Assembly: GCA_035525825.1 (NCBI GenBank)
Contig: DATLDP010000065.1
Span: 4,885 to 68,884 of the forward strand
Source of the DNA: Candidatus Limnocylindria bacterium
Lineage (GTDB): Bacteria; Chloroflexota; Limnocylindria; Limnocylindrales; CSP1-4
Direction: 5' to 3'
Length of the DNA stretch: 64,000 bases
Positions within the stretch are counted from its first letter, which is position 1. The number at the start of each line of letters is the position of its first letter. Made by a program: the position numbers and the translations under genes. Under the pieces are notes generated by a model. It was not told the DNA's origin. It did no database searches and saw only the letters and a list, made by a program, of their open reading frames with translations. This document shows positions 1-64,000 of this stretch, piece after piece.

Positions 1-369
1 GAGCACCAGCCCGATCCACGAGTTGTCGGGGGCTGGCTTGGGGTCAAAGGTCGGTTGCGCGACGTTGCCCTTCGTCGCCGCGGCGGCAATGTCCTGCTGG
101 ACCTGGGTCAGCACGTTCGCGACGGTGACCGTGTAGTCGGGTTCGGTGTCGCCGGCCGCATAGGGGGCATTGAAGACCTGGAGCGTCTCGCCGCTCTGGA
201 TCACCCGGCCGATCGTGCCGGCCTCGACATCGGCGAGGAACGAGGTGGGCCCGGCGTAGGCCTTGGTATCGATGGTCTTCCCGGCGCTCATCCACGTGTA
301 CAGCAGCGCCGAGACGCCCATGACGAGGACGAGCATCAGCAGCCCGTTGCGCATGAACCTGGGATTCAA
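1..369 (-). CDS. Probable FtsH-type membrane protease, N-terminal fragment (gene continues beyond the left edge)
   Basis: It is absent from the ORF track because it has no stop inside the window. The minus frame reads (TTG369)MNPRF(ATG354)MRNGLLMLVLVMGVSALLYTWMSAGKTIDTKAYAGPTSFLADVEAGTIGRVIQSGETLQVF... This is a short basic N-terminus, a TM helix, then an extracytoplasmic segment laid out like FtsH N-termini. GGAGG (379-383) lies 9 nt from TTG369. Confidence 0.4.
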   Translation of the reverse strand, partial: MNPRFMRNGLLMLVLVMGVSALLYTWMSAGKTIDTKAYAGPTSFLADVEAGTIGRVIQSGETLQVFNAPYAAGDTEPDYTVTVANVLTQVQQDIAAAATKGNVAQPTFDPKPAPDNSWIGLVL

Positions 370-530
370 GGAAAGAAGCCTCCGAGTGATCGGGCGAGCC
401 GGAGGTCCGGCACCCGCTGCGAGTATAGCCGCGGTCCATCAGGGGTCCTCTATGACCCGATCGGACGCATCGTCGCAGACGGCCGGGGCACGCCGGGCGT
501 AGCGCCGAGGAAGAAATCGCTACGGAGGTC

Positions 531-605
531 TGGTAGCTGGGACAGGATTCGAACCTGTGACCTAGCGATTATGAGCCGCTTGCTCTACCACTGAGCTACC
601 CAGCC
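531..605 (-). tRNA. tRNA-Met (anticodon CAT; could be a lysidine-modified Ile2), CCA encoded
   Basis: The reverse complement folds as a cloverleaf: GGCTGGG TA GCTC AGTGGTA GAGC A AGCGG CTCATAA TCGCT AGGTC ACAGG TTCGAAT CCTGT CCCAGCT A CCA. It lacks the initiator hallmarks (no 1:72 mismatch, no GGG/CCC anticodon stem). A TAGAAT -10-like box (revcomp of 617-622) sits 11 nt upstream. Confidence 0.9.
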
Positions 606-619
606 ACGAGCGGCGAATT

Positions 620-832
620 CTAGCGCGAGGTCGGCACCTGCGACCAGCGAGCACGCGCGCCGGGACTTACGTCCTTCCGGGCAGCCTGCAGCGGCACCGA
701 CTCGGTCAGGCCCTTCAGCTCCACCGGGCCGATGACCTCGAACCGAATACCCTCGAGCGGTCCGGCGGCGGCCACGACATCCTCCGTCTCGAGCACCTCG
801 CCTCTGCCTGCGTCGTCGGCGATGCGCGACCC
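620..832 (-). pseudogene. Possible remnant of the C-terminal end of a class III adenylate/guanylate cyclase domain
   Basis: The tail of ORF 620-985 reads GSRIADDAGRGEVLETEDVVAAAGPLEGIRFEVIGPVELKGLTESVPLQAA. This resembles the ...ASRLE..A.PGEILVS......L...F.FE.LG...LKG..EPV... end of cyclase catalytic domains. The upstream part of the ORF is only a shadow of the carbonic anhydrase gene, so no intact N-terminus exists. Confidence 0.3.
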
Positions 833-851
833 CGGGAGTACGGCGCCGCCG

Positions 852-1346
852 TCACACCACCACCCGGAGCCGGCCCGTCTCGACCTCGTAGACCATGCCC
901 CGGACGGATGTCTCGAGGAGCGACGGCTCATCGAGGAGGATCTGGACCTGCTCCACCACCATCGCGTCGAGGTCCGAGAAGGCACCGAAGCCCATCTGGG
1001 TCGCGGTCCCGGTCGACAGCTCCACGCGCTCTCGCAGCTCGTCCTCGTCGGCGCCGTGGAGGCCGCATTTCGAGTGGCCGATCACGATGATCTCCCGGGT
1101 TCCGAGCAGCTGCTGGCTCACGACGAGCGAGCGGATCGCGTCCTGGGAGGCCAGGCCACCGGCATTCCGGATGATGTGGGCGTCACCGACCCGGAGCCCG
1201 AGCGCGTCCTCGACGTCGATCCGCGCGTCCATGCAGGTGAGGATGGCCAGGCCGGTGAGGGGCGCGGCCGTCAGCGCCGAGCGATCGAACGCTTCCGCGA
1301 AGCGCTCGTTCTGCTCCAGGATCCGAAGGAACTCCGCGTCGGCCAC
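852..1346 (-). CDS. Beta-class carbonic anhydrase
   Basis: 164 aa. It has the CMDARID...DAHIIRNAGG...VIGHSKCG zinc-ligand pattern (Cys, His, Cys with an Asp-Arg dyad) and the size typical of small beta-CAs. Confidence 0.85.
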   Translation of the reverse strand: MADAEFLRILEQNERFAEAFDRSALTAAPLTGLAILTCMDARIDVEDALGLRVGDAHIIRNAGGLASQDAIRSLVVSQQLLGTREIIVIGHSKCGLHGADEDELRERVELSTGTATQMGFGAFSDLDAMVVEQVQILLDEPSLLETSVRGMVYEVETGRLRVVV

Positions 1347-1390
1347 GGGCTGATTCTGGCAGGGACGCCCGGGTCAGGCGTGGAACCGCA

Positions 1391-3493
1391 TCACGCGCCG
1401 GTCGAGACGCCGCCGCCGCCGCCCTGCCGGTAGCGCTCGATGATCTCGCCGATCGTGACCTGCCCGTAGTCGCGCTCCAACCGATCACGCGCGACCCGCC
1501 ACATCGTCCTGAGCGGCCGCGGTCCGGTCGCATCCAGCTCCGCGAGGCGCATGTCGCCGAAGCGCTGGATGCCGGGGATGCGCATGAGGTCGTCGGCGAG
1601 GGCCTCGGCGGCCTCGTCGATGGTGGAGGTGCTGTCGAGCCGGGTGATCGCCGGCGAGGCGATCCCGCTGGGGCGGCTCGCGGCCGAGCCCGAGCCGGAC
1701 GACGTCGAGGCCGGGGCCGTCATTGTCGGCGGGGTCGGAATCGCGGCCGGCGGGAGCGTGGACGACGCGGGCGTTGGCGCGCCGATCGCCCGGTCCACCG
1801 CGGTCTTCGCGCGATCGGACTGGCGATTCACCTCGCTCACGGCGGCCCGGAAGGCCTCGTTGGGGTCGCGTCCCTCGGGGCCCGTTGCGGCGTCATTGGC
1901 CATCGCAGGTGCCGTTGACGGCGGCTCGCGTCGAGCGCGGGCGGAGGTCGGCTTCGTTCCGCCGCCGCGCGAGCCGCCGGATCCGCCAGTCCCGCCAGAA
2001 CCGGAGCCGCCGCTGCCACCGGAGCCGCCCTTGGGGCGGCCCGAGCCGCGCGCCGGCCCGCTCGGGCCGTCGCCGTCGCCACCGAATCGCGAGCCCATCG
2101 CGGACCCGATCAGCGCCGGCACGTCGATCCCGGTGAGGCCCTTCACGGTGGCGCTCGCCTCGGCCACGGTTCGGGTCGTGTTCTTGACCATCTCCGACGC
2201 GCCATCGTTCGAGAGGACCGTCAGCTGGTCGATGTTGGCCATCGGCTCGGCGGCCGCGCGAACGATCTCCGGGAGCATCGAGAGGACGGTCTGGATGACC
2301 GCGGCCTCGTTGAACTGGCGGTAGGCCTGCGCCCGAAGCTCGAGCGCCTTGGCCTCGGCCTCACCCTTCGTGAAGACGATCCCGGCCTCGGCGTTGCCCT
2401 CGAGCTTGGTCTTCTCGGCCTCGGACTGGGCGTTGACCAGGACGACCCGGGCGTTCGCCTCGCCCTTGGTGACGTTCACCGCGGCCTCGGCCTGGCCGGC
2501 GAGCTTCACCCGTTCGGCGTCCGCCTGGGCTGCAGCGATCCGGGCGAGCTTCTCGCCCTCGGCGCGCTTCACCTGGGCATCGGCGTCGGCCTCGGCCGGG
2601 CGGATCGTGGTCGCGATCAGCTCCTTCTGCTTCCGGTCCGCCTCGAGCTGCGCGAGCTCGGTCTGCCGCCGGACGACCTCCTGGGTCGCCTCTGCCTCGG
2701 CGAGCGGGCCCGCCTGGGCGGCCTTGGCGTTCGCGGCGGAGGTGAGGGTCTCGATCTCGGCCTGCCGGAGCGAGACATCCCGGGCCGCATTCAGCTTCAC
2801 CTGCTGCGACTCGGCCTCCCGAACCGCGGCCTCCTGGTCGGCGGTCGCCTTGGCCATGCGCGCGTCGCGCTCACGGCGGGCGGTCTCCTGCTGGCCGATG
2901 AGGTCCATGTAGCCGACTTCGTCGCGGATCGCCTGAATCGTGAAGTTGTCGATCGTCAGGCCGGAGGTCGCGAGGTCGCTCCGCGCGGCGCTCTGGACCT
3001 CCTGCTGGAACTTCGCCCGGTCGTAGTTGAGCTCCTCGACCGTGAGCGTGCCGACGATCGAGCGCAGGGAGCCCTCGAGGACGTTCTTGACGATCGAATC
3101 GATCTGGTCCTCGCGCTCCATGAACCGCTCGGCGGCGGCACGGATCGACTCCTCGTCGCTGCCGATCTTGACCGTGGCCACGCCCTGGACGGCGACCTTG
3201 ATGCCCTGCTTCGTCACCGCGTCGGACAGCTGGACGTTGATCTGGCGCGCGCTCAGGTGGAGCTTGCCGACCTTGTTGACGAGCGGCAGGACGATCACGC
3301 CCTGGCCCCGGACCACCTTGAGCCCGACCTGGCCCTCCGCGCCGCGCTCCCGCCGGCCGCTGACGATGAGGGCCTCGTTGGCGCCGGCGACCTTGTAGCG
3401 CGTGCCCATGTAGGCCACCACCAGGACGAGGACGATGACGATCAGGAGGATCGGGATCACGCCTTCCCCGACGAACTGGAAGATGTCAGGCAC
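1391..3493 (-). CDS. Flotillin / SPFH (band 7) domain protein with a long C-terminal extension
   Basis: 700 aa. It has an N-terminal TM helix, an SPFH domain (YKVAGANEALIVSG...VVRGQGVIVLP...TVEELNYDRAKF), then flotillin-type A/E/Q-rich coiled coil. After that come a Gly/Ser tract and about 180 further residues. GTG3493 overlaps the NfeD stop by 8 nt. Confidence 0.85.
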   Translation of the reverse strand: MPDIFQFVGEGVIPILLIVIVLVLVVAYMGTRYKVAGANEALIVSGRRERGAEGQVGLKVVRGQGVIVLPLVNKVGKLHLSARQINVQLSDAVTKQGIKVAVQGVATVKIGSDEESIRAAAERFMEREDQIDSIVKNVLEGSLRSIVGTLTVEELNYDRAKFQQEVQSAARSDLATSGLTIDNFTIQAIRDEVGYMDLIGQQETARRERDARMAKATADQEAAVREAESQQVKLNAARDVSLRQAEIETLTSAANAKAAQAGPLAEAEATQEVVRRQTELAQLEADRKQKELIATTIRPAEADADAQVKRAEGEKLARIAAAQADAERVKLAGQAEAAVNVTKGEANARVVLVNAQSEAEKTKLEGNAEAGIVFTKGEAEAKALELRAQAYRQFNEAAVIQTVLSMLPEIVRAAAEPMANIDQLTVLSNDGASEMVKNTTRTVAEASATVKGLTGIDVPALIGSAMGSRFGGDGDGPSGPARGSGRPKGGSGGSGGSGSGGTGGSGGSRGGGTKPTSARARREPPSTAPAMANDAATGPEGRDPNEAFRAAVSEVNRQSDRAKTAVDRAIGAPTPASSTLPPAAIPTPPTMTAPASTSSGSGSAASRPSGIASPAITRLDSTSTIDEAAEALADDLMRIPGIQRFGDMRLAELDATGPRPLRTMWRVARDRLERDYGQVTIGEIIERYRQGGGGGVSTGA

Positions 3494-4136
3494 CGGTGGT
3501 GTCTCCCTTCGCTGGCTCGGTGGCAGGCGTTGATGGCGGGTCGGCGGGCTCCGATGGCATGCCCACAGGGCCCGACACGATCGGTTGCGGGGTCATGCGT
3601 TCGACGACCAGGCCCATGCCCGCGGTGCCGACGACCTTGACGGCAGCGCCGCTGGGGATGTCCTCGGACGCCGTCGCGGTGATCTCGTGGTTCTGGCCCT
3701 CCGCTCGAACGTAGACGGTGCCAAGGCGGCCCGCCGGAATCGCGGTGCTGATGGAGCCGGTCCGGCCGACGAGGTCGCCCACCGAGAAGGGCCGGTCGCC
3801 CTCCGCCCGCTTCAGCGTCCGGAACAGCAGGAAGGCGAGCGCGAACCCGAAGACGCCGAAGCCGACCCCGACGATCGCCGCGGGTCCGCCATGGAGGTTG
3901 AGCACCTGCGTCGCGAAGATGCCGCCGACGCCGAACATCGCGATGAACGCGAGCAGCGGCGGCATGAGGGAGATGCCGCCGATCGAGAAGTCGATGTGGA
4001 TGGCATCGAGGATGCCGCCCAGGACGTCATCGACGACGACGGTGATCAGCAGCAGCCCGCCACCGACCAGCGCGGCGAGGACGAAGACGAGGTCCTCGAT
4101 GGGCACTTCGATCGTCGGCAAGCTCCGCTCCTCCAC
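3486..4136 (-). CDS. NfeD-like membrane protein (flotillin partner)
   Basis: 216 aa with several TM helices and a C-terminal OB-like NfeD segment (VGRTGSISTAIPAGRLGTVYVRAEGQNHEITATASEDIPSGAAVKVV). It is translationally coupled upstream of the flotillin gene, which is the classic NfeD-SPFH arrangement. An alternative start is TTG4121, preceded by GGAGGAG. Confidence 0.75.
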   Translation of the reverse strand: MEERSLPTIEVPIEDLVFVLAALVGGGLLLITVVVDDVLGGILDAIHIDFSIGGISLMPPLLAFIAMFGVGGIFATQVLNLHGGPAAIVGVGFGVFGFALAFLLFRTLKRAEGDRPFSVGDLVGRTGSISTAIPAGRLGTVYVRAEGQNHEITATASEDIPSGAAVKVVGTAGMGLVVERMTPQPIVSGPVGMPSEPADPPSTPATEPAKGDTTGA

Positions 4137-4272
4137 CCCGTCGCCGGAGACCGCCTCCTCCTGACGCGTGCCCAGGGCCTACATGGCGGCGCGTCCCGGC
4201 GGGGATCGAGCATACGACGCGCGAGTCGCCCTGCGAAGTGGCCCCGGCAATCGCCGGGAGTTGCCTGAGCGG

Positions 4273-5004
4273 CTAGCGGCCGGCTCCGAACAGGATGTCC
4301 AGCCAGGCCTCCATCGGGCTCGTGGTCCGGGGCTCGGAGCCGAGGCGCACGGACGCCGATCCGGGCGCGTCGGCCGGCAGCGCCGGGGCGCCGGCGGCGA
4401 GGGCGAACGGGATCTCGCGCTTGCCACCGAGCCCGTACGCCCGGCCGGCCAGCTCGATATAGCGAGGGTCCTGGACGTGGCCCAGGTCGCCCTCCAGGCG
4501 GCTGACCTCCTCGTTCAGAGCGACGTTGGCAGCTCGAAGGGCATCGGCCCGGTCCGAGGCCGCGGTCGCCTCGCCCACCTGGCGCGCGAAGCTCAGGGCG
4601 AGCAGGCCGGCGAGGAGCATGCCCGCGGCGGTGACGACCCGGCGTCGCGAAAGGCTCGGCATCGGGAGTGTTGCGGGGTCGAGGCGCGGTGCGGCCGGCC
4701 GCGGCGGGCTGGTCGGTGGCGGCGTCGCCGGTCGAGGAATGGCCACGGCCGTCGAGGGCTCGCCGGCCTCGGTGGCGATGGATCGGCTGGCGGCGGAGGG
4801 ACGGAGGAAGGCCGGGATCACCTCGAGATCGCCGCGACGGGCCGGAGGCGTGGCCGCCCGATGGGGCGCGGGCGAATGCGGGCGAGGCGGCTCGGGGGCT
4901 GGCATCGCCGGCCGAGCGTAGCTACGCCCAATCGAGCGTGTCAACTCACTCGAGGACCTCCCAGGCCATCGCTTGCGCTGGTGCTGTGACAGCAGAGGTG
5001 GCAC
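4273..5004 (-). CDS. FtsB/DivIC-like septum formation initiator with a Pro-rich N-terminal region (start uncertain)
   Basis: The C-terminal half has a TM helix (VVTAAGMLLAGLLALSF), a coiled coil (ALRAANVALNEEVSRLEGDL) and the DPRYIELAGRAYGLG motif of the FtsB/DivIC family. Possible starts are GTG5004, ATG4905 and ATG4662; none has a clear SD. GC3 stays high through the Pro-rich part. Confidence 0.65.
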   Translation of the reverse strand: MPPLLSQHQRKRWPGRSSSELTRSIGRSYARPAMPAPEPPRPHSPAPHRAATPPARRGDLEVIPAFLRPSAASRSIATEAGEPSTAVAIPRPATPPPTSPPRPAAPRLDPATLPMPSLSRRRVVTAAGMLLAGLLALSFARQVGEATAASDRADALRAANVALNEEVSRLEGDLGHVQDPRYIELAGRAYGLGGKREIPFALAAGAPALPADAPGSASVRLGSEPRTTSPMEAWLDILFGAGR

Positions 5005-5069
5005 GCCACGTCGCGACAGTGTGGCTAGACTCGCCGCAATCGAACACTTGTTCCATTTGGAGACCCGCC

Positions 5070-7403
5070 GTGCGCACCTATGCTCCCGCCGCCACGGAGA
5101 CGGTCCTCAACCGGCTGCTGGAGGACCCGTCCCTCGCGTCGGCCGTGACCCACCACGCGTACATCCCGGCGCGCGAGGCGATCACGGCGCCGTTCCCGTC
5201 GTGGCTTGACCGACGGATCGTCCAGGGCCTGGAGGATCGCGGCATCACCTCGCTCTACAGCCACCAGGCGGAGGCAGTGGAGGCCGTGCACGCCGGCGAG
5301 GACGTGGTCGTCGTCACGCCGACCGCCTCGGGCAAGACCCTCTGCTACACGCTCCCGGTGCTGCAGGCGCTCGCGGAGGACCCCTCGGCGCGGGCGCTGT
5401 TCCTCTTCCCCACGAAGGCCCTGGGCCAGGACCAGGTCGCCGAGTTCGCGGAGCTCGCCCGGTCCAGCTCCCTCGCCATCTCGGCGGCGACCTACGACGG
5501 TGACACGCCCGCGCCGATTCGCTCGGCGATCCGCCAGGCCGGGCAGGTCGTGGTCTCGAACCCGGACATGCTCCACTCGGCGATCCTCCCTCACCACACC
5601 AAGTGGTTCCAGCTCTTCGAGCAGGTTCGGGTCATCGTCATCGACGAGCTGCACACCTACCGCGGCGTGTATGGCAGCCACGTGGCCAACGTGCTCCGGC
5701 GGCTCCTGCGGCTGTGCCATCACTACGGTTCCAACCCGATCATCGTCTGCTCGTCCGCCACGATCGGGAACCCGGGAGAGCTCGCGGCCCAGCTCACCGG
5801 CAGGCCCTCGCGCCTCATCGACCGCAACGGCGCCCCGGCCGGTGCCCGCCATCTCCTGCTCGTGGACCCGCCGCTGCTGGATGCGGCCACCGGCGCCAGG
5901 GCATCGGCCCTGACCCACGTCGAGCGCTGGGCCCTGCCGTTCCTGCGGGCCGGCCGCCAGACCATCGTCTTCGGACGGGCGCGGGTCGCCGTCGAGATCA
6001 TCCTCACCCGGCTTCGAGAGGCGCTGCGGGAGCACCTCGGGCCCCGGTCGCGACTTCGGGGCTACCGGGGCGGCTACCTGCCGACAGAGCGTCGCGCGAT
6101 CGAGCGAGGGCTCCGGGACGGCGAGATCCTCGGCGTCGTCTCGACGAACGCCCTGGAGCTGGGCGTCGATATCGGCGCGCTGGACGTCTCGATCCTCGCG
6201 GGCTATCCGGGCTCGGTCGCCGCGACCTGGCAGCAGCTCGGCCGGGCCGGGCGGCGACAGGAGGTCAGCGTCGGCGTGCTCGTCGCCTCCGGCTCACCGG
6301 TGGACCAGTACGTGATCCACCACCCCCAGTTCCTGCTGGAGAGCACGCCCGAGGAGGCGCGCATCGACCCGGACAACCTCCACGTGCTGCTCGCCCACCT
6401 GCGATGCGCCACGTTCGAGCGACCGTTCGAGCCCGGGGACGTCTTCGGCCCGGGCCCGGTGGACGACCTGCTCGCGTTCATCGGCGAGGAGGGGCACGTC
6501 CGGCAGTCGGGCGACGGACGCTGGTACTGGAGCTCGGAGAACTTCCCTGCCTCGGAGGTGAGCCTCCGGACCGCGGCCCCGGAGAACGTCGTGATCATCG
6601 ACACCACCCCGGATCGGCCGCGGGTGATCGGCGAGACGGACCTGTTCTCCGCCCAGGTGCTGGTCCACACCCAGGCGATCTACCTCCACGACAGCGTCCA
6701 GTACCACGTCGACAAGCTGGACTGGGGCGAGCGCAAAGCCTATGTCCGTCGCGTCGACGTGGACTATTACACGTACGCCAACCGGGCAGTCACGCTCAAG
6801 CCCCTGGACGTCTTCGGCCTCGAGGAGGCGCCCGGCGGCCGGCGGATCCACGGCGAGGTGATGGTCGCGAGCCTCGTGACGCTCTTCAAGAAGCTCAAGT
6901 TCGGCTCGGACGAAAACGTCGGCTGGGGCCCGATCGACCTGCCGGAGCTCGAGCTGCAGACGACGGCCTACTGGCTCACGGCCGAGGATGCCTCCGCCGG
7001 CTGGCGCAAGGACGCCCTCGACGTCGCGCTGCTCGGGGCGGGTCGCGCCATCCAGGCGGTGGCGGCGGTCCTGCTGATGGTCGATCCGCGCGATCTGGGT
7101 CTCGTCACCCAGGTCCGCTCGCCGCATTCCGAGGCGCCGACGATCTACCTCTACGAGGCGGTCCCGGGCGGGATCGGCTTGTCCGAGCGGCTGTTCGCCC
7201 GCCATGCGGAGCTCGTCATCGGCGCACGGGCGTTGATCGAAGCGTGCGGCTGCCAGAGCGGCTGTCCCGCGTGCACGGGGCCACGACTGGATCCGACCGT
7301 GGACGGCAAGGCGCTCGCCCTCCGTCTCCTCTCCCTGCTCAGCGCTCGTGCGGCCGGACGCCCCGGTCGCATTGCCGCCGCGCCGAAGGTCGGCATCGCG
7401 TGA
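5070..7403 (+). CDS. mrfA: DEAD/DEAH-box helicase with C-terminal DUF1998 four-Cys domain (YprA/MrfA family)
   Basis: It has Walker A VVTPTASGKTLCY, a DExH box (VIVIDELHTY), SAT (SSAT), helicase C motifs and a C-terminal CGCQSGCPACTG. The start is taken as GTG5070, with GGAG at 5059-5062; the track ORF from 4668 is over-extended. A TAGACT -10-like box lies at 5026-5031. Confidence 0.8.
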   Translation: MRTYAPAATETVLNRLLEDPSLASAVTHHAYIPAREAITAPFPSWLDRRIVQGLEDRGITSLYSHQAEAVEAVHAGEDVVVVTPTASGKTLCYTLPVLQALAEDPSARALFLFPTKALGQDQVAEFAELARSSSLAISAATYDGDTPAPIRSAIRQAGQVVVSNPDMLHSAILPHHTKWFQLFEQVRVIVIDELHTYRGVYGSHVANVLRRLLRLCHHYGSNPIIVCSSATIGNPGELAAQLTGRPSRLIDRNGAPAGARHLLLVDPPLLDAATGARASALTHVERWALPFLRAGRQTIVFGRARVAVEIILTRLREALREHLGPRSRLRGYRGGYLPTERRAIERGLRDGEILGVVSTNALELGVDIGALDVSILAGYPGSVAATWQQLGRAGRRQEVSVGVLVASGSPVDQYVIHHPQFLLESTPEEARIDPDNLHVLLAHLRCATFERPFEPGDVFGPGPVDDLLAFIGEEGHVRQSGDGRWYWSSENFPASEVSLRTAAPENVVIIDTTPDRPRVIGETDLFSAQVLVHTQAIYLHDSVQYHVDKLDWGERKAYVRRVDVDYYTYANRAVTLKPLDVFGLEEAPGGRRIHGEVMVASLVTLFKKLKFGSDENVGWGPIDLPELELQTTAYWLTAEDASAGWRKDALDVALLGAGRAIQAVAAVLLMVDPRDLGLVTQVRSPHSEAPTIYLYEAVPGGIGLSERLFARHAELVIGARALIEACGCQSGCPACTGPRLDPTVDGKALALRLLSLLSARAAGRPGRIAAAPKVGIA

Positions 7404-9010
7404 CGGTCGAAACGGCGCCTTCCGCACAGCTTGCGCGGCGGTTCGCGAACTTCCGCGCAGGCCTGGAGGCGCGCGATGCGCCAGCGTCGAGCGAGGCGCT
7501 GGCACGCGTTCGCCGGGCGAGCTCGATCGGGGCGGAGCGGCTGGCCGCGGCGCTGGATGGCGAGCTCATCCGCACTCGACAGGGTTCGTTCGTGATCGTC
7601 GAGGCGCCAACGACGCTGCTGCCGGTGGACCGCGCGCGCCTGGCCCGGCTGCCGGGCCTGCCACCGGCTGACGCTCCCCTCCTCTGCCTGGACACGGAGA
7701 CGACCGGCCTGGCCACGGCGGCCGGGACCCTTGCCTTCCTGGTGGGACTGGGGTGGTGGGAGGGGAGCCGGTTCCGGCAGATCCAGCTGCTGTTGCCTGA
7801 CCACGCGGACGAGCCGGCCCTGCTTGCAGAGCTGGCATCCCGCATCCCTCGCGGCGGCTGGCTGGTGACATACAACGGGCGCGGCTTCGACTGGCCGCTG
7901 CTCGTCGCGCGGTTCCGGATGGCCGGCGCGAGCCCGCCGCTGCACGACGGCCACCTGGACCTGCTGCCCCTCGTCCGACGCGTCTTCCGCCACCGGATGA
8001 CCGATGCCCGGCTTGCCTCGGTCGAGCATGAGCTGCTGGGACTGCGGCGGGGCGCCGACGTCGCGGGCTGGGAGATCCCGTCGCGGTACCTGGACTACCT
8101 TCGCTTCGGCGAGCCGGGTCCGCTGGTCGACGTGGTGCGCCACAACGATGAGGACGTCCGGAGCCTGGGGCGCCTGCTGGTCCACGTCGATCAGGGCTAT
8201 GCGGACGAGGAGCGCTGGCGGGAGGCGCCACCCGGGGACCTTGCGGGTCTTGCGCGGGCCTATCTCCGCGAGGGCCGCCACGAGGAAGCGCTGGGCTGCC
8301 TGGATGTGGCGCTCGAGGCGAGGCCGGTCACGCCGGCGCGGCCGCGGAACGAGGATGCCGAGATCCCGGCGGAGCGCGTGCGGGTCGCCGTGCGCGAATC
8401 GCGCGCAGATGACGATCCGTGGTGGTCGCCGCGGCGCCCGCCCGACTTCGGCGGTCGACCGGGCAGGTACGCGACCGCCGATGCCTGGGCCGTGGCGGAA
8501 TCGAGCCGCCGCGATGCGCCGTGGACCGAGACCCGGATGCTCGCGGAGCGGGCCCGCCTGCTCCGTCGGCTCGGGCGCTTCCGGGACGCGGAGGCGGCGT
8601 GGCTGGCGATCGCCGCGAATCGCGGCAACGTCGGTGCGCTGGCTTGGGTCGAGATCGCGAAGCTGCGCGAGCACCGCCTCGGAGACCTGCCAGGCGCGAT
8701 CGAGGCGGCGACCGCCGCGTTGCGGCTCGCCGAGCGTCAGGCCTGGCTGGGCCGGCCGCTGGCGCGACTCGAGACGTCGCTGGGAGGACGGCTCGCTCGG
8801 CTCGGCGGACGGGTCATCCGGCGCCGGACGGCGGCGAGATCCGGCACGCCGTCGACGCCGGGTCCCTCGACGACGAGCGAGGCCGCGGCGGCCGCGAACA
8901 GAACCGGGTCCTCGAGCGCGGGGTCCAGCCGGCAGGCGAGCATGGCCGCGAGGAACACGTCGCCGGCTCCAGTGGGATCGGCGGTGGCGTCGGATGGGAT
9001 GGCGTCGTAG
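7400..9010 (+). CDS. mrfB: RNase H-fold DEDD exonuclease with TPR-like C-terminus (YprB/MrfB family)
   Basis: GTG7400 overlaps the mrfA stop (GTGA). Motifs are LCLDTETTGL, VTYNGRGFDWPLL and VRHNDEDVRSL (DEDDh-like), followed by TPR-like helices (AYLREGRHEEALGCLDVALE; RLGRFRDAEAAWLAIAA). This is the 3' part of track ORF 5603-9010. The last ~270 nt are antisense to the PfkB gene. Confidence 0.7.
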   Translation: MTVETAPSAQLARRFANFRAGLEARDAPASSEALARVRRASSIGAERLAAALDGELIRTRQGSFVIVEAPTTLLPVDRARLARLPGLPPADAPLLCLDTETTGLATAAGTLAFLVGLGWWEGSRFRQIQLLLPDHADEPALLAELASRIPRGGWLVTYNGRGFDWPLLVARFRMAGASPPLHDGHLDLLPLVRRVFRHRMTDARLASVEHELLGLRRGADVAGWEIPSRYLDYLRFGEPGPLVDVVRHNDEDVRSLGRLLVHVDQGYADEERWREAPPGDLAGLARAYLREGRHEEALGCLDVALEARPVTPARPRNEDAEIPAERVRVAVRESRADDDPWWSPRRPPDFGGRPGRYATADAWAVAESSRRDAPWTETRMLAERARLLRRLGRFRDAEAAWLAIAANRGNVGALAWVEIAKLREHRLGDLPGAIEAATAALRLAERQAWLGRPLARLETSLGGRLARLGGRVIRRRTAARSGTPSTPGPSTTSEAAAAANRTGSSSAGSSRQASMAARNTSPAPVGSAVASDGMAS

Positions 9011-9732
9011 GGCTCGCGGAAGATCGACCCATCTGCCGCGCGCGAGAACGCCGTCCCACCCTCGAGCCCGGCCGTCACGAGCAGCGACACCGTGGGCGCG
9101 AGGAGCCGGAGCAGGGCTTCGGGATCCGTGCCCGGCGCGAGGTCCTCGCGGCTGACGCCGACCAGGTTCGCCGCACTGAGCAGCACCGAGGCCCGGGGCG
9201 CCACTCGCTGGACCTCTGCGCCGGCGCGGAGCTCGCGCAGCAATCCCTGCCAGCCGAGTGCCACGACCGTCAACGACGCGATGCCGGCCCAGTCGTCGCC
9301 GAGCTCGCTCGCGACCGGCGCCAGGAATACGGCGTAGGAGCCCGTCGTCCAGGCGCGCGGCAGCGCCGTCACGGGAATCGGGTCGGAGCTGGCGATGCAG
9401 CGTTGGCGCCGGCCCTCGGGCGTTTCGACGTTGTCGAAGACGGGTCCAGAGGCCAGCGGCGCGCGCACGAGGACGGCTCCCGCTGCCTCGAGGTCGGCCA
9501 GCTCCCGGGCGCCGGCCGCCTCCGCATCCACGCCGACCACGGCGCGAACGCGGAAACCGAGCCGGGCGAGGAACAGCGAGCCGTACGTGACCGCGCCGCC
9601 GAGATGCCAGCCGCGCGAGTCGTCATCCGTCAGGTCGCGCGATGCGGCTCCCACCACCAGGACGATCGGGCGCCGGCGCGTCTCGTCGTATCCTTCGGGC
9701 CCACCTTCACCCCCTGGCACACGCGGAGTCAC
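8737..9732 (-). CDS. PfkB-family carbohydrate/nucleoside kinase
   Basis: 331 aa. It starts with IVLVVGAASRD, has a GG dipeptide region (WHLGGAVTYGS) and the C-terminal PfkB signature DPTGAGDVFLAAML. Confidence 0.8.
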   Translation of the reverse strand: MTPRVPGGEGGPEGYDETRRRPIVLVVGAASRDLTDDDSRGWHLGGAVTYGSLFLARLGFRVRAVVGVDAEAAGARELADLEAAGAVLVRAPLASGPVFDNVETPEGRRQRCIASSDPIPVTALPRAWTTGSYAVFLAPVASELGDDWAGIASLTVVALGWQGLLRELRAGAEVQRVAPRASVLLSAANLVGVSREDLAPGTDPEALLRLLAPTVSLLVTAGLEGGTAFSRAADGSIFREPYDAIPSDATADPTGAGDVFLAAMLACRLDPALEDPVLFAAAAASLVVEGPGVDGVPDLAAVRRRMTRPPSRASRPPSDVSSRASGRPSQA

Positions 9733-9734
9733 GG

Positions 9735-10082
9735 TTGTACTTCTACGAACTGCACGAAGGCGACGATGACGTCTTCTCGGACCTGCTGCTCGTCCACGAG
9801 GAGCAGATCGAGCCCGAGGACTTCTTCGAGCTGGTCATGTCGATCCGAAGCCGGGTCATCGGCAGCTATGAGCAGGACACGCTCATCGAGGCGATCGCCC
9901 ACGAGCTGGAACGCGACCACGAGTTCACCTTTGTCTCGGATGCCAAGCTGACGGCGTCGGTCCACGTCTCGCCGGACGAGGCCGAGAACCGCCTCATCGC
10001 CGCGGACGACGAGATTGCGGAATCAGCGGAGTACCGCTCCATCCTCGCCGATTTCGATCCGGACGACGACGAGCAAAACTGA
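9735..10082 (+). CDS. Small acidic hypothetical protein
   Basis: TTG9735 is preceded by GGAG (9725-9728, 6-nt spacer). The product (M)YFYELHEGDDDVFSDLLLVHEEQIEPEDFFELVMSIRSRVIGSYEQD...DFDPDDDEQN is 115 aa, with a globular core and an acidic tail. I do not recognise a family. The upstream part of track ORF 9642- is R/G-rich shadow. Confidence 0.5.
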   Translation: MYFYELHEGDDDVFSDLLLVHEEQIEPEDFFELVMSIRSRVIGSYEQDTLIEAIAHELERDHEFTFVSDAKLTASVHVSPDEAENRLIAADDEIAESAEYRSILADFDPDDDEQN

Positions 10083-10114
10083 TCGTCCGTGTCCGGAGGC
10101 TGACCGCTCGGGCG

Positions 10115-11218
10115 TCAGCGGCTGAAGAGGATCTCGAGCACGTCGCCGTCGGCGACGCGGTAGGACTTTCCCTCGGAGCGGAGCCGCCCGGCCTTGCGCG
10201 CCTCGGCCGTGGACCCGAGCTGGACCAGGTCGTCGTAGCTGACGGTCTCGGCCCGGATGAACCCTTTCGCGAGGTCCGTGTGGATCGCGCCGGCCGCGTC
10301 GACCGCGTTGGAACCGCCCGGGATCGGCCACGCGCGAACCTCGTCGGGTCCCGCTGTCAGGAACGAGATCAGGCCGAGGAGTGTGTAGGAGAGCTTGATC
10401 ACCCGCTCGAGCCCGGACTCGGCGATCCCGAGCTCCTCCATGAATGTCGCGGCGTCGGCCGTCTCGAGCTCGCCGAGCTCCATCTCGATTCGCGCCGAGA
10501 GGTGATCGACCATCGCATGGTCGTGGCGGTACTCGCCGGCGATCGCAGCGACGAGGTCGCCAGCGGTGGCGAGGTCGTTCTCGCCCACGTTGAGAAGGAC
10601 CAGCACGGGCTTCTCGGTCAGGAAGCGAAAGCCCCGCACCGCCTTGGCCTCGTCGTCGGACATGCCGGCGTCGCGGATCGGGCGGCCGGCCTCAAGCTCG
10701 ATCTTGAGGCGCTTCAGAATCACCTCTTCGCGCTCGTTTGACTCGCGCTCCGCCGGCGTCCCGTGCCGGCCGCTTGACCCGAGCCGCTCCAATCGTCGGT
10801 CGACCATCGAGAGGTCCGCGAGGATGAACTCGAGATCAAGCCGCTCGAGGTCGCGGGCCGCGTCCACGGAACCGTCGACGTGGGGATTCGAGGGATCCTC
10901 GAACGCCCGGACGACGTGGAGCATTGCGTCGGACTCACGAAGCCGGGCCAGGTGCTCCGCGGGCAGCTCCTCGGTCCCGACGTGCCCCTCCGACGACGGG
11001 GGCGGCGCCGGCAGGTCCACGTAGGTGACGTCCGCGTAGACGACCTTCTTCGGCTTGAAGAGCTCGGCGAGGCGGTCGAGCCGGGCGTCCGGCACCTTCA
11101 CGACTCCGACGTTCAGCGTCAGCGCCCCGAATCCGCCGGTCTGGGCGTGGCCCCGAGTCAGCGTGTTGAAGACGGTGGTCTTGCCCGATCCGGCAAGCCC
11201 GACGATTGCGATCTGCAC
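10115..11218 (-). CDS. ychF: YchF/Ola1-type Obg-family ATPase/GTPase
   Basis: 367 aa. It has P-loop IVGLAGSGKTTVFNTLT, a coiled-coil insert and the C-terminal TGS-like domain (AWPIPGGSNAVDAAGAIHTDLAKGFIRAETV...DGDVLEILF). The P-loop departs from the usual GLPNVGKST. Confidence 0.85.
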   Translation of the reverse strand: MQIAIVGLAGSGKTTVFNTLTRGHAQTGGFGALTLNVGVVKVPDARLDRLAELFKPKKVVYADVTYVDLPAPPPSSEGHVGTEELPAEHLARLRESDAMLHVVRAFEDPSNPHVDGSVDAARDLERLDLEFILADLSMVDRRLERLGSSGRHGTPAERESNEREEVILKRLKIELEAGRPIRDAGMSDDEAKAVRGFRFLTEKPVLVLLNVGENDLATAGDLVAAIAGEYRHDHAMVDHLSARIEMELGELETADAATFMEELGIAESGLERVIKLSYTLLGLISFLTAGPDEVRAWPIPGGSNAVDAAGAIHTDLAKGFIRAETVSYDDLVQLGSTAEARKAGRLRSEGKSYRVADGDVLEILFSR

Positions 11219-11236
11219 CTGCCGCCCCGCGCGCCG

Positions 11237-12343
11237 CTAGTAGCCCGCCGCCGGGTCGACGACGTTGCGGAGCGGCTCGCCGCGGCTGAAGCGCACGAGG
11301 TTGTCGCAGAAGAGATCGATCGAACGATCGAGGACGCGGGCCGACGACCACGCGGTGTGCGGGGTGAGGATCACGTTGGAGAGCTCCCAGTACGGCGAGG
11401 TCTGCGGCAGCGGCTCGTCCCGGAAGGTGTCGAGCGCCGCGCCGCCGATCCGGTGCTCGCGGAGCGCGCGGAGGAGCGCAGTGTCGTCGATCAGGCGGCC
11501 GCGGGCGACGTTGATCAGCCAGGCCTCGCGGCGCATCGAGGCGACCGCGGCCTCGTCGATCATGCCCTCCGTCTCGGGCGTGAGCGGAGCGGCGAGGACG
11601 ACAATGTCGGATTCGGCGAGGAGGTCGTGCAGGCCCTCCGGGCCAACGATGCGCTCGACACGGGGCTCGAACGGGAACGCCTCGCCGTCGTTGTCCTCAG
11701 GGCCGTTGGCGGTCGCGCCCTCCGCGCCCTCCGCGCCCGTTGCGCCCGTTGCGCCCGTTGCGCCGCCGCCGGGGTGGCGCCGCATCGCGATGACGCGCGC
11801 CCCGAATGCGGAGGCGAGGCTTGCAACGGACTGCCCAAGCGAGCCGTAGCCCACGATCCCGATCGTGAGCTCCCGCAGCTCGCGCCCCTCCAGCGGCTGC
11901 CACGTCCGCTCCCGCTGGAGCTCGAGCAGCTCGGGGAGGTGGCGGCTGACTGCGAGGATCATTAGGAGGACGTGCTCCGCGATCGGGCGGGAGAAGACGC
12001 CGCGGGCGTTCGTCACGAGCACATCGCGGGTAAGCGCTGCCGGCGTGAGCGCCCGCTCGACCCCGGACGTCGCCGAGTGGACCCACGTCAGGTGCGGCGC
12101 ACGCGAGAGCAGCCGATCGAAGGCCTCGGCCACGAGCCAGCCTCGAAGCAGGACCTCGACGTCGTCGACGGGGCCGTCGGCCAGGCCCTCCACGGAGAGG
12201 TTCACGATCCGCGATCCGGGCGCCGCGGCCTGGATCCGCTCGAGGTCCTGCGGCCGGACGCGGGCGGACAGGATCGGGCTCACGGCGATGGCCAGGGGCA
12301 CCCCGTTGGGGCCACGGCCCGGGCCCGCGGTCGTCCTCACCAC
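11237..12343 (-). CDS. D-isomer-specific 2-hydroxyacid dehydrogenase family, NAD(P)-binding
   Basis: 368 aa with GIVGYGSLGQ (GxGxxG), a catalytic-domain Arg/Glu/His context (NVARGRLID...LTPHTAWS), and an inserted G-A-T/G-A-E repeat loop after VIAMRRHPGGG. Confidence 0.85.
   Translation of the reverse strand: MVRTTAGPGRGPNGVPLAIAVSPILSARVRPQDLERIQAAAPGSRIVNLSVEGLADGPVDDVEVLLRGWLVAEAFDRLLSRAPHLTWVHSATSGVERALTPAALTRDVLVTNARGVFSRPIAEHVLLMILAVSRHLPELLELQRERTWQPLEGRELRELTIGIVGYGSLGQSVASLASAFGARVIAMRRHPGGGATGATGATGAEGAEGATANGPEDNDGEAFPFEPRVERIVGPEGLHDLLAESDIVVLAAPLTPETEGMIDEAAVASMRREAWLINVARGRLIDDTALLRALREHRIGGAALDTFRDEPLPQTSPYWELSNVILTPHTAWSSARVLDRSIDLFCDNLVRFSRGEPLRNVVDPAAGY
11715..11768. repeat. 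In-frame 9-bp tandem repeat (6 units) inside the dehydrogenase gene
   Basis: The plus strand reads gcgccctcc x2, gcgcccgtt x3, gcgccgccg x1. On the minus strand this encodes GAT-GAT-GAT-GAE-GAE within GGGATGATGATGAEGAEGATANG. Confidence 0.8.
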
Positions 12344-12417
12344 GTCGCGCTCGTCATGGGGTCATTGTCGCTGCCCGCGCGGCCCGGGGTACGTCAGCGC
12401 AGGCGCCAGCGGCGGCG

Positions 12418-13632
12418 TCAGTGCAGGACCCGGGTGATCCACAGCGACGGATCGGCGATCTCCTCCGCGGACGGGAGCGACTCCGGCCCGTCCCAGATGC
12501 GCGCCAGCGCCGGCCGGCCCTTCGCCTCGGCGATGGCCCGGACGAACCGCTCGCCCTTCGCGTACTGGTCCAGCTTGAGGTCCATCCCGGTCAGCCGGAG
12601 CACCGCGCGCTCGAAGCCGCTGCGGCGCTGGCGCCGCTCGTGGAATCGCGCCGAGATCTTGTCGACGTCCTCCACCAGCCCCCGACCCACCTCGTCCATC
12701 ACGTAGTCGCTGAAGCCCTCGAGCAGGCTCATCACGGCCTGCGTCTCGCGGAACAGCCGCTTCTGCTCCTCGCCCATCAGCGACTCCATCCAGTGCTCGC
12801 CGCCCGAGTCGCCGCGGAGCGCCCGGCCGATCGAGCGGAGGCTGTCGCGACCGAGGTTGGAGGCGTTCGTGCTGAAGAGGCTGAGCTGGCGCTCGAGCCG
12901 GTCGGCGAGGTATGGCCGCAGCCAGGGATGCGCCTCGAACTCGAAGGCGTGGGTCGTCTCGTGGAGCGCGATCCAGGTCCGGAACGGCGCAACGGGAACC
13001 CCGAGCGCGTGAGCGGTGCCGCGGATGTTCTCCTCGACGAACAGCAGCCGGCCGTCCTCGGCCTCCGCCGAGAGTATCGCGAGGTCGTACTGACCGAGGA
13101 CGCGCGTCCCCATGAACCCCAGGAGGTAGCCGAGCTGCTGGCTCGTGACCCAGCGATTGGCCAGGGCCATGGTCGCGCGGGTCAGGCCGCCGCCCTCGGG
13201 CACGACCTGGTCGAGCAGCTCGTCCTCCATGCGGGAGATGAGGGACCGGAAGGTCCCGACGTTGGCCCGGATCCAGCCCGCCCGGTCGACCACGGACGCC
13301 CGGTCGACGACGCCCGGCAGCGAGGTCCCGAGGGCCTCGCCGAGGCGCGGGACGACGCGGGCCATCGCCTCGCGGTAGGCGCCGTCGGCGGCCCGCAGCT
13401 CCAGCGGCGAAAGGACGCCCGGCGCTTTCTCGGCCCGCCGGATGGCGATGCGCTCCACGGCGCCCCAGTCCACGAGGCCTCTCCGCGCTGCCCGCTCCGC
13501 GCGGCGCCCCAGCACCGTGGCCGCGGCCCCGATCGCCGACCCGAGCAGGAAGCCGGCCTGCCAGCGTCGGTCCGCGCGCCACCCGGGCCGCCGCAGGCGG
13601 GAGCGGCGAGTCTCACCTCCGGATTCGGTCAC
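12418..13632 (-). CDS. DUF2342-family putative zinc metalloprotease/hydrolase
   Basis: 404 aa. The HETTHAFEF motif (HExxH) sits in the characteristic ...RTWIALHETTHAFEFEAHPWLRPYL... context, with an N-terminal TM-like segment. GTG13632 overlaps the murI stop (GTGA). Confidence 0.75.
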   Translation of the reverse strand: MTESGGETRRSRLRRPGWRADRRWQAGFLLGSAIGAAATVLGRRAERAARRGLVDWGAVERIAIRRAEKAPGVLSPLELRAADGAYREAMARVVPRLGEALGTSLPGVVDRASVVDRAGWIRANVGTFRSLISRMEDELLDQVVPEGGGLTRATMALANRWVTSQQLGYLLGFMGTRVLGQYDLAILSAEAEDGRLLFVEENIRGTAHALGVPVAPFRTWIALHETTHAFEFEAHPWLRPYLADRLERQLSLFSTNASNLGRDSLRSIGRALRGDSGGEHWMESLMGEEQKRLFRETQAVMSLLEGFSDYVMDEVGRGLVEDVDKISARFHERRQRRSGFERAVLRLTGMDLKLDQYAKGERFVRAIAEAKGRPALARIWDGPESLPSAEEIADPSLWITRVLH

Positions 13633-14501
13633 GCCGGGGTCGCCGTGCGGGCCAGCTCGACGCCGACGACGTCGGGGAACGCATCGCCGAACATCCGCTC
13701 GGCGATCGAGCGGAATGCCGCCACGTCGCCCGTCGTGAGCTGGACGTGGCTGGGCGCCGCGCCCTCCTGCGCCGGCGCCTCCAGCCCGTTGATCGATAGC
13801 AGCTCGGCCAGCGCCGAGGCGGTGGCCGCGGCGGAATCCACGATCGCGATCCCGTCGCCCGCGACCGCCGCGATCGTGTCCCGGAGCAGCGGGTAGTGGG
13901 TGCAGCCCAGCAGCAGCGTGTCGACCTTCGCCGAGGCCGGCAGCGGGAACACGAACTCGCCGTGCGAATCGCGCTCGCCCAGGAGTGGCGCCAGGGCCTC
14001 CCGGACCTTGGCCTCGACCTCCGCGCCGGCGAGCTGCCCGGCCTCGACCATCGGCACGAACGTCGGGGTGGCGTGCTCGTAGACCTCGACCGCGGGGTTC
14101 TCGTCCTTGATCGCGGAGAAATAGGCATGCGAGCGGATCGTCGCGGGCGTCCCGATGACCCCGACGCGACGGTTGCGCGTGGCGAGCGACGCGGAGGTGG
14201 CGCCTGGCCGGATCACGCCGAGGATCGGCAGGTCATAGCGGCGGCGGAGGTCGCCGAGGGCGATCGCGGTGGAGGTGTTGCAGGCGACCACGACGGCCTT
14301 CACGTCGCGCGCGACCAGCGCGTCAATGGACTCCGTGGAGAAGGCTCGCACCTCCTCGTCCGGCCGGACGCCGTACGGGGCGCGGGCGTTGTCCCCGAAG
14401 TAGATCGTCGATTCGCCGGGGTTGCGTCGAAGGACCTCGCGCAGGACGGTCAGCCCGCCAACACCGGAGTCGAAGAAGCCGATCGGTCGCGAATCCGTCA
14501 C
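13629..14501 (-). CDS. murI: Glutamate racemase
   Basis: 290 aa with IGFFDSGVGGLTVL, VVACNTSTA and LLLGCTHYPLL, the two catalytic Cys motifs. Confidence 0.9.
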   Translation of the reverse strand: MTDSRPIGFFDSGVGGLTVLREVLRRNPGESTIYFGDNARAPYGVRPDEEVRAFSTESIDALVARDVKAVVVACNTSTAIALGDLRRRYDLPILGVIRPGATSASLATRNRRVGVIGTPATIRSHAYFSAIKDENPAVEVYEHATPTFVPMVEAGQLAGAEVEAKVREALAPLLGERDSHGEFVFPLPASAKVDTLLLGCTHYPLLRDTIAAVAGDGIAIVDSAAATASALAELLSINGLEAPAQEGAAPSHVQLTTGDVAAFRSIAERMFGDAFPDVVGVELARTATPA

Positions 14502-14596
14502 CCGGGCTGAAGCTCCTGCGCCGCGCCACTGGTGCCTCGGCGCTCGCCGATCACCCGGCCGAGCTGCGCTCGGCCGATCACGCGGATGACGTCAGG

Positions 14597-15757
14597 CTAG
14601 CGCGCCCCCGCGAGAACGGGTCGGCGCGACACTGCCCCGGTGCCGAAGAGCGCCTTGGCGACCTCGGCCATGTCCTTGCTCACGCCGGCATCGGGCTCAG
14701 CGGTGACGAATGGCGCGCCCTGGTTGCTCGCCGGCCCGACGACCGGGCCCTCGGAGCGGACCTTGTACTCCGGCTCGCGCCCGAGGGCCTGCCGGAGGTC
14801 TGCGGGGTCGATGCCAGCGGCCGCGTCGGCGCGATTCACGAGGTACTGGACCTTGCTCGGCGGGTAGCCGATCTTCTGGAACGTCTCGGCCATGGCGATC
14901 GTGTTGCGGATCGTCGTCGCGTCGTAGGTGACGATCTCGAGGATCGTGTCGGCCTGGTCGAGAAGCGCGAGGGTCAGCTCGTCGAGCCCGACGCCGGTGT
15001 CGACGATGACGAGGTCGTAGAGGCGGCGCATCAGCGAGAGCGTCTTCTCGAGATCGCGGATGAGGACCATCTCGGCCATCTCGATCCGCGGCGGCGCGAG
15101 CAGGACGTCGACCTCCGCCGGCCCGCGCCAGAGGACGTCGGCGAGATCCGTTTCGGAGATCCGGTCGGTTGGCAGGTCGAGCATTGACGGCGCGTCGCGC
15201 GGCGCCCTGAGGAGGCCGCGGAGGTCGCCGAACTGGATGCTCCCGTCGACGAGGGCCGTCTTGAGGCCCATCGCGGAGGCGGCGACGGCGAGGTTGAAGG
15301 CAATCGTGGTCTTGCCGACGCCGCCCTTCGGCGCGAACACGACCACCAGCCGGCTTGGCGCCTTGTCGCTGCCGGCGTTCGCCGCCTTGTGGACGCCCGT
15401 GACCCGGCTCATCAGGTCGTAGCCGTTGAACGGCATCGACAGGACCTCGTCGATGCCCTTGTTCGGCTCAACCGAGACGGGGTTCTGGGGCACCGTCAGG
15501 ACGACGACCGGGATCCCGGTCTTGGCATCGTGGAGCTGCTTCACCAGCTGCATGCCGCGGACGCGGCCCTGGAGCAGCGCGTCGATGACGATCACATCGG
15601 GGCGGTGCTCGGCGATCCGCTGGGACACCTGCGTTCCGTCGGCCACGATGTCGACGAGCCGCACCTGATTCTGGGCATTGAGCAGGCCGCGGACGTATTG
15701 CGCGACCTGGGGCACGTCCTCGACGAGGAGCAGGCGAATCTGATCGGCGGATGCCAT
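14597..15757 (-). CDS. Receiver (REC)-like domain fused to a ParA/MinD/CpaE-type ATPase
   Basis: ATG15757 gives MASADQIRLLLVEDVPQVAQ...DVIVIDALL (REC-like, with Met where the conserved Lys usually is). It is followed by the deviant Walker A VVVFAPKGGVGKTTIAFNLA and LVIVDTG. The upstream 149 codons of track ORF 14597-16204 are R/P-rich shadow. Confidence 0.75.
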   Translation of the reverse strand: MASADQIRLLLVEDVPQVAQYVRGLLNAQNQVRLVDIVADGTQVSQRIAEHRPDVIVIDALLQGRVRGMQLVKQLHDAKTGIPVVVLTVPQNPVSVEPNKGIDEVLSMPFNGYDLMSRVTGVHKAANAGSDKAPSRLVVVFAPKGGVGKTTIAFNLAVAASAMGLKTALVDGSIQFGDLRGLLRAPRDAPSMLDLPTDRISETDLADVLWRGPAEVDVLLAPPRIEMAEMVLIRDLEKTLSLMRRLYDLVIVDTGVGLDELTLALLDQADTILEIVTYDATTIRNTIAMAETFQKIGYPPSKVQYLVNRADAAAGIDPADLRQALGREPEYKVRSEGPVVGPASNQGAPFVTAEPDAGVSKDMAEVAKALFGTGAVSRRPVLAGAR

Positions 15758-15849
15758 CGCAGAAACGTTAGCACGGTGTGACGGCCGGTCCGGGGGTGCC
15801 ACCTGACACCGCCCGCATAGTCCTTCCGGGCTATTCCGAGCTCGGGAGG

Positions 15850-16671
15850 TCAGCCGGTCGCGGGCTTCCGGGCGACCAGGATTGCCCGCTCCGACCCTGG
15901 CGCGAGCGCGCTCAGGTCGTGGTCTCCCGCGAGCTGCTCCACCTCGAGGCCGGCGGCCTCCGCCCAGGAGGTCAGCTCGTCCGCGGTCACGAGGCGAAGG
16001 GCGTCGACGCGGGTCCAGCGGACGACGGGCCCGCCAGGCTGGCCCTCCTCGAAGATGGTCGTCAGCGTGACATGGCGGGCGGCCGAGTCGAACCACGCCG
16101 CAGCGGTCTTGGTCACGTCGTTGCCGGTCTCGGGATCGCGGCGCAGCCACTCCAGCGAGAGGCGCCCGTCGAAGGCGACGAGGTCCGCGGGCGTCGGCTG
16201 CCACGCGTCGATGATGGCGACGCCACCCGGGCGAAGGACGCTCGCGAGGGCGCGGATCGCGGCACGTTGGCGCTCGGCCGAGGCGAGGAGGAGGATCGAG
16301 TTGAGCCCGATGAAGGCAAGCCCGTAGGGACCGCGGCGAGCGACGTCGGGGAGGGTCGCGGCGTCGGTCAGGTCGCCCTCGACGAGGGTCAGACGTCCCT
16401 CGGCCCCGTCGTCGGCGGCCCGGGCGTGTTCGCGACCGCGCTCCAGCATCGCCGGATCCAGATCGACGCCGACGACCTCGTGGCCGTCGCGGGCGAGCGG
16501 GATCGCGAGCCGGCCGCTCCCGACCGCGAGCTCGATGACCGGCCCGCCCGTCCGTCGAGCGAGGGCCTGGTAGAGCTCGACATCGCCCGGCTCCTCGGCG
16601 AGATCGAGGTCGTAGAGGCGGGCGAGGGCGCGGCTCGCGACGGCGTTCGGCTCGGCGGCCTCGCTCGTCAA
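15850..16671 (-). CDS. Class I SAM-dependent methyltransferase
   Basis: TTG16671 overlaps the upstream gene's stop (TTGA). It has motif I VIELAVGSGRLAIPLA, an acidic post-I residue (VVGVDLD) and LRPGGVAII. The rest of track ORF 15850-17145 overlaps the agmatinase gene in another frame. Confidence 0.75.
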   Translation of the reverse strand: MTSEAAEPNAVASRALARLYDLDLAEEPGDVELYQALARRTGGPVIELAVGSGRLAIPLARDGHEVVGVDLDPAMLERGREHARAADDGAEGRLTLVEGDLTDAATLPDVARRGPYGLAFIGLNSILLLASAERQRAAIRALASVLRPGGVAIIDAWQPTPADLVAFDGRLSLEWLRRDPETGNDVTKTAAAWFDSAARHVTLTTIFEEGQPGGPVVRWTRVDALRLVTADELTSWAEAAGLEVEQLAGDHDLSALAPGSERAILVARKPATG

Positions 16672-17882
16672 CGCGGGGCGGCGGCGCGGGCCGCGCCGCT
16701 CCGGGCCGGCGATCGCTTCGCCTCGTGTTCCGACGCTCCCTCGTATCGCACCGGGCTGCCGGCGCGGCGCTTCACGGCGAGCGCGGAGATCGCCTCGAGG
16801 GCGCAGCGATTCGCGATGGCGGCGGTCGACTCGGCCCAGTCGTACGGTGGCGAGACCTCGACGATGTCCATCCCCGCCAGCTCCACGCTGCCGACGATGC
16901 GCCGGACGGCCCGAAGCAGCTCTCGCGGGAGCATCCCGCCCGGCTCCGGCGTCCCGGTGCCGGGCGCCGACCCGGGATCGACGACGTCGATGTCGACGGA
17001 GAGGTAGATCGCGTCCGGCCCATCGAGGGCTTCGGCGATCGCGCGGTCCACCACCGCCTCGGCGCCATCCCGCTCGATCTCGGTCATCAGGTGCCAGCGG
17101 AGGCCGTGCTCGCGCATCCAGTCGAGGACGGAGGTCGGGGGCCAATAACCGCGGAGCCCCACCTGCACGAAGTTCTTGCCGGCCACCGCGCCGGATTCGA
17201 TGAGCCGCCGCATCGGCGAGCCGTGGCCGGCGAGCTGGCCGAACGAGTCCGGCGCCGTGTCAGCGTGGGCGTCGAAGTGGACGATCCCGATGCTGCCGGG
17301 CCTCCGAACCTCGGAGACCGCGCTCGCGCTCGGCCAGGTGATCGAGTGATCGCCGCCGAGCACGATCGGAATCGCGCCGGTCGCCGCGACCTCGCGGACC
17401 TTGCGGTAGATCATCGCGTGGCCGCGCTGGTACAGGGCAGGGACGATGTTGGCGTCCCCGGAGTCGACGACGGTCAGCTCCTCGAAGGGGCGCACGTCGA
17501 GCTGCAGGGAGTTGAGGTTCCCGGTGCTGTTCTGGGCCTCGCGGATCGCCCGCGGCCCGAACCGGGCGCCGGGGCGGTGCGTGACCATGTCGTCGAACGG
17601 CGCGCCGACGATGGCAACGTCGACGGCGAGTCGCCTCAGCTCGGCGGAATCCTCGATCCACGGCAGGTTGGCGAAGCTCGTCGGGCCGACGTAGGTCGGC
17701 AGGTCGAAGTTGGTGAACGTCTCGAAATCGGCGTCCCAACCCCACTGCCGACCGTACTCGCCGATGGTGCCGTTGGTGGCGTGGGTGCCCGGCGAAGGCG
17801 AGCTCTCGTTGGGGGCTCGGCTCGCGGTTCCATTGCTGGGGCGCGTGCCGCTGGCGGACGGGCGCGACGGGCGCTTGCTCAC
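16668..17882 (-). CDS. Agmatinase/arginase-family ureohydrolase (agmatinase or guanidino-acid hydrolase)
   Basis: GTG17882 is preceded by GGAGG (6-nt spacer). Mn-ligand motifs are present: GGDHSITWP, HFDAHADT and SVDIDVVDPGSAPGTGTPEPGG. The N-terminal ~40 residues are S/P-rich. Confidence 0.85.
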   Translation of the reverse strand: MSKRPSRPSASGTRPSNGTASRAPNESSPSPGTHATNGTIGEYGRQWGWDADFETFTNFDLPTYVGPTSFANLPWIEDSAELRRLAVDVAIVGAPFDDMVTHRPGARFGPRAIREAQNSTGNLNSLQLDVRPFEELTVVDSGDANIVPALYQRGHAMIYRKVREVAATGAIPIVLGGDHSITWPSASAVSEVRRPGSIGIVHFDAHADTAPDSFGQLAGHGSPMRRLIESGAVAGKNFVQVGLRGYWPPTSVLDWMREHGLRWHLMTEIERDGAEAVVDRAIAEALDGPDAIYLSVDIDVVDPGSAPGTGTPEPGGMLPRELLRAVRRIVGSVELAGMDIVEVSPPYDWAESTAAIANRCALEAISALAVKRRAGSPVRYEGASEHEAKRSPARSGAARAAAPR

Positions 17883-18005
17883 GTCGATCCTCCGGACCGG
17901 TCCGCGGAAGGGTGCGGGTGGCCGGTCACGTTCGACGCCGCCGGTTCGGATCCGCCGTCCAGCGGGGCGCCTGGCCGGCATGCTACCACCCGTCAGAGCC
18001 GCGTC

Positions 18006-18392
18006 CTACCGGCGATTCGGACTTCCCGCCGTGAGCGTCACCTCCGCGACGATCGCGAGCGCGACGAGGAAGAGGCCGATCTGCGGCTGGAAGAGGCCGT
18101 TGATCCGCATGATCACGAAGAGCGCCACGAGCAGGCCGATCCATGCGCCCCGGCGGACCGCGCGGAGCCAGTCGCCGCGGTAGGCGATCCGGCGCTGGCG
18201 TGCGAAGCCGATGAGCCACAGCAGCGGGGCCGTGGTCGCGGCGGCCGCGACCCCCAGAACCCCGGCACCCATGAATCCCGCCTCCGGGCTGGACCTCGGG
18301 TCGACATTGAGCGCGACGATCCCGACGGCGGTCCAGCCGAGGAGCGCCAGGCCGAACAGGGCGAGGGTCAATCGACGGTCCCGCGATCGCAT
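18006..18392 (-). CDS. Small integral membrane protein (4 predicted TM helices)
   Basis: ATG18392 is preceded by GGAGG (6-nt spacer), and that SD overlaps the HAD gene's stop. The 128-aa product is MRSRDRRLTLALFGLALLGWTAVGIVAL...GLFLVALAIVAEV... No family recognised. Confidence 0.5.
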   Translation of the reverse strand: MRSRDRRLTLALFGLALLGWTAVGIVALNVDPRSSPEAGFMGAGVLGVAAAATTAPLLWLIGFARQRRIAYRGDWLRAVRRGAWIGLLVALFVIMRINGLFQPQIGLFLVALAIVAEVTLTAGSPNRR

Positions 18393-18402
18393 GCCGGGCC
18401 TC

Positions 18403-19272
18403 CTAGCCGCGGACCCGCGACATCGCCGCCACTGCGACACGATCCAGCGCCACCCCGCCGACGAGGTCGGCGAGCTCGTCGATGACCAGGTCCGCGACGA
18501 CGCGCTCGGGCCCGTCCAGCCCGTCACCGGGCTCCGAAGTCGGGAGCGGCGTGTCCGCCTGGCGGTTCTGGAGGTACGCGGTCCGCCATCCGGCCCGCGT
18601 CGCGCCGACGACGTCCGCGGCCCAGTCGTCGCCGACGTGCAGGATCGATGTCGGGGCGCCACTCGCCGCCTGGATCCCGAGGGCGACCTCGGCAGCGCGG
18701 AAGATGGACGGGTGGGGCTTGATGGTCCCGACGCGCTGCGAGACGACGATCGCGCGCAGGAACGGGGTCCAACCCTGGGCCTTGGCAAATCGGTCGATGG
18801 TCACCGCCAGGGGCCAGTTCGAGAGGATCCCAAGGACGAAGCCCTCCTCGTGCAGCCGCCGCATCGTGTCGGCGGCGTCGTCAACGGGCCGCATCCCGTC
18901 CACGAACGCCGCGCTGTACGCGTCGATGACCGCCTCGATCTCCCCCGGCCGGACATGGGCGGCCGCAGCCCGGTCGTCCCAGCGGTGCTCCTCGGGCGGC
19001 GCCGCCATTCCGCGTTGGCGGGCGAGCACCCGAACCGCGCGCTGGTCGATGTCCACCTCGCGGAACTGCGGGACCTCCTCTCGGAACTGCCGATCGCGCT
19101 CCTCCGACCGTGCGGCGAGGAAACCGTCGCGGTCCGCAACGACTCCGGCGTGGAGGAGGGCGTCCGCGGTCTGCTCGACGACGCCGCGCAACCCCGGGCG
19201 ATCCACGCGCACGAGGGTGTTGCCGAAGTCCAGCGTGATCGCCGCGACCCGAAGCACCTCGGAGTCCCCCAC
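18403..19272 (-). CDS. HAD-superfamily hydrolase (subfamily IA-like)
   Basis: 289 aa. Motif I-like ITLDFGNTLV, motif II GILSNW, motif III K (GTIKPHPSIF) and motif IV HVGDDWAADVVGA. Confidence 0.8.
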   Translation of the reverse strand: MGDSEVLRVAAITLDFGNTLVRVDRPGLRGVVEQTADALLHAGVVADRDGFLAARSEERDRQFREEVPQFREVDIDQRAVRVLARQRGMAAPPEEHRWDDRAAAAHVRPGEIEAVIDAYSAAFVDGMRPVDDAADTMRRLHEEGFVLGILSNWPLAVTIDRFAKAQGWTPFLRAIVVSQRVGTIKPHPSIFRAAEVALGIQAASGAPTSILHVGDDWAADVVGATRAGWRTAYLQNRQADTPLPTSEPGDGLDGPERVVADLVIDELADLVGGVALDRVAVAAMSRVRG

Positions 19273-19273
19273 C

Positions 19274-22200
19274 TCAGCGCGCGACGCTCGACGGGCAGAT
19301 GTCGCGGAACGGGCAGTAGGTGCACGCGAGGGTGCCCGGCTTGGGGGTGTAGTCGCGCGACCGGATCCCCGCCGCCGCCGTCGCGATCTTCTGGCGGGCC
19401 TTCTCGAGCCTCGCCGGCTCCACCTCCGCTCGGCCCACCAGGCCCGAGTCGAGGAAGTGGAGCTGCACCGCGTCGGGCAGGCGGCCCGTCATCGCCTCGT
19501 AGGCCATCGCGTAGATCTGCAGCTGGAGCGATTCACGAGCGCGCTGCTTCGCCACCGCGGGATCCCGGACGTCGCTGCTCTTGTAGTCCGTGATCGTGAC
19601 CTCCTCGGGGCCGAGGAGCTCGAGCATGGGCTCGAGGACGTCCGCCCGGAGCAGCGCCGGTGGTTCCGCGACCGTCTCCCCGGTGACGCTCGCCGACGTG
19701 GCGGCGACCGGCACGATGTCGACGCGATCGAAGCGGCCGCGAACGCGATCCCCGCCGAGCGCGAACGCGAACTCCCGCTCCACCCACGCCGGGACGACCG
19801 TGCCGGGCTGCAGCTGGGTCTCTCGGAATTGGCGGAGCGCGGCCCGGCCGGCCTCCAGCCGCGCGGACTCATGCTCGCGGGAGAGGAACCCCTCGTTGGT
19901 CCAGGCCGCGTCGAAGACCGCGAGCAGCTCGTCCTCCGTCAGCGGCTTGCCGCGCGCCTGCGAGCGGTGGAACTCCTGGGCCGCCTTGTGGAGCGCCGAG
20001 CCGTAGATCATCGAGTGATGCGGCGTCGTGGGGACCCGGACGACCTGGGCGTACTTGTAGCGGAGCGGGCAGGTCAGGTAGTCGTCGATCGCCGAGTGGC
20101 TGAGTGTCAGCGGGCCCTGGATCGCGGAGCGGTCCACTTCCGGCGCCTCCACCGGGCCTTCTGCTGCCGCGATCCGCTGGAGCGGGCCGGAGGCGTGCAC
20201 CGCGGTCGGCAGCGCACCGGTGAACCCCGCCGTGGGCAGATCGAGCGCTTCCAGGACGAACGGCGACACCCGACGGGCCCGCCCACCGGACGATTCCGCG
20301 GAGTGGCTCAGGACCAGCTCGTCTCGGGCGCGCGTCATCGCCACGTAGAACAGGCGCCGTTCCTCCTGGAGATGTCCGTCGCCCTCGGGCAGGATCTCGT
20401 CGACAAGCTCGAGCGGCATGGCGAGCGGCTCTCGCCGGGAGCGGGCCGGGAAGCGATCCGCCACGAGGCCGGGCAGGAAGACGACCGGAAACTCCAGCCC
20501 CTTTGCCTTGTGGACCGTCATCACGTGGACCGCGTCCACATCCGGGTCCGGGTCCGCGGTCGCCGGATCATCGCCGGCCTCGATCAGGGTGGCGAGGTGC
20601 CGGGCGAGGAAGACGGCGCGATCGTCCGCGAGGAGGGCCGACTGGGTCCGGATGATGTCGAAGAACCGGCCGATGTTGGCCAGCTGCTCCTCTGCCGCCA
20701 CGCTCGTGGCGCCGGCGAGATCCGCCAGCCAGCCGCTGTCGCGGAGGAAGGCGTAGAGCACCTCGCCGGCCGGCCGGCGCTGTGCGAGCTCGCGGTACCG
20801 CCGCAGGTCGTCGGTGAGCCGGGCGAGGGGCTTCCGTCCCGCCGGGGTCAGCCGGAGGAGCGCGGGCTGGTCCTCGAGCTCCTCGAGGACCTCGAAGATC
20901 GATCGATGGCGGCGGCGCGCCGAGCCAGCGACCTCCGCGAGGTCCGCCCCGGGTATGCCGTATCGCTCCGAAGCGGCGAGCGCATAGACATCGACGCTCG
21001 ACGCGGGATCGGCCACCGCTCGCAGGAGCGAGAGCAGGAGCCGGACCTCCGGGCGGGCGTAGAGGCCGGATGAGCCGGAGAACCGCCACGGCACCCCGGC
21101 GGTGTTGAGGGACCGAAGGATGGGGTCGGCATCCGCGTTCGCGCGCACCAGGACCGCGTGATCTCGTGGCGCGGCGCCATCGGCGACCCGCCGCTTGATA
21201 TCGCCGGCGATCCAGTCGGCCTCCTCCGGCGCGGTGCCGAACACGTGATGCCGAACGGGCGCGGCGGCGCGATCGCTCCGCTCAGGGATCAGCCGCTTGG
21301 AGATCCCGACCTTGACCTCGAGCCGGTCCGGATCGTTGAAGCGGACGAGGCGGTGGGCGCCATCAAGGATCGGCGCGAGCGAGCGGTAGTTGCGCCGCAG
21401 GACGACGGTCCGGGCGCCGCGATAGCGATCGCGGAACTCGAGGATGTTGCTGATCGCCGCGCCGCGGAAGCGATAGATCGACTGATCGTCGTCCCCCACC
21501 ACCGTCACGTTGCGATGCCGCTCGGCGAGCGTTGCCACCAGCTCCGATTGCGCCCGGTTGGTGTCCTGGAACTCATCGACCAGGATGTAGCGGTAGCGGT
21601 CCCGCAGCGATTCGCGCGCCGCGGCGGATTCGCGCAGGAGCTGGAGCGCCAGCTCGACCTGGTCCCCGAAGTCGATGGAGCCGTGCTCGCGGAGCAGGCC
21701 CGTGTAGCTCGCATATGCCCGGGCAAGCTCGCCCTGGCGCCGCGCCTCGTCGCCGGCCGCGAGGGCCGCGTCCCGATCAGCCTCGCCCGCGTCGACACCC
21801 TCCGCGGCCGAGGCCAGCACGCCTGCGCGCTCCGCGAGCCGCTCGGCGTGGGCGAGGTAGGCAGCCGGCGCGACGTCCTCGTCGCGGCACCGTGCGAACA
21901 GCGACGCAAGTGCCCCCAGGAAGCGCGTGGGGTCGCCAAGCGGCCGGTACTCCTGCAGCCCGAGCTCGAACAGGCGCTCGCGCATGAAGACGATGACCTC
22001 TGCCCGCGTCAGCACGCGGACGTCAGGCGCCAGCCCGAGCTCGAACGCGAACTCGCGGATCAGCCGATCGCCGAAGGCGTGGAACGTGGAGATGGCGGTA
22101 TCCGCGTAGCCATACGGAACGAGCTGGTCCACGCGGAGCTGCATCTCCTCCGCGGCCTTGTCCGTGAACGTCAGGGCCAGGATCTCCGACGGCTTCGCCC

Positions 22201-22501
22201 GCCGGGTCGCAATCAGCCATGCGATCCGACGCGTGATCACCTGCGTCTTGCCGGTGCCCGCGCCCGCGACCACGAGGAGCGGCCCGTCCCCGTGCGTGAC
22301 CGCGCGGCGCTGCTCGGCGTTGAGCCCCGCCAGGAGGGCGTCGATCCCCGTCGGTGACGTCGGCGCACCGTCGCGCGCCGGGTCCGCGGCCGCGACCGCC
22401 GTCTCGAACCCATGCCACACCGGGATCTGCTCCAGCGGGCGGATACGGCGTCGAGATCTCGTCCGGATCATCGGGTCCGGGGCCGGTCGGAGTGGGGGCA
22501 T
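19274..22501 (-). CDS. UvrD/PcrA-type SF1 helicase fused to a C-terminal PD-(D/E)XK, Cas4/AddB-like Fe-S nuclease
   Basis: It has LLVVAGAGTGKTQVI (Walker A), ILVDEFQDTN and TVHKAKGLEFPVVFL. The C-terminal nuclease has ITDYKSSD, LQLQIYAMAY and Cys ligands (TCPLRYKY ... CTYCPFRDIC). The start is uncertain (ATG22501 or ATG22471). Track ORF codons upstream overlap the DUF4446 gene. Confidence 0.85.
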   Translation of the reverse strand: MPPLRPAPDPMIRTRSRRRIRPLEQIPVWHGFETAVAAADPARDGAPTSPTGIDALLAGLNAEQRRAVTHGDGPLLVVAGAGTGKTQVITRRIAWLIATRRAKPSEILALTFTDKAAEEMQLRVDQLVPYGYADTAISTFHAFGDRLIREFAFELGLAPDVRVLTRAEVIVFMRERLFELGLQEYRPLGDPTRFLGALASLFARCRDEDVAPAAYLAHAERLAERAGVLASAAEGVDAGEADRDAALAAGDEARRQGELARAYASYTGLLREHGSIDFGDQVELALQLLRESAAARESLRDRYRYILVDEFQDTNRAQSELVATLAERHRNVTVVGDDDQSIYRFRGAAISNILEFRDRYRGARTVVLRRNYRSLAPILDGAHRLVRFNDPDRLEVKVGISKRLIPERSDRAAAPVRHHVFGTAPEEADWIAGDIKRRVADGAAPRDHAVLVRANADADPILRSLNTAGVPWRFSGSSGLYARPEVRLLLSLLRAVADPASSVDVYALAASERYGIPGADLAEVAGSARRRHRSIFEVLEELEDQPALLRLTPAGRKPLARLTDDLRRYRELAQRRPAGEVLYAFLRDSGWLADLAGATSVAAEEQLANIGRFFDIIRTQSALLADDRAVFLARHLATLIEAGDDPATADPDPDVDAVHVMTVHKAKGLEFPVVFLPGLVADRFPARSRREPLAMPLELVDEILPEGDGHLQEERRLFYVAMTRARDELVLSHSAESSGGRARRVSPFVLEALDLPTAGFTGALPTAVHASGPLQRIAAAEGPVEAPEVDRSAIQGPLTLSHSAIDDYLTCPLRYKYAQVVRVPTTPHHSMIYGSALHKAAQEFHRSQARGKPLTEDELLAVFDAAWTNEGFLSREHESARLEAGRAALRQFRETQLQPGTVVPAWVEREFAFALGGDRVRGRFDRVDIVPVAATSASVTGETVAEPPALLRADVLEPMLELLGPEEVTITDYKSSDVRDPAVAKQRARESLQLQIYAMAYEAMTGRLPDAVQLHFLDSGLVGRAEVEPARLEKARQKIATAAAGIRSRDYTPKPGTLACTYCPFRDICPSSVAR

Positions 22502-22565
22502 GCGAGGAGGATGGCCGGCAGCCGTGACAGCTCTGCTGACACGCCACCAGCCCTCCCGCGCATCG

Positions 22566-23024
22566 TCAGGCGGATCCGCCGGCTGCGGGCCCGAGCGCCT
22601 GCCGCAGCGCCTCGGACTCCTCGGATGAGAGGGCGGACTCGGACGCGCCGCCGGCCACGGCCTTCGCGTACACGCGAGTTCCCGCCCGGGCGTGCAGGCT
22701 CGAGATGACGAAGCCATCACCACGACCATCGAGGAGCGCGAGCGCGAAGCTCTGGTTGCCGCCGGTGTCCTCGAACGGGTTGAACCGCACCAGCCCCACC
22801 CGCCCGAACGAGCCCTGCAGGTCCCGCTCGAGGACCGCCGTCCGAGCCGCCACGAGGTCGACATCGCGAACGACCTGCCGGACGCGATCAAGATGACTGC
22901 CGAGCACCGCCTCCAGCGACTGGTCGTCGCTCCCACGGGTGATGCTCTCGAGCCGCCGACCGAGCCTGCGCGAGCGCCGGATCAGCCCGACGACGGCCAG
23001 CACGAGGGCCAGGACGACGACCAC
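22566..23024 (-). CDS. DUF4446 family protein
   Basis: It carries the hallmark VGLVRFNPFEDTGGNQSFALALLDGRGDGFVISSLHARAGTRVYAKAV...LSSEESEALRQA. GTG23024 begins in the middle of the predicted TM helix. The frame stays open upstream (…IDLDALVSANIGWIVVGL) to a GGAGGA (23086-23091) that is 7 nt from an ATC codon (23078), so the true N-terminus may be longer. Confidence 0.8.
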   Translation of the reverse strand: MVVVLALVLAVVGLIRRSRRLGRRLESITRGSDDQSLEAVLGSHLDRVRQVVRDVDLVAARTAVLERDLQGSFGRVGLVRFNPFEDTGGNQSFALALLDGRGDGFVISSLHARAGTRVYAKAVAGGASESALSSEESEALRQALGPAAGGSA

Positions 23025-23183
23025 GAGCCCGACGACGATCCAGCCGATGTTGGCCGAGACGAGCGCATCGAGATCGATCGGAGCGTCCTCCTGCGGGGCG
23101 GTCAGCCGAGTCTAGCGCCCGCCGATCGACCCGGGATCACCTCGAGCCGGGACCCGGGAGGCCGGTGCTATCCTTCCGCGGCC

Positions 23184-23642
23184 ATGGCCAAACGAACCCG
23201 ATATTCCGATCGAACGACCGCTCGACCCGGCGCCAAGCGCGCCGATCGACCGAGCGCCGGCGCCCGAGGTCCGCAGCCCGCCCGACCCGTCTCCGCCGCG
23301 GACGCGCCGATCCCAGTCGACCTCCCGGACGACGCGCCGAGGGTGGCGAGCCGCTCCGGCCTGACCGAGTCGGAGGTCGACCGAGCCGCCGAGCTCGAGG
23401 CCCAGGTCGCCGCTCGCGAGAAGGCCGCGATCGCCGAGTCGCTCCGGCGCCGCCAGCGCGCCGACGACGGCCCCTCGCGCCTAGCCGGCGACATCAACCA
23501 GTCGCTGTCGGTCCGCGCGGCCCACGAGTACGCCTACGTCGCCCGCGACGTCCGCCGCTTCCTCCTGACGGGCGGCTTGATGATCGCCATCCTCGCCGTG
23601 ATCTACATCGTGCTCAACGTGATGGGCCCCGGCGCGGTCTGA
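23184..23642 (+). CDS. Hypothetical tail-anchored protein
   Basis: ATG23184 gives MAKRTRYSDR... The product is basic and disordered, then has a helical segment (ELEAQVAAREKAAIAESLRRR), then a C-terminal TM helix (FLLTGGLMIAILAVIYIVLNV). A TATCCT -10-like box lies 9 nt upstream of the ATG. The upstream part of track ORF 22692- is shadow. Confidence 0.5.
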   Translation: MAKRTRYSDRTTARPGAKRADRPSAGARGPQPARPVSAADAPIPVDLPDDAPRVASRSGLTESEVDRAAELEAQVAAREKAAIAESLRRRQRADDGPSRLAGDINQSLSVRAAHEYAYVARDVRRFLLTGGLMIAILAVIYIVLNVMGPGAV

Positions 23643-23644
23643 CC

Positions 23645-23998
23645 ATGGGCGAGCTGATCGGCGTGGCGCGATTCAAGTTCGATCCCGGCCAGGTCGAGGA
23701 ATACAAGCGCTGGTGCGCGCACGCGATGGAGATTGTCCAGGCGAAGGAGCCCGGCACCCTCGAATACTCGGTCTTCTTCAACGAGGACGAGTCGGAGGCG
23801 GTCGTCATCGAGCGGTTCGCGAGCTCTGAGGCATTGCTCGAGCACGGTCGGAACATGGCTGAGGTCTCGAAGGCAGTGCTCCAGACGGGCGCGGTCGAGG
23901 GCGAGCTCCTGGGCGACCCGAACGCGGAGATCCGCGCGAACCTCACCGGCCCCGAGCCGCAGCTCTTCACTCCCTGGTTGTCGCTGAAGCCGCGGTAG
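23645..23998 (+). CDS. ABM (antibiotic biosynthesis monooxygenase)-like small protein
   Basis: ATG23645 lies 2 nt after the preceding stop. The 117-aa product reads IGVARFKFDPGQVEEYKRWCAHAMEIVQAKEPGTLEYSVFFNEDESEAVVIERFASSEALLEH, a ferredoxin-like ABM pattern. Confidence 0.55.
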   Translation: MGELIGVARFKFDPGQVEEYKRWCAHAMEIVQAKEPGTLEYSVFFNEDESEAVVIERFASSEALLEHGRNMAEVSKAVLQTGAVEGELLGDPNAEIRANLTGPEPQLFTPWLSLKPR

Positions 23999-24005
23999 CT
24001 CGTCC

Positions 24006-24020
24006 TAGACTGGCCAGGTG
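24006..24020 (+). promoter_or_regulatory. Candidate leaderless promoter/start of rarA (TAGACT-6 nt-GTG)
   Basis: TAGACT at 24006-24011, spacer ggccag, GTG at 24018. No SD is present. The geometry puts a transcription start at or next to the start codon. Confidence 0.4.
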
Positions 24021-25535
24021 CCAGCTCATCGCGTCACCGGCGCCAGACCCGAGGCCCTCTTCCAGCCGCCGCCCGAGCGCCAGCCACTCCCCGCCCGCAT
24101 GCGACCGCGCACCTTCGACGAGTTCGAGGGCCAGCAGCACCTGGTCGGTGAGCAGGGGCCGCTCCGCAAGTCGGTCTCGCGCGGTCATCTGACCTCGCTG
24201 CTGCTGTGGGGACCGCCGGGCACTGGCAAGACCACCCTGGCGCGGATTCTGGCGGATGCCGTCGGCGCGGACCTGATCACGCTCTCGGCGGTCATGTCCG
24301 GCGTGGCGGAGGTCCGCAGCGCGATCGTCACCGCCCAGGAACGGCTCGCGCTCAACGGCAAGCGGACGATCCTGTTCATCGACGAGATCCACCGCTTCAA
24401 CAAGGCCCAGCAGGACGCGCTGCTCCCGCACGTCGAGGACGGCACGGTCACCCTGATCGGGGCGACGACCGAGAACCCCTACTTCGAGGTCAACTCCGCC
24501 CTCCTCTCGCGCCTCCGCGTGTGGCGCCTGGAGCCCCTCACCGACGAGGACATCGCGAAGGTCATCCGGCGGGCCATCGAGGACCCCGACCGGGGCCTGG
24601 CCGGCACGCTGGGGCCCGAGGACGGCAACGGCCTCTCGATCGCGGACGAGGCCTTCGAGCATCTCGTCTCGATCTCCGGCGGCGACGCTCGGGTGGCGCT
24701 CAACGTCCTCGAGGGCGCGGTCGCACTCGCGGAGTCCGAGGGCGCGCGCGACGCGGCCGGCAAGGTCTCCCCTCGCCTCCCCGACATCGAGGCCGCCGCG
24801 CAGCAGCGGATCCTCCAGTACGACCGCGCGGGCGACGGCCACTACGACACCGTCTCGGCGTTCATCAAGAGCCTCCGCGGCAACGACGCCGACGCGGCGC
24901 TGTACTGGCTCGCCGCGATGGTCGCCGCCGGCGAGGACCCTCGCTTCATCGCCCGCCGGCTGATCATCAGCGCCTCGGAGGACGTGGGGAACGCCGATCC
25001 CCGCGCGCTGCAGGTCGCGGTGGCCGCGGCCCAGGCGCTGGACCATGTGGGGCTGCCCGAAGCGCAGTACGCCCTCGCCCAGGCGACCACCTACATCGCG
25101 ACCGCCCCGAAGTCGAACCGCTCCGGCACCGCCTACTGGGCCGCGGTCGGAGACGTCGAGACCCGCGGGTCGCTGCCGGTGCCGCTCCACCTTCGCACGG
25201 CGGCAAACCCCCGACTGAAGCACCACGGGATCGGCGTCGGCTATCGCTATCCGCCGGACTTCGAGGGCTCCGACATCGACCAGCGCTACCTGCCCGACGA
25301 GCTCGACGGCCGGCACTACTACCTGCCCACCGACCAGGGCTACGAGGCGACGATCACCGAACGACTCGCTCGCCGGGCCGCCGCCCGAACCGCCGCTCGC
25401 GAGGCCGGGCGCACGCCCAGGAACCCGATCCCGGCGCCGGAAGCGGCGCGCGGTGCCGGGGGACAGATCCTGAAGCAGCGCGAAGCGGGCCGCCGGAAGC
25501 TGGCCGACACCCAGAAGCGAGACGCCGCAGACTGA
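24018..25535 (+). CDS. rarA: Replication-associated recombination protein A (AAA+ ATPase)
   Basis: 505 aa with [31 protein letters not shown], the MgsA C-terminal region ([24 protein letters not shown]) and a basic C-terminal tail. Confidence 0.9.
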
Positions 25536-25622
25536 ACCCACGCCAATCGGTACCCTCGCGGTCGCATCGGCAATATCGGCCTCGAAGGAGATCCCATCCC
25601 GCAATCGCCGCGCGTCCGGCTC

Positions 25623-26669
25623 ATGACCATCCCGATCGGCGACAGCGCCTTCGCCCAGATCGCGGAGCGGCTGCTCGAGGATCGCGACACCAAGAGCGCG
25701 GCCGCGCTCCAGGCGCGCCTGCGTTCGGTCTTCCCGCGGGCGGTGGTGCGCGCCCGGGAGCTGGCCGGCGAAGCACCTGCCTGGTATGTCTACCGGGATG
25801 GTGGCTGGCACGCCGACCTCGACGGCCCGTGGTGGCAGGAACCGGAGCTCCCGCGGCTGTCCACGACGCTCGACGGCTGGATCGCGGATGGCAACGCCAC
25901 GGCGCTCGGGTTGCTCGGGATGCCGCCGACCGAGCTCGGGGCTCGGCACCTCACGGACTTCGTCGCCCCCGGAACGCTCGACGACTCGCTCGCGATCCTC
26001 GATGCGGTCCAGGGTGGTGGCGAGCTCACGGCCACCCTTCGGATGCGACCTTCGTCGGGTTACGTGATCGCCATCGACACCCACATCTGGCGAGAGGAGG
26101 ATCGGATCCACGCCGTCCTCCGGCTCGCCCACGAGGTCGAGGTCGGGCCGCTCCCGACGGCGCCGGAGCCGCCGCTCCTGCGCTGCCGGCCGGAGACGGA
26201 CGTCGCGTTCCGCGGCTATGTCGAGCGATCGCTCTCCCGGATGCCGGAGCCGAACGCCGACGGCCTGGCGATGCGGCTGCGCCGGTTGTACCCGCGCGCC
26301 GACGTCACCGTCGCCGAGGACCACTGGCTCGTGACCCGCGAGCCGGACGACGCCGACGACACCGCGTCAGGCTGGTGGACGGATGCGTCCCTCGCCCGCG
26401 TTCGATACGACGCCCAGGCGCTGATCATCGACGCCAACGATGCGGCGAGGCAGCTTCTCGGGCGGGAGCTCGTCGGCCACCACTGGCAGGAGCTCGTGAT
26501 CCCGGGATCCACCGAGCAGGTCGCGGCCATGCTCCAGATCCTCGCCGAGGCCGGCCGGGCCGAATCGCGGTTCCGGATGCCGAGGGCGGACGGCTCCCTC
26601 GTCGAGTTCGACTCCTTCACCGAGGTCGACGGCGAGACGTACCTGACGACGATGCGCCCGCACGCCTGA
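25623..26669 (+). CDS. Stand-alone protein with an internally duplicated (helical segment + PAS-like domain) x2 architecture
   Basis: 348 aa. The two halves align: LQARLRSVFPRAVVRARE..WYVYRD..WWQE...GNATALGLLGMPPTELGARHLTDFV versus LAMRLRRLYPRADVTVAE..WLVTRE..WWTD...ANDAARQLLGRELVGHHWQELVI. No output domain is present. Confidence 0.6.
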   Translation: MTIPIGDSAFAQIAERLLEDRDTKSAAALQARLRSVFPRAVVRARELAGEAPAWYVYRDGGWHADLDGPWWQEPELPRLSTTLDGWIADGNATALGLLGMPPTELGARHLTDFVAPGTLDDSLAILDAVQGGGELTATLRMRPSSGYVIAIDTHIWREEDRIHAVLRLAHEVEVGPLPTAPEPPLLRCRPETDVAFRGYVERSLSRMPEPNADGLAMRLRRLYPRADVTVAEDHWLVTREPDDADDTASGWWTDASLARVRYDAQALIIDANDAARQLLGRELVGHHWQELVIPGSTEQVAAMLQILAEAGRAESRFRMPRADGSLVEFDSFTEVDGETYLTTMRPHA

Positions 26670-26725
26670 GGATCGGTGGCCCAGGGCGCGGTGCCACCCG
26701 TCACCCGACCGGCCGGGCCAGGCTG

Positions 26726-27775
26726 CTAGGGCTTCTGGCGCCCTCGTTGGATGAGGCGCGGCGCCAGGAGTCCTGCGCCGATCGCCAGGATCCCGATGAC
26801 CAGGACGGCCGCGATAAGGCCCGACGATCCGGAGGCGAACCCGGTCGGGTCGCTCGCGACCTCGCCGGTCGTCGGCTCGGGGCTCGACGCGTCCGCGCTT
26901 GCCGACGGCGCCGGCGGCGGATCGGCGGTTGGCGCTGTCGATGGCATCCCGGGATCGAAGCTGGGCTGCTCGGTCGCCGGCGGTTCCGTGGCGGGCGGCT
27001 CCGTTGGAGCGGCCGCGATCCGGATCGAGAACGTCAGCTTGTTGCTCAGGTCCTGGCCGCCGCGCGCCGTGCCGCCGTCATCGCGACCCCGAACGGTCAC
27101 CTCGGCAACGCCGCTCGCGTCCGGCGCGGGGGTGAAGTGGAGCTGGCCGTAGGTGATGTCGAAGATCGTGACCTTGGGCTGCTCCGAGAAGAGTTCCGGT
27201 CGGTTCGTGGTGACGACCCACTCGTCGATCGCCTGGGTGTTCTCGTCGATCGGTCCCCAGTTATGCATCTCGGTGCAGTGCTGGGGGTCGTCGTAGGGAC
27301 CCGAGTTGGCCCTGACCCGGATCGTGTCGAGGCAGGTCAGCACCAGGACCGCGGTTGGTGCGTCGTTGACCGCGAGAACGCGGATCGTGACGATCCCCTG
27401 GTCGTCCGCCGCGCCGGTGCAGGTGTTCACCTCGTCGAGCTTGGTCATGCCGTAGATGAACGACGTCTCGCCGTTCCACCACTCGTAGGGGGTGAAGGTG
27501 AAGGACCCGTCCGAGCGCCAGCCGGTGTTGTCGTTGTCGCCGAGGTTGCCCATCAGCTCCTGGGCGCCGATGCCCGTGACACATGGCGTGCCGGCGTCGT
27601 TGGTGTCGTTCGAGAGGACGCCCGGGGCGTCGATCACGAGGGTCCCACCCTCGTTGACCTCGTAGACGTCGTTCGTCGCGCCCGTGTCGGCGAGCGCCGT
27701 GCCGGCTGCCGCCGGGGCCAGGGCGAAAGCCACGGCAACGGCGAGGGCGATGCCGCGTCGAGGGTTCCCAGTCAC
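26726..27775 (-). CDS. Secreted cadherin-like/Ig-like repeat protein with Pro/Thr linker and C-terminal TM anchor
   Basis: GTG27775 is preceded by AGGAG (8-nt spacer). The signal peptide is RRGIALAVAVAFALAPAAAGTALA. A cadherin-like unit follows (DVYEVNEGGTLVIDAPGVLSNDT...VTIRVLAVNDAPTA). The linker is TEPPATEPPATE, and the tail is GLIAAVLVIGILAIGAGLLAPRLIQRGRQKP. Only the last 349 codons of track ORF 26726-29161 are taken as real. Confidence 0.65.
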   Translation of the reverse strand: MTGNPRRGIALAVAVAFALAPAAAGTALADTGATNDVYEVNEGGTLVIDAPGVLSNDTNDAGTPCVTGIGAQELMGNLGDNDNTGWRSDGSFTFTPYEWWNGETSFIYGMTKLDEVNTCTGAADDQGIVTIRVLAVNDAPTAVLVLTCLDTIRVRANSGPYDDPQHCTEMHNWGPIDENTQAIDEWVVTTNRPELFSEQPKVTIFDITYGQLHFTPAPDASGVAEVTVRGRDDGGTARGGQDLSNKLTFSIRIAAAPTEPPATEPPATEQPSFDPGMPSTAPTADPPPAPSASADASSPEPTTGEVASDPTGFASGSSGLIAAVLVIGILAIGAGLLAPRLIQRGRQKP

Positions 27776-27970
27776 GGGTGGCACTCCTGTCGATGGCCCG
27801 AGGCGGCCGGGCGGGAACGATGGCTTGCCACCATGGCCGCCGAGCCGCCGCGTCCCGGTGTCGCCGGCGAAACAGCCTTGTAACCGGCGGCCATTGGCGG
27901 CCCTTCGCCGGGCATGCGACCATCCGCGCGTCGCCCGAACCCCCCGCCCGAACCAATCCCGGAGGCCCTC

Positions 27971-29152
27971 GTGACCCGCTCCGAGCCCAACCTGCGCATC
28001 CCCGGCCCGACGTCGCTGCCGCCCACCGTCCGCGAGGCCGGCGCCCGCCAGATGATCAACCACCGCGGGCCCGAGTTCAAAGAGCTGCTCCTCCGGCTGC
28101 AGGCCGGGATGAAGCCGTACTTCGGGACCACGAGCGACATCGCGATCCTGTCCTGCGCCGGCACGGGCGGCCTCGAGGCGGCCATCGTGAACACGCTGTC
28201 GCCCGGCGATCGCGTCCTGGCCGTCTCCATCGGCGCGTTCGGCGACCGCTTCGCGAAGATCGCCGAGGCGTACGGCGCGAGCGTCGACCGGGTGGGAGCG
28301 GAATGGGGCTGGGCAGCAGCGCCGGATGAGGTCATGGAGCGCCTCGAGGCGGCCCGAGGCGAGTACAAGGCCGTGCTGCTGACGCACAACGAGACGTCCA
28401 CCGGGGTGATGAACCCGATCAGGGACCTGGCGCCCGTCATCCGGGACGCGGCTCAGGACGCGCTGATCCTCGTCGACACCGTCTCGTCGCTCGGCGCCGT
28501 GCCGTTCGAGATGGACACGTGGGGCGTGGACGTGGTCGCCACCGCCTCGCAGAAGGCGTGGATGGCCGCGCCAGGGCTGGCGATGGTCGCCGCATCGAAG
28601 CGGGCCTGGGAAGCCATGGCGACGGCGAAGATGCCGCGCTTCTACCTCGACCTCAGGAAGCACCTCGACGCGATGACCACGGGCGAGACCCCGTGGACTC
28701 CCGCCATTGCCGTGGCCTTCCAGGTCGACGAGGGCATCCGCCTCATGAACGAGGAAGGCCAGGCCGGCGTCTTCGCCCGCCACGTCGCCTGCGCCGCCGC
28801 GGCGCAGGCGGGCATCGAGGCGCTCGGCTTCGAGCTTTTCGCGGATCCACCGGTGCGATCCAAGACCGTCACGGCGGCGAAGATTCCCGAGGGCCTCGAC
28901 TGGAAGGCATTCAACGGCGCGATCAAGCAGCGCGACCTCGTCCTCGCCGGCGGCCAGGGCAAGCTCACCGGGCAGGTCTTCCGGATGGGCCATCTCGGCT
29001 CCGTGACGCTGGACGAGATCCTGGAGGCGCTCGAGACGATCGAGGCCGTATCGATCGAGTGGGGCCGGCCGGTCGAGCGAGGCGCCGCCGTCGCCGCCGC
29101 GCAAGCCGCCGCCAGCCAGGCCTCGGGCGCGACGGCGCTCCAGCCGGCTTGA
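27971..29152 (+). CDS. Class V (PLP) aminotransferase, serine-pyruvate / phosphoserine aminotransferase-like
   Basis: GTG27971 is preceded by GGAGG (27961-27965). It has IPGPTSLPPTV, HNETSTGV, VDTVSSLG and the PLP lysine in ATASQKAW. Its position directly upstream of serA suggests a serine-pathway role. Confidence 0.85.
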   Translation: MTRSEPNLRIPGPTSLPPTVREAGARQMINHRGPEFKELLLRLQAGMKPYFGTTSDIAILSCAGTGGLEAAIVNTLSPGDRVLAVSIGAFGDRFAKIAEAYGASVDRVGAEWGWAAAPDEVMERLEAARGEYKAVLLTHNETSTGVMNPIRDLAPVIRDAAQDALILVDTVSSLGAVPFEMDTWGVDVVATASQKAWMAAPGLAMVAASKRAWEAMATAKMPRFYLDLRKHLDAMTTGETPWTPAIAVAFQVDEGIRLMNEEGQAGVFARHVACAAAAQAGIEALGFELFADPPVRSKTVTAAKIPEGLDWKAFNGAIKQRDLVLAGGQGKLTGQVFRMGHLGSVTLDEILEALETIEAVSIEWGRPVERGAAVAAAQAAASQASGATALQPA

Positions 29153-29211
29153 TCGAGACACCCACGGCGTCGACGCTCGATCGCGACGGCTCGCCGACGC
29201 GAGGAGCGGCG

Positions 29212-30798
29212 ATGCGCGTCCTGGTCGCCGAGTCGATCGCGCCCGAGGGAATCGAGGCGCTCCGGGCCGCCGGCCATGAGGTCGAGGTGCGAACAGGCCT
29301 CTCGCCCGAGGCGCTGCGGGAGGCCGTCGCCAGTGCCGACGCCCTCATCGTCCGGAGCCAGGTCCAGGTCGATCGGGAGCTGATCGCCGCGGGCGCCCGG
29401 CTGCAGGTGGTGGGTCGCGCCGGCGTGGGCGTCGACAACGTCGACCTCGACGCGGCGACGCGCGCGGGCATCACCGTCGTCAACGCCCCGACCGGCAACA
29501 CGATCGCGGCCGCGGAGCACACGATCGCGCTCCTGATGGCCCTCGCGCGCCGGGTGCCGGCCGCCGACGCCTCGCTGCGCCGCGGCGAGTGGACGCGCGG
29601 GCCGCTCCAGGGCGTGCAGCTGCGCGGCCGGACGCTCGGGATCATCGGGCTCGGAAAGATCGGGGTCGCGGTGGCGGAGCGGGCCCGCGGGCTCGGGATG
29701 ACGCTGCTCGGCAGCGACCCGTACGTCACCGCGGAGCAGGCCGCGCTGCGTGGCGTGGAGCTCGTCAGCATTGACGCGCTGCTGGCGCGATCCGACGCGG
29801 TCACGGTGCACGTGCCCCTGACCCGCACCACCACGGCGCTGCTCGATGCCGCCGCCATCGCGAAGATGAAGCCCGGCGCCTTCGTGCTCAACGTCGCCCG
29901 CGGCGGGATCGTCGACGAGGCGGCGCTCGCCGACGCGCTCCGGGAAGGCCGCCTCGGCGGCGCCGGCATCGATGTGTTCGTCGACGAGCCGCCAACCGGG
30001 TCTCCGCTCCTGGAGGCTCCCAACACCGTCCTCACGCCGCACCTCGGTGCGTCCACCGCCGAGGCCCAGGTCGCGGTCGCGGAGGAGATCGCGGAGCAGG
30101 TCGCCGACGTGCTCGCGGGACGCGCCGCGCGCTACGCGGTCAACGCGCCCCTGCTCAGCGCCGAGGCCGAGCAGGCGATCGGGCCGTTCCTGCCGCTCGC
30201 CGAGACGCTCGGGAAGTTCCTCGCCCAGTTCGCACGGTCCGGCGTGGGCTCGCTGACCGTGGAGCTGGCAGGCGAGCTCGCCAGGACCGAGTCGGGGCCG
30301 CTCACCGCCGCGGTCCTCCGCGGGATCCTGGAGATGGCCACGACCGAGCGGGTGAACCTCGTGAACGCCGGCCTGCTCGCGAAGGCCCGGGGGATCACCG
30401 TCACCGAGCGCAAGACCGCCGAGGCCGGTGGGTTCCACGCCGCTCTCACGGTCTCGACGAACGCCGGGAACGGCCAGATCGCGGTTGGCGGGACGGTCGC
30501 CGGGGGCGAGCTCCGAATCGTCCGGCTGAACGACTACCGCCTCGATATGGCGGCATCGGAGCTCATCCTCATTACCCGCCACCGTGACCGGCCGGGCACG
30601 ATCGGGCGGATCGGTGGGCTGCTTGGCCAGGCCGACGTGAACATCAACGCGATGTACGTGGCCCGCTCCGCGCCGCGCGCCGACGCCCTGATGATCCTGA
30701 CCGTCGACGACGACGTCCGGCCCGATCTCGCGGCTGCGATCCGCGCCGACGAGGGCGTGATGGACCTCTGGGTGATCCGCCTCGGCCCGCTGCCATGA
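29212..30798 (+). CDS. serA: D-3-phosphoglycerate dehydrogenase (long form with ASB and ACT domains)
   Basis: ATG29212 is preceded by GAGGAG. The 528-aa product has GIIGLGKIGVAVA, NVARGGIVDE, LTPHLGAST and a C-terminal ACT-like region (ILITRHRDRPGTIGRIGGLLGQADVNI). Confidence 0.9.
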   Translation: MRVLVAESIAPEGIEALRAAGHEVEVRTGLSPEALREAVASADALIVRSQVQVDRELIAAGARLQVVGRAGVGVDNVDLDAATRAGITVVNAPTGNTIAAAEHTIALLMALARRVPAADASLRRGEWTRGPLQGVQLRGRTLGIIGLGKIGVAVAERARGLGMTLLGSDPYVTAEQAALRGVELVSIDALLARSDAVTVHVPLTRTTTALLDAAAIAKMKPGAFVLNVARGGIVDEAALADALREGRLGGAGIDVFVDEPPTGSPLLEAPNTVLTPHLGASTAEAQVAVAEEIAEQVADVLAGRAARYAVNAPLLSAEAEQAIGPFLPLAETLGKFLAQFARSGVGSLTVELAGELARTESGPLTAAVLRGILEMATTERVNLVNAGLLAKARGITVTERKTAEAGGFHAALTVSTNAGNGQIAVGGTVAGGELRIVRLNDYRLDMAASELILITRHRDRPGTIGRIGGLLGQADVNINAMYVARSAPRADALMILTVDDDVRPDLAAAIRADEGVMDLWVIRLGPLP

Positions 30799-31694
30799 CA
30801 TCGGGGGACGAGAACAAGGCGGCGCCGGACGCCCCGGAAGCCGAGCAGGATCTTGCCGCGGCGGAGCCGATTCCACCGATCATCCCCACGGGCCTCGATG
30901 CGGTGATCGCCTTCGTCCGTCACGGCGAGTCGCAATGGGTCGCCGAGGGGCGGTTCCAGGGCCAGGGCGACTCACCCCTGTCCGACCTGGGCCAGCGGCA
31001 GGCGCTGCTCACCGCGCGGCGGATCGCGCGGCGGAATCGGAAGCCCACCCTCCCGTTGCCCGCCGGCGCGCCCCTTCAGATCGTCCATTCGCCGCTGCTC
31101 CGGGCCGCGGAGACGGCCACCGTCATCGGACGTGCCGTGAGCGGGGGCCGGGGCGAGGACGCCATCGTCGCGCCCGTGGCCCTGCGCCCCGAGGACGGCC
31201 TTCTCGAGATCGGCCAGGGCGAATGGGAGGGGCTGCCGAGCACGGAGGTGACCGAGCGCTGGGGCGACGTGCTCACGGCGTGGCGCCAGGATCCGTTGAC
31301 CGCCTGGGCGCCCGGCGGCGAGTCGATCGCCGACGTGGACGTGCGAGTCCGGGTGGCGCTTCGGCAGCTGCTCGCCGACCTCGCGGACGTCGCAGCCGAG
31401 CCGCGAGGCACCCGTTCCCAGGTCCTCGGCTACGGCGAGGTTCCGGCCGACGAGCCGTGGTCGATCGTCGTGGGGCACGACGGCGTCTTCAAGGTCGCGA
31501 TGCTGGCGCTGCTCGACTACCCGCTCTCGCGGTTCTGGACCCTGCCGTTCGCGCTCTGCGGGATCACGGTCGTGGAGATTCGCGACGGCCGGCCGCGGCT
31601 GCGGCTGCACAACGCCACGGATCACCTGACCTCCATCGAGACGGAGGCCGAGCGCGTCGCCGCCGAGGCGCGACGGAAGAGCGGGGCCCTCTAG
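30795..31694 (+). CDS. Histidine phosphatase (phosphoglycerate mutase-like) family protein
   Basis: ATG30795 overlaps the serA stop (ATGA). It has the RHGES motif (AFVRHGESQWVAEGRFQG), SPLLRAAETA and VVGHDGVF. Confidence 0.8.
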   Translation: MTSGDENKAAPDAPEAEQDLAAAEPIPPIIPTGLDAVIAFVRHGESQWVAEGRFQGQGDSPLSDLGQRQALLTARRIARRNRKPTLPLPAGAPLQIVHSPLLRAAETATVIGRAVSGGRGEDAIVAPVALRPEDGLLEIGQGEWEGLPSTEVTERWGDVLTAWRQDPLTAWAPGGESIADVDVRVRVALRQLLADLADVAAEPRGTRSQVLGYGEVPADEPWSIVVGHDGVFKVAMLALLDYPLSRFWTLPFALCGITVVEIRDGRPRLRLHNATDHLTSIETEAERVAAEARRKSGAL

Positions 31695-34066
31695 GGCTTC
31701 CCCGGCTTCCGGCGGCGCCGTCGGAACCCGCGCTGGATCACGAGGCTCAGGAGCGCGAAGCGGAGGCGGTGGTAGGCCTGCGCGATCCGCTTCAGGCGGT
31801 CGGTCTCGAGGGCCTGCCGGCCGTAGGCGACCTCGACCTTGGCCCTGGCGATGGTCGTCAGCTCGAGCCGCGCCGTGGGCACCTCGTCGGCGAGGGCGCC
31901 GGCAAACTCGAAGACCGTCTGGGACGGGCGGGGGCCCAGGCCGATCCGACTCGCGAGTCGCGCCACCGATCCCCACGCCTGGTCGGGATGCATCGGCTTG
32001 TTCGGCGTGCGCCGATACGCGGCAAAGACGAGCGCCCCGATCCCGATCGCGAGGATGACCGCGATCGCGATGAACGGCCCAATGCCATTTCCGGTCAGCG
32101 TCCCGCCTGGGGTGGTGCCCCCGCCCGGCACGGTCGGATCATCCCGGAAGGTCGCGGCAGGCCGGCTCGGCCGAGGGGTCGACGGGCCGGTAGACCCCGA
32201 CGGGAGGGGCACGGGCTGGCCGATCCCGCCGCCGGTGGGATCGAACTCCACCCAGCCGCTTTCAGGGAAGTAGACCTCCACCCACCAGTGCGCCGCGCGG
32301 CCCTCGACGACCTCCCGGCCGTCGGGGCCCCGGTCCCCACGCAGGAACCCATAGGCGATGCGCGCCGGCACCCCCCGGGCGCGGAGGAGCACCGCCATGG
32401 TGCTGGCGTAGTACTCGCAATAGCCGCGCTTGATGGTGGCGAAGCACTCCACGGACGAGACGCCGGCGCACTGGGTGTCGCGGGCCTCCCTGACGTCGAC
32501 GTCGTACTCGAAGTTCTTCGAGAGGTAGGACTCCATCGTTCGGGCGAGGTCGTAGGGGTTGTTGGCGTCCGCGCCCTCGGGGACCTCCACGAGCCCGACG
32601 ATGGTGTCGAGGAGCGCGGTCGCATTGGGCCCGAGCGCGTTGTCCGGCAGCTGCTGGGCATAGATGGTTCGGATCTCCGCGGGATAGTCGGTCCCGGCGG
32701 CGCGCAGGCGGGCCTGGGTCAGGCCACCCTGCACGTCCTGCAGCACCGGCACGAGCGCCGAGATGTTGTAGGTGCTCAACGACTCGGTCGATTCGATCCG
32801 GGAGAGCCAGCCGTCGGCGCCGACGACCTTGCCGACCGTCGGTCGGTCGACGCTCTGGATCTCGTTGGGCCCCAGGATGATCGGGTCGCGGAAGGCATCC
32901 GGGATCACGAGCGCCGTCAGCGGGCGCCGTCCCACCGTGCTCGGCTCGTCGCCCTGCCCGGCCAGCACCGGATCGCGCGCCGCGGCCGGAGCGTCGGTCG
33001 TGGTCCCCCACTCCCAGCCGAAGCCGTTGTAGATCGAATAGGCGCCGGCGCGCCATTTGAACATGCGGTCCTCGGAGGGCAGCAGCTGGGCCCGGAAGGC
33101 GGTCTTGTCGCTCGGCGTCCATTGGCCGCTCGTGACCGCGTTGCCCCCGAAGCTGATGCCGCCCGCCGAGCGGAAGGCGCCGGGCGGCGCGATCTTCTGG
33201 AAGAACTCCGAGACGAACTGGAGCTTGCTCGGGAGGTCCTGCCACAGACCCTGGAGTGGCGCCGAGGAGGCGGTCGTCGTCAGGAGGACGGAGCCCAGGA
33301 TGGCGGCGGTGACGAACGCCGCGCCACCGCGGAGGTACAGCTGGCCGACCGCCGCGGGGTCGCCGATGCGCCGCCTCGTCCACGTGACCTCCTCCTCGAA
33401 CACGTGGGTCCGGATGAGGAGCAGGAGCGCGCCGGCGCTGAACAGCACGAGCAGGTTGAGCTGCGTGCCCGGATTGCGGGAGGTGAGGGCCATGTTCGCG
33501 AGCAGCGCCAGCCCGAGGACGACCACGGCGTCGAGCGGGCGCCGATGCCCGAAGACGGTGAAGCCGGCGAGGAGGCCGCCGCCCCACACCAACGCCCCGA
33601 AGACGAGGTGGTAGTGGGCGGCTTCTGTGGTGAACGGTCGGCGCAGCTCCGCGAGGTCCGTCCAGACCCGTCGAGCCACCTCGTCCGAGGCGGCGAGCCG
33701 CTGCGCGAGACCCTGCGGGTCCCAGCCGACCTCCGCCCCAAGGCGGGTCTGGAGCACGATCCCGCCGACGATCAGGGGCAGGAAGACGCCGGCGAAGAGC
33801 GCGCCGACAAGGTGGGTCCGCCAGCGTCCCCAGCCGATCTTGGCGCCGAGCATGCCCATCGCGAGGCCGACGAGGCCCACCCAGAACAGGAACTCGGGCG
33901 GCCCAGCCGAGGTCGGGGTCCATCGAGCGTCCACGAGCGAACCCGCGAACGCCAGGACCATCAGGGCGGTGGCGAACAGGGTCAGCCAGCCCTCGACAGG
34001 GCGGAACGGCATGCGGCGAGCCGCGGCGCTCACGCCCGCCGATGCAGTGGCGGTCGCGGCGGTCAC
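31691..34066 (-). CDS. Transglutaminase-domain integral membrane protein (TgpA-like)
   Basis: GTG34066 overlaps the DUF58 stop (GTGA). It has an N-terminal multi-TM region, a transglutaminase core (KRGYCEYYASTMAVLLRARGVPARIAYGF...HWWVEVYF), and a C-terminal TM helix plus helical tail. Confidence 0.8.
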   Translation of the reverse strand: MTAATATASAGVSAAARRMPFRPVEGWLTLFATALMVLAFAGSLVDARWTPTSAGPPEFLFWVGLVGLAMGMLGAKIGWGRWRTHLVGALFAGVFLPLIVGGIVLQTRLGAEVGWDPQGLAQRLAASDEVARRVWTDLAELRRPFTTEAAHYHLVFGALVWGGGLLAGFTVFGHRRPLDAVVVLGLALLANMALTSRNPGTQLNLLVLFSAGALLLLIRTHVFEEEVTWTRRRIGDPAAVGQLYLRGGAAFVTAAILGSVLLTTTASSAPLQGLWQDLPSKLQFVSEFFQKIAPPGAFRSAGGISFGGNAVTSGQWTPSDKTAFRAQLLPSEDRMFKWRAGAYSIYNGFGWEWGTTTDAPAAARDPVLAGQGDEPSTVGRRPLTALVIPDAFRDPIILGPNEIQSVDRPTVGKVVGADGWLSRIESTESLSTYNISALVPVLQDVQGGLTQARLRAAGTDYPAEIRTIYAQQLPDNALGPNATALLDTIVGLVEVPEGADANNPYDLARTMESYLSKNFEYDVDVREARDTQCAGVSSVECFATIKRGYCEYYASTMAVLLRARGVPARIAYGFLRGDRGPDGREVVEGRAAHWWVEVYFPESGWVEFDPTGGGIGQPVPLPSGSTGPSTPRPSRPAATFRDDPTVPGGGTTPGGTLTGNGIGPFIAIAVILAIGIGALVFAAYRRTPNKPMHPDQAWGSVARLASRIGLGPRPSQTVFEFAGALADEVPTARLELTTIARAKVEVAYGRQALETDRLKRIAQAYHRLRFALLSLVIQRGFRRRRRKPGKP

Positions 34067-35322
34067 GAGGCCAGCGCCTCGGCGAGGGGCTGCGTCGGCC
34101 CGACGCGGTAGACGGCGATGTCGAACTCGGCCAGGGCGTGGCGGAGGGCACGCCACTGCTGGGCGGTCGCCGTGGTCTCGGGCAACGGCTGCTCGATGGC
34201 GGCGAGGCCGGCCTTGCGGGCCGCGTCTTCCTGCACCCGGCGCTCGAACGCGGGCACGTCCATCGCGACCACGACGCAGGCGACGCCGCGGGATCGGAGC
34301 GTGGCCAGCGGCTTGACCCAGCCACGGTCCAGCGATGCCGTGATGACGACGGCGGTCATGCCCCGCCGGATCCGCGGCACGCTGGCGACGAGCGCCTCCG
34401 ACATCGGGGTGGAGCCATCGCCCTCGACCGCGGCGAGGAGCTGCATGATCTTGAGGTGCTGGCGGCCGCCGCGGTCGGGCTGGAGCTGGGCCAGCCGGTG
34501 GGCATTGATCGTCATGCCGACGGCGCGGTTCTCGACGAGGGCCTTGTCGGCCACCGCGGCAGCGGCGCGGACGGCGACCTCGACGGTCGACTCGTCGCCG
34601 TTCCCGAGCTGGATCGCGCGCTCGAGATCGAGGATCAGCCAGCAGTCCGCCGTCTGCTCCAGGTCGAACTCCTTGACGTGGATGTCGCCGTGGCGGGCGG
34701 TCGCCTTCCAGTGGATCCGGTTGAACGCATCACCCGGCGCCCAGGGCCGCACGGTCGTCGCGAGCGGGGTGGACTGGAGCGTCCGCTCGCGCATCGCGTG
34801 GCTCCCGTCGAGGCTCGCCGCCGGCAGACGCCAGAGCGGGATCGGCTCGAGACGCGGGTAGACGGTCACGTTGATCCCCGAGCCGACGCTCGCGGACGAC
34901 TCGAAGAACCCGAACGGATCACCGGTGCGGATCTGGAGCGGCTCGACGCGGAAGTGCCCCCGCCGCGTCAGCGGCGTCCGGATCAGCCACGACCGCTCGG
35001 CGTTGCCCCCCAGGGAGATCGCGCGACCGGGCAGGCCGGCGGGCAGCGAGGTCGGGTTGTGGATCTCCAGCCAGGGCTTCGGGATGCGGCTGGTGTTGCG
35101 CAGCGTGTACGTCACCCGGATGCGGTCACCGACGTGGCCGGAGAGCTGGTTGACCGCGTAGCCCGCCTCGAGATCGGCGAGCCCGAGCCGCGTCAGCACG
35201 TACGAGCCGCCCACGACGAGCACGCCGAGGTAGACGAGGTAGAACAGGAACGGCAGCCCGGTCGAGAAGGCCGCGATCACCAGGATCGCGCCGAGGAGCA
35301 GCAGCTGGAGTCGGCGGAACAT
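34063..35322 (-). CDS. DUF58 domain protein (vWA-like, MoxR partner)
   Basis: 419 aa with two N-terminal TM helices and the DUF58 core (GDPFGFFE...VRPWAPGDAFNRIHWKATARHGDIHVKEFDLE). Confidence 0.85.
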   Translation of the reverse strand: MFRRLQLLLLGAILVIAAFSTGLPFLFYLVYLGVLVVGGSYVLTRLGLADLEAGYAVNQLSGHVGDRIRVTYTLRNTSRIPKPWLEIHNPTSLPAGLPGRAISLGGNAERSWLIRTPLTRRGHFRVEPLQIRTGDPFGFFESSASVGSGINVTVYPRLEPIPLWRLPAASLDGSHAMRERTLQSTPLATTVRPWAPGDAFNRIHWKATARHGDIHVKEFDLEQTADCWLILDLERAIQLGNGDESTVEVAVRAAAAVADKALVENRAVGMTINAHRLAQLQPDRGGRQHLKIMQLLAAVEGDGSTPMSEALVASVPRIRRGMTAVVITASLDRGWVKPLATLRSRGVACVVVAMDVPAFERRVQEDAARKAGLAAIEQPLPETTATAQQWRALRHALAEFDIAVYRVGPTQPLAEALAS

Positions 35323-35365
35323 TCGTCGCTACCCGGCCTGCTCGTGCTCCTTGGAGACGCTCGAC

Positions 35366-36364
35366 CTAGCTCGAGGCTCGGTTGGCGGTGGCCTTCGCGC
35401 TCAGGTCGGCGACGGAAGGCTCGCGAACCGCGGCCCCCACCGGCGTCGACTCGAGGAGCTCGCGAATGACCTGCGCGGGCTGGACGTCGTGGATGGACGA
35501 GCTGGTCTTGATGATCAGCCGGTGGGCGAGGGCCGACTCGGCCAGGGCCTTGATGTCGTCCGGGATCGCGTAGTCACGGCCGAGCAGCCCGGCGAGGGCC
35601 TGGCCGGCGCGATAGAGCGCGATGGACCCGCGGGGCGACGCGCCGAGGTAGATGTCGCCGTGGTCGCGGGTGCCGCCCACGAGCCGGACGATGTAGTCCG
35701 AGACCGTCGGGTCGACGTAGATCTCGCGCACCTGGCGCTGCATGTCCAGCAGCTCCTCCAGCGTGCAGACCTCCTCGAGCTCGTCGATCGGGTGCTTGCG
35801 CTTCTGCTCGTCGAGGATCACGACCTCCTCGACCGCCTGGGGGTAGCCGAGGCGGATCCGGAGCATGAACCGGTCCAGCTGGGCCTCGGGCAGGGCGAAC
35901 GTGCCCTCGTACTCGATCGGGTTCTGGGTCGCGATCACGAGGAACGGGTCCGGCATCATGTAGGTCGTCCCGTCGATCGTCGACTGGCGCTCCTCCATGC
36001 ACTCGAGGAGCGCGGACTGGGTCTTCGGCGTCGCGCGGTTGATCTCGTCGGCGAGGACCACCTGGGCCATGATCGGGCCGGGCCGGAACTCGAACTCATG
36101 GGTCTTCTGGTTGAAGATCGAGAGGCCGGTCACGTCGGACGGCAGCAGGTCCGGCGTGAACTGGATCCGCCGGAACGAGGAGCCGAGGCTCTTCGCGATC
36201 GCCTTTGCGAGCACGGTCTTGCCGGTCCCGGGGACATCCTCGATCAGGAGGTGGCCCTTGCACAGCAGCGCGACGAGGGCGAACCGCACCTCGTTGTGCT
36301 TGCCGACGATGACACGCTCGACGTTCGCGAGGACCCGGTCCCCGGCCTGCTGGATCATGCTCAT
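35366..36364 (-). CDS. MoxR-family AAA+ ATPase
   Basis: 332 aa with [39 protein letters not shown] and the [22 protein letters not shown] signature. Confidence 0.9.
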
Positions 36365-36508
36365 GTGCTGGAGCCCCTCTCAACGAGCCGCGCGAATGCG
36401 GGAAGACGCGGCCCGGCCCTCGGTGGTGACACGGGATGGTACGCCCGGCCTACCAGAAGAGGTTCCCGCCAACGTCAGCCGGTGACATCGCTGTCGAGAA
36501 TGGCGTCT

Positions 36509-36772
36509 TCAGCCGCGGCGGAGGGTGCTGGCGGCGGCCCACAGCGTCATGAGCGCCCCGATCGAGGCCATGACCCCGAGGAACAGCTCGCCGGCGCCAA
36601 GTGCGGCGATCCCGATCGCGCCGAACAGCCCCGCGAAGACCAGGGCGATCGCGCCCAGCCCGATCCGCTCGACGAGCGGACGTTCCTGGTCCGTCGCGTC
36701 CGAACCGCCGGGCGACAGACCCTCGGCGGCCGGCGCAGCGGACGCGGCGGGCTCGGTGGCGTCGTCCGTCAC
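36509..36772 (-). CDS. Small two-TM membrane protein coupled to pbpA
   Basis: GTG36772 overlaps the pbpA stop (GTGA). The 87-aa product has an acidic/Ala-rich N-terminus, then IGLGAIALVFAGLFGAIGIAALG and LFLGVMASIGALMTLWAAA. Its size and topology recall CrgA-type proteins, but no motif-level match is claimed. Confidence 0.4.
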   Translation of the reverse strand: MTDDATEPAASAAPAAEGLSPGGSDATDQERPLVERIGLGAIALVFAGLFGAIGIAALGAGELFLGVMASIGALMTLWAAASTLRRG

Positions 36773-38343
36773 TGGTTCGCCCAGGTGCGCCAGGCGCGGA
36801 ACATGTCGCCGGCGATCGGCGAGGCCTTGACCGAGCCGCCACCGGAGTTCTCGACCATCACCGCGATCGCGACTTGGGGATCGTCGTACGGCGCGAAGCC
36901 GATGAACCACGAGTGCGGGCGGGTGCTCGGATCGAGCTCGGCGGTGCCTGACTTGCCGGCGACGGCGAGGTTCCGCACCGAGGCCCCGGCGGTGAAGATC
37001 CGGCCAATGTCGCCGCTGACCGCGAGCCGCATCGCCGCGCCGATCTCGTCGGCGACCCCGGACGCGACGACCCGGGACAGCACCTCCGGTGCGATGGTCG
37101 TGGAGCCGCCCTTGCCGGTCGCCTCGATCACCAGGTGCGGGCGCATCAGGTTGCCGTGGTTCGCGACGGTCGCGGCGACGAGCGCCATCTGGAGCGGCGT
37201 GACCAGCGTCTCGCCCTGGCCGTAGGCGGCATTCGCGAGCTCCACGCGATCGGAGAAGCCGCCGCCGGCGGCGCCATCGCCGTTCGTGACCTGCGAGGCC
37301 GCGGTCTGCAGGTCGAACGCGAGCGGCGACCCGAACCCGAGCTTTGCGGCCCAGTCGGCGAGCGCCTGCCCGCCGGTCCGCACGCCCGTTTCCGCGAACC
37401 AGATGTTGCACGAGGCCTCCACCGCCTCGGCGAACGCGAGGGGCGTGGAGCCCGTGCCGGAATGGTGGCCGTCGCGGACGCGGAAGCCATCGATCAGCCA
37501 GCCGGGCTTTTCGGACCCGGGCTGGTCCTCATAGGTCGTGTTCGGCCCGACGGCGCCGCTGCCCAGCGCCGCGATCGCGGTGACGATCTTGAAGACCGAG
37601 CCCGGCACATACCGGCCGAGCGTGGCCCGGGGCAGGAGGGGCTGGCGCTCCGCGGCGCGCAGGCGATCCATCGTCCGGGCGGCGGTCGCGGGGTTGGCGA
37701 CCGCGGACGCGTCGAAGGTCGGGGTCGAGGCGAGCGCCAGGATCTCGCCGTTGCGCGGATCGATCATCACGATGGCGCCGCGGTTGCTCCCGAGGGCATC
37801 CACGGCCGCCTGCTGCAGCTGCAGCGACAGGGTGGATCGGAGCGACTGCGGGTCCGAGGGATCCGCCCGGAACTTCCGGGTGAGCTCCCGGAGGGGGTCG
37901 GCCGAGATGACCCCGCTCAGCTGGGCGTTCCAGGCGTTCTCGAGCCCCGCGGTCCCGAACTGCCGCGACGAGTAGCCGATGACGTGCGAGACCGCATCGG
38001 AGGCATAGACCCGGTACGGCTCGCCGTTGTCGTCGCGCTTGTTCCAGGCGAGGCGCTCGCCGTCGCGATCGGTGATCTCGCCGCGGAGGACGTTCCGTGC
38101 CGCGGCGATGACCGCGGCGTCATCGCCCGAGGTGCTGAGGTTCGCGGACTCGATGACCTGCCAGTAGCCGGCCCCGAGCGCGAGGCTGCCGAACGCGAAG
38201 GCGAGCACGAGCGACACCCGCCCGAGCGCAGCCCCGATCCCGATCCGCCGGCCGGCCCACTCCGGCGAGATCCCGGGTCGCCGGGCGTGGCTCGGGGGGC
38301 CGCCCCCTTCGGACCATGCGCCGCCAACTCGCTCGTGGGTCAT
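36769..38343 (-). CDS. pbpA: Penicillin-binding protein 2 / PbpA-type transpeptidase
   Basis: 524 aa with an N-terminal TM anchor and the motifs SxxK (PGSVFKIVT), SxN (ASCN) and KSG (AGKSGTAE). It shares 1 nt (TGATG) with the rodA stop. Confidence 0.85.
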   Translation of the reverse strand: MTHERVGGAWSEGGGPPSHARRPGISPEWAGRRIGIGAALGRVSLVLAFAFGSLALGAGYWQVIESANLSTSGDDAAVIAAARNVLRGEITDRDGERLAWNKRDDNGEPYRVYASDAVSHVIGYSSRQFGTAGLENAWNAQLSGVISADPLRELTRKFRADPSDPQSLRSTLSLQLQQAAVDALGSNRGAIVMIDPRNGEILALASTPTFDASAVANPATAARTMDRLRAAERQPLLPRATLGRYVPGSVFKIVTAIAALGSGAVGPNTTYEDQPGSEKPGWLIDGFRVRDGHHSGTGSTPLAFAEAVEASCNIWFAETGVRTGGQALADWAAKLGFGSPLAFDLQTAASQVTNGDGAAGGGFSDRVELANAAYGQGETLVTPLQMALVAATVANHGNLMRPHLVIEATGKGGSTTIAPEVLSRVVASGVADEIGAAMRLAVSGDIGRIFTAGASVRNLAVAGKSGTAELDPSTRPHSWFIGFAPYDDPQVAIAVMVENSGGGSVKASPIAGDMFRAWRTWANQ

Positions 38344-39806
38344 CAGGCGGCTCCCCGATCCAGCAGTCGCCGGACGCGGCCCTGCCGGCGCGGCGGCGGC
38401 AGCGGCTCGCGCGTCTGCACCGACAGCGCGATGAGCAGCCCCACGATCACGGAGTTGGCGAGCAGCGAGGAGCCGCCATAGCTGACGAAAGGCAGCGTGA
38501 TCCCGGTCAGCGGGATCAGCTTCAGGTTGCCGGCCGCGATGATGAACGCCTGGACGCCGATCACCAGCGAAAGGCCGGCGGCGAGGATCGCGCGGAACTC
38601 GTCCTGGGCGGCGGAGGCGATCCGCAGGCCCCGGTGGACCAGCACGAGGTAGAGCCCGAGGATGGCCAGGATCCCCACCAGGCCCAGCTCCTCCCCGAGC
38701 GCCGCGAACGGGAAGTCCGTGTGGAGCGCCGGAATCGGCGGCCGGCCGGCGATCGTCGGCAGGCCGCCACCGAGGCCTGTCCCGATCAGCCCGCCGCGGG
38801 CGAAGGCGTGGAGCGCCTGGACGATCTGGTAGCCCGAGCCGGACGGGTCGGCGAACGGATCCAGCCAGATATCGACGCGGGTCCGGACGTGGTCGAACAG
38901 GAAATAGAGGACCGTGGCGCCGGCGACGAACGCGGCGAGCCCGAGGACCACGAAGCTGACCCGCGCCGTCGAGACATACAGCAGGAGCAGGAATACGGCG
39001 AAGAACAGCAGCGCGGCCCCGAGGTCACGCTGCACGATCACGATGCCGAGGGCGATCGTCCACATCGCGACCATGGGCGCGAGGTACGGCAGCGGCGGCA
39101 GCCGGAACGGCCCGATCCGGGTCGATTCCTCGACGAGGAGCCGGCGATTCTCCGAGAGGTAGCCGGCGAGGAACACGACGAGGATGACCTTCAGGAGCTC
39201 CGAGGGCTGGCCGCTGATCGGCCCGATCGAAAGCGTCAGGCGGGCGCCGTTCACGTCCCGGCCGAAGAGGAAGGTCAGCAGCAGCAGCCCGACGCCCATC
39301 GCCGCCCAGGTGTACTTGTAGCGCCGCAGCCAGACGTCGTTCCGGACTGCGACGGCAAGGACCGTGACGATCGCCAGCCCGATGACGAGCCAGACGAGCT
39401 GGGTCTGCGCCAGGCCCCCGAGGTTGCCGGCGAGGTCCTGGGGCAGCCGCTGCATCAGGAGCAGGCCGATCCCGCCGAGGAGCCCGCTGACCGGGAGGAG
39501 GATCTGGTCGGTTCGCCGGCCGGCGAGCACGAACGCGACGTGCGCCGCGAACAGCGCCCCGAGATACACGAGCAGCAGGCCCGAGTCCGCCGGCGACAGC
39601 AGGTCGAAGCCGGCGGCCTCCTCGAGCTGGGCCTCGCGGAAGCGCTGCGTCGCCCCGAGGGAGACGCTGCCCACGTAAAGGGCCACGGCCACGACCCCCA
39701 GCAGCGACAGCTCGCGACCGCGGAAGCGCGGGATGACGCGCAACCGTCGCGGCTCCCGCCCCACGACGCGCAGGCCGCGCGGCGCGGGCGCCACGGTCAT
39801 GGTCAC
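38343..39806 (-). CDS. rodA: FtsW/RodA/SpoVE-family SEDS glycosyltransferase
   Basis: 487 aa, polytopic, with the conserved LQPSELLKV-like (GQPSELLKVILVVFLA) and TDFPFAALGEELG segments. ATG39806 overlaps the fhaB stop (ATGA). Confidence 0.9.
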   Translation of the reverse strand: MTMTVAPAPRGLRVVGREPRRLRVIPRFRGRELSLLGVVAVALYVGSVSLGATQRFREAQLEEAAGFDLLSPADSGLLLVYLGALFAAHVAFVLAGRRTDQILLPVSGLLGGIGLLLMQRLPQDLAGNLGGLAQTQLVWLVIGLAIVTVLAVAVRNDVWLRRYKYTWAAMGVGLLLLTFLFGRDVNGARLTLSIGPISGQPSELLKVILVVFLAGYLSENRRLLVEESTRIGPFRLPPLPYLAPMVAMWTIALGIVIVQRDLGAALLFFAVFLLLLYVSTARVSFVVLGLAAFVAGATVLYFLFDHVRTRVDIWLDPFADPSGSGYQIVQALHAFARGGLIGTGLGGGLPTIAGRPPIPALHTDFPFAALGEELGLVGILAILGLYLVLVHRGLRIASAAQDEFRAILAAGLSLVIGVQAFIIAAGNLKLIPLTGITLPFVSYGGSSLLANSVIVGLLIALSVQTREPLPPPRRQGRVRRLLDRGAA

Positions 39807-40243
39807 GTCGCCCGGGCGCGGTCGAGACGGAGACGGACCTGGCCGATCTGGACCTCGTCACCGAACGCGATCGGCGAGAGCCCGTCCACCTGGCTGCCGT
39901 TCACGAACGTCCCGTTCGTGGATCCAAGATCCTCCACGTACCAGGCCCGGCCGCGGTAGGTCAGCGCCGCGTGCGTCGCCGAGACGAACTCGTCATCGAG
40001 CACGATGGAGTTGTTGACGTCGCGCCCGAGCGACGTGATGGCATCGAGCGCGAACGTGGCGCCGGAAGCCGGCTCGCCCGACGGCGAGGCGATGACGACG
40101 AGCCGCCCGAGCTCCGCGGTCGGCTCCCGCGCGGCCGCCCGGAGATCCCGCACGAGTGCTCGGACGACGAACCACAGGAACCCGTAGAGCATCGCGAGGA
40201 AGAGCAGGCGCAGGACCCAGATCGCGACGACGGCGGCATCCAT
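39803..40243 (-). CDS. fhaB: Membrane-anchored FHA-domain protein (FhaB/FipA-like)
   Basis: 146 aa with an N-terminal TM helix (VVAIWVLRLLFLAMLYGFLWFVV) and a C-terminal FHA domain (LGRDVNNSIVLDDEFVSATHAAL...YVEDLGSTNGTFVNG). Confidence 0.8.
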   Translation of the reverse strand: MDAAVVAIWVLRLLFLAMLYGFLWFVVRALVRDLRAAAREPTAELGRLVVIASPSGEPASGATFALDAITSLGRDVNNSIVLDDEFVSATHAALTYRGRAWYVEDLGSTNGTFVNGSQVDGLSPIAFGDEVQIGQVRLRLDRARAT

Positions 40244-40256
40244 GGGGTGTCCGCGG

Positions 40257-41030
40257 CTACCGGCGCGCGCCGGCCTCGGCGGTCATCGTCACGTCGGCGG
40301 GCTCGATGACGAGGCTGGTCTCGCCGATCTGGATCGTGTCGCCGGCGCCGAGCACGACCTCGGTGATGCGATGGCCGTTGACCCGGGTCCCATTCGTCGA
40401 CCCGAGGTCCGTCAGGACGAGCACCCCATCCCTGGCCATGAGGCGGGCGTGGCGTCGCGACGCCTTGCCGTCGCGAAGCGAAAGCTCGCACTCCGAGGCC
40501 CGCCCGATCCGGATCGGCGCCCCGGTCAGCGGCACGCGACGGGCGGGCAGGCCGGGCTCGCGGACCTCGACGAGCGCCGCCGGGCCGCGCACGACCGGCA
40601 CCTCGAACACGCGCGTCCCGCCGTCGACCTGGTCTCCCGGCGCGACGGGCGCGGGGGCGTCCGGCTCAGGGGAGAACCGCGTTGCGACCTCGACCTCGCC
40701 CGGGCGCAGGTCGGGATCCGGCAGCAGCGTCACCCGCGGCCGGTCGCGGAGGGCGTATCCGTGGTCGCGGGCGAAGCTGAGGGCGCCGGACGCGAGCTCG
40801 CTCGCGAGCTCATCGGCGGGGAGCAGTGCCGCGAGGTCGGTCGGATGGAGCCGGACCTGGAACTGGTCCGGGACGAGTCCTCGGCGGCCGTCGGAGCCGC
40901 GCTCGGCCTCCATCGCGCGCTCGATCCGTCGCTGGACCTGGATCGGCTGCAACCGCGTGCGGAAGAGCCGAGCGCTGGGTCGTTCGACGAGGCGCTCGAA
41001 GAAGCGCTCCACGCGTGACATGGCCCGCAC
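40257..41030 (-). CDS. fhaA: FhaA-like protein (DUF3662 N-terminal domain + C-terminal FHA domain)
   Basis: 257 aa with VERFFERLVERPSARLFRTRLQPIQVQRRIERAM (DUF3662 pattern) and an FHA domain (IGRASECELSLRDGKASRRHARL...LTDLGSTNGTRVNG). It is much shorter than mycobacterial FhaA because it has no long linker. Confidence 0.8.
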   Translation of the reverse strand: MRAMSRVERFFERLVERPSARLFRTRLQPIQVQRRIERAMEAERGSDGRRGLVPDQFQVRLHPTDLAALLPADELASELASGALSFARDHGYALRDRPRVTLLPDPDLRPGEVEVATRFSPEPDAPAPVAPGDQVDGGTRVFEVPVVRGPAALVEVREPGLPARRVPLTGAPIRIGRASECELSLRDGKASRRHARLMARDGVLVLTDLGSTNGTRVNGHRITEVVLGAGDTIQIGETSLVIEPADVTMTAEAGARR

Positions 41031-41043
41031 GGCAGCGAGACTA
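41028..41043 (-). promoter_or_regulatory. Candidate leaderless promoter/start of fhaA (TAGTCT-7 nt-GTG)
   Basis: The minus strand reads ctgcTAGTCTcgctgccGTGcgggccATG. The -10-like hexamer is the revcomp of 41038-41043, and GTG is at 41030. No SD is present. Confidence 0.4.
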
Positions 41044-41193
41044 GCAGAGGGTCCCGGTTCGACCGTCCGCCACGGCCATCAGTACCGCTGGCCCTCGACG
41101 GCGGTACCAGCGGCGCAAATGAGCGACGTTGGGCGGCCGGTATGATCTCCACGGATCGTGTCGGAGGCGACGGGATCCGTAGACGGGGAGCCG

Positions 41194-43053
41194 ATGACCG
41201 AGATCCTGACCGAATCCTTCTGCGAACGGTGTGGCACGCGCTACACGTTCGAGCCCGTGGGGGGCCGGCGGAAGCCGTTCAAGAAGATCGGCACGCTCGG
41301 GCGAGGGATCAAGCACTTCGTCGCGGACTCGGAGAAGACGCTCGACGAGGCCTTCGCGGTCGCCCGCTCCGAGCAGGAGCAGCGTTCCACGGCCCACGCC
41401 CTCGAGGCCTTCCACCGGACGTTCAACTTCTGCCTGTCGTGCCGCCAGTACACCTGCTCGGACTGCTGGAACACGGTCGAGGGTCGCTGCCTGACGTGCG
41501 CGCCCACCGCCGAGGCTGCGCCGCCCGCGACGCGGACCGACACCGCGGTCGCGCTGGGCCCGTTCGACCTGTCCCTGTCGCCTGGGTCCATGGCTTCCGG
41601 CGGCAACGGCGTCGACGCGATGGATCTCGAGGCCGTGCGAGCGGAGGCCCGCGCCGCAGCGGCCGCCGCCGAGGCAGAGGCCGAGGCCCGGGCCGTCGCC
41701 GAAGCCGAGACAGAAGCGGCGCGCATCGCCGCCGAAGCGGAGGCAAAAGCCGCGCGCGTCGCCGCGGAAGCGGAGGCAGAAGCTGCGCGGGTGGCGGCGG
41801 AGGCGGAGGCAGCGCGAATCGCCGCGGAAGCCGAGGCCGCGCGAATTGCGGCCGAGGCGGAGCGAGCCCGGCTGCAGGCGGAGCGCGAGGCCGTGCGGAT
41901 CGCCGCGGAGCAGGAGGCGGCGCGACTTGCCGCCGAGGCCGAAGCGGCACGGATTGCCGCGGACCAGGAGCGAGCGCGGCTCGACGCGGAGGCCGAAGCA
42001 GCCCGAATCGCCGCCGAAGAGGAACGCTCCCGGCTGGCTGCCGAGGAATCAGCCCGCGCCGCGGCCGCCGAGGAAGCCCGACGCGCCGCGGAGGCAGCCG
42101 CACGGCTTGCCGCCGAGGCAGAAGCGAGGGCAGCCGCGGTCGCCGCCGCAGAGGCCGAAGCTCGCGCCGCCGCCGAGGAAGAAGCCCGACGGGCCGCCGA
42201 GGCAGCCCGAATCGCGGCCGAGGAGGAGGCTCGCCGCCAGGCCGCAGCCGACGCGGCCCGGATCGCCGCCGAGCAGGAGGCCCGGCGTGCCGCGGAGGCG
42301 GAGGCGGCTCGCGTCGCTGCGCAGGCCGAGGCGGCCCGGAGGCGCGAGGCGGAGGAAGCCCGGCTTGCGGCCGAGGCGGAGGCCCGCGCCGCGGCCCAGG
42401 AAGCCGCGCGCCTCGAGGCGGAGGCAGCCGCCCGGCAGGCCGCGGAAGCCGACGCGGCCCGCATCGCTGCCCAGGAGCAGGCTCGACTCGCGGCGGCTGC
42501 CGAGGCTGCCCGACTTGCCGCCGAGGCCGAATCGGCGCGACTGGCCGCCGAGGAAGCGGCGCGACGCGCTGCCGAGGAGGAAGCTCGCGTCGCCGCGGCC
42601 GCCGAGGCCGAGCGAGCGGCCGCGGAAGCGGAGGCGGAGGCAACCCGGATCGCGACGCAGCAGGCTGCCGATGCAGCGGCCGCGGCCAAGCTGGAGTTCG
42701 AGCCCGGCCTCAACCTCGACGACGAGATCGCGGCCTACGAGCGGAGCGTGTCCGCGGCCCCGGCAGGTCCAGGCGCCGAGCCCATTCCCACCGCGATCGG
42801 CCAGGCCTTGCCGGCGGCCGTGGTCGACACCAGCCTGGCGTGGCCGGAGCCCACGGTGACCGCTGCGGCCATCGAGCCGAGCTGGCCCGAGGCCGCACCG
42901 GGTCGCTCGGTCGGCGCGCACCTGCCGGCTGCCGACCAGCCCGTCGCTCCGCTGGCGGCGCGGGCGTGCCCGTCGTGCGGGTTGACGCTCTCCGCCAGCG
43001 CCCGGTTCTGCCGGCGCTGCGGCACGGCCCAGCAGGTCGACGCGCCGCGCTGA
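41194..43053 (+). CDS. Zinc-ribbon protein with a central Ala/Glu/Arg repeat of about 350 residues and a C-terminal zinc ribbon
   Basis: The N-terminal Cys cluster is FCERCG...FNFCLSCRQYTCSDCWNTVEGRCLTCAP. The centre is nearly pure A/E/R with I/L/V every 8-9 residues. The C-terminus is CPSCGLTLSASARFCRRCG. The start is either ATG41194 (GGGGAG 3 nt upstream) or GTG41158 (TATGAT at 41141-41146 lies 11 nt upstream). Confidence 0.7.
   Translation: MTEILTESFCERCGTRYTFEPVGGRRKPFKKIGTLGRGIKHFVADSEKTLDEAFAVARSEQEQRSTAHALEAFHRTFNFCLSCRQYTCSDCWNTVEGRCLTCAPTAEAAPPATRTDTAVALGPFDLSLSPGSMASGGNGVDAMDLEAVRAEARAAAAAAEAEAEARAVAEAETEAARIAAEAEAKAARVAAEAEAEAARVAAEAEAARIAAEAEAARIAAEAERARLQAEREAVRIAAEQEAARLAAEAEAARIAADQERARLDAEAEAARIAAEEERSRLAAEESARAAAAEEARRAAEAAARLAAEAEARAAAVAAAEAEARAAAEEEARRAAEAARIAAEEEARRQAAADAARIAAEQEARRAAEAEAARVAAQAEAARRREAEEARLAAEAEARAAAQEAARLEAEAAARQAAEADAARIAAQEQARLAAAAEAARLAAEAESARLAAEEAARRAAEEEARVAAAAEAERAAAEAEAEATRIATQQAADAAAAAKLEFEPGLNLDDEIAAYERSVSAAPAGPGAEPIPTAIGQALPAAVVDTSLAWPEPTVTAAAIEPSWPEAAPGRSVGAHLPAADQPVAPLAARACPSCGLTLSASARFCRRCGTAQQVDAPR
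41632..42690 (+). repeat. Coding degenerate tandem repeat (27-nt / 9-aa register, most regular at 41719-42052)
   Basis: Two 33-nt units are followed by about ten 27-nt units (gcg cgN atc/ctg gcc gcN gaa/gag gcN gag gcN). These encode AR[ILV]AAE(A/Q/E)E(A/R). Later units loosen to spacings of 8, 9, 16 and 17 residues. All six frames are open across this region. Confidence 0.8.
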
Positions 43054-43098
43054 GCCGCCTCCCGGCGCGGCCGCCGGACAACCACCCTTCCGGGTCCC

Positions 43099-43926
43099 TC
43101 AGACGTGGATCTCCTTCGCCCCCGACGGCCTGACCCGGTCCGCTCGATCGCGGACCCACGCGACCCCGAGCAGCAGCGCCTGGAACGACAGCGCGAGCCA
43201 GGCGAGTGCCGCGAACGCGGTCGCAAGCGTGCCCAGCAACGCCGCCGACCCGATCAGCCGGGGCGCAAGGAAGGCGAAGATCCGGGCCACGATCGTCAAT
43301 GCCAGCCCCGCCCCGATCCCCGGGAGCACCACGGCTCGCCACGGCGGCGACGGCACCGGGACGATCCGGTAGACGAGGATCGTCGCCCCGACCGTGGCGA
43401 CGACCGGCAGGAGCCCGAGGGCGATCGAGATCGCGCCGCCGACGAACGGGAAGGCGCCGACCGAGGCGCCCGCCTCCAGGAACTCGAGGACCCCTGAGAG
43501 CATCGTCGAGAGGAAGATCGCGACGATCATCAGGACCACGGCGGCGACGGCGCCGGCGTTGCTCGCGAACAGCCCGCGTCGCTTCTCGCCTCCCATCACC
43601 CGCGCGATGGCGTCCTGGAAGGCAACGGCAAAGCGGCTCGTCCCCCACAGCAGGGCGACGGCGCCCAGGATCGACACCGGCGCGGCGTCCCGGGCTGCCT
43701 CTGAGAGGACGACGTCGATCAGGTCGCGCAGCGGCGGCAGCACGTCCGCAAGGACATCGACCACGCGGGCCCGTTCGGCGGGATCGCCGACCACGAGGCC
43801 GACCGCGCCCGCGAGCAGGAGGACCGCCGGCACGATCGCGAAGAGCGCCGCATAGGCCAGGCCCCCGGCGAGGAGACCGCCCCCGGCCGCGCCGTAGCAA
43901 TCCAGGATCCGGCGACCGGCAGCCAC
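43099..43926 (-). CDS. YihY/BrkB-family membrane protein
   Basis: 275 aa, polytopic. It has LAGGLAYAALFAIVPAVLLL, LLWGTSRFAVAFQDAIARV and the ILVYRIVP family pattern. Confidence 0.8.
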   Translation of the reverse strand: MAAGRRILDCYGAAGGGLLAGGLAYAALFAIVPAVLLLAGAVGLVVGDPAERARVVDVLADVLPPLRDLIDVVLSEAARDAAPVSILGAVALLWGTSRFAVAFQDAIARVMGGEKRRGLFASNAGAVAAVVLMIVAIFLSTMLSGVLEFLEAGASVGAFPFVGGAISIALGLLPVVATVGATILVYRIVPVPSPPWRAVVLPGIGAGLALTIVARIFAFLAPRLIGSAALLGTLATAFAALAWLALSFQALLLGVAWVRDRADRVRPSGAKEIHV

Positions 43927-43997
43927 CGCGGGTTGGGCCAGCGCGCGGTCGGCACGGGCGCGGAGCCACCCGAACCGATCGGGCGGCTGGGGTTCGG

Positions 43998-44240
43998 TCA
44001 GTCCCGGAGCTCCTCGAACAGGCCCGGCTGGAGGTCGGAGGCGCGAACCCGTCGCGGCGGGGCGATCAGCGCCTTGATCTCGCCGCGACGCACGAACCGC
44101 CGGCCGCCGAGCTTGATGCTCTGGACCTTGCCCGCCCGCGCCCAGCCGCCGATGGTGGCCGGTCGGAACCGGACATTCGCCGCCGAGAGGATCTCCGCGG
44201 CCTCCTCGAGGTTGATCCAGTCGCTGGCCGAGGGGGGCAT
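43998..44240 (-). CDS. Small excisionase/MerR-type HTH DNA-binding protein (BldC-like)
   Basis: ATG44240 lies 1 nt after the FmdB stop. The 80-aa product reads INLEEAAEILSAANVRFRPATIGGWARAGKVQSIKLGGRRFVRRGEIKALI, matching the HTH_17/BldC layout. Only the last 80 codons of track ORF 43998-44474 are used. Confidence 0.6.
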   Translation of the reverse strand: MPPSASDWINLEEAAEILSAANVRFRPATIGGWARAGKVQSIKLGGRRFVRRGEIKALIAPPRRVRASDLQPGLFEELRD

Positions 44241-44241
44241 G

Positions 44242-44655
44242 TCAGCCCTCGCTCGCCGTGGCGGACTTGCCGCCCGAACCCGACTCGCTGGCAGAGGCCT
44301 TTGACGACCTGGATCCCGATGAATCCTTGGCCCCGCCGGAATCGTCCTTCGCGCCGCTCCCTGACGGCGCGTCGGTGCCCGGCGACCCGTTCGATTTCGA
44401 TGACCCTTCGCCGGAGCTGTCGCCGTCGCCGGACGAGGCCGCGCTCGATGCCCGGGTCCGGCTGCTGCTCGCACTCGATCGATCCTTCTTCGCCCAGCCC
44501 GAGCCCTTGAAATGGACCGTCGGCGCGACGAACGCCTTCCGCAGCGTGTCCTCGGCGCCGCAGGCCGGGCAGAACCGGGGCGCGGGCGCGTCGATGCCGT
44601 GGATGAACTCGGTTCGGGTCGAGCAGGTCGAGCAGACGTAGTCGTAGATGGGCAA
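44242..44655 (-). CDS. FmdB-family zinc-ribbon protein with Ser/Gly-rich tail
   Basis: TTG44655 is preceded by GAGGA (5-nt spacer). This gives the canonical family start (M)PIYDYVCSTCSTRTEF...RFCPACGAEDTLRKAFVAPTVHFKGSGW, followed by about 85 residues of S/G/D-rich low complexity. Confidence 0.75.
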   Translation of the reverse strand: MPIYDYVCSTCSTRTEFIHGIDAPAPRFCPACGAEDTLRKAFVAPTVHFKGSGWAKKDRSSASSSRTRASSAASSGDGDSSGEGSSKSNGSPGTDAPSGSGAKDDSGGAKDSSGSRSSKASASESGSGGKSATASEG

Positions 44656-44667
44656 GGCGGTCCTCAA

Positions 44668-45429
44668 TCAGCCATGCATGCGCATGCCGCACTTCGGGCA
44701 GTACACCGCGCGCGGATGGACGGCGGGATAGCCGCAGTGCTGGCAGGTGACGCCGGGTCCGCCGGGCATGGCGCCGGGCCGCTCGACCCCGGTCAGGCCG
44801 AGCGCCTCACCGCTCTCGAGGATGCTGCCGAGCAGCCGCTGGAGGAGCCGCGTCGCGATCCGGTCGGTGTCCCCGCGCGCGCCCCGGCCACCCCAGCCGA
44901 CCACCGCACGGACGATCAGGTCGCCGGTGGACTCGTCCCAGTGCGCCGCCACGCCGCCGACGACGGCGGAATAGTCGGGATAGCCGGACGGGTCGACGGT
45001 CCCGTCGAGCAGCGCGCAGGCGAAGGTGTCATAGGCCGGGTCGATCGCGTCCAGGTACTCGAGGACGTAGAGGGCGTGGCGGGTGATCGGCGAGGCGCCG
45101 CCGTGGGCCCGCAGCCATTCGGAGGCCTCCTCGGTCCTGATGATGTACGGCGCGGCGACCGCCAGCGCCGTGACCCGCGGCTCCACGACCTCCACCCCGG
45201 TCATCGCCACGCCCGCGAGCATCTGGGGGAGCGCGGCCAGCAGCTGCGGGCCGCCCTGGAGCCGGACGCCGGTGCTGGTCTTGGCGCCGAAGTTCAGCCG
45301 GAGCTGGTGCTCCTGGGCGACGGCCTCTTCCGGGACCGCGGTCGAGATGGGCTCCGGCGGTGGCTCGGGGGACCCTGCCTTGGACGAAGCCTTCCCCCCG
45401 GGCTTTCGTCGCAGGAATTCGAGCGGCAC
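44668..45429 (-). CDS. Hypothetical protein with C-terminal zinc ribbon
   Basis: GTG45429 is preceded by GGGGAG (6-nt spacer). The 253-aa product has a globular middle (YVLEYLDAIDPAYDTFACALLDG...) and ends with CQHCGYPAVHPRAVYCPKCG. No family recognised. Confidence 0.55.
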   Translation of the reverse strand: MPLEFLRRKPGGKASSKAGSPEPPPEPISTAVPEEAVAQEHQLRLNFGAKTSTGVRLQGGPQLLAALPQMLAGVAMTGVEVVEPRVTALAVAAPYIIRTEEASEWLRAHGGASPITRHALYVLEYLDAIDPAYDTFACALLDGTVDPSGYPDYSAVVGGVAAHWDESTGDLIVRAVVGWGGRGARGDTDRIATRLLQRLLGSILESGEALGLTGVERPGAMPGGPGVTCQHCGYPAVHPRAVYCPKCGMRMHG

Positions 45430-45490
45430 GAGCAGTCTCCCCGAACGTGACCCTGAGAAGGCGCAAATCGTACCAGCGCGACCTTCGTGC

Positions 45491-47335
45491 TCAGGAAGCG
45501 ACGGCGACGATGGCCTCCAACGGCGCGAGCTCCACCGACTCGCCGAGTGGTCCCTCGGGTCGGTCGGGTTCGGTGGAGCACCTGAGGCGCCACGGGCCCG
45601 CCCCACCCGACGCACGCGCCGGGGTTCGGATCACTGCCGCCCGGGTGGCAAAGTTCAGGGCGACGAACACGCTGCCTGGCGGGTGCCCCAGGCCCGAGGA
45701 CGCGGCCGCGCCCGGTCTGCCGGTTGCGCTCGACGCGCCCGCATTCCCCGTGGGATCGCGGACATAGGCCAGGACGTCCGGATCGCGCGAGTCGAGCAGC
45801 TCCTGTGCGCCCTGGTGGAGGGCCGGCGTCTCGCGCCGCAGTCCCAGCAGGGCCCGGTACCACCGAAGGATCGAGGCGGGATCGCTGGATTCGCGGCTGA
45901 CGTTTCGCGTCGCGGCGTCCGGTGGCAGCGGGAGCCAGGGCTTGCCGCTGGTGAAGCCGCCCCCGGCCGCGCGGCTCCAGGGCATCGGACCCCGTGCCTG
46001 GTCACGGTTCCACCACGGAAACAGCCAGCTCGCGCGCCGCGCGGGAGGGTCGAGTGCCTGCCGGTTCGGGATGGCCAGGTTCCGTAGCCCGATCTCCTCG
46101 CCGTAGTAGAGGAAGGGCGTGCCACGCAGCGTCAGGAGCATCGTTGCGGCGACCTTCGCCCGGGCATCGCCGAACCCGTCGGCCGGCGCCTTCGGGCCGG
46201 GTGCGTCGTAGCGGCTCGCATGCCGGGGCTGGTCGTGGTTCGAGAGCACGTTCGCTGGCCAGCGACCCGGTCCGAAGATGCCATCCCGCCGCTCGATCGC
46301 AGTCCGGAAGGCCCCGGCGTTCCACGGCAGCGAGATCATCGACCAGTCGAAGATCAGGTGGCGGGGAGCGACGAAGCCCGCGGCGTCCGCGATCGAGCCA
46401 TCGAACAGCTCCCCGACGGTCATCCGGCCAGGCTTCGCATCGACCAGCGCTCGCAGCTCGTCGATCGCCCCCCGGAGCTCGGGCTGGTCGCGATCGTAGA
46501 GATGGCGCTGCCAGGACCACCGGCCCCGGCGCCCGATCCGACGCGGATTGGAGCGCAGCGACGCCTCCTTGAAGAAGCTGTTGAAGACGTCGAGCCGGAA
46601 GCCGTCGACCCCGCGATCGAGCCACGCCTGGACCACGCCGAGCAGCGCCTCACGCGCCGGTGGGTGACGCCAGTTGAGGTCGGGCTGCTCCGGCAGGAAC
46701 GTGTGGAGGTAGAACTGCTCGCGGCGCTCGTCCCAGGTCCACGCCGAGCCGCCGAAGAACGACCGCCAGTTGTTCGGCGGCCGGCGGCGACCGAGCAGGG
46801 AGCGGCCAGGCGAATCGCGCCAGATATACCAATCGGCATACGGTCCCTGGCGGCTTTCGCGGGAGGCCCGGAACCAGGCGTGCTGGCTGCTGCTGTGGTT
46901 AAGGACGAGATCCAGGATGACCCGGAGGCCGCGCTCGTGAGCGCCCTTGACGAGGCGCTCGAAGTCCGCGAGCGAGCCGTAGCGCCGATCGACGCCGACG
47001 TAGTCCGCGACGTCATAGCCGAAGTCGAAGTCCGGCGACGGATAGATCGGCGAGAGCCAGATCGCGTCGACGCCGAGCGAATCAGGGCTCCCGGCAAGGT
47101 GGTCGAGGCGGTCGATGATGCCGGCCAGGTCCCCGACCCCGTCGCCGTTCGCGTCGGCGAAGCTGCGCGGGTAGATCTGGTAGACGACGCCCGTCTGCCA
47201 CCACGCGTCACCGGGCTGTGGCTGGGGTGGCCCCGCGGCGGCTGGCTGCGATGAATTCGCAAGGTCCGCTGCGGCTGGTGCGGACGCGTCCGCCCGGCCC
47301 GCCGTCGATCGTTGCGAGTGCGGCTCTGGAGGCAC
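45491..47335 (-). CDS. GH13 alpha-glucosidase / oligo-1,6-glucosidase-type enzyme
   Basis: 614 aa with WWQTGVVYQIYPRSFAD(A)NGDGVGDL, DAIWLSPIY, VILDLVLNHSS, GFRLDV and HDQPR, the conserved GH13 regions. GTG47335 is preceded by GGAGGA (7-nt spacer). Confidence 0.85.
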   Translation of the reverse strand: MPPEPHSQRSTAGRADASAPAAADLANSSQPAAAGPPQPQPGDAWWQTGVVYQIYPRSFADANGDGVGDLAGIIDRLDHLAGSPDSLGVDAIWLSPIYPSPDFDFGYDVADYVGVDRRYGSLADFERLVKGAHERGLRVILDLVLNHSSSQHAWFRASRESRQGPYADWYIWRDSPGRSLLGRRRPPNNWRSFFGGSAWTWDERREQFYLHTFLPEQPDLNWRHPPAREALLGVVQAWLDRGVDGFRLDVFNSFFKEASLRSNPRRIGRRGRWSWQRHLYDRDQPELRGAIDELRALVDAKPGRMTVGELFDGSIADAAGFVAPRHLIFDWSMISLPWNAGAFRTAIERRDGIFGPGRWPANVLSNHDQPRHASRYDAPGPKAPADGFGDARAKVAATMLLTLRGTPFLYYGEEIGLRNLAIPNRQALDPPARRASWLFPWWNRDQARGPMPWSRAAGGGFTSGKPWLPLPPDAATRNVSRESSDPASILRWYRALLGLRRETPALHQGAQELLDSRDPDVLAYVRDPTGNAGASSATGRPGAAASSGLGHPPGSVFVALNFATRAAVIRTPARASGGAGPWRLRCSTEPDRPEGPLGESVELAPLEAIVAVAS

Positions 47336-47368
47336 CGAGCGATCCTCCGACTTCGGCGACGTCCGCGC

Positions 47369-47397
47369 TTGACGCGCCGCCCCCCAGTCACTACTAA
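47369..47397 (+). promoter_or_regulatory. Candidate sigma-70-type promoter of the LacI-family gene/sugar operon
   Basis: TTGACG (47369-47374), a 17-nt spacer, then TACTAA (47392-97). It lies in the 154-bp divergent region between the glucosidase and LacI genes. Confidence 0.4.
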
Positions 47398-47421
47398 TAC
47401 GCGTTACTAACGCGCGTTAGT
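47393..47421. promoter_or_regulatory. Tandem LacI-type operators (perfect 16-bp palindrome plus a degenerate copy)
   Basis: ACTAACGCGCGTTAGT (47406-47421) is its own reverse complement. ACTAATACGCGTTACT (47393-47408) is a degenerate copy that shares 3 nt with it. Both overlap or follow the -10 box. Confidence 0.6.
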
Positions 47422-47489
47422 GTCCCTCGCGTCGACCGATCGGGCAACCCCCCCGTGACCGCGGTCGGCGCCTTCCGGAGCTTCGTCGG

Positions 47490-48548
47490 ATGCACCAGAG
47501 CCGACCGAAGAGCAAGGATGTTGCCGCGATGGCGGGCGTCTCCACGACGACCGTGTCCTTCGTCCTGAACGACCGCGTGGGCGCCGCGATCAGTCCCACC
47601 ACCCGCCAGCGGGTCCTCGATGCGGCGGACGCCCTGGGCTATCACCCCCATGCCTCGGCCCGGAACCTCGCCGGCGGTCGCAGCCACATCCTCGGGCTCG
47701 TCGTCAGGCAGTCACCCGAGCAGGTTGCCGAAGATGCCCTCCTCGCCGAGACGCTCCGCGGGCTCTCGGCGGCGGCGCGCACGGCCCGCTACCGCGTCCT
47801 GGTGGAACCGCTGGGCATCAGGGACGGGACCTATCGGGACCTGATCCGGTCTCGCGGCACGGACGGGCTGGTGGTCTCGGGTCCGCGCCTGGACGATGCG
47901 GAGCTCGGCGCCCTCGTCCGCGACGGTGCGCCGGTGATCATCCAGGGCTCGCTCCCGGATCTCGACATCCCCAGCGTCGACGTCGACAACGCCGCCGCCG
48001 CGCAAGCGGCCACGGAGCACCTCCTGGCGCTCGGTCATCGGGTCATCGGCTGTATCACCAACGCGCCCTTCGACTACGCAGCCGCTCGCGAGCGGCGGGA
48101 CGGCTACCGCCGGGCGATCGAGGGCGCCGGCCTCACCTACGACGACAACCTCGTGCTCGAGGCCAAGTTCGACGCCGCGAGCGGGCGCCGGGCCATGGGC
48201 CGGCTTCTCCAGCGCACGGACCTCACCGCGGTGTTCGTCGCAAGCGACGTCGTCGCGTTCGGCGCCATGGCGGCGATCCGCGAGGCCGGGCTGCGCGTTC
48301 CGGACGACATCGCGGTCGTTGGCTTCGACGACATCCCGCTCGCGGCCTACTTCGACCCTCCCCTCACGACCGTCCACCTGCCGGCCCACGACCTCGGTCG
48401 CGCCGCCGGCATGGCGCTGCTCGATCGGATCAACGGCCGGGCCGTCGCTGCCCGGACCGTGCTTCCGACCGCGCTGATCATCCGCTCGTCGACGGCGCCA
48501 CCGCCGACGGCCGAGCGGCGCGCCAGGGACGGCCCGCGACCGAGCTGA
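47490..48548 (+). CDS. LacI-family transcriptional regulator
   Basis: 352 aa with an N-terminal HTH (SKDVAAMAGVSTTTVSFVLND) and a periplasmic-binding-protein-like sugar-binding core. Confidence 0.9.
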   Translation: MHQSRPKSKDVAAMAGVSTTTVSFVLNDRVGAAISPTTRQRVLDAADALGYHPHASARNLAGGRSHILGLVVRQSPEQVAEDALLAETLRGLSAAARTARYRVLVEPLGIRDGTYRDLIRSRGTDGLVVSGPRLDDAELGALVRDGAPVIIQGSLPDLDIPSVDVDNAAAAQAATEHLLALGHRVIGCITNAPFDYAAARERRDGYRRAIEGAGLTYDDNLVLEAKFDAASGRRAMGRLLQRTDLTAVFVASDVVAFGAMAAIREAGLRVPDDIAVVGFDDIPLAAYFDPPLTTVHLPAHDLGRAAGMALLDRINGRAVAARTVLPTALIIRSSTAPPPTAERRARDGPRPS

Positions 48549-48631
48549 CGCCTCGGGGTGGACCGAGGCACATGGAGGAGAGCGCACGGCGACGCCGTGC
48601 CAGCTCAGAACCGGAGCACAAGGAGCACCGA

Positions 48632-49981
48632 ATGCAGAGCACCAGATCACGGTCGACGATCCTCGCGGCGCTGGGAAGCGCGGCGATGATCGTCGCGGCG
48701 TGCACCAGCCCGTCGACGTCGTCGGGCCCCGGCCCGACGACCGTCGTCGGTCCGACGACTGCGCCGGGACAGACCCAGGCCGCGGGCGGCGACGACATCA
48801 GCGGCGAGACGGTGACGATCATCGGCACCTGGGGTGGCGATGAGGAGACCGCCTTCCACGAGATGGTCAAGCCGTGGGAGGACGAGACGGGCGCCACGGT
48901 GAAGTACACCGGCACGCGCGACCTCAACATCATCCTGTCCAACGGCATCCAGTCGGGCGTCCTGCCGGACCTCGCGGGGCTGCCCGGGCCGGGCCAGATG
49001 AAGGAATATGCCGAGGCGGGGGCCCTCGTGGACCTCACCAGCGTCCTCGACACCGCCACGTACGAGAGTGAGACCGCCCCGGCGCTCGTCGAGCTCGGCA
49101 AGGTGGACGGCAAGATCGTGGGCGTCTTCATCAAGAGCGCCGTCAAGGGGCTCATCTGGTACAACCCCACCGTCAACGACTTCTCGGGCAGCGCTCCCGC
49201 CACGTGGGATGAGCTCAAGGCGGCCATCACCGCCAACGCCAGCAAGGCCAAGAGTGGCTGGTGCCTTGGCGTCGAGTCGGGCGCGGCGTCCGGCTGGCCC
49301 GGCACCGACTGGATCGAGGACATCGTCCTCCGCCAGGCCGGGCCTGACGTCTACAACAGCTGGTGGCAGGGTCAGACCAAGTGGACGGATCCCGCCATCA
49401 AGAGCGCGTGGGAGACCTTCGGCACGGTCGTCGCCGACAGCTTCGGTGGCGGCACCGGCATCAACGCAACCAACTTCGAGGTTGCCGGCGACCCGCTCTT
49501 CGCCGCGGAACCGGGGTGCCTCGTGTTCCACCAGGCCAGCTTCATCACCGGCCTGGGCGCGTTCAAGACCAAGACCGCGGGGACCGACTACAACTTCTTC
49601 CCGTTCCCCGACATCAACACCCAGTTCACGGGTGCCGTCGAGGGCGCGGGCGACCTGTTCGGCATGTTCCACGACACGCCGGCAACGCGGTCGCTGATGA
49701 AGTACCTCGTCACCGCCAAGGCTCAGGATGTCTGGGTCAAGCACGGTGGTGCGCTTTCAGCCAACAAGAACGCCACCAGCTACCCGGATGACATCAGCAA
49801 GCGCTCCGCCGAGCTGATCACGAACGCGAAGATCTTCGCGTTCGATGCGTCCGACCTGATGCCGCAGGAGATGAACGCGGCCTTCTGGAAGGGCGTCGTC
49901 GACTACGTCGCGGATCCCTCGAAGCTCGATTCGATCCTCAAGGACCTCGACGATACCCAGGCCAGCGCCTACGCCGAGTAG
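48632..49981 (+). CDS. ABC transporter sugar-binding lipoprotein (family 1 solute-binding protein)
   Basis: ATG48632 is preceded by AGGAG (6-nt spacer). The signal peptide has a lipobox (AAMIVAAC). The remainder is a typical SBP_bac_1 layout of about 430 aa. Confidence 0.85.
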   Translation: MQSTRSRSTILAALGSAAMIVAACTSPSTSSGPGPTTVVGPTTAPGQTQAAGGDDISGETVTIIGTWGGDEETAFHEMVKPWEDETGATVKYTGTRDLNIILSNGIQSGVLPDLAGLPGPGQMKEYAEAGALVDLTSVLDTATYESETAPALVELGKVDGKIVGVFIKSAVKGLIWYNPTVNDFSGSAPATWDELKAAITANASKAKSGWCLGVESGAASGWPGTDWIEDIVLRQAGPDVYNSWWQGQTKWTDPAIKSAWETFGTVVADSFGGGTGINATNFEVAGDPLFAAEPGCLVFHQASFITGLGAFKTKTAGTDYNFFPFPDINTQFTGAVEGAGDLFGMFHDTPATRSLMKYLVTAKAQDVWVKHGGALSANKNATSYPDDISKRSAELITNAKIFAFDASDLMPQEMNAAFWKGVVDYVADPSKLDSILKDLDDTQASAYAE

Positions 49982-49990
49982 GTGATTCAC

Positions 49991-50028
49991 GCGCCGGGCG
50001 GGCGCCGACGCCCGCCCGGCGCATTTTC
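49991..50028 (+). terminator. Intra-operon stem-loop (partial terminator/attenuator) between the binding-protein and permease genes
   Basis: GCGCCGGGCGGGCG ccga CGCCCGCCCGGCGC forms a perfect 14-bp stem (49991-50022), followed by ATTTTC. Confidence 0.55.
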
Positions 50029-50057
50029 GCGAATCTTCGGAGAGGAGGGTCATTCCG

Positions 50058-51032
50058 GTGGATCCGCGGCTCGTCAATGCGATCGTGGTCGTGATCGGCG
50101 TGCCCGCGACGCTCGTCGGCTACATCCTCCTCGTCGAACAGATCCTCCGGGCGCTCCCGAGCCGGATGCAGCCGCGCATCCGACCTTGGTTCTGGATGCT
50201 GCCGGCGCTCGCCTTTCTGGGGGTCTTCCTCGTCTATCCGACGATCCAGACCATCATCCGGAGCTTCCAGAACCGCGCTGGCAACGCATTCATCGGGTTC
50301 GACAACTACGCCTGGTTCTTCGGCAATGCCGGCCAGATCTCAACCCTGGTCAACAGCCTGCTGTGGGTCGTGCTCCTGCCGACGCTGACGGTCGGTCTCG
50401 GCCTGCTGATCGCGGTGATCGTTGATCGCGTCCGCTATGAGAGCGTGGCGAAGAGCGTGATCTTCATGCCGCTGGCGATCAGCGCGACGGCGGCGGGGGT
50501 CATCTGGTTCTTCATGTACCTGTGGCAGCCACCAGGCGAGCCACAGATCGGGACGCTCAACGGGGCGCTCGACACGGTGGGGGCCGGCCCGTTCGACTTC
50601 CGTGCGACGGATGACTTCAAGTTCAACACGATCATGCTGGTAATCGTCATGGCCTGGATGTGGACCGGATTTGCGATGGTCATCATCTCGGCGGCCTACA
50701 AGGGCATCAGCCGCGAGTTGCTCGAGGCGGCGCGCGTTGACGGCGCCGGCGAGTGGCAGGTCTTCAAGGGCATCGTCTGGCCGCTCCTGATGCCGACGAT
50801 GGCAGTCATCACGACGACCATGATCATCACCGCGCTGAAGGCGTTCGACTTGATCTACGTCATGACCGGGGGCCAGTTCGACACCAGCGTCATCGCGTTC
50901 GAGATGTACCGCCAGGTCGGCTTCAACCAGCTTGGGCGCTCGGCAGCTGTCGCCGTGATCCTGCTCATTGCCATCGTGCCGGTGATGCTGTTCAACATCC
51001 GGAACTTCCGAGCCCAGGAGGCGATCCGATGA
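50058..51032 (+). CDS. Sugar ABC transporter permease (MalF/UgpA-like)
   Basis: 324 aa with 6 TM helices and the EAA loop (LLEAARVDGAGEWQVFKGIVWPLL). GTG50058 is preceded by GGAGAGGAGGG. Confidence 0.9.
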   Translation: MDPRLVNAIVVVIGVPATLVGYILLVEQILRALPSRMQPRIRPWFWMLPALAFLGVFLVYPTIQTIIRSFQNRAGNAFIGFDNYAWFFGNAGQISTLVNSLLWVVLLPTLTVGLGLLIAVIVDRVRYESVAKSVIFMPLAISATAAGVIWFFMYLWQPPGEPQIGTLNGALDTVGAGPFDFRATDDFKFNTIMLVIVMAWMWTGFAMVIISAAYKGISRELLEAARVDGAGEWQVFKGIVWPLLMPTMAVITTTMIITALKAFDLIYVMTGGQFDTSVIAFEMYRQVGFNQLGRSAAVAVILLIAIVPVMLFNIRNFRAQEAIR

Positions 51033-51919
51033 GCGCGACCACCGAAACGCGCGCCATGCCCATCGCCGAGGGCCGCCGGCGCTCGGGGCTCCTCGGGCGG
51101 CTGCCCCTGCACCTCTTCGTCATCGGCCTCATGGTGATCTGGCTGATCCCCACCATCGGGTTGTTCGTGAACTCGTTCCGGACCCCGACGGACGCGACCA
51201 GCTCGGGGTGGTGGACCGCCCTGTTCCCGCCGGAGGCGTTCTCGATCGAGAATTACGCCTACGTGATCCAGCGGAACGGGATCGCCAACGCGTTCCTGAA
51301 CAGCCTGCTGATCACCATCCCCGCGACCGTCGTTCCGATCATGGTCGCGGCGTTCGCCGCGTATGCGTTTGCGTGGATGCGCTTCCCGGGTCGGTACCTG
51401 CTGTTCATCGCCGTGGTAGGGCTGCTGGTGGTGCCCCTCCAGACGACGTTCATCCCGATCCAGAAGCTCTATGCGGGGTTCGGCTTGAATGGGCAGCTGG
51501 CCGCGGTCTGGCTCGCGCACACCGGCTACGGCCTGCCATTCGCCATCTATCTGCTGCGGAACTTCATGGCGGAGCTGCCGCGGGAGGTGTTCGAGTCAGC
51601 GGACATCGACGGAGCCGGGTGGGCGTCCAAGTTCTTCCGCCTGGCGCTGCCCATGACGATCCCGGCAATCGCGGCCCTCGCCATCTTCCAGTTCCTCTTC
51701 ACCTGGAATGACCTGCTCGTGGCGATCATCTATATCGGCGCGAACACGGACAACCAGCCGATGACGATCGTGGTGGCGAACCTGACGCAGTCGATCGGTG
51801 GTGGCTGGCAATACCTTGCCGCCGCCGCGTTCCTCACGATGGCGGTCCCGCTCCTGGTCTTTCTGGCCCTGCAGCGATACTTCGTCCGCGGGCTGACTGG
51901 CGGCGCGGTCAAGGGCTGA
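51029..51919 (+). CDS. Sugar ABC transporter permease (MalG/UgpE-like)
   Basis: ATG51029 overlaps the previous stop (ATGA), with AGGAGG upstream. The 296-aa product has the EAA loop (VFESADIDGAGWASKFFRLALP). Confidence 0.9.
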   Translation: MSATTETRAMPIAEGRRRSGLLGRLPLHLFVIGLMVIWLIPTIGLFVNSFRTPTDATSSGWWTALFPPEAFSIENYAYVIQRNGIANAFLNSLLITIPATVVPIMVAAFAAYAFAWMRFPGRYLLFIAVVGLLVVPLQTTFIPIQKLYAGFGLNGQLAAVWLAHTGYGLPFAIYLLRNFMAELPREVFESADIDGAGWASKFFRLALPMTIPAIAALAIFQFLFTWNDLLVAIIYIGANTDNQPMTIVVANLTQSIGGGWQYLAAAAFLTMAVPLLVFLALQRYFVRGLTGGAVKG

Positions 51920-51924
51920 ACCGG

Positions 51925-52536
51925 ATCTTCGAGAGATTCTCGCTCCGCCGGGCCGACCTCGGCGAAGCGGTGCTCCGTGTTCGCCACGGGGGCAGCGGGC
52001 CGCCGCTGCTGCTCCTTCACGGGCATCCCCGGACGTGACGTGGCATCGGCTCGCGCCGCTGCTCGCGGAGACGTTCACGCTCGTCATGCCGGACCTCCGG
52101 GGGTACGGCCAGTCGTCGAAGCCGGATGCCGGCGCGGAGCACGCCGGCTACTCGAAGCGGGCGATGGCAGGCGACTGCCTGACGCTCATGCGAGCGCTGG
52201 GCCACGAGCGGTTCGCCCTCGCCGGCCATGACCGGGGCGCCTACGTGGCGTTCCGGCGATGTGTGAGGACTATCGAGCGGGGCTCACGATCGATCGGGAC
52301 CACGACGACGCGGATCGCGCGGCCGGGCGGCTGCTCCGGATGCCGACCTGTTCCTCTGGGCCCGCGACGACGACATCGAGGCACTCTACGGCGATCCGCT
52401 CGCGATCTGGCGCGACTGGGCCGACGACGTCCACGGGTCGCGCATCAACTCCGGCCATCACATGGCCGAGGAGGCACCCGAGGCGCTCGCGGATGCCCTC
52501 GGATCCTTCTTCGGCGAGGACGCCGCAACCCGCTGA
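51925..52536 (+). pseudogene. Decayed alpha/beta-hydrolase (haloacetate dehalogenase / epoxide hydrolase-like) pseudogene
   Basis: Family-like pieces sit in three frames. These are IFERFSLRRADLGEAVLRVRHGGSGPPLLLLHGHPRT*, then VTWHRLAPLLAETFTLVMPDLRGYGQSSKP...LGHERFALAGHDRGAYVAFRR. The latter is joined directly to CEDYRAGLTIDRDHDDADRAAGR, so about 100 residues are missing. A further shift leads to DLFLWARDDDIEALYGDPLAIWRDWADDVHGSRINSGHHMAEEAPEALADAL. The expected start position holds ATC. Confidence 0.65.
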
Positions 52537-52545
52537 GTCCGCGGA

Positions 52546-55326
52546 TCAGGCGCCGAGCTGTGCGCGGAGTCGCGCGGACTGTTCCGCGAGCTCGGCCTCG
52601 AGCTTCCGAGCGCCTTCGACGATGGCGGCCGGGGCGCGCTCGGTGAAACGCGGGTTGGCGAGGCGCGAGCGCGCCCCATCGAGTCGCGCCTGGACCTCGG
52701 CGAGCTCCTTCTCGAGCCGCTGGCGCTCCCGGGCGGCGACTTCCTCGGAGGCGCCGGCCGAATCGCCCGCCGCGGGATCCAGGCTTGCGGAGACCCTGCC
52801 GGCGAGCACCGCCAGGCGCCCGCTCGGGTCGGCCTCGGTTGCCGCGGCGTCGCTCAGACTCGAATCCACCCGGGCCAGACGGTCGATGGCGGGCTGGAGC
52901 GCCGACAGGACCCCGGCCATCTCGGCGGGCGCTCTGATCGAGGCCGCCAGGCGCCGTCCGGGCTCGATGCCGGCCTCGGCGCGGGCGTTGCGGATCCCCC
53001 GGATCAGGGTCAGCACCTCGTCGACCACGCCGTCGGTCGCGGCGGCCGCCTTCCCGACACGGGGCCAGCGGGCCACGATCAGCAGCTCGGGATCGTCCTC
53101 GGCGTGCGGCAACGACGCCCACAGGGCCTCGGTCACGAACGGCATGATCGGGTGGAGCAGGCGGAGATAGGTGTCGAGCGCCGACACGAGGGACCACCAC
53201 GTGGCCTCGCGCGCCGCGTCCGGAAGTGACCCATCGGCCAGCCGGACCTTGGCCAGCTCGATGCCCCAGTCGCAGTACTGGCTCCAGGTCGCGTCGTAGA
53301 GGACCCGCGTCGCCTCGCCGAAGTTGTCGTCCTCGTAGGCTCGGTCGACGGCGGCGACCGTGGCCGCGGCGCGCGCCAGAACCCACTGCTCGGCGGGCCC
53401 CAGCTGCGCCGGGTCCGGCGACTCGCGCCGCGACGCCCGGGCGTCATCGATCGACGCCGGCCGGGCACCGAGCACGAAGCGGGTGGCGTTCCAGAGCTTG
53501 TTGGCGAAATTGCGGCCGTCCTCGAGCCGCTCGCTGCTGAACTTCTGGTCGTTCCCGGGCGACGTGCCGTTGAGCAGCGCGAACCGCAGGGCGTCGGCGC
53601 CGGTCTGGTCGATCGCCTCGAGCGGGTCGACGATATTGCCCTTGCTCTTCGACATCTTCTGGCCGGTCGGGTCCTTCACCAGGCCGTGGAGGTAGACCTT
53701 GCGGAAGGGCGGCTTCTCGGCCAGGTGGATGCCCAGCATCATCATTCGGGCGACCCAGAAGAAGATGATGTCGTAGCCCGTCTCCATGACCGTGCCCGGG
53801 TAGTAGCGCCGGAAGTCGTCGGTGTCGTCGGGCCACCCCAGTGTCGAGAACGGCCACAGGCCGGAGCTGTACCAGGTGTCGAAGATGTCCGGATCCTGGG
53901 TGAGCTCCGAGGCCGGCCGGCCACAGGTGTCGCAGGCCGCCGGCCCCTCGATCTCCGAGGACACGGACACGTGGCCATCGGGGCAGTACCAGGCCGGGAT
54001 TCGATGCCCCCACCACAGCTGCCGGCTGACATTCCAGTCGTGGATATTGGTCAGCCAGTGCTCCCAGGTCTTCTCGAAGCGCGTCGGCACGATCGTCGTT
54101 CGACCGCCCCGCGTCGCCTCCAGCGAGGATGCCGCGAGCGGCTCCGTCTTCACGAACCACTGGGTCTTGAGCCGCGGCTCGATGACGTCATTCGAGCGCT
54201 GGCAGCGGCCCAGGATCATCTCGTGCGGGCGCGCGCCCTCGAGGTCGCCCATGGCCTCGAGCTCGCCGACGAGACGCTTGCGGGCCTCGTAGCGATCCAG
54301 CCCATCGAACTCGGTGCCCGAACCGCTGATCGTGGCGTCGTCGCCGAGGATCGTGAGCATCGGGAGGCCGTGGCGCTTGCCGGTCTGGTGGTCGTCCTTG
54401 TCGTGGGCGGGCGTGATCTTGACCGCCCCGGTGCCGAAGGCTCGCTCGACGACAGCGTCGGCAATGACCGAGACGTCCCGATCGACGAACGGGATCCGGA
54501 CCTTCCGCCCAACGAGATCCCGGTATCGATCGTCCTCTGGATGCACGGCGACCGCCGTGTCGCCGAGGATCGTCTCCGGACGGGTGGTCGCGACCGCGAT
54601 CCAGGCGTCCGGATCGGGGGCGCCGGTCGTCTCGTTCACCAGGTGGTAGCGGATCGTCCAGAGCGTGCCGGTTTCCGGCGTCGGGATGACCTCGAGGTCC
54701 GAGACGCTGGTCCGGCAGCCGGGGCACCAGTTGATCAGGGCTTCGGTGCGATACGCGAGCCCTTCGTCGAAGAGCTGCTTGAACGACACGCGCACGGCCT
54801 TGGCCGAGCCTTCGTCCATCGTGAACCGCAGGCGCGACCAGTCCGCGGAGGCCCCGAGCCGCCGCTCCTGCCCGAGCATCACCTCGCGGGTCTCGTTGAT
54901 GAATGTCCACATCCGCTCGAGGTAACGCTCCCGCCCGAGGGACTCCCGGGTCTCGCCATCTGCCGCGATGATCTTGTCGAGGACGTACTGGGCCGCGATC
55001 GAGGCGTGGTCGAGGCCCGGGAGCCAGAGCGTCGGGTGGCCCTCCATCCTGGCGTGGCGAACCATCACGTCCTCGAGGGTGAGGGTGAGCGCGTGGCCCA
55101 GGTGCAGCGCGCCGGTGATGTTCGGCGGCGGCTGGATGACCACGAACGGCTCTTTGCCGGGCTCGGAGTTCGCGCCCGCGCCGTCCGGGGCGAAGACGTC
55201 CGCAGCCAGCCAGCACTCGTAGATCCGGCTTTCGACGTCAGCCGGGACGTAGGCCTTGGGCAGCTGACTGCCCGGCGCGGCCACGTTGCGCCCCGGCTCG
55301 CTCGTCGTCCCGCGCTCGCTGCTCAC
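52546..55326 (-). CDS. valS: Valine--tRNA ligase
   Basis: It has a HIGH region (PPNITGALHLGH), KMSKS (QKMSKSKGN), a CP1 editing domain and a C-terminal coiled coil. The start is taken as GTG55326, with GGAGG 10 nt upstream. The track start TTG55350 lies inside the T-box terminator U-tract. Confidence 0.9.
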   Translation of the reverse strand: MSSERGTTSEPGRNVAAPGSQLPKAYVPADVESRIYECWLAADVFAPDGAGANSEPGKEPFVVIQPPPNITGALHLGHALTLTLEDVMVRHARMEGHPTLWLPGLDHASIAAQYVLDKIIAADGETRESLGRERYLERMWTFINETREVMLGQERRLGASADWSRLRFTMDEGSAKAVRVSFKQLFDEGLAYRTEALINWCPGCRTSVSDLEVIPTPETGTLWTIRYHLVNETTGAPDPDAWIAVATTRPETILGDTAVAVHPEDDRYRDLVGRKVRIPFVDRDVSVIADAVVERAFGTGAVKITPAHDKDDHQTGKRHGLPMLTILGDDATISGSGTEFDGLDRYEARKRLVGELEAMGDLEGARPHEMILGRCQRSNDVIEPRLKTQWFVKTEPLAASSLEATRGGRTTIVPTRFEKTWEHWLTNIHDWNVSRQLWWGHRIPAWYCPDGHVSVSSEIEGPAACDTCGRPASELTQDPDIFDTWYSSGLWPFSTLGWPDDTDDFRRYYPGTVMETGYDIIFFWVARMMMLGIHLAEKPPFRKVYLHGLVKDPTGQKMSKSKGNIVDPLEAIDQTGADALRFALLNGTSPGNDQKFSSERLEDGRNFANKLWNATRFVLGARPASIDDARASRRESPDPAQLGPAEQWVLARAAATVAAVDRAYEDDNFGEATRVLYDATWSQYCDWGIELAKVRLADGSLPDAAREATWWSLVSALDTYLRLLHPIMPFVTEALWASLPHAEDDPELLIVARWPRVGKAAAATDGVVDEVLTLIRGIRNARAEAGIEPGRRLAASIRAPAEMAGVLSALQPAIDRLARVDSSLSDAAATEADPSGRLAVLAGRVSASLDPAAGDSAGASEEVAARERQRLEKELAEVQARLDGARSRLANPRFTERAPAAIVEGARKLEAELAEQSARLRAQLGA

Positions 55327-55342
55327 CCTGCACCTGCCTCCG

Positions 55343-55599
55343 GGAAACAATGAACCCGCTCGTCCAGCGGACGAACGGGTCGTGGTACCACCTGCTGGTT
55401 CGAGATCTCGCCGGGCTCGCTCATCGCGACCCGGTCCAGCCCCTGGGAGCCGGCGCCGAGGTCTCCTCGTGGCGCGCTATCGGGCGCCGGCCGCATGGCT
55501 CGCGAGTGACGTTCACGCCCCGGTGCCCGCGCGGCTCGCACCATCCCGCGCTCGCTCGTGGCCCGTCCGGGCGCTACTCCTCTCGGTCGCCGCCTTGAG
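55343..55599 (-). ncRNA. T-box riboswitch leader, valine specifier (GUC), terminator/antiterminator type
   Basis: On the minus strand, the Stem I base is GAGAGGAGUAG and there is an AG-bulge/distal loop AGCGAGCGCGGGAUGGUGCGAGCCGCGC. The specifier loop is GUGAAC-GUC-A. The T-box sequence is AGCAGGUGGUACCACGACCCG (revcomp of 55372-55392), and CGGGUCG upstream can pair with CGACCCG to form the antiterminator. The terminator is ACCCGUUCGUCC-gcu-GGACGAGCGGGU (55354-55380) followed by UCAUUGUUUC. A possible promoter is TTCGAC-19 nt-TACGAT (55636-55606). Confidence 0.75.
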
Positions 55600-55779
55600 G
55601 GCGGGATCGTAGCACCGAGAAGGGAGACAGGTCGAAGGCACGGAGCGTGTTCACGAGGAGCTGATCTTCGCCAACGTGCTGCGACGAGGCGCCGGAGGCT
55701 GATCTCGCCTGGGCCGCGGCCAGACGTTTCGGAGCCCGGCCGATCGCAGCGACAGCCGAGCCCCAGGGCGGACGTGGCT

Positions 55780-56751
55780 TCAGCCCTTGGCGGCGGCCTC
55801 CGAGAACGCGCGTCGAAGCCCGGCCGCCCCGACGTCGACCGCGTCCCGCGCCTTGTCCACCACGGCTCCCATCCCGAAGAACTCATGGGCGACCCCATCG
55901 AAGCGCTGCGCCGCGACCTCCACGCCAGCACTCCGGAGGCGATCGGCGTACATCTCGCCCTCACTGCACAGCGGGTCGATCTCGGCGGTGATGACCGTCG
56001 CGGGCGGCAGGCCACGGAGGTCCGCGTGCAATGGCGTGGCATGCGGCTCGCTCCGCAGCGTCGCATCCGGCGCGTAGTTGTCCCAGAACCACTGCATCAG
56101 GTCGCGGCCGAGTGGTTTTGCGGCCGCGTGCCGGACGTACGACGGCGTATCGAAGTCCGCATCGACGACGGGGTAGACGAGGAGCTGGTGGAGTGGCACC
56201 GGCCAGCCTTGCTTCAAGAACTCCAAGCAGGTGGTCGTCGCAAGGTTCCCACCCGCGCTCTCACCGGCGATCGCGAGTCGATCCGGGTCTCCACCGAGCT
56301 CTGCGGCGTGGTCGCTGATCCAGCGCGTGGCCGCCACGGCGTCCTCATGGGCAGCCGGGTAGGGATGCTCAGGCGCCTGCCGGTAGTGGCACGAGATCAC
56401 GACGCACTCGGCGGCATTCGCCAGCGCGCGGGCTGAGCTGTCATACGTGTCGATCGTCGCGATCACCCACCCGCCCCCGTGAAAGTACACGAGCACCGGG
56501 AAGGGCCCGGCGCCTTCCGGCGCGTACAGCCGTGCCTGGATCTCGCCTGCGGGCCCTGGAATCGTGAGGTCGCGAACGTCGGCAACCGGCTCGGGCTCGG
56601 TGCTCCTGCCAAGGTCGCGGAGAACCTTCTTCACCGCATCGGCAGGGGTGGGGCCGCTGCGCGCCTCCTGCGGCGAGACGGTGTTCGGGGGCGCGGCATC
56701 GAAGCTGGCCAGGGCATCGAGCACGGCTTGCATCTGCGGATCCACTGACAT
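55780..56751 (-). CDS. Alpha/beta-hydrolase fold-3 esterase/lipase (hormone-sensitive lipase family)
   Basis: ATG56751 gives 323 aa. It has the oxyanion HGGGW motif (VYFHGGGWVI), a nucleophile elbow GESAGGNLA, and a C-terminal DPL...HEF catalytic Asp/His context. Confidence 0.85.
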   Translation of the reverse strand: MSVDPQMQAVLDALASFDAAPPNTVSPQEARSGPTPADAVKKVLRDLGRSTEPEPVADVRDLTIPGPAGEIQARLYAPEGAGPFPVLVYFHGGGWVIATIDTYDSSARALANAAECVVISCHYRQAPEHPYPAAHEDAVAATRWISDHAAELGGDPDRLAIAGESAGGNLATTTCLEFLKQGWPVPLHQLLVYPVVDADFDTPSYVRHAAAKPLGRDLMQWFWDNYAPDATLRSEPHATPLHADLRGLPPATVITAEIDPLCSEGEMYADRLRSAGVEVAAQRFDGVAHEFFGMGAVVDKARDAVDVGAAGLRRAFSEAAAKG

Positions 56752-56891
56752 GACGGACTCCAGGGTTGTTGAGCTGGTTGCCCACAGTAGGACCGGACGC
56801 GTTCCGTGCATCCTCTGGAGGCCCTGGCGAGGTTGCATCCTTCTGGCGAACAGAAGGGACCCCAAGCGCTAGGGGCGCGACAGCGAAGGCG

Positions 56892-57617
56892 CTACTCGAC
56901 GAAGCAGCCTCTGGGTGCCGCCGAAGGTCGTGACTCCTCGGGCGACGCGGCGAGGGTCTCAACCAGGCCGGCGACGACCTGGAGCTTCGGGACGGTGCCG
57001 CGTGGGCCTTCGCTTGTCTGGAGGATCAGGCGCCCCTGATCCGGCGGGACTCCCTGCGCCGCCGAGCGATCGGTCGCATGCCGCAGGACCTCCGAGATGC
57101 GGTATCGGTAGCGGATGTTCGCGGTCGAGTAGACGTCGACCATCGCCCCGATGAGCTCCGCGCCGTCAGCCCGTTCCGAAGCCAGGAGGAGCTCCAGCAA
57201 CATGCCCTCGCGGGCGTGGCCGTAGATCCAGGTGGTCGCTCCAAGGCGACCGGGGTACGGGAAGGTCGTCAGGTACTGCGCGACGTCGCACAGTGGGTAA
57301 TCGGCGGGATTGCCCGGCACGGTTGCGTCTCCGGAGATGACGGGGAGGTCGATCCGGAGGTCCGGCATGACCACACGGGACGGGACGTCGGTCGGCCGGT
57401 TCGACACTGGCGGCCCGGAGGGGCCCATCGACGCTGGCGACGCGGAGGTTGTCATCACGGTCGCCGTCGGAAGCTGGGTGGCAAGGGCGCCGGCCGGAGT
57501 CCCCTGCGGGGTCTGGGCAGCGAGACTCGTGGCGCCAGCCCCACCGCCGCACGCCGCAAGCGTGATGGCGACCAGGGCCGTCACGATCACCTGGGACGCA
57601 CGGTTGGGGGTTGACAT
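56892..57617 (-). CDS. Sortase-fold lipoprotein lacking the canonical active-site cysteine
   Basis: ATG57617 gives MSTPNRASQVIVTALVAITLAAC (lipobox). It is followed by a sortase-like layout: PDLRIDLPVISG, WIYGHAREG, VDVYSTANIRYRYRISEV, then GRLILQTSEG where TLxTC is expected. Upstream alternative starts fall inside a strong hairpin. Confidence 0.5.
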   Translation of the reverse strand: MSTPNRASQVIVTALVAITLAACGGGAGATSLAAQTPQGTPAGALATQLPTATVMTTSASPASMGPSGPPVSNRPTDVPSRVVMPDLRIDLPVISGDATVPGNPADYPLCDVAQYLTTFPYPGRLGATTWIYGHAREGMLLELLLASERADGAELIGAMVDVYSTANIRYRYRISEVLRHATDRSAAQGVPPDQGRLILQTSEGPRGTVPKLQVVAGLVETLAASPEESRPSAAPRGCFVE

Positions 57618-57630
57618 GGCTGGACGTGAA

Positions 57631-57664
57631 ACGGCCGGCGCCTGCATTCGCAGGCGCCGGCCGT
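57631..57664 (-). terminator. Strong stem-loop after the surface-protein gene (possible terminator/attenuator)
   Basis: acGGCCGGCGCCTGC-attc-GCAGGCGCCGGCCgt forms a 15-bp stem. On the minus strand it is followed only by TTCAC, so the U-tract is weak. Confidence 0.45.
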
Positions 57665-57678
57665 TCATCCCATCGTGG

Positions 57679-58455
57679 CTAGGCGTTCCGGCGACGAAGG
57701 GCGAACCCAACGCCGAGGAGGCCGAAGAGCATCCCGCCGAGGATCGGCAGGACGGGAATGTTCGAGGTCGTGCTCTCGGACACGGTGTCCGTCGCGGGCG
57801 ACTTCTCGAAGTTGTAGATGTGCAGCATGGCCTGATTGTCGTCGTCGCCCGACAGGTCGAGCGTGACGGTTGAAGAGGAGGCGTCGAAGTCGGCGCCGGT
57901 CCCTGCGTCATCGCCAGTAGCCTGGAGGGCCTTGGGCGTCAGCAGCATGGTCCCGAACTTCCAGCCGTTCGGAGGGGTGGTCTCCTTGACCGTGAGCTCA
58001 CCGACGGCGAGGTCGCTGAAGACATAGTGCGAGATGTCGAGGCAGACGTCGTCGGTCTTCTGGCCGTCGCCGTTCGCGTCCCGATCGATGTCGGTCTCGC
58101 ACAGCTTGGCGGCCATGAACTTGGCGTCGGCGAGGGTCTGGACGTCGCCGTTCTTGTCGGTGACCTTGAAGTCGAAGTCAACCGGGGTGCCGGCGTTGCC
58201 GTCCGTGATCGAATCGCCGTCGTCCGTGAGGACGATGGTGGGACACGCCAGGACGGTCAGCGCGAGTGCCGTGATCTCGTCGCCGTTGGCCTGCGCCACG
58301 ATGGCGTCGAAGTCCGCCTGGTTCTTGATCGGCTGCTCGGTACAGGCGTGCTTCATGATCATGAGCGTTCCCGCGTCGCCGGACGCGGCGGATGCCGGCA
58401 CTGCTGCTGCGACCAGCAGGCCTGCGGCCAGCACGAGGGCAAAGGATCGTCGCAT
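57679..58455 (-). CDS. Secreted surface protein with a Cna-B/prealbumin-like domain and a tripartite C-terminal anchor
   Basis: 258 aa. The signal peptide is MRRSFALVLAAGLLVAAAVPASA. It has four Cys, an acidic Ca-binding-like stretch (DIDRDANGDGQKTDD), ELTVKETTPPNGWKF...MLHIYNF, then SPATDTVSESTTSN + IPVLPILGGMLFGLLGVGFAL + RRRNA. AGGAGAG lies upstream of ATG58455. Confidence 0.6.
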   Translation of the reverse strand: MRRSFALVLAAGLLVAAAVPASAASGDAGTLMIMKHACTEQPIKNQADFDAIVAQANGDEITALALTVLACPTIVLTDDGDSITDGNAGTPVDFDFKVTDKNGDVQTLADAKFMAAKLCETDIDRDANGDGQKTDDVCLDISHYVFSDLAVGELTVKETTPPNGWKFGTMLLTPKALQATGDDAGTGADFDASSSTVTLDLSGDDDNQAMLHIYNFEKSPATDTVSESTTSNIPVLPILGGMLFGLLGVGFALRRRNA

Positions 58456-58691
58456 GTGGTCTCTCCTGTGAGGTGGGGCGCTGGACCCGGCCTGGGTCGC
58501 TGGATCACCCCTTCACCTTCGATCCTTATGCGCACGGGACCGGGCCGCGGCTCACCGATTTGCGTTGCAAGGATGTGACAGCGGTCAGGTGCGCCGTCGG
58601 CCAAGGCGATCGCCCGGGCACCGACGCGCGGGGACTGCGGGTCCTCAGGCGCCTGCGGCCGTGCGCTCGGCGGCAAGCGGGCGGACCGTCA

Positions 58692-60005
58692 TCAGGCGGT
58701 GGCGCTCCGCTCAGCGAGCCAGTCCTCGTAGTTCGTCTCGTCGACGCCCTTCTCGACCTCGCTCTTGGTGAGCAGGAGCGGGACGCGTCCGGACCGGATC
58801 GTCTCCTCGGTGATGATGCATTTGCGGACGTCTGACCGCTCCGGGATGTCGTACATCACCTCGAGGAGCGCCTCCTCGACGATCGAGCGGAGCGCCCGCG
58901 CGCCGGTCTTCCGATCCAGGGCGACATCCGCCGCCGCCCGCAACGCGCCCGGCGTGAACACCAGCTCCACCTTGTCCAACGACAGGAAGCGCTGGAACTG
59001 GCGTGCGACCGCGTTCTTGGGCTCGGTAAGGACGCGAACGAGGTCGTCCGCGGTCAGCGCCGTGAGCGTGACGATGACGGGCAGCCGGCCCACGAACTCC
59101 GGGATCAGGCCGAACTTCAGGAGGTCCTCCGGCATCAACTTCTCGAGGACCTTGCCCCGCTCGATGGAGCCCACCGCGGCCGACTCGGAGCCGAAGCCGA
59201 TGGAGCGCTTCCCAACCCGCTCCTCGACGATCTTCTCGAGCCCGTCGAAGGCACCGCCGCAGATGAACAGCACGTTCGTGGTGTCGATCTGGATGAAGTC
59301 CTGGTGGGGATGCTTGCGGCCGCCCTGGGGCGGCACGTTCGCGACCGTCCCCTCGAGGATCTTCAGGAGGGCCTGCTGGACGCCCTCGCCCGACACGTCA
59401 CGGGTGATCGAGGGGTTGTCCGCCTTGCGTGCGATCTTGTCGATCTCGTCGATGTAGATGATCCCGCGCTGCGCCCGGGCGACGTCGAAGTCCGCCGCCT
59501 GGATCAGCCGCAGCAGGATGTTCTCGACGTCCTCGCCGACATAGCCCGCCTCGGTGAGGGAGGTCGCGTCCGCGATGCAGAACGGCACGTCCAGCACTCG
59601 CGCAAGGGTCTGGGCCAGGAGCGTCTTGCCGGACCCGGTGGGACCGACGAGTAGGACGTTGGACTTCTGGAGCTCGACCTCGTCCACCGAGTGGCCGGCG
59701 TTCACTCGCTTGTAGTGGTTGTAGACCGCCACGGAGAGGACCTTCTTGGCCTTCTCCTGGCTGATCACGTACTGGTCCAGGGCGGACTTGATCTGGCGAG
59801 GGTTCGGGAGCTTGGCCACGGCCGGCTTGGCCTTCGGCTGCTCCAGCATCTCCTCTTCAATGATCTCCTGGCAGAGGTTGATGCACTCGTCGCAGATGTA
59901 CACGCCCTGCCCGGCGATGAGCTTCCGGACCTGCTCCTGGCTCTTGCCGCAGAACGAGCAGCGATACGGGACCTTGGTGCCCTTGCTCCCGCTGGTCGTG
60001 CTCAC
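58692..60005 (-). CDS. clpX: ATP-dependent Clp protease ATP-binding subunit ClpX
   Basis: 437 aa with an N-terminal zinc-binding domain ([26 protein letters not shown]), Walker [15 protein letters not shown], and IYIDEIDKI. Confidence 0.95.
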
Positions 60006-60054
60006 CCGTTCCCCTTGCCTCGCGGTCCCCGCCCCGCCCGGCGTTCCGGCCGGA

Positions 60055-60756
60055 TCAGGACTTCGACTTCTTCTGCACCTCTGGCGCCGCGTCGACTTCG
60101 GCTTCCGCCGGCTCGGTCACGCTGGAGCCCTCGCCACCGGACAGTCCGGCATCGTGAGCCGCGGCGATCAGCGACGTCCCCTGGAGGTTGTAGACCGCAT
60201 CGATGATGCCATAGTCCTTTGCCTCGTCCGGGCTCATGAATCGGTCTCGCTCGGTATCCTGGACCACCTTCTCGAGCTTCTGCCCAGTGTGACGGGCGAG
60301 GATCTGGTGGTTCAGGTCGACGAGGGTCTCCCACTCCTTCATCTGGATCAGCGCGTCCATCGGCGCGCCCCGAAACCCGCCGGATCCCTGGTGGATCATG
60401 ATCCGGCTGTGGGGCAGCCCGTAGCGCTTGCCCTTCTCCCCGGCGGCGAGCAGCACGGAGGCCATGGATGCCGCCTGGCCGATGCAGATCGTGCTCACCG
60501 GCGCGCGCAGGTACTGCATCGTGTCGTAGATCGCGAGGCCCGCCGTCACCACGCCGCCGGGCGAGTTGATGTAGAGGCTGATGTCCTTCTCGGGATCCTC
60601 GGACTCGAGGAACAGCAGCTGGGCGATGATCAGGTTCGCGAGGTGGTCCTCGATCACGTCACCCAGGAAGATGATCCGCTCCTTCAGCAGGCGCGAGTAG
60701 ATGTCGTAGGCGCGCTCCCCCCGGCTGGAGGATTCGATGACCATCGGCACGAGCAT
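60055..60756 (-). CDS. clpP: ATP-dependent Clp protease proteolytic subunit
   Basis: 233 aa with [20 protein letters not shown], the catalytic Ser context ([11 protein letters not shown]), MIHQ, and an Ala/Glu/Lys-rich C-terminal extension of about 35 aa. Confidence 0.95.
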
Positions 60757-60812
60757 TCGGGCGGTCTCCTTGGGCGGCGGTGCGGTGAGCGGGCTGTGGT
60801 TCGGTTGGGGGC

Positions 60813-62168
60813 CTAGCTGACGCCCGCATCGAGGGCGACGGGCTCGTCCTGCTCAGCGTGCGGCAGCGGGGGATGCTCAGGATGGGCGGCGAGCCACTCG
60901 TCGACAAGCTTCTCGACGAGGCGGCTGCGGCGAAGGGTGCTCCGGATGAAGCTCCGGCCGCGCTCCGATTCGAAGTAGCCGAGGGTCCGTCGATCGTTGC
61001 CGTAGCGGCTCCGGGCCTGCGCGATCTCGCCCTCGATGTCGGCGTCGGAGATCTCCACGCCCTCGGCCTCGGCGACCTTCGAGAGGACGAGAAGGGTCTT
61101 CACCCGCTTCTCGGCGCGGGGATGGAAGTCCGTGTGGAGGTCTGCCTCGGTCTTGCCGGCCACCTTGAGGTAGGCCGCTTCGTCGACCCCCTGGCGTGCG
61201 AGCGACCCGCGCAGCTCGTCATGCATGATCTCGACCTCCTGGTCCACCAGGACGTCGGGCAGCTCGACGGTCGCGTTGGCCGTCGCGTACTCGATGATCT
61301 TGTCAGCGAACTCGTGCCGCGCGCGATCGAGCGCGTTGCGCTCGAGGCGGGCCTTGATCTCGGTCCGGAGCCCCGCGAGGTCCTCGAAGCTGCCGAGGGA
61401 GGCCGCGAACTCGTCGTTTTCCGGCGGGAGGATCTTCTCGCGCAGCTCCTTGAGCTCGACCTCGAACCGGGCGGCCTGGCCGGCGAGGCTCGCCTCGGGG
61501 TAGTCTTCGGGGAAGGCGATGTCGAACGCGGTCGATTCGCCGACCTTGAGGCCGACGATGTTGGCCTCGAAGCCGGGGATGAGGCGCTCCTCGCCGAGGA
61601 TCAGGGGCATCCGCTCGGTTGAGCCGCCCTCGAATGGGACCCCGTCGCGGGTGCCTTGATAGCCGATCACCACGTAGTCGCCGTTCTGGGCCCCGCGACC
61701 CTCCACGGGTCCGAGGCTGGCGTTCTGGTCGCGCAGCTCCTCGATGACCTTGGCGACCTTGGCGTCGTCGATCGTCTCGATCTCGGGCGTGAAGTTGAAC
61801 CCGCGGTAGTCCCCGAGCTCGACGTCCGGACGGACCTGGACGACCGCCGTGAAGATGACCGGTTTGCCCTCTTCGCCCTGCTCGACGTTCACCTCGGCCT
61901 GGGTGAGTGGCAGGATCTCCTTCTCGACGAGGGCGTCGCGGTAGGCCTTCTGGACCAGGTGGTCCATCGCCTCCTCCATGACGGCCTCGGAGCCGACGAC
62001 CCGCTCGACGACTGCGCGCGGCGCCTTGCCGGGCCGGAAGCCGTGGATCTTGGTGCGCTGCGAGAGGTGGCGAACGGCCTGGGAGATGGCGCCGTCGAGC
62101 TTCTCGGCGGGGACCTCGACGCGGACGTTCAGGGAGCTCTTGGGAGCGGGGGTCACGGTGACGTTCAT
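60813..62168 (-). CDS. tig: Trigger factor
   Basis: ATG62168 gives 451 aa. It has the ribosome-binding signature [15 protein letters not shown], an FKBP-type PPIase domain ([14 protein letters not shown]) and a C-terminal arm. The upstream 135 codons of track ORF 60813-62573 are R/A-rich shadow covering a repeat region. Confidence 0.9.
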
Positions 62169-62182
62169 CGCCGCCGAGTATA
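62166..62182 (-). promoter_or_regulatory. Candidate leaderless or near-leaderless promoter/start of tig (TATACT-8 nt-ATG)
   Basis: The minus strand reads gcaccTATACTcggcggcgATGaacgtc. The -10-like hexamer is the revcomp of 62177-62182. There is no SD between it and the ATG. Confidence 0.4.
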
Positions 62183-62267
62183 GGTGCGGCGCCCGTTCCG
62201 ACCGGCACGATGACCGAGCGCGGCCGCCGACCCGCCGCCCGCCGCCTGCCGCCCACTGAGCGGCGCC

Positions 62268-62500
62268 GTTGGTCCACCCATGGCGCATCTGACCGGCGGT
62301 CAGCCCGAATCGGCCGGCCTGGCGTCTCCTACTGGTGGATTGGTCCGCTGGCGGCGCATACGACCGGCGGCGACGGCGTTTCGGACCCCTTGGCGCTTTT
62401 CGCCGGTCGATTGGTCCGCCGACGACGCATCTGACCGGCGGCGACCTCGAATGGGCCGAGCCGTGACAGCTCGCCGGTTGATTGATCCATGGGCGGCGCA
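62268..62500. repeat. Degenerate ~71-bp tandem repeat (3 full units plus one partial) in the tig upstream region
   Basis: Units start near 62268, 62338, 62409 and 62480. Each has the core (GA)TTGGTCC-N7-9-GCGCAT(C/A)(T/C)GACCGGCGG: ttggtccacccatggcgcatctgaccggcgg, gattggtccgctggcggcgcatacgaccggcgg and gattggtccgccgacgacgcatctgaccggcgg. The fourth copy, gattgatccatgggcggcgcacc, is decayed. Confidence 0.65.
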
Positions 62501-62553
62501 CCGCGAGGTCCGCGACGGCCGCCTCGCGCGCGGCGCGCCGCTGGCGCGACGGG

Positions 62554-63108
62554 TCAGTCCGGGACGGCCTCATCGTCGTCGGCGTCCGCGTCAGCGCCAG
62601 CCTTGTCCTTGCCCGACTTGTCCTTGCACTGGCCCGGCGGGAAGCAGTCGCCGAACTTGGCCTTCATGCGATCGGCCTTCTCCTGCGACCAGCCAGGGTG
62701 GCGCTCCCCAACCTGCTTCCAGCCACCCGCCCAGGGCGGCTTACCGGCCTCGCGCAGCGCCGTACCGTCGATCGAGATGACGTCCACGTCAGTGGAGCCT
62801 TCCGCGATCTCGCCCTCGACCTTCACGGACTTGCCGACGAAGGGCTTGAGGGGATAGGCGTCACCGAAGAACCAGGTCGGCCCGGCCTCGAGCGTGTAGG
62901 TCGTCCCGCCGTCCGCGAGCGTGTAGGTCGCCTTGCCGTCAGCATCGGTCGCCGACTCGATCGTCCCGTTCAGGGTGATCGGCGCCTTCGCGGGCTTGTC
63001 CTTGGCCTGGCCCGGTGGCGACGACGGCTTCGCGGCGAGCACCGGCACCGCGACGACGATCGCGAGCACGGCGAGCGCGATGATCAGGACGAGGGGGCGA
63101 CGCTTCAT
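62554..63108 (-). CDS. Secreted hypothetical protein with Lys/Asp-rich tail
   Basis: ATG63108 gives MKRRPLVLIIALAVLAIVVAVPVLAA (signal peptide). A beta-rich core follows (ITLNGTIESATDADGKATYTLADGGTTYTLEAGPTWFFGD...VKVEGEI), then WAGGWKQVGERHPGW and a charged tail. No family recognised. Confidence 0.55.
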   Translation of the reverse strand: MKRRPLVLIIALAVLAIVVAVPVLAAKPSSPPGQAKDKPAKAPITLNGTIESATDADGKATYTLADGGTTYTLEAGPTWFFGDAYPLKPFVGKSVKVEGEIAEGSTDVDVISIDGTALREAGKPPWAGGWKQVGERHPGWSQEKADRMKAKFGDCFPPGQCKDKSGKDKAGADADADDDEAVPD

Positions 63109-63183
63109 CTCGCGCAATCTACTCCGCTTTCGCAGCGGACGACATTGCATTCCCGGCGCCCGGTGCCGGCACGCACCGCGGGC

Positions 63184-63271
63184 TGGTGGGCAAGGAGGGG
63201 GTCGAACCCTCACGCCCCTCACGGGGCACCGGCTCCTAAGGCCGGCGCGTCTGCCATTCCGCCACTCGCCC
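63184..63271 (-). tRNA. tRNA-Leu (anticodon TAG), class II with long variable arm, CCA encoded
   Basis: The reverse complement is GGGCGAG TG GCGG AATGGCAGAC GC GCCGG(C) CTTAGGA GCCGG TGCCCCGTGAGGGGCGT GAGGG TTCGACC CCCTC CTTGCCC A CCA. The anticodon loop is CT-TAG-GA. A TATCCT -10-like box lies 7 nt upstream. Confidence 0.9.
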
Positions 63272-63315
63272 GGACGCGAGGATAGCCCCGGGAGCGCCGA
63301 CGACCCGCGAGCGAC

Positions 63316-64000
63316 CTACTGCCAGCGGAAGAAGCGGGCGGAGATCGCGAGGGTCACCACGAGCCAGCCGCCGAGCACGAGCGCATCGATCGGGAGTGGC
63401 TGGAATGGCGCCCCCCCGACCATCGTCTGGCGCAGCGCGTCGCCAAGGTAGGTCAGCGGCATGAACGTGGCGACACCACGGAGCCACTCGGGCATGACCT
63501 CGAGCGGGAAGAAGATGCCTGAGAGGAACATCAGCGGGAACTGGACGATGCTCGTCATGCCGTTCGCGGCCTCCTCGGTCTTCGCGAACGAGGCGATGAC
63601 ATAGCCGATCGAGGTGAAGGTCAACGCCCCGAGCGCCACGAATCCGATGATGAGCGGCCAGTTCCCCGTGATCTCCACCCCGAGCACGGCGACACCGATC
63701 CCGAGGATCAGGGCCGTCTGGGTCGCGGCGATGATCAGGCGGACGACGACGTTCGAGCCGACCAGGGCCCAGCGCGGCAGCGGCGTCGCGTTGAGCCGCT
63801 TGAGGATGCCCTTCTCGCGCTGCTGGACCAGCGGGATGGAGGCGAAGACGCCGAGCTGCATCAGGGCCATGCCCAGGATGCTCGGCACGAAGAAGGAGAC
63901 GCTGTTCAGGCGAGCCGTCTGGAGGGTCTCCGGCGCCACGGTGAGCAGGGGCTGCGCGCCCGAGAGCGCGAGGTTCGCCGACATCACGAGGCCCGTCGCG
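63316..64000 (-). CDS. ABC-2-type transporter permease (5' end probably beyond the right edge)
   Basis: It is polytopic, with SFFVPSILGMALMQLGVF, KGILKRLNATPLPRWALVGS and TFMPLTYLGDALR. The frame is still open (…ATGL-VMSAN…) at position 64000. Confidence 0.75.
   Translation of the reverse strand, partial: ATGLVMSANLALSGAQPLLTVAPETLQTARLNSVSFFVPSILGMALMQLGVFASIPLVQQREKGILKRLNATPLPRWALVGSNVVVRLIIAATQTALILGIGVAVLGVEITGNWPLIIGFVALGALTFTSIGYVIASFAKTEEAANGMTSIVQFPLMFLSGIFFPLEVMPEWLRGVATFMPLTYLGDALRQTMVGGAPFQPLPIDALVLGGWLVVTLAISARFFRWQ

Follow-up and report, generated by a model that had tools for sequence, protein, structure and literature searches.

A two-ended protein family of Limnocylindria with cysteine-rich termini and a variable acidic spacer, encoded divergently from fhaA

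Limnocylindria are abundant Chloroflexota of soil and fresh water. To our knowledge, few or none of them are in culture, and next to nothing is known of their cell biology. One taxonomic paper mentions the class together with cell division. The question addressed here is what is encoded by a long open reading frame (ORF) of a Limnocylindria contig that is transcribed divergently from fhaA, and in which several hundred residues of little but alanine, glutamate and arginine separate two cysteine-rich ends. Coordinates refer to the analysed stretch of 64,000 nucleotides (the window).

The gene and its surroundings

The ORF had been reported as 41158..43053 on the forward strand in a preliminary description of this DNA, and it is found in the ORF listing. 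Only its start codon needs to be revised. Translation almost certainly begins at the ATG at 41194 and not at the in-frame GTG at 41158, 12 codons before it, because all homologues start at the equivalent methionine, opening with MTEILTESFCERCG, and because an invariant GGGGAG is found 3 nt upstream of this ATG. The Shine-Dalgarno-like hexamer (41185..41190, forward strand) is identical in 10 of 10 aligned relatives. The coding sequence, 41194..43053 on the forward strand, specifies 619 amino acids and a stop codon, and is present in a single copy within the window. Further upstream, when 10 related intergenic regions are aligned, there is an invariant GCCGGTAT.ATC block, which contains a -10-like hexamer (TATGAT, 41141..41146, forward strand; TATGAT in eight of the regions, TATCAT in two). 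A scan with a simple sigma-70 consensus detected no full promoter upstream of the gene, and we infer that TATGAT may function as a -10 element.

Five shadow ORFs (41142-43133, 41241-42713, 41423-42643, 41846-42859 and 42049-42921) had been listed as well, and all were recovered at exactly these positions. Judged by its conservation, the gene itself is real and not a chance ORF in DNA of 78% G+C, since 56 of 80 related loci preserve both the N- and the C-terminal module in a common reading frame. An exact look-up in a protein collection returned neither its product nor FhaA (queried with valine for the GTG start). The encoded protein lacks a transmembrane segment (its Kyte-Doolittle hydrophobicity, averaged over 19 residues, peaks at 1.12); it is soluble and cytoplasmic, the latter location being implied by the Cys-rich ends.

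The divergent neighbour fhaA (40257..41030, reverse strand; FhaA_N and FHA domains according to Pfam) is the first gene of an fhaA-fhaB-rodA-pbpA block. FhaA has a role in elongation in mycobacteria (PMC11898655). The proximity of the two genes had been taken as a hint at a scaffold for division or elongation, to be checked by looking for the same arrangement in related genomes. The linkage part of this hint holds up. FhaA is divergent from the gene in 75 of the 78 related loci that could be tested, at a median distance of 172 nt, and a conserved control region of 160-170 bp separates the two in nearly all family members. The functional part would be suggested by position only, because the arrangement belongs to a larger synteny block and because the gene persists without fhaA-pbpA. 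The block extends over more than 12 genes (TGase-DUF58-MoxR-smallTM-pbpA-rodA-fhaB-fhaA / gene / BrkB-HTH-FmdB), and a BrkB/YihY-like gene converges on the family gene in 58 of 63 loci, as it does in the window. With synteny of this extent, the fhaA linkage may be no more than a result of gene order changing slowly in a single class. A literature search for a link between FhaA and a zinc ribbon found none.

At least twice independently, fhaA-pbpA has been deleted while the family gene was retained intact. The six deletion loci (L032, L059, L061, L082, L083 and L087) all encode proteins without the internal AAYE motif discussed below. Strict co-loss of the motif and the fha block can be dismissed, since five motif-less proteins (L055, L086, L088, L089 and L090) still adjoin fhaA; the pattern is nested, with about two deletion events. 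An apparent FhaA_N remnant in L083, an 83-aa ORF with a Pfam FhaA_N label, was also rejected. This ORF is the gene for a protein with two transmembrane segments that normally follows pbpA, and L083 is a deletion-junction fusion.

The conserved ends

On the evidence of profile searches, the protein belongs to a family that is unnamed in databases and known so far only from Limnocylindria. The first search gave 273 matches, and the family now counts 453 GTDB species and 797 cluster representatives, with profile-search E-values down to 3e-60; all credibly named matches are Limnocylindria. Members are 351 to 756 amino acids long. They share the N-terminal domain, a short helix with the motif FxPGxSLDDxIAAYE, Trp-Pro motifs, a C-terminal ribbon, and the head-to-head synteny with fhaA-fhaB-rodA-pbpA.

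The N-terminal domain, delimited by alignments and AlphaFold2, spans residues 1-104 (41194..41505, forward strand). Members open with MxEILTESFCERCGTRYTFE, to which the window protein conforms. Nine residues (C10, C13, H74, C80, C83, C88, C91, C99 and C102) do not vary in either of two alignments (18 and 82 sequences) that include the window protein. The eight cysteines had been read correctly from the outset, as a first CxxC knuckle, CERC (C10/C13; 41221..41232), and a core, CLSC-x4-CSDC-x7-CLTC (C80-C102; 41431..41499), both on the forward strand. AlphaFold2 predicts strands at residues 7-9, 16-18, 77-80 and 85-88 and helices at 30-44 and 50-76, with block-mean pLDDT of about 55-91. The domain is followed by an unconserved connector (residues 105-141, 41506..41616, forward strand), which is predicted to be unstructured (pLDDT below 50 for residues 109-145).

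The expectation that no characterised family has this architecture was borne out. The N-terminal domain has no match above threshold in Pfam or NCBIfam, and a profile search of PDB sequences gave none even at E = 10. The proposed Foldseek search of its model (pLDDT 63.7) against the PDB returned nothing below E = 1 (best E = 1.3), and neither did that of the full-length model (pLDDT 72.6, pTM 0.30). Only the generic C-terminal ribbon was matched. An NCBIfam match to YdhT (19 bits against a cut-off of 300) is a low-complexity artefact. Below threshold, the Cys core of a homologue resembles Prok-RING_2 (19.9 bits, cut-off 22.4), and matches to FYVE_2 (12.9, cut-off 27.2) and CEBP_ZZ (11.4, cut-off 29.8) recur in 15 of the 18 members. 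The likeness of the cysteine spacing to FYVE, ZZ and RING cross-brace fingers can be taken as a lead only.

Eight invariant cysteines with a C-x2-C...C-x2-C-A-P ending could also hold an Fe-S cluster instead of zinc, in which case the protein would sense redox state or oxygen, with linker and ribbon as its output. Matches to Fer2_3 point in this direction, but they are below threshold and confined to 5 of 18 members (best E = 0.00089), whereas the sub-threshold matches to zinc fingers reach 15. The C-x2-C-x4-C-x2-C-x7-C-x2-C spacing fits cross-brace zinc fingers better, and the invariant His74 and the predicted beta-hairpin knuckles are typical of zinc sites. We therefore consider an Fe-S sensor very improbable.

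The basic amphipathic segment RRKPFKKIGTLGRGIKHFV (residues 25-43, 41266..41322, forward strand) has the highest hydrophobic moment of the domain (0.67). In the full-length model, with its deeper alignment, it is predicted to be helical (helix 30-44) at block-mean pLDDT of about 80-84; the confidence is low with a shallow alignment. A membrane-targeting role has been demoted to a minor possibility, since the deeper model makes the segment probably part of the N-terminal domain. The charge of residues 21-46 is +6 in the window protein and +4.9 on average in the family.

At the other end, the motif FEPGLNLDDEIAAYE (residues 502-516, 42697..42741, forward strand) is the window protein's copy of FxPGxSLDDxIAAYE. 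A regular expression found the motif in 51 of 57 complete proteins, together with two degenerate copies; it is absent from one subclade. AlphaFold2 places a helix at residues 510-519, with low pLDDT. The Pro/Ala-rich tail that follows (42742..42966; pLDDT below 50) contains EPIPTAIGQ (42778-42804), AWPEP (42838-42852) and SWPEA (42880-42894), all on the forward strand and conserved among close relatives. The last two lie within residues 549-567, and their Trp and Pro columns are almost invariant family-wide. Conserved motifs with a Thr (EPIPTAIGQ in the window protein, PTWxIVAP in other clades) would be candidate phospho-ligands of the FHA domains of FhaA or FhaB; the scanned ORFs of the window included no kinase gene.

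The protein ends with the zinc ribbon CPSCGLTLSASARFCRRCG (C592, C595, C606 and C609; 42967..43023, forward strand; pLDDT about 84). Its four cysteines are invariant in 82 sequences, and the family form, C.SCGL.LSA.ARFCRRCG, follows in frame after the long acidic linker. Against a gathering threshold of 25 bits, Pfam Zn_Ribbon_1 reaches 25.8 when the last 137 residues are scanned alone and 22.4 in the full protein. The ribbon had been noted before as CPSCG-x11-CRRCG; it is there, with a spacing of x9 (CxxC-x10-CxxC). The two ends, described from the start as metal-binding, thus carry invariant Cys8 and Cys4 sets, and metal binding is putative for both.

Both end modules are basic (about +5 for residues 21-46, about +4 for the ribbon). 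The region between them is acidic in every member, with a net charge of -42 in the window protein and -53 on average. On a rival reading, the protein would bind DNA or RNA through its ends, with a linker that mimics or repels nucleic acid, and its position next to fhaA would then be incidental. Non-significant local Foldseek matches of the two zinc modules to proteins that handle nucleic acids (RadD, an SBP DNA-binding domain, RecR and ribosomal ribbons), and the persistence of the gene without the fha block, are consistent with this explanation. However, no structural match reaches significance, and neither a helix-turn-helix nor any other fold for DNA binding was detected. Small zinc ribbons bind proteins equally often, and the conserved Trp-Pro and AAYE motifs resemble protein-docking peptides. 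A nucleic-acid-binding protein is in our view an unlikely alternative.

The spacer

The Ala/Glu/Arg stretch had been placed at about 41632-42690, with roughly 350 residues. By composition and AlphaFold2 helices, it extends over residues 142-498 (41617..42687, forward strand), or 357 amino acids, with fractions of 0.50 Ala, 0.21 Glu and 0.14 Arg and a net charge of -30. Within it lies an in-register array (41722..42057, forward strand) encoding R[ILV]AAEAEAA-type nonamers. The strict register of two 33-nt units and about ten 27-nt units, described before, was found again both by Tandem Repeats Finder (period 33 nt, 4.5 copies; period 27 nt, 9.0 copies, as assembled) and in a layout by hand, which places 33-nt units at 41722 and 41755 and ten 27-nt units at 41788-42057, free of indels. 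At the DNA level, the 27-nt units share 64% identity, and 245 of their 443 differences (55%) fall on third codon positions, as the preliminary description had suggested in less exact terms. This bias suggests that the repeat is under protein-level constraint. The claim of an Ile, Leu or Val every 8-9 residues applies roughly to the first third of the spacer (9-11 residues), and not to the middle, where the spacing is about 17.

A long helix or coiled coil of about 50 nm had been envisaged. The helical centre is supported by the proposed full-length AlphaFold2 prediction, which has helices at residues 145-308 (block-mean pLDDT about 79-95) and 316-498 (block means about 50-90). Pro and Gly are excluded from the spacer, and oppositely charged pairs at i+3 and i+4 are about twice as frequent as in shuffled sequences (93 observed, 46 +/- 5.7 in 1000 shuffles, z about 8). 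A canonical coiled coil is unlikely, because heptad and hendecad signals are missing: neither hydrophobic nor charged positions have Fourier power at 3.5, 3.6 or 3.67 residues (0.12, 0.02 and 0.00 for ILVMF), and peaks of 0.4-0.7 occur at about 8.5-9.3. Owing to the predicted break at residues 308-315, the rod may be divided into two segments, each about 25 nm long, instead of measuring about 54 nm in one piece.

These data also bear on whether the protein could be a coiled-coil cytoskeletal filament that assembles with itself, like Scy, FilP or DivIVA, and organises polar or septal growth. The helix is long, its break near the middle would permit an antiparallel hairpin, wall-growth genes adjoin, and on a helical wheel the nonamer puts Ile and Ala on two opposite faces. 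Against a filament, the power at 3.5 and 3.67 residues is missing, and only about 8% of the stretch consists of bulky hydrophobic residues. Even close kin have different repeat periods (9, 6 and about 17 residues among the nearest relatives), the Pro-rich linkers of most members cannot form coiled coils, and no DivIVA or other filament-domain match was obtained. A filament is thus improbable. A hairpin register was also sought by mirroring the hydrophobic positions by hand around residue 312, which gave no convincing alignment.

The spacer is also what differs most between members. Linker 1 is 68 to 486 amino acids long and linker 2 is 64 to 407; with 402 amino acids, linker 1 of the window protein is the third longest of 118. 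Only its three closest relatives (L001, L003 and L016) have Ala/Glu/Arg spacers, with different repeat periods, and most members have acidic linkers rich in Pro, Glu and Ala. Indels of whole repeat units distinguish close relatives, and the units themselves vary, from 27 and 33 nt in the window gene to 18 nt (21.5 copies) in L001 and 39 nt (15.5 copies, in linker 2) in L053. Linker length, composition and repeat unit thus vary freely between lineages, and in the window gene tandem duplication has built up the first linker into about 357 residues of Ala, Glu and Arg. From this distribution, the Ala/Glu/Arg repeat is a lineage-specific rebuild of the spacer. A 50-nm helix cannot be a conserved mechanism of the family, since such a spacer is limited to four proteins.

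Such variability might suggest that the stretch is a neutral product of slippage in GC-rich DNA, or of assembly error in its length, and that only the ends matter. Several linkers contain recent repeats, nearly perfect in L053 (93% identity), and many assemblies break or frameshift inside the gene. However, neutral GC-driven drift would lead neither to the exclusion of Pro and Gly nor to the enrichment of salt-bridge spacings. The acidity of the linker in every member and the concentration of unit differences at third codon positions also argue against this explanation. Moreover, Ala/Glu/Arg linkers of 399-486 amino acids occur in three independent assemblies, one of them a contig of 281 kb, in frame with the conserved C-terminus. 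We give this explanation a small chance of being correct.

Proposed role and comparison with known systems

The reading that we prefer, and to which we give about even credence, is that of a two-ended cytoplasmic adaptor or tether with putative metal-binding ends and a length-variable spacer, possibly tied to FhaA. The ends would serve for docking and bind metal, most likely two zinc ions in the N-terminal domain and one in the C-terminal ribbon, and the FxPGxSLDDxIAAYE helix and the Trp-Pro motifs would be linear motifs for partner binding. The centre would be a purely physical spacer that sets reach and stiffness. In the window protein it would be a stiff alpha-helical rod, in one piece or two, held by intrahelical Glu-Arg salt bridges in the manner of an A(EAAAK)n linker or a single alpha-helix; most relatives would use an extended chain rich in Pro and Glu to the same end. 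More tentatively, the protein may work with the FhaA/FhaB-RodA-PbpA wall-growth module, because the gene is head-to-head with fhaA across a conserved control region. It is conceivable, though unlikely, that the protein is a lineage-specific part of the elongation machinery, a zinc-capped tether or ruler with a reach tuned by rebuilding of the spacer, as a stiff single helix of Ala, Glu and Arg or as an extended Pro/Glu chain. Its N-terminal module would then be a hitherto unrecognised split cross-brace zinc finger, interrupted by a helical insert of 66 residues.

The family is near-universal, has no name in any database and carries a new eight-Cys domain, which calls for a new domain entry. 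As the gene adjoins the only recognisable wall-growth regulators at the locus, its product is a candidate lineage-specific growth or division factor. The family also offers a case study of spacers, in which the same two ends are joined by an Ala/Glu/Arg rod, an Ala/Glu helix or a Pro/Glu chain, and in which units of 18, 27, 33 or 39 nt have expanded independently. It poses an annotation problem, because assemblies fail in the repeat, and many entries are consequently cut at contig ends or carry frameshifted Arg/Gly/Pro tails. If the link with the elongation machinery is true, the family is a natural experiment, in an uncultured class, on how the physics of a spacer determines the geometry of wall synthesis by a protein complex. 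If the link with FhaA is incidental, the protein is an ordinary, though unnamed, zinc-ribbon protein with a low-complexity linker.

Among known systems, the generic bacterial zinc ribbons (Pfam PF13240 Zn_Ribbon_1 and PF12773 DZR) resemble CPSCG-x9-CRRCG of the window protein. The similarity is confined to about 20 residues out of 619, and no function can be read from the family name. Ribbons of this type are usually N-terminal in membrane proteins, and not C-terminal in soluble ones. The cross-brace fingers (FYVE, ZZ, B-box and prokaryotic RING; PF02318, PF16366 and PF14445) share the spacing of C80-C102, and the CARP2 FYVE domain gave a non-significant local Foldseek match (28 residues, rmsd 1.5, E = 3.5). 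In contrast to these fingers, the first CxxC of the window protein is placed 66 residues upstream, with a basic helix and a 27-residue helix in between; we know of no described finger with such an insert. In the comparison with cross-brace fingers, neither a curated threshold nor Foldseek significance was reached, and no signature of phosphoinositide or E2 binding was found. A zinc-binding anti-sigma factor (ZAS), defined by H-x3-C-x2-C and an adjacent sigma-factor gene, was considered and rejected, since the window protein has H74-x5-C80-x2-C83 and there is no sigma-factor gene among the neighbours.

The actinobacterial coiled-coil growth organisers DivIVA/Wag31, Scy and FilP, from relatives that also use RodA and PbpA, are likewise long helical proteins associated with the wall-growth machinery. 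These relatives also use FhaA (PMC11898655). The window protein differs from these organisers in having putative zinc modules at both ends, and its helix is absent from most family members; Pfam gave no DivIVA match at E <= 1, and the spacer has no 51-mer periodicity. Charged single alpha-helices (ER/K SAH) are similar in their Glu/Arg pairs at i+3 and i+4 and in lacking a hydrophobic seam. However, the spacer is only about 37% charged, compared to roughly 70-80% in classical SAHs, with 50% Ala and an Ile, Leu or Val every 9-17 residues. In composition it is close to the engineered rigid A(EAAAK)n linkers.

Finally, domain II of TolA is a long Ala/Lys/Glu helix that spans the periplasm, and the spacers of TonB are Pro-rich. 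TolA-like or DivIVA-like ends had been considered at the outset as an alternative identity, and Pfam matched neither. Unlike TolA and TonB, the window protein has no transmembrane anchor and no TolA_III or TonB_C domain, carries Arg in place of Lys, and is net acidic. The likeness lies in the use of a long, Ala-rich, charged helix as a spacer that sets reach, and spacers across the family are either TolA-like (helical) or TonB-like (Pro/Glu-rich).

A family of cytoplasmic proteins found so far in one class

The gene that diverges from fhaA (here the Zn-protein gene, ORF 41158..43053 on the forward strand) encodes a real cytoplasmic protein, the family of which has so far been found in one class only. 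The ORF was confirmed in the window, and the five shadow ORFs of the preliminary description were all recovered at exactly the coordinates it had assigned to them. In the repeat region, the G+C content climbs to 0.78-0.80. Since all homologues begin with MTEILTESFCERCG, and since an invariant GGGGAG lies 3 nt upstream of the ATG at 41194, we place the start at this codon, which gives a predicted product of 619 amino acids. The gene is single copy, and no transmembrane segment was detected in its product.

Using the N-terminal 151 residues as the query, we retrieved 273 proteins, the best of them at E = 1e-68. Those named by source are mostly from Candidatus Limnocylindrales or Chloroflexota, and the few other source labels are probably wrong. 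An N-domain profile matched 797 cluster representatives in a set of 1.84 billion proteins (478 at E <= 1e-30), and a scan of GTDB genomes, done with a peptide pattern from the N-domain alignment and confirmed by tblastn, identified relatives in 453 species genomes. The 80 top-ranking loci come from MAGs, mostly labelled as Limnocylindria, Limnocylindrales or Chloroflexota; the few with different labels share synteny with the Limnocylindrales loci, at 75-85% identity. Six related loci (L002, L005, L008, L021, L037 and L051) share the syntenic arrangement at 64-85% identity to Limnocylindrales loci, and come from MAGs with Binatia, Patescibacteria, Dormiibacterota, Deferrimicrobiaceae, Polarisedimenticolia or Sulfomarinibacteraceae in their titles; they are probably mislabelled bins. 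Two further loci, L062 and L065, belong to one MAG (MFD05513.bin.2.203) and each carry the fhaA-fhaB-rodA-pbpA (fha) block and a Zn-protein gene, a consequence of either bin redundancy or locus duplication.

The N-domain ORF continues in frame to the C-terminal ribbon in 56 of the 80 loci, with products of 351-756 amino acids. Many of the 273 database proteins are partial because their contigs stop inside the repeat, and several terminate in Arg/Gly/Pro-rich tails. Many database proteins of the family, P0010, P0057, P0104 and P0109 among them, are 120-260 residues long and have Arg/Gly/Pro/Ser-rich tails, some of them on contigs of more than 400 kb; other short family proteins end at contig ends. 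The tails seem to result from reading the repeat in a shifted frame. In view of these tails and of the stops at contig ends, the family is systematically mis-annotated in the databases.

Two conserved Cys-rich ends and a hypervariable spacer

Both ends of the protein are Cys-rich and conserved, and short motifs between them are conserved as well. The translation contains the N-terminal Cys clusters as previously described (CERC, then CLSC-x4-CSDC-x7-CLTC) and also the C-terminal ribbon, but the spacing of the latter had been miscounted, and is CPSCG-x9-CRRCG. Among 82 full-length sequences, the stretch from M1 to F19, C10, C13 and H74, the six cysteines C80, C83, C88, C91, C99 and C102, and the ribbon cysteines C592, C595, C606 and C609 with the flanking CGL.LSA.ARFCRRCG are invariant. 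Between the first and the second linker lies the AAYE motif. The regular expression [FLMV]xPGx[SN]L[DE][DE]xIAAYE matches 51 of 57 complete proteins, and two more have a degenerate version; the copy in the window is FEPGLNLDDEIAAYE (residues 502-516). Trp-Pro motifs are located N-terminal to the ribbon. Residues 21-46 (family average +4.9) and the ribbon (+3.7) are basic, and a nucleic-acid-binding ribbon protein is a rival reading of the family. The middle region is of low complexity and acidic in all members, with a mean charge of -53 (-42 in the window).

In the window, a sliding-window criterion places the A/E/R low-complexity stretch at residues 142-498 (numbered from Met 41194; nt 41617-42687, forward strand), which amounts to 357 residues with fractions of 0.50 A, 0.21 E and 0.14 R, and a net charge of -30. 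Tandem Repeats Finder detects repeats with periods of 33 and 27 nt, and the register noted earlier holds, with two 33-nt units (41722 and 41755) followed by ten 27-nt units (41788-42057) and no indels. When the units are aligned on the R[ILV] anchor, their DNA identity is only 64%, and third codon positions account for 245 of 443 pairwise differences. This divergence and this bias indicate an array that has diverged under protein-level constraint, as the preliminary description had proposed in calling it an old repeat. In this lineage, the hypervariable acidic spacer is a long predicted helix, which arose by tandem duplication and is kept helical by selection; neutral low complexity is a rival reading. 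The regular placement of I, L or V applies to the first third only, where the spacing is 9-11 residues, but it widens to about 17 mid-stretch and is mixed toward the end.

Across the family, the linker before the AAYE motif varies from 68 to 486 residues and the one after it from 64 to 407; at 402 residues, the first linker of the window protein is the third longest of 118. An A/E/R linker, with a basic fraction of about 0.13-0.14, occurs only in the window and in the related loci L001, L003 and L016. In a broader clade, whose N-domains are at least about 80% identical, linkers are Ala/Glu-rich and Arg-poor, and in most family members the linkers have Pro fractions of 0.12-0.24. The first linker of L001 contains an 18-nt unit repeated 21.5 times (EEARLA, L001:8611-8997), and the second linker of L053 a 39-nt unit repeated 15.5 times at 93% identity (PEPEPVAAELVAE, L053:8585-9199); these expansions are independent. 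A four-way alignment of near relatives contains whole-unit indels. As the composition varies, the nearest relatives differ in their unit, and whole units come and go, the sequences indicate that the window repeat is a lineage-specific rebuild of the spacer, and not a conserved protein core. The preliminary description is accurate, but its stress on the helix as what defines the protein is not borne out across the family.

Structure prediction agrees with the helicity suggested earlier for the spacer of the window protein. The AlphaFold2 model from the 82 full-length sequences (mean pLDDT 72.6, pTM 0.30) has two long spacer helices, 145-308 (block means about 79-95) and 316-498 (about 50-90), joined by residues 308-315 with pLDDT below 50. 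At 0.15 nm per residue, the 357 residues correspond to about 54 nm, close to the rod of about 50 nm envisaged before, but the model splits it into segments of about 25 and 27 nm. Neither the hydrophobic residues nor the charges along the spacer show Fourier power at 3.5, 3.6 or 3.67 residues, and opposite-charge i+3/i+4 pairs are in excess (93, compared to 46 +/- 5.7 in shuffles). These results speak for a predicted helix that salt bridges stabilise, in the manner of A(EAAAK)n or a single alpha-helix, more than for a canonical coiled coil; a filament former is another rival account of the protein. The AAYE motif is modelled as a short helix (510-519) with low confidence, the tail is disordered, and the ribbon is confident (about 84). 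In the same model, the N-domain has block means of about 55-91 and comprises a beta-knuckle (E7-9/E16-18), two predicted helices (residues 30-44 and 50-76) and a beta region rich in Cys that covers 77-88 and beyond. A separate N-domain model from 18 sequences is mediocre (pLDDT 63.7).

Genomic context of the Zn-protein gene

Upstream of and divergent from the Zn-protein gene lie fhaA (FhaA_N and FHA domains), fhaB (FHA), rodA and pbpA (36769-41030, reverse strand). A small conserved gene for a protein with two transmembrane helices (core RPLVERIGLGAIALV...GELFLGVMASIGALMTLW; about 36512-36720, reverse strand) separates pbpA from MoxR, and DUF58 and transglutaminase genes also lie beyond it. 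The small gene comes after pbpA in 63 related loci, and in the three deletion loci of that set it adjoins the Zn-protein gene; it is therefore probably the last gene of the operon. Downstream, a BrkB/YihY-like gene (found in 58 of 63 related loci) and a gene for an FmdB-type zinc-ribbon protein whose tail is rich in Ser and Gly (44242-44667, reverse strand) are convergent with the Zn-protein gene. Just downstream of the FmdB-type gene, toward BrkB, is an ORF of about 80 codons (within 43998-44667, reverse strand), whose counterparts in related loci have faint or weak HTH_17 matches. A conserved protein of about 250 residues without a Pfam match is encoded at about 44668-45615.

The divergent arrangement with fhaA, which the preliminary description had proposed to check in relatives, was scored in 80 related loci; it is present in 75 of 78 testable ones, with a median distance of 172 nt. 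In the window, 163 bp separate fhaA from ATG 41194, and blocks in this region are conserved across ten related genomes. They comprise TATGAT (41141-41146) and two GTACC-containing boxes about 20 nt apart (41082-41086 and 41102-41108), which read CGGTACC in most relatives, the first being CAGTACC in the window. The boxes may be a regulator site common to both genes. A simple sigma-70 scan of the region found no complete promoter.

The fhaA-pbpA block is absent from the three exceptions (L032, L059 and L061) and from the metagenomic loci L082, L083 and L087, and in the deletion loci the Zn-protein gene directly faces the small membrane protein gene and MoxR. The deletion is clean in a subclade (L032, L059, L061, L082 and L087). 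Among the genomes with the local deletion is GCA_040960765.1. The junction in L083 (4576-4827) is different: it joins FhaA residues 1-54, in frame, to the final helix of the small membrane protein. Judging from the junctions, the block was lost independently at least twice. The proteins of all six deletion loci are without the AAYE helix, but five other proteins without the motif adjoin an intact fha block. This hints that the two losses may be connected, although the pattern is nested and has few events behind it. Since synteny across the class extends to the entire block, which exceeds 12 genes, proximity to fhaA in itself says little about a functional link.

Possible role and comparison with known systems

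The Cys-rich ends would bind zinc and dock partners, the AAYE and Trp-Pro motifs could serve as docking peptides, and the spacer would set reach and stiffness. The mycobacterial FhaA module organises envelope synthesis and polar elongation (PMC11898655), and the Zn-protein might conceivably cooperate with its counterpart here. The wall-growth role suggested earlier is proposed from the conserved synteny with fhaA, and no paper in the library searched ties FhaA to a zinc ribbon. The novelty lies in a family that has no name, whose Cys8 domain had gone unrecognised and whose spacer is instructive.

In Actinobacteria, a PP2C phosphatase and the PknA/PknB kinases accompany fhaA-fhaB-rodA-pbpA. The operon in the window lacks these partners, and no kinase or PP2C phosphatase gene was found among the ORFs scanned in the window.

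The earlier caution in naming no family was right; no curated family match covers the N-domain. Pfam recognises only a generic C-terminal ribbon (Zn_Ribbon_1, 25.8 bits on the C-terminal fragment against a cut-off of 25, but 22.4 bits for the whole protein), and NCBIfam gave no meaningful match. A profile search of PDB sequences had no match at E <= 10, and Foldseek against the PDB returned nothing below E = 1 for either the N-domain or the full-length model. When 18 members were scanned singly, the Cys core recurrently matched cross-brace fingers, always below threshold (FYVE_2 and CEBP_ZZ in 15 of the 18; Prok-RING_2 at best 19.9 bits, compared to a cut-off of 22.4). Weak Fer2_3 matches among the members scanned would fit an Fe-S sensor as a rival to the zinc-binding reading. 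The Cys spacing recalls the final three knuckles in a FYVE/RING-type finger, the first CxxC being displaced 66 residues upstream. The resemblance to these fingers is best taken as a lead, and not as membership.

Follow-up and report, generated by a model that had tools for sequence, protein, structure and literature searches.

A conserved serine at the cysteine position of a predicted sortase-fold lipoprotein from Limnocylindria, and a candidate sorting tail on the neighbouring protein

Can the sortase fold, whose catalytic cysteine is normally essential, exist with a conserved serine in its place, and does the gene beside such a protein encode its substrate? This question was raised by two adjacent genes of a soil/freshwater bacterium of the Limnocylindria (Chloroflexota), located in a 64-kb stretch of DNA (64,000 nucleotides, hereafter the window; contig DATLDP010000065.1 of assembly GCA_035525825.1). 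An earlier note, made by eye from the sequence, had described a sortase-like lipoprotein with Ser in place of the TLxTC cysteine and Lys in place of the arginine, next to a secreted protein with a sorting-type tail lacking LPXTG, and had left open a decayed pseudo-sortase, a base-call error, or a His/Ser variant with its own cargo motif. All of the motifs were found in the translations, and the by-eye assignment was confirmed. The Ser codon is AGC at 57012-57014, whereas the note had placed it one base away, at about 57013-57015. The enzyme gene (gene B) and its features, all on the minus strand, are as follows.

56892..57617 (-): gene B, a 241-aa sortase-fold lipoprotein with Ser/His/Lys, identical to NCBI VM451_05720
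57549..57617 (-): lipoprotein signal, residues 1-23, lipobox LAAC, with Cys23 at least 90% conserved
57387..57548 (-): low-complexity Pro/Ala/Ser/Thr-rich tether, residues 24-77, unconserved, pLDDT about 47-59, without secondary structure
56895..57386 (-): predicted sortase-fold catalytic domain, residues 78-241
57288..57290 (-): Cys110 codon (YPLCDVAQY), probable disulfide partner of Cys238
57216..57218 (-): His134 codon (YGHAR), at the sortase catalytic His position at the end of strand 4
57012..57014 (-): Ser202 codon AGC (LQTSEG), at the TLxTC cysteine position at the end of strand 7
56985..56987 (-): Lys211 codon (VPKLQ), at the sortase catalytic Arg position at the start of strand 8
56904..56906 (-): Cys238 codon (PRGC) in the C-terminal extension

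The translation of gene B reads MSTPNRASQVIVTALVAITLAAC..., PDLRIDLPVISG, WIYGHAREG, VDVYSTANIRYRYRISEV, GRLILQTSEGP and PKLQVVAGL. Sequence comparison of this single protein with the Pfam Sortase model (PF04203; MEROPS C60) is weak, with E=1.2e-3 and 19.1 bits against a cut-off of 26.6, although the close homologues P0029 (29.3 bits), P0392 (29.3 bits), and P0036 (26.8 bits) pass. A single-sequence search against PDB sequences returned only chance hits, an oxidoreductase and a carbonic anhydrase, and a profile search gave only marginal E-values of 0.4-1.7, although all five hits were sortases. In contrast, an AF2 model has pLDDT >90 over most of residues 79-241, and its top 50 Foldseek matches in the PDB are all sortases at E about 1e-7, probability 1.00, and target TM-score 0.5-0.72. 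Furthermore, the family profile aligns by hhalign to P0404, a Pfam-positive Cys sortase, at 98% probability and E=1.7e-13, with S202 opposite C, K211 opposite R (PRF), and H134 opposite the His of YAHAR. The same register appears against Streptococcus agalactiae SrtA (3rcc; LTLVTC...ER), in which Lys211 aligns to R192. In the model, strands end or begin at H134, S202, and K211, which is probably also the layout in SrtA. No sortase class model of NCBIfam (NF033745-8, TIGR01076, TIGR03784) is listed for the window protein even at E<=10, and the relatives P0383 and P0392 score only 12-13 bits on TIGR01076.

The serine is neither an error nor a local mutation. The motif QTS.G occurs in 127/127 domains of the 120 closest homologues, and Ser occurs in 93/93 aligned domains from GTDB species genomes and in 132 of 141 distant representatives with a residue at this column, drawn from 537 hits. 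These sequences come from independent assemblies, including long-read chromosomes, and both codon classes are used (AGC 74, AGT 5, TCC 4, and TCG 4). His134 is present in 94/94 sequences in loci and in 140/145 distant representatives, and Lys211 in 87/93 sequences in loci. The three residues behave as a unit: all 6 sequences with Gly, Pro, or Ala at position 202 also lack Lys/Arg at 211, and 3 of them lack His, whereas 130 of 137 Ser/Cys sequences keep Lys or Arg. A small clade of five sequences (P0383, P0388, P0389, P0374, and P0368; LQTCE/LQACEN), basal in an NJ tree without support values, keeps the canonical Cys, with Lys at the Arg position in 4 of 5 members. This clade passes Pfam Sortase, shares Cys110 and Cys238, and has an N-terminal TM anchor, as other subfamilies do, rather than a lipobox. 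Cys110 is conserved in 94/94 sequences in loci and 141/142 distant representatives, and position 238 is Cys wherever the column is aligned (91/91 and 130/130). DSSP shows two-residue bridges at 109-110 and 236-237, and a disulfide is inferred.

The neighbouring gene (gene A) encodes the candidate cargo, the features of which are listed together with the intergenic region.

57679..58455 (-): gene A, a 258-aa secreted pilin/adhesin-like protein with a C-terminal sorting-type tail, identical to NCBI VM451_05725
58387..58455 (-): Sec signal peptide, residues 1-23, with the cleavage site inferred between VPASA and AS
57784..57801 (-): proposed recognition motif S219-P-A-T-D-T224
57697..57759 (-): hydrophobic helix of the tail, residues 233-253
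57682..57696 (-): basic C-terminus RRRNA
57629..57666 (-): intergenic GC-rich hairpin (17-bp stem, GAAU loop) between the cargo and enzyme genes

Gene A ends ...YNFEKSPATDTVSESTTSNIPVLPILGGMLFGLLGVGFALRRRNA, has no LPXTG or LAXTG, and has 128 detected homologues. The AF2 model of the protein has pLDDT 86. The Cna-B/prealbumin-like assignment in the earlier note is only weakly supported, because Pfam SpaA gives E=2.9e-3, below cut-off, and Foldseek hits to Gram-positive pilins and adhesins are at E 5e-3 to 0.1. The signal peptide was read from the sequence, and its hydrophobic core and P20 are conserved. The tail consists of SPATDT, a 12-17 residue spacer, a TM helix (236-257 in the AF2 model; also detected by hydropathy scan), and RRR, with R256 nearly invariant. 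The motif lies in a disordered segment just after the last strand, and candidate substrate peptides from this region are ...YNFEKSPATDTVSE..., NFEKSPATDTVSE, and YNFEKSPATDTVSES. In 45 sequences down to 39% identity, P220 is invariant and T224 is at least 90% conserved, while the spacer is unconserved. Of 120 homologues, 112 carry P.[TS].[TM], of which 79 are PATDT, and 97 have the motif, helix, and basic tail together. However, about 13 of 120 keep SPATDT but lack the TM helix, which the proposed sorting model does not explain. The LPXTG model TIGR01167 gives 7.9 bits against 15.9 and GVDTG_CTERM 10.8 against 29; the invert_tail and GVDTG_CTERM hits are insignificant and cover only hydrophobic segments. 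The predicted fold of the intergenic hairpin has an energy of -43.9 kcal/mol (z=-4.9; 0/200 shuffles as stable), and a role as a partial terminator is inferred only.

Linkage of the two components extends beyond this locus. Within the window, only gene A was found as a tailed protein, and the domain HMM matched only gene B. In other genomes the pair recurs in different neighbourhoods, and the same tail type (PxTD[T/M] or MPD[S/T]) ends at least six unrelated secreted protein families lying beside paralogous Ser-sortases, including SpaA_2/DUF7507/DUF11 giant adhesins, Ice_binding proteins, and a choice-of-anchor P protein. Among ORFs with a TM-plus-basic tail, 20/48 within 600 bp of an enzyme gene carry the motif, against 2/84 farther away, although this comparison counts orthologous loci that are not independent. 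One member of the Cys clade is also preceded by a secreted protein ending SMPETTTG...TM...RRSRRSRNL; the contigs of P0368, P0383, and P0388 were too short to be informative, and only that of P0389 was informative. On the other hand, many paralogues have no adjacent tailed gene. The two-domain homologue P0009 is flanked by DUF4331 and ABC transporter genes, and the many CorA-like genes next to paralogues encode polytopic transporters on the opposite strand without the motif and were rejected as cargo.

Based on these observations, genes A and B are proposed to form a two-gene surface-protein sorting cassette, in which gene B encodes an active, extracytoplasmic Ser/His/Lys member of the sortase superfamily tethered to the membrane by a lipid anchor and about 55 residues, its fold probably braced by a Cys110-Cys238 disulfide that ties down the C-terminal extension. 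We give this reading a probability of roughly 0.6; no biochemical data exist for any member and catalytic activity, Ser as the nucleophile, the cleavage site, and the acceptor are inferred. In the proposed mechanism, gene A product is exported by Sec and held in the membrane by its C-terminal helix and RRR tail, which presents the disordered SPATDT motif just outside the membrane. The enzyme may recognise [S/M]-P-x-T-(D/x)-(T/M) and attack it with Ser202, with His134 and/or Lys211 acting as the base. The helix could then be cut off, by analogy after the Thr, and the acyl-enzyme ester could be resolved either by an envelope amine (anchoring or polymerisation) or by water (release). A bolder version remains tentative and is held to be less likely than not: that Limnocylindria and a few other Chloroflexota anchor or assemble surface proteins by transpeptidation of a new [S/M]-P-x-T-D-T signal to an envelope acceptor through a Ser-His-Lys active site, which would be the first sortase-family transpeptidase that does not use cysteine, evolved from a still-extant Cys/His/Lys sister clade reading the same signal.

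Of the alternatives, a Ser enzyme that works only as a hydrolase, clipping the membrane helix and releasing the cargo, is the least easily dismissed but is considered unlikely. Water could in principle resolve the acyl-enzyme ester, the cargo lineages that lost the helix yet keep SPATDT are compatible with a secreted end-product, and no acceptor is identifiable from sequence. However, every characterised relative in this fold is described as a transpeptidase (PMC4155245, PMC8225981), the cargo types are adhesin-like repeat proteins with pilin-like folds that are normally surface-attached, and the Cys sister clade uses the same signal type. A catalytically dead pseudo-sortase, retained as a binding or chaperone module for the neighbouring tail, is more doubtful still. 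Replacement of the catalytic Cys is the classic signature of a pseudo-enzyme, the catalytic Arg is also replaced, and Gly, Pro, and Ala variants exist, but a merely tolerated residue would drift, whereas positions 134, 200-204, and 211 are invariant or nearly so, and only 6 of about 141 representatives show decay, which in those is coordinated and suggests catalytic constraint on the remaining sequences.

It is also improbable that the tail of gene A is an ordinary stop-transfer anchor whose adjacency to gene B has no functional meaning. No processing data exist and the NCBIfam sorting-domain models do not score the tail significantly, but a short motif with an invariant Pro stands in an otherwise unconserved disordered linker, and the motif-spacer-helix-basic architecture recurs on unrelated families specifically next to paralogues of the enzyme. 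A move of the nucleophile to Cys110, which is slightly more conserved than Ser202 in distant representatives, is very unlikely: Cys110 and Cys238 are invariant together, both are present in the clade that retains the LQTC cysteine, P0404 lacks both Cys110 and the C-terminal extension, and the DSSP bridges suggest that the two segments pair, although distances in the model were not measured. Finally, a sequencing error or private mutation, conceivable because AGC is one transversion from TGC and the window comes from a metagenome-assembled genome, is refuted by the homologue census.

Compared with canonical sortases of classes A-F, such as S. agalactiae/S. pyogenes SrtA and Thermobifida fusca SrtE, gene B shares the eight-stranded barrel fold, the order of motifs (I-D-L-P-V..G, the His after strand 4, the xLxT-nucleophile after strand 7, and a basic residue opening strand 8), the extracytoplasmic membrane-tethered location, and genetic linkage to secreted proteins ending in motif, hydrophobic helix, and basic tail. 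It differs in the Ser nucleophile position, in Lys for the catalytic Arg (Arg197 in S. aureus SrtA; PMC4155245), in the Cys110/Cys238 pair with its extension, in the lipobox anchor of this subfamily, and in a signal placed 11-30 residues from the helix, which is longer than in the classical LPXTG signals shown in PMC4155245. The (S/P)PXTG signal of Clostridioides difficile SrtB resembles the present one in its first four positions (SPKTG and SPSTG versus SPATD and SPSTD) and in an acidic residue that follows closely (SPKTGD versus SPATD), and its cargo are likewise adhesin-like surface proteins. However, that enzyme needs Cys209, is blocked by MTSET, and cleaves between Thr and Gly (PMC4155245), whereas here the inferred P1' is Asp, or Ala/Ser in the MPD[ST]A variants. 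Rhombosortase/GlyGly-CTERM and exosortase/archaeosortase systems (Haft; bioRxiv 10.1101/2023.06.07.544157) also pair dedicated enzymes with tripartite C-terminal signals, and rhombosortase shows that a serine protease can be the sorting enzyme, while exo- and archaeosortases share the Cys/Arg/His set by convergence; those enzymes have unrelated, polytopic intramembrane folds, unlike the soluble domain on a tether found here. No paper describing such a Ser enzyme was found in the literature searched, the absence from which is not proof.

Sortases are described as cysteine transpeptidases, and the Cys-His-Arg set is treated as defining (PMC4155245, PMC8225981). A large, conserved clade in which Cys-to-Ser and Arg-to-Lys replacements are fixed under selection, with its own cargo signal, would show that the fold supports serine chemistry, and comparison with the adjacent Cys/His/Lys sister clade could show what each catalytic residue does. 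The system would supply an orthogonal recognition motif and might supply a thiol-independent ligase for protein engineering, and it gives annotators a rule for naming hundreds of "hypothetical proteins" and their tail-bearing substrates. In addition, it opens the question of how surface proteins are attached in an abundant but uncultured class of soil and freshwater Chloroflexota.

The two genes are located on the same strand and are identical to NCBI "hypothetical proteins" VM451_05725 (gene A) and VM451_05720 (gene B) of a Candidatus Limnocylindria MAG, a class that belongs to the phylum Chloroflexota. Every sequence string that the earlier note had read from the two genes is present, although the Ser codon lies one base away from the position given there. 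The relevant features are as follows.

57679-58455, minus strand: gene A, encoding the 258-aa cargo protein
57629-57666, minus strand: perfect 17-bp GC-rich hairpin with a GAAU loop, in the 61-bp gap between the cargo stop and the enzyme start
56892-57617, minus strand: gene B, encoding the 241-aa sortase-superfamily protein
57012-57014, minus strand: Ser202 codon, AGC
52546-55350, 55780-56865, 58692-60005, 60055-60756 and 60813-62573, all minus strand: neighboring ORFs, resembling by eye tig, clpP and clpX upstream, and an alpha/beta-hydrolase (esterase-like) and valyl-tRNA synthetase downstream

The hairpin folds at -43.9 kcal/mol with z=-4.9 and is followed only by GUUUC. It may act as a partial terminator or attenuator that sets a high cargo-to-enzyme ratio; however, the gap is only 10 bp in locus L001, and the feature is therefore not universal.

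Taken alone, gene B scores below the Pfam Sortase threshold (19.1 bits against 26.6, E=1.2e-3), and no NCBIfam sortase class model lists it. Nevertheless, its assignment to the sortase superfamily was settled by structural modeling and profile alignment. An AlphaFold2 model built on 72 homologues has pLDDT >90 over most of residues 79-241, and a Foldseek search of this model against the PDB returned only sortases (classes A, C and E) in the top 50, at E about 1e-7, probability 1.00 and target TM-scores of 0.5-0.72. In addition, a profile of the family aligns at 98% probability and E=1.7e-13 to P0404, a Cys-bearing protein that scores 64.6 bits on Pfam Sortase. This alignment pairs YgHAR with YAHAR, and RLVLQTSEGP..GTVPKLQVVA with RLTLQTCNGWKDDDPRFIVVA, so that His134 matches the His, Ser202 matches the Cys, and Lys211 matches the Arg. 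The same register was obtained against S. agalactiae SrtA, LTLVTCTDPEAT-ERIIV. In the model, His134 directly follows strand 4 (127-133), Ser202 directly follows strand 7 (195-201), and Lys211 directly precedes strand 8 (212-223), an arrangement that appears to correspond to that of His120, Cys184 and Arg197 in SrtA. The N-terminus of gene B is a lipoprotein signal (LAAC), the Cys23 of which is >=90% conserved in this subfamily, and it is followed by a disordered Pro/Ala/Ser/Thr-rich tether.

The Ser at position 202 is not an error, and it looks selected. The 120 closest homologues contain 127 domain copies, all of which read QTS.G. A scan of GTDB species-representative genomes found 209 loci, nearly all labelled Chloroflexota or Limnocylindr-, with several paralogues per genome. 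In the 80 loci fetched from that scan plus earlier ones, Ser is present in 93/93 aligned domains, His134 in 94/94, Lys211 in 87/93, Cys110 in 94/94 and Cys238 in 91/91. An exhaustive profile search of 1.84 billion cluster representatives yielded 537 hits at E<=1e-3 and 141 at E<=1e-30; of the best 150, 141 have a residue aligned at this column, which split as 132 Ser, 3 Cys, 4 Gly, 1 Pro and 1 Ala. The Ser is encoded by AGC (74), AGT (5), TCC (4) and TCG (4), and has therefore been kept across a switch between the two Ser codon classes, which a merely tolerated residue would be unlikely to survive. Some homologues (P0002, P0003, P0006, P0009 and P0012; loci L004 5299-7131, L022 9431-11011, L053 9713-11023 and L073 9230-10678) carry two complete tandem Ser-sortase domains in one polypeptide. 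In L022, a tandem enzyme, a cargo gene ending YNFEGEMPDTATAP and a third single-domain enzyme sit together, which is reminiscent of pilus gene clusters.

Ser202, His134 and Lys211 behave as a functional unit. All six sequences with Gly (P0314, P0325, P0365 and P0370), Pro (P0315) or Ala (P0364) at position 202 (LQTGEGP and similar) also lack Lys or Arg at 211, and three of them also lack His134, whereas 130 of 137 Ser/Cys sequences keep Lys or Arg. These six are probably true pseudo-sortases that arose several times inside the Ser family. In a BLOSUM62-distance neighbor-joining tree rooted on P0404, which is rough and has no support values, a small Cys clade is placed basally, all Ser sequences fall in the derived remainder, and the nucleophile losses are scattered across three or four places. 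The Cys clade comprises P0383, P0388, P0389, P0374 and P0368, with LQTCE or LQACEN. It already possesses Lys at the Arg position in 4 of 5 members, both extra cysteines, and a Pfam Sortase score above threshold as tested for P0383 and P0368. P0404, in contrast, has Arg and lacks both Cys110 and the C-terminal extension. The likely order of events is therefore Arg-to-Lys plus acquisition of the Cys110/Cys238 pair, followed by Cys-to-Ser, and the family is taken to descend from a Cys sortase. Because Cys110 and Cys238 coexist with a canonical nucleophile Cys in the basal clade, and the model shows two-residue bridges at 109-110 and 236-237, the pair is inferred to form a structural disulfide in an extracytoplasmic protein.

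Gene A possesses a Sec signal peptide followed by a confidently modelled domain (pLDDT 86). The PDB matches of this domain are weak (E 5e-3 to 0.1) but are dominated by Gram-positive pilins and adhesins, and the Pfam SpaA hit is sub-threshold. The cargo has four conserved cysteines at residues 38, 71, 119 and 138; the homologue P0213 has lost Cys119 and Cys138 together, which suggests a 119-138 disulfide. Judged by eye only, the conserved loop DIDRDANGDG (residues 122-131; D126, G129 and G131 invariant) looks like a calcium-binding DxDxDG-type loop. In the model, the last strand ends at residue 216, the segment SPATDT... (220-232) is disordered, and a helix spans 236-257. In 45 homologues reaching down to 39% identity, Pro220 is invariant and Thr224 is >=90% conserved, while the spacer that follows is not conserved. 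Among 120 homologues, 112 carry P.[TS].[TM], split as PATDT 79, PSTDT 11, PPTDT 5, PDSAT 5 and others; the residue before Pro is Ser in 86 and Met in 17, and the Pro lies 11-23 residues before the helix. The motif, helix and basic end occur together in 97. About 13 homologues keep SPATDT but lack the hydrophobic helix, a feature the present analysis does not explain. They form two lineages (P0160-P0166, P0181, P0182 and P0186; P0167, P0175, P0191, P0195 and P0200) that end ...LPAARQATARTGGxRIAS or ...A(F/Y)LRAV and could result from a frameshift, a deletion or a secreted variant.

The pair of gene A and gene B recurs in unrelated neighborhoods, with flanking genes including DnaJ and GH43 in one genome, and YHS and GH15 in another. 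In the window, the flanking ORFs look by eye like clpX and an alpha/beta hydrolase, and none of the neighbors in the window is conserved beside the cassette in other genomes. Furthermore, paralogous Ser-sortases sit next to other signal-peptide proteins that end in the same architecture. These include proteins of 700-2469 aa with SpaA_2, DUF7507 and DUF11 repeats ending in PPTDM, PPTDT or PSTDT, two Ice_binding (PF11999) proteins ending in APATDT and PPPTST, a choice-of-anchor P protein ending in CMPDSST, and proteins without a Pfam domain ending in ELPETDT or AMPDSHT. As a control, all stop-to-stop ORFs of >=100 aa with a C-terminal helix and a basic end were examined; within 600 bp of an enzyme gene, 20/48 carry PxTD[TM] or MPD[ST], whereas farther away 2/84 do (Fisher p about 1e-8). 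Orthologous loci inflate this statistic, but at least six unrelated cargo families are involved. On the other hand, one paralogue subfamily of the Ser-sortase (loci L020, L030, L036, L039, L045, L046, L056, L058, L060, L064, L067, L074, L076 and L078) has no adjacent tailed cargo and may be a "housekeeping" copy. It is consistently convergent with a gene about 10-60 bp downstream of the enzyme gene on the opposite strand, the product of which ends ...FGMSEA...YFRRIGWL and by eye looks like a CorA-type transporter. The Cys-clade member P0389 is directly preceded by a 449-aa secreted Pro/Thr-rich protein ending SMPETTTGDSGSDNGG-helix-RRSRRSRNL. The signal type therefore seems to predate the Cys-to-Ser change.

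In the most likely mechanism, in which catalytic activity, the identity of the nucleophile, the cleavage site and the acceptor are all inferred, the cargo is exported and held by its C-terminal helix, and the tethered enzyme binds [S/M]-P-x-T-(D)-(T/M). Ser202, activated by His134 and/or Lys211, would then attack the scissile bond, which by analogy with T|G cleavage in (S/P)PXTG and LPXTG (PMC4155245) would be after the Thr. The acyl-ester could then be resolved by an amine, leading to anchoring or polymerization, or by water, leading to release. Alternative readings are that the protein is a hydrolase-only enzyme or a pseudo-enzyme, that Cys110 is the nucleophile, or that the adjacency of the two genes is meaningless, whereas a sequencing error is refuted.

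Reviews and primary papers describe sortases as cysteine transpeptidases (PMC8225981, PMC4155245). No paper or NCBIfam model describing a Ser form or this tail was found, although this is not proof of absence, and the comparative evidence is strong but without biochemistry. The signal resembles the (S/P)PXTG of C. difficile in the first four positions but differs after the Thr (PMC4155245). By homology, gene B is a member of the sortase superfamily, but it lacks two of the three defining catalytic residues of the family and matches no named class model.
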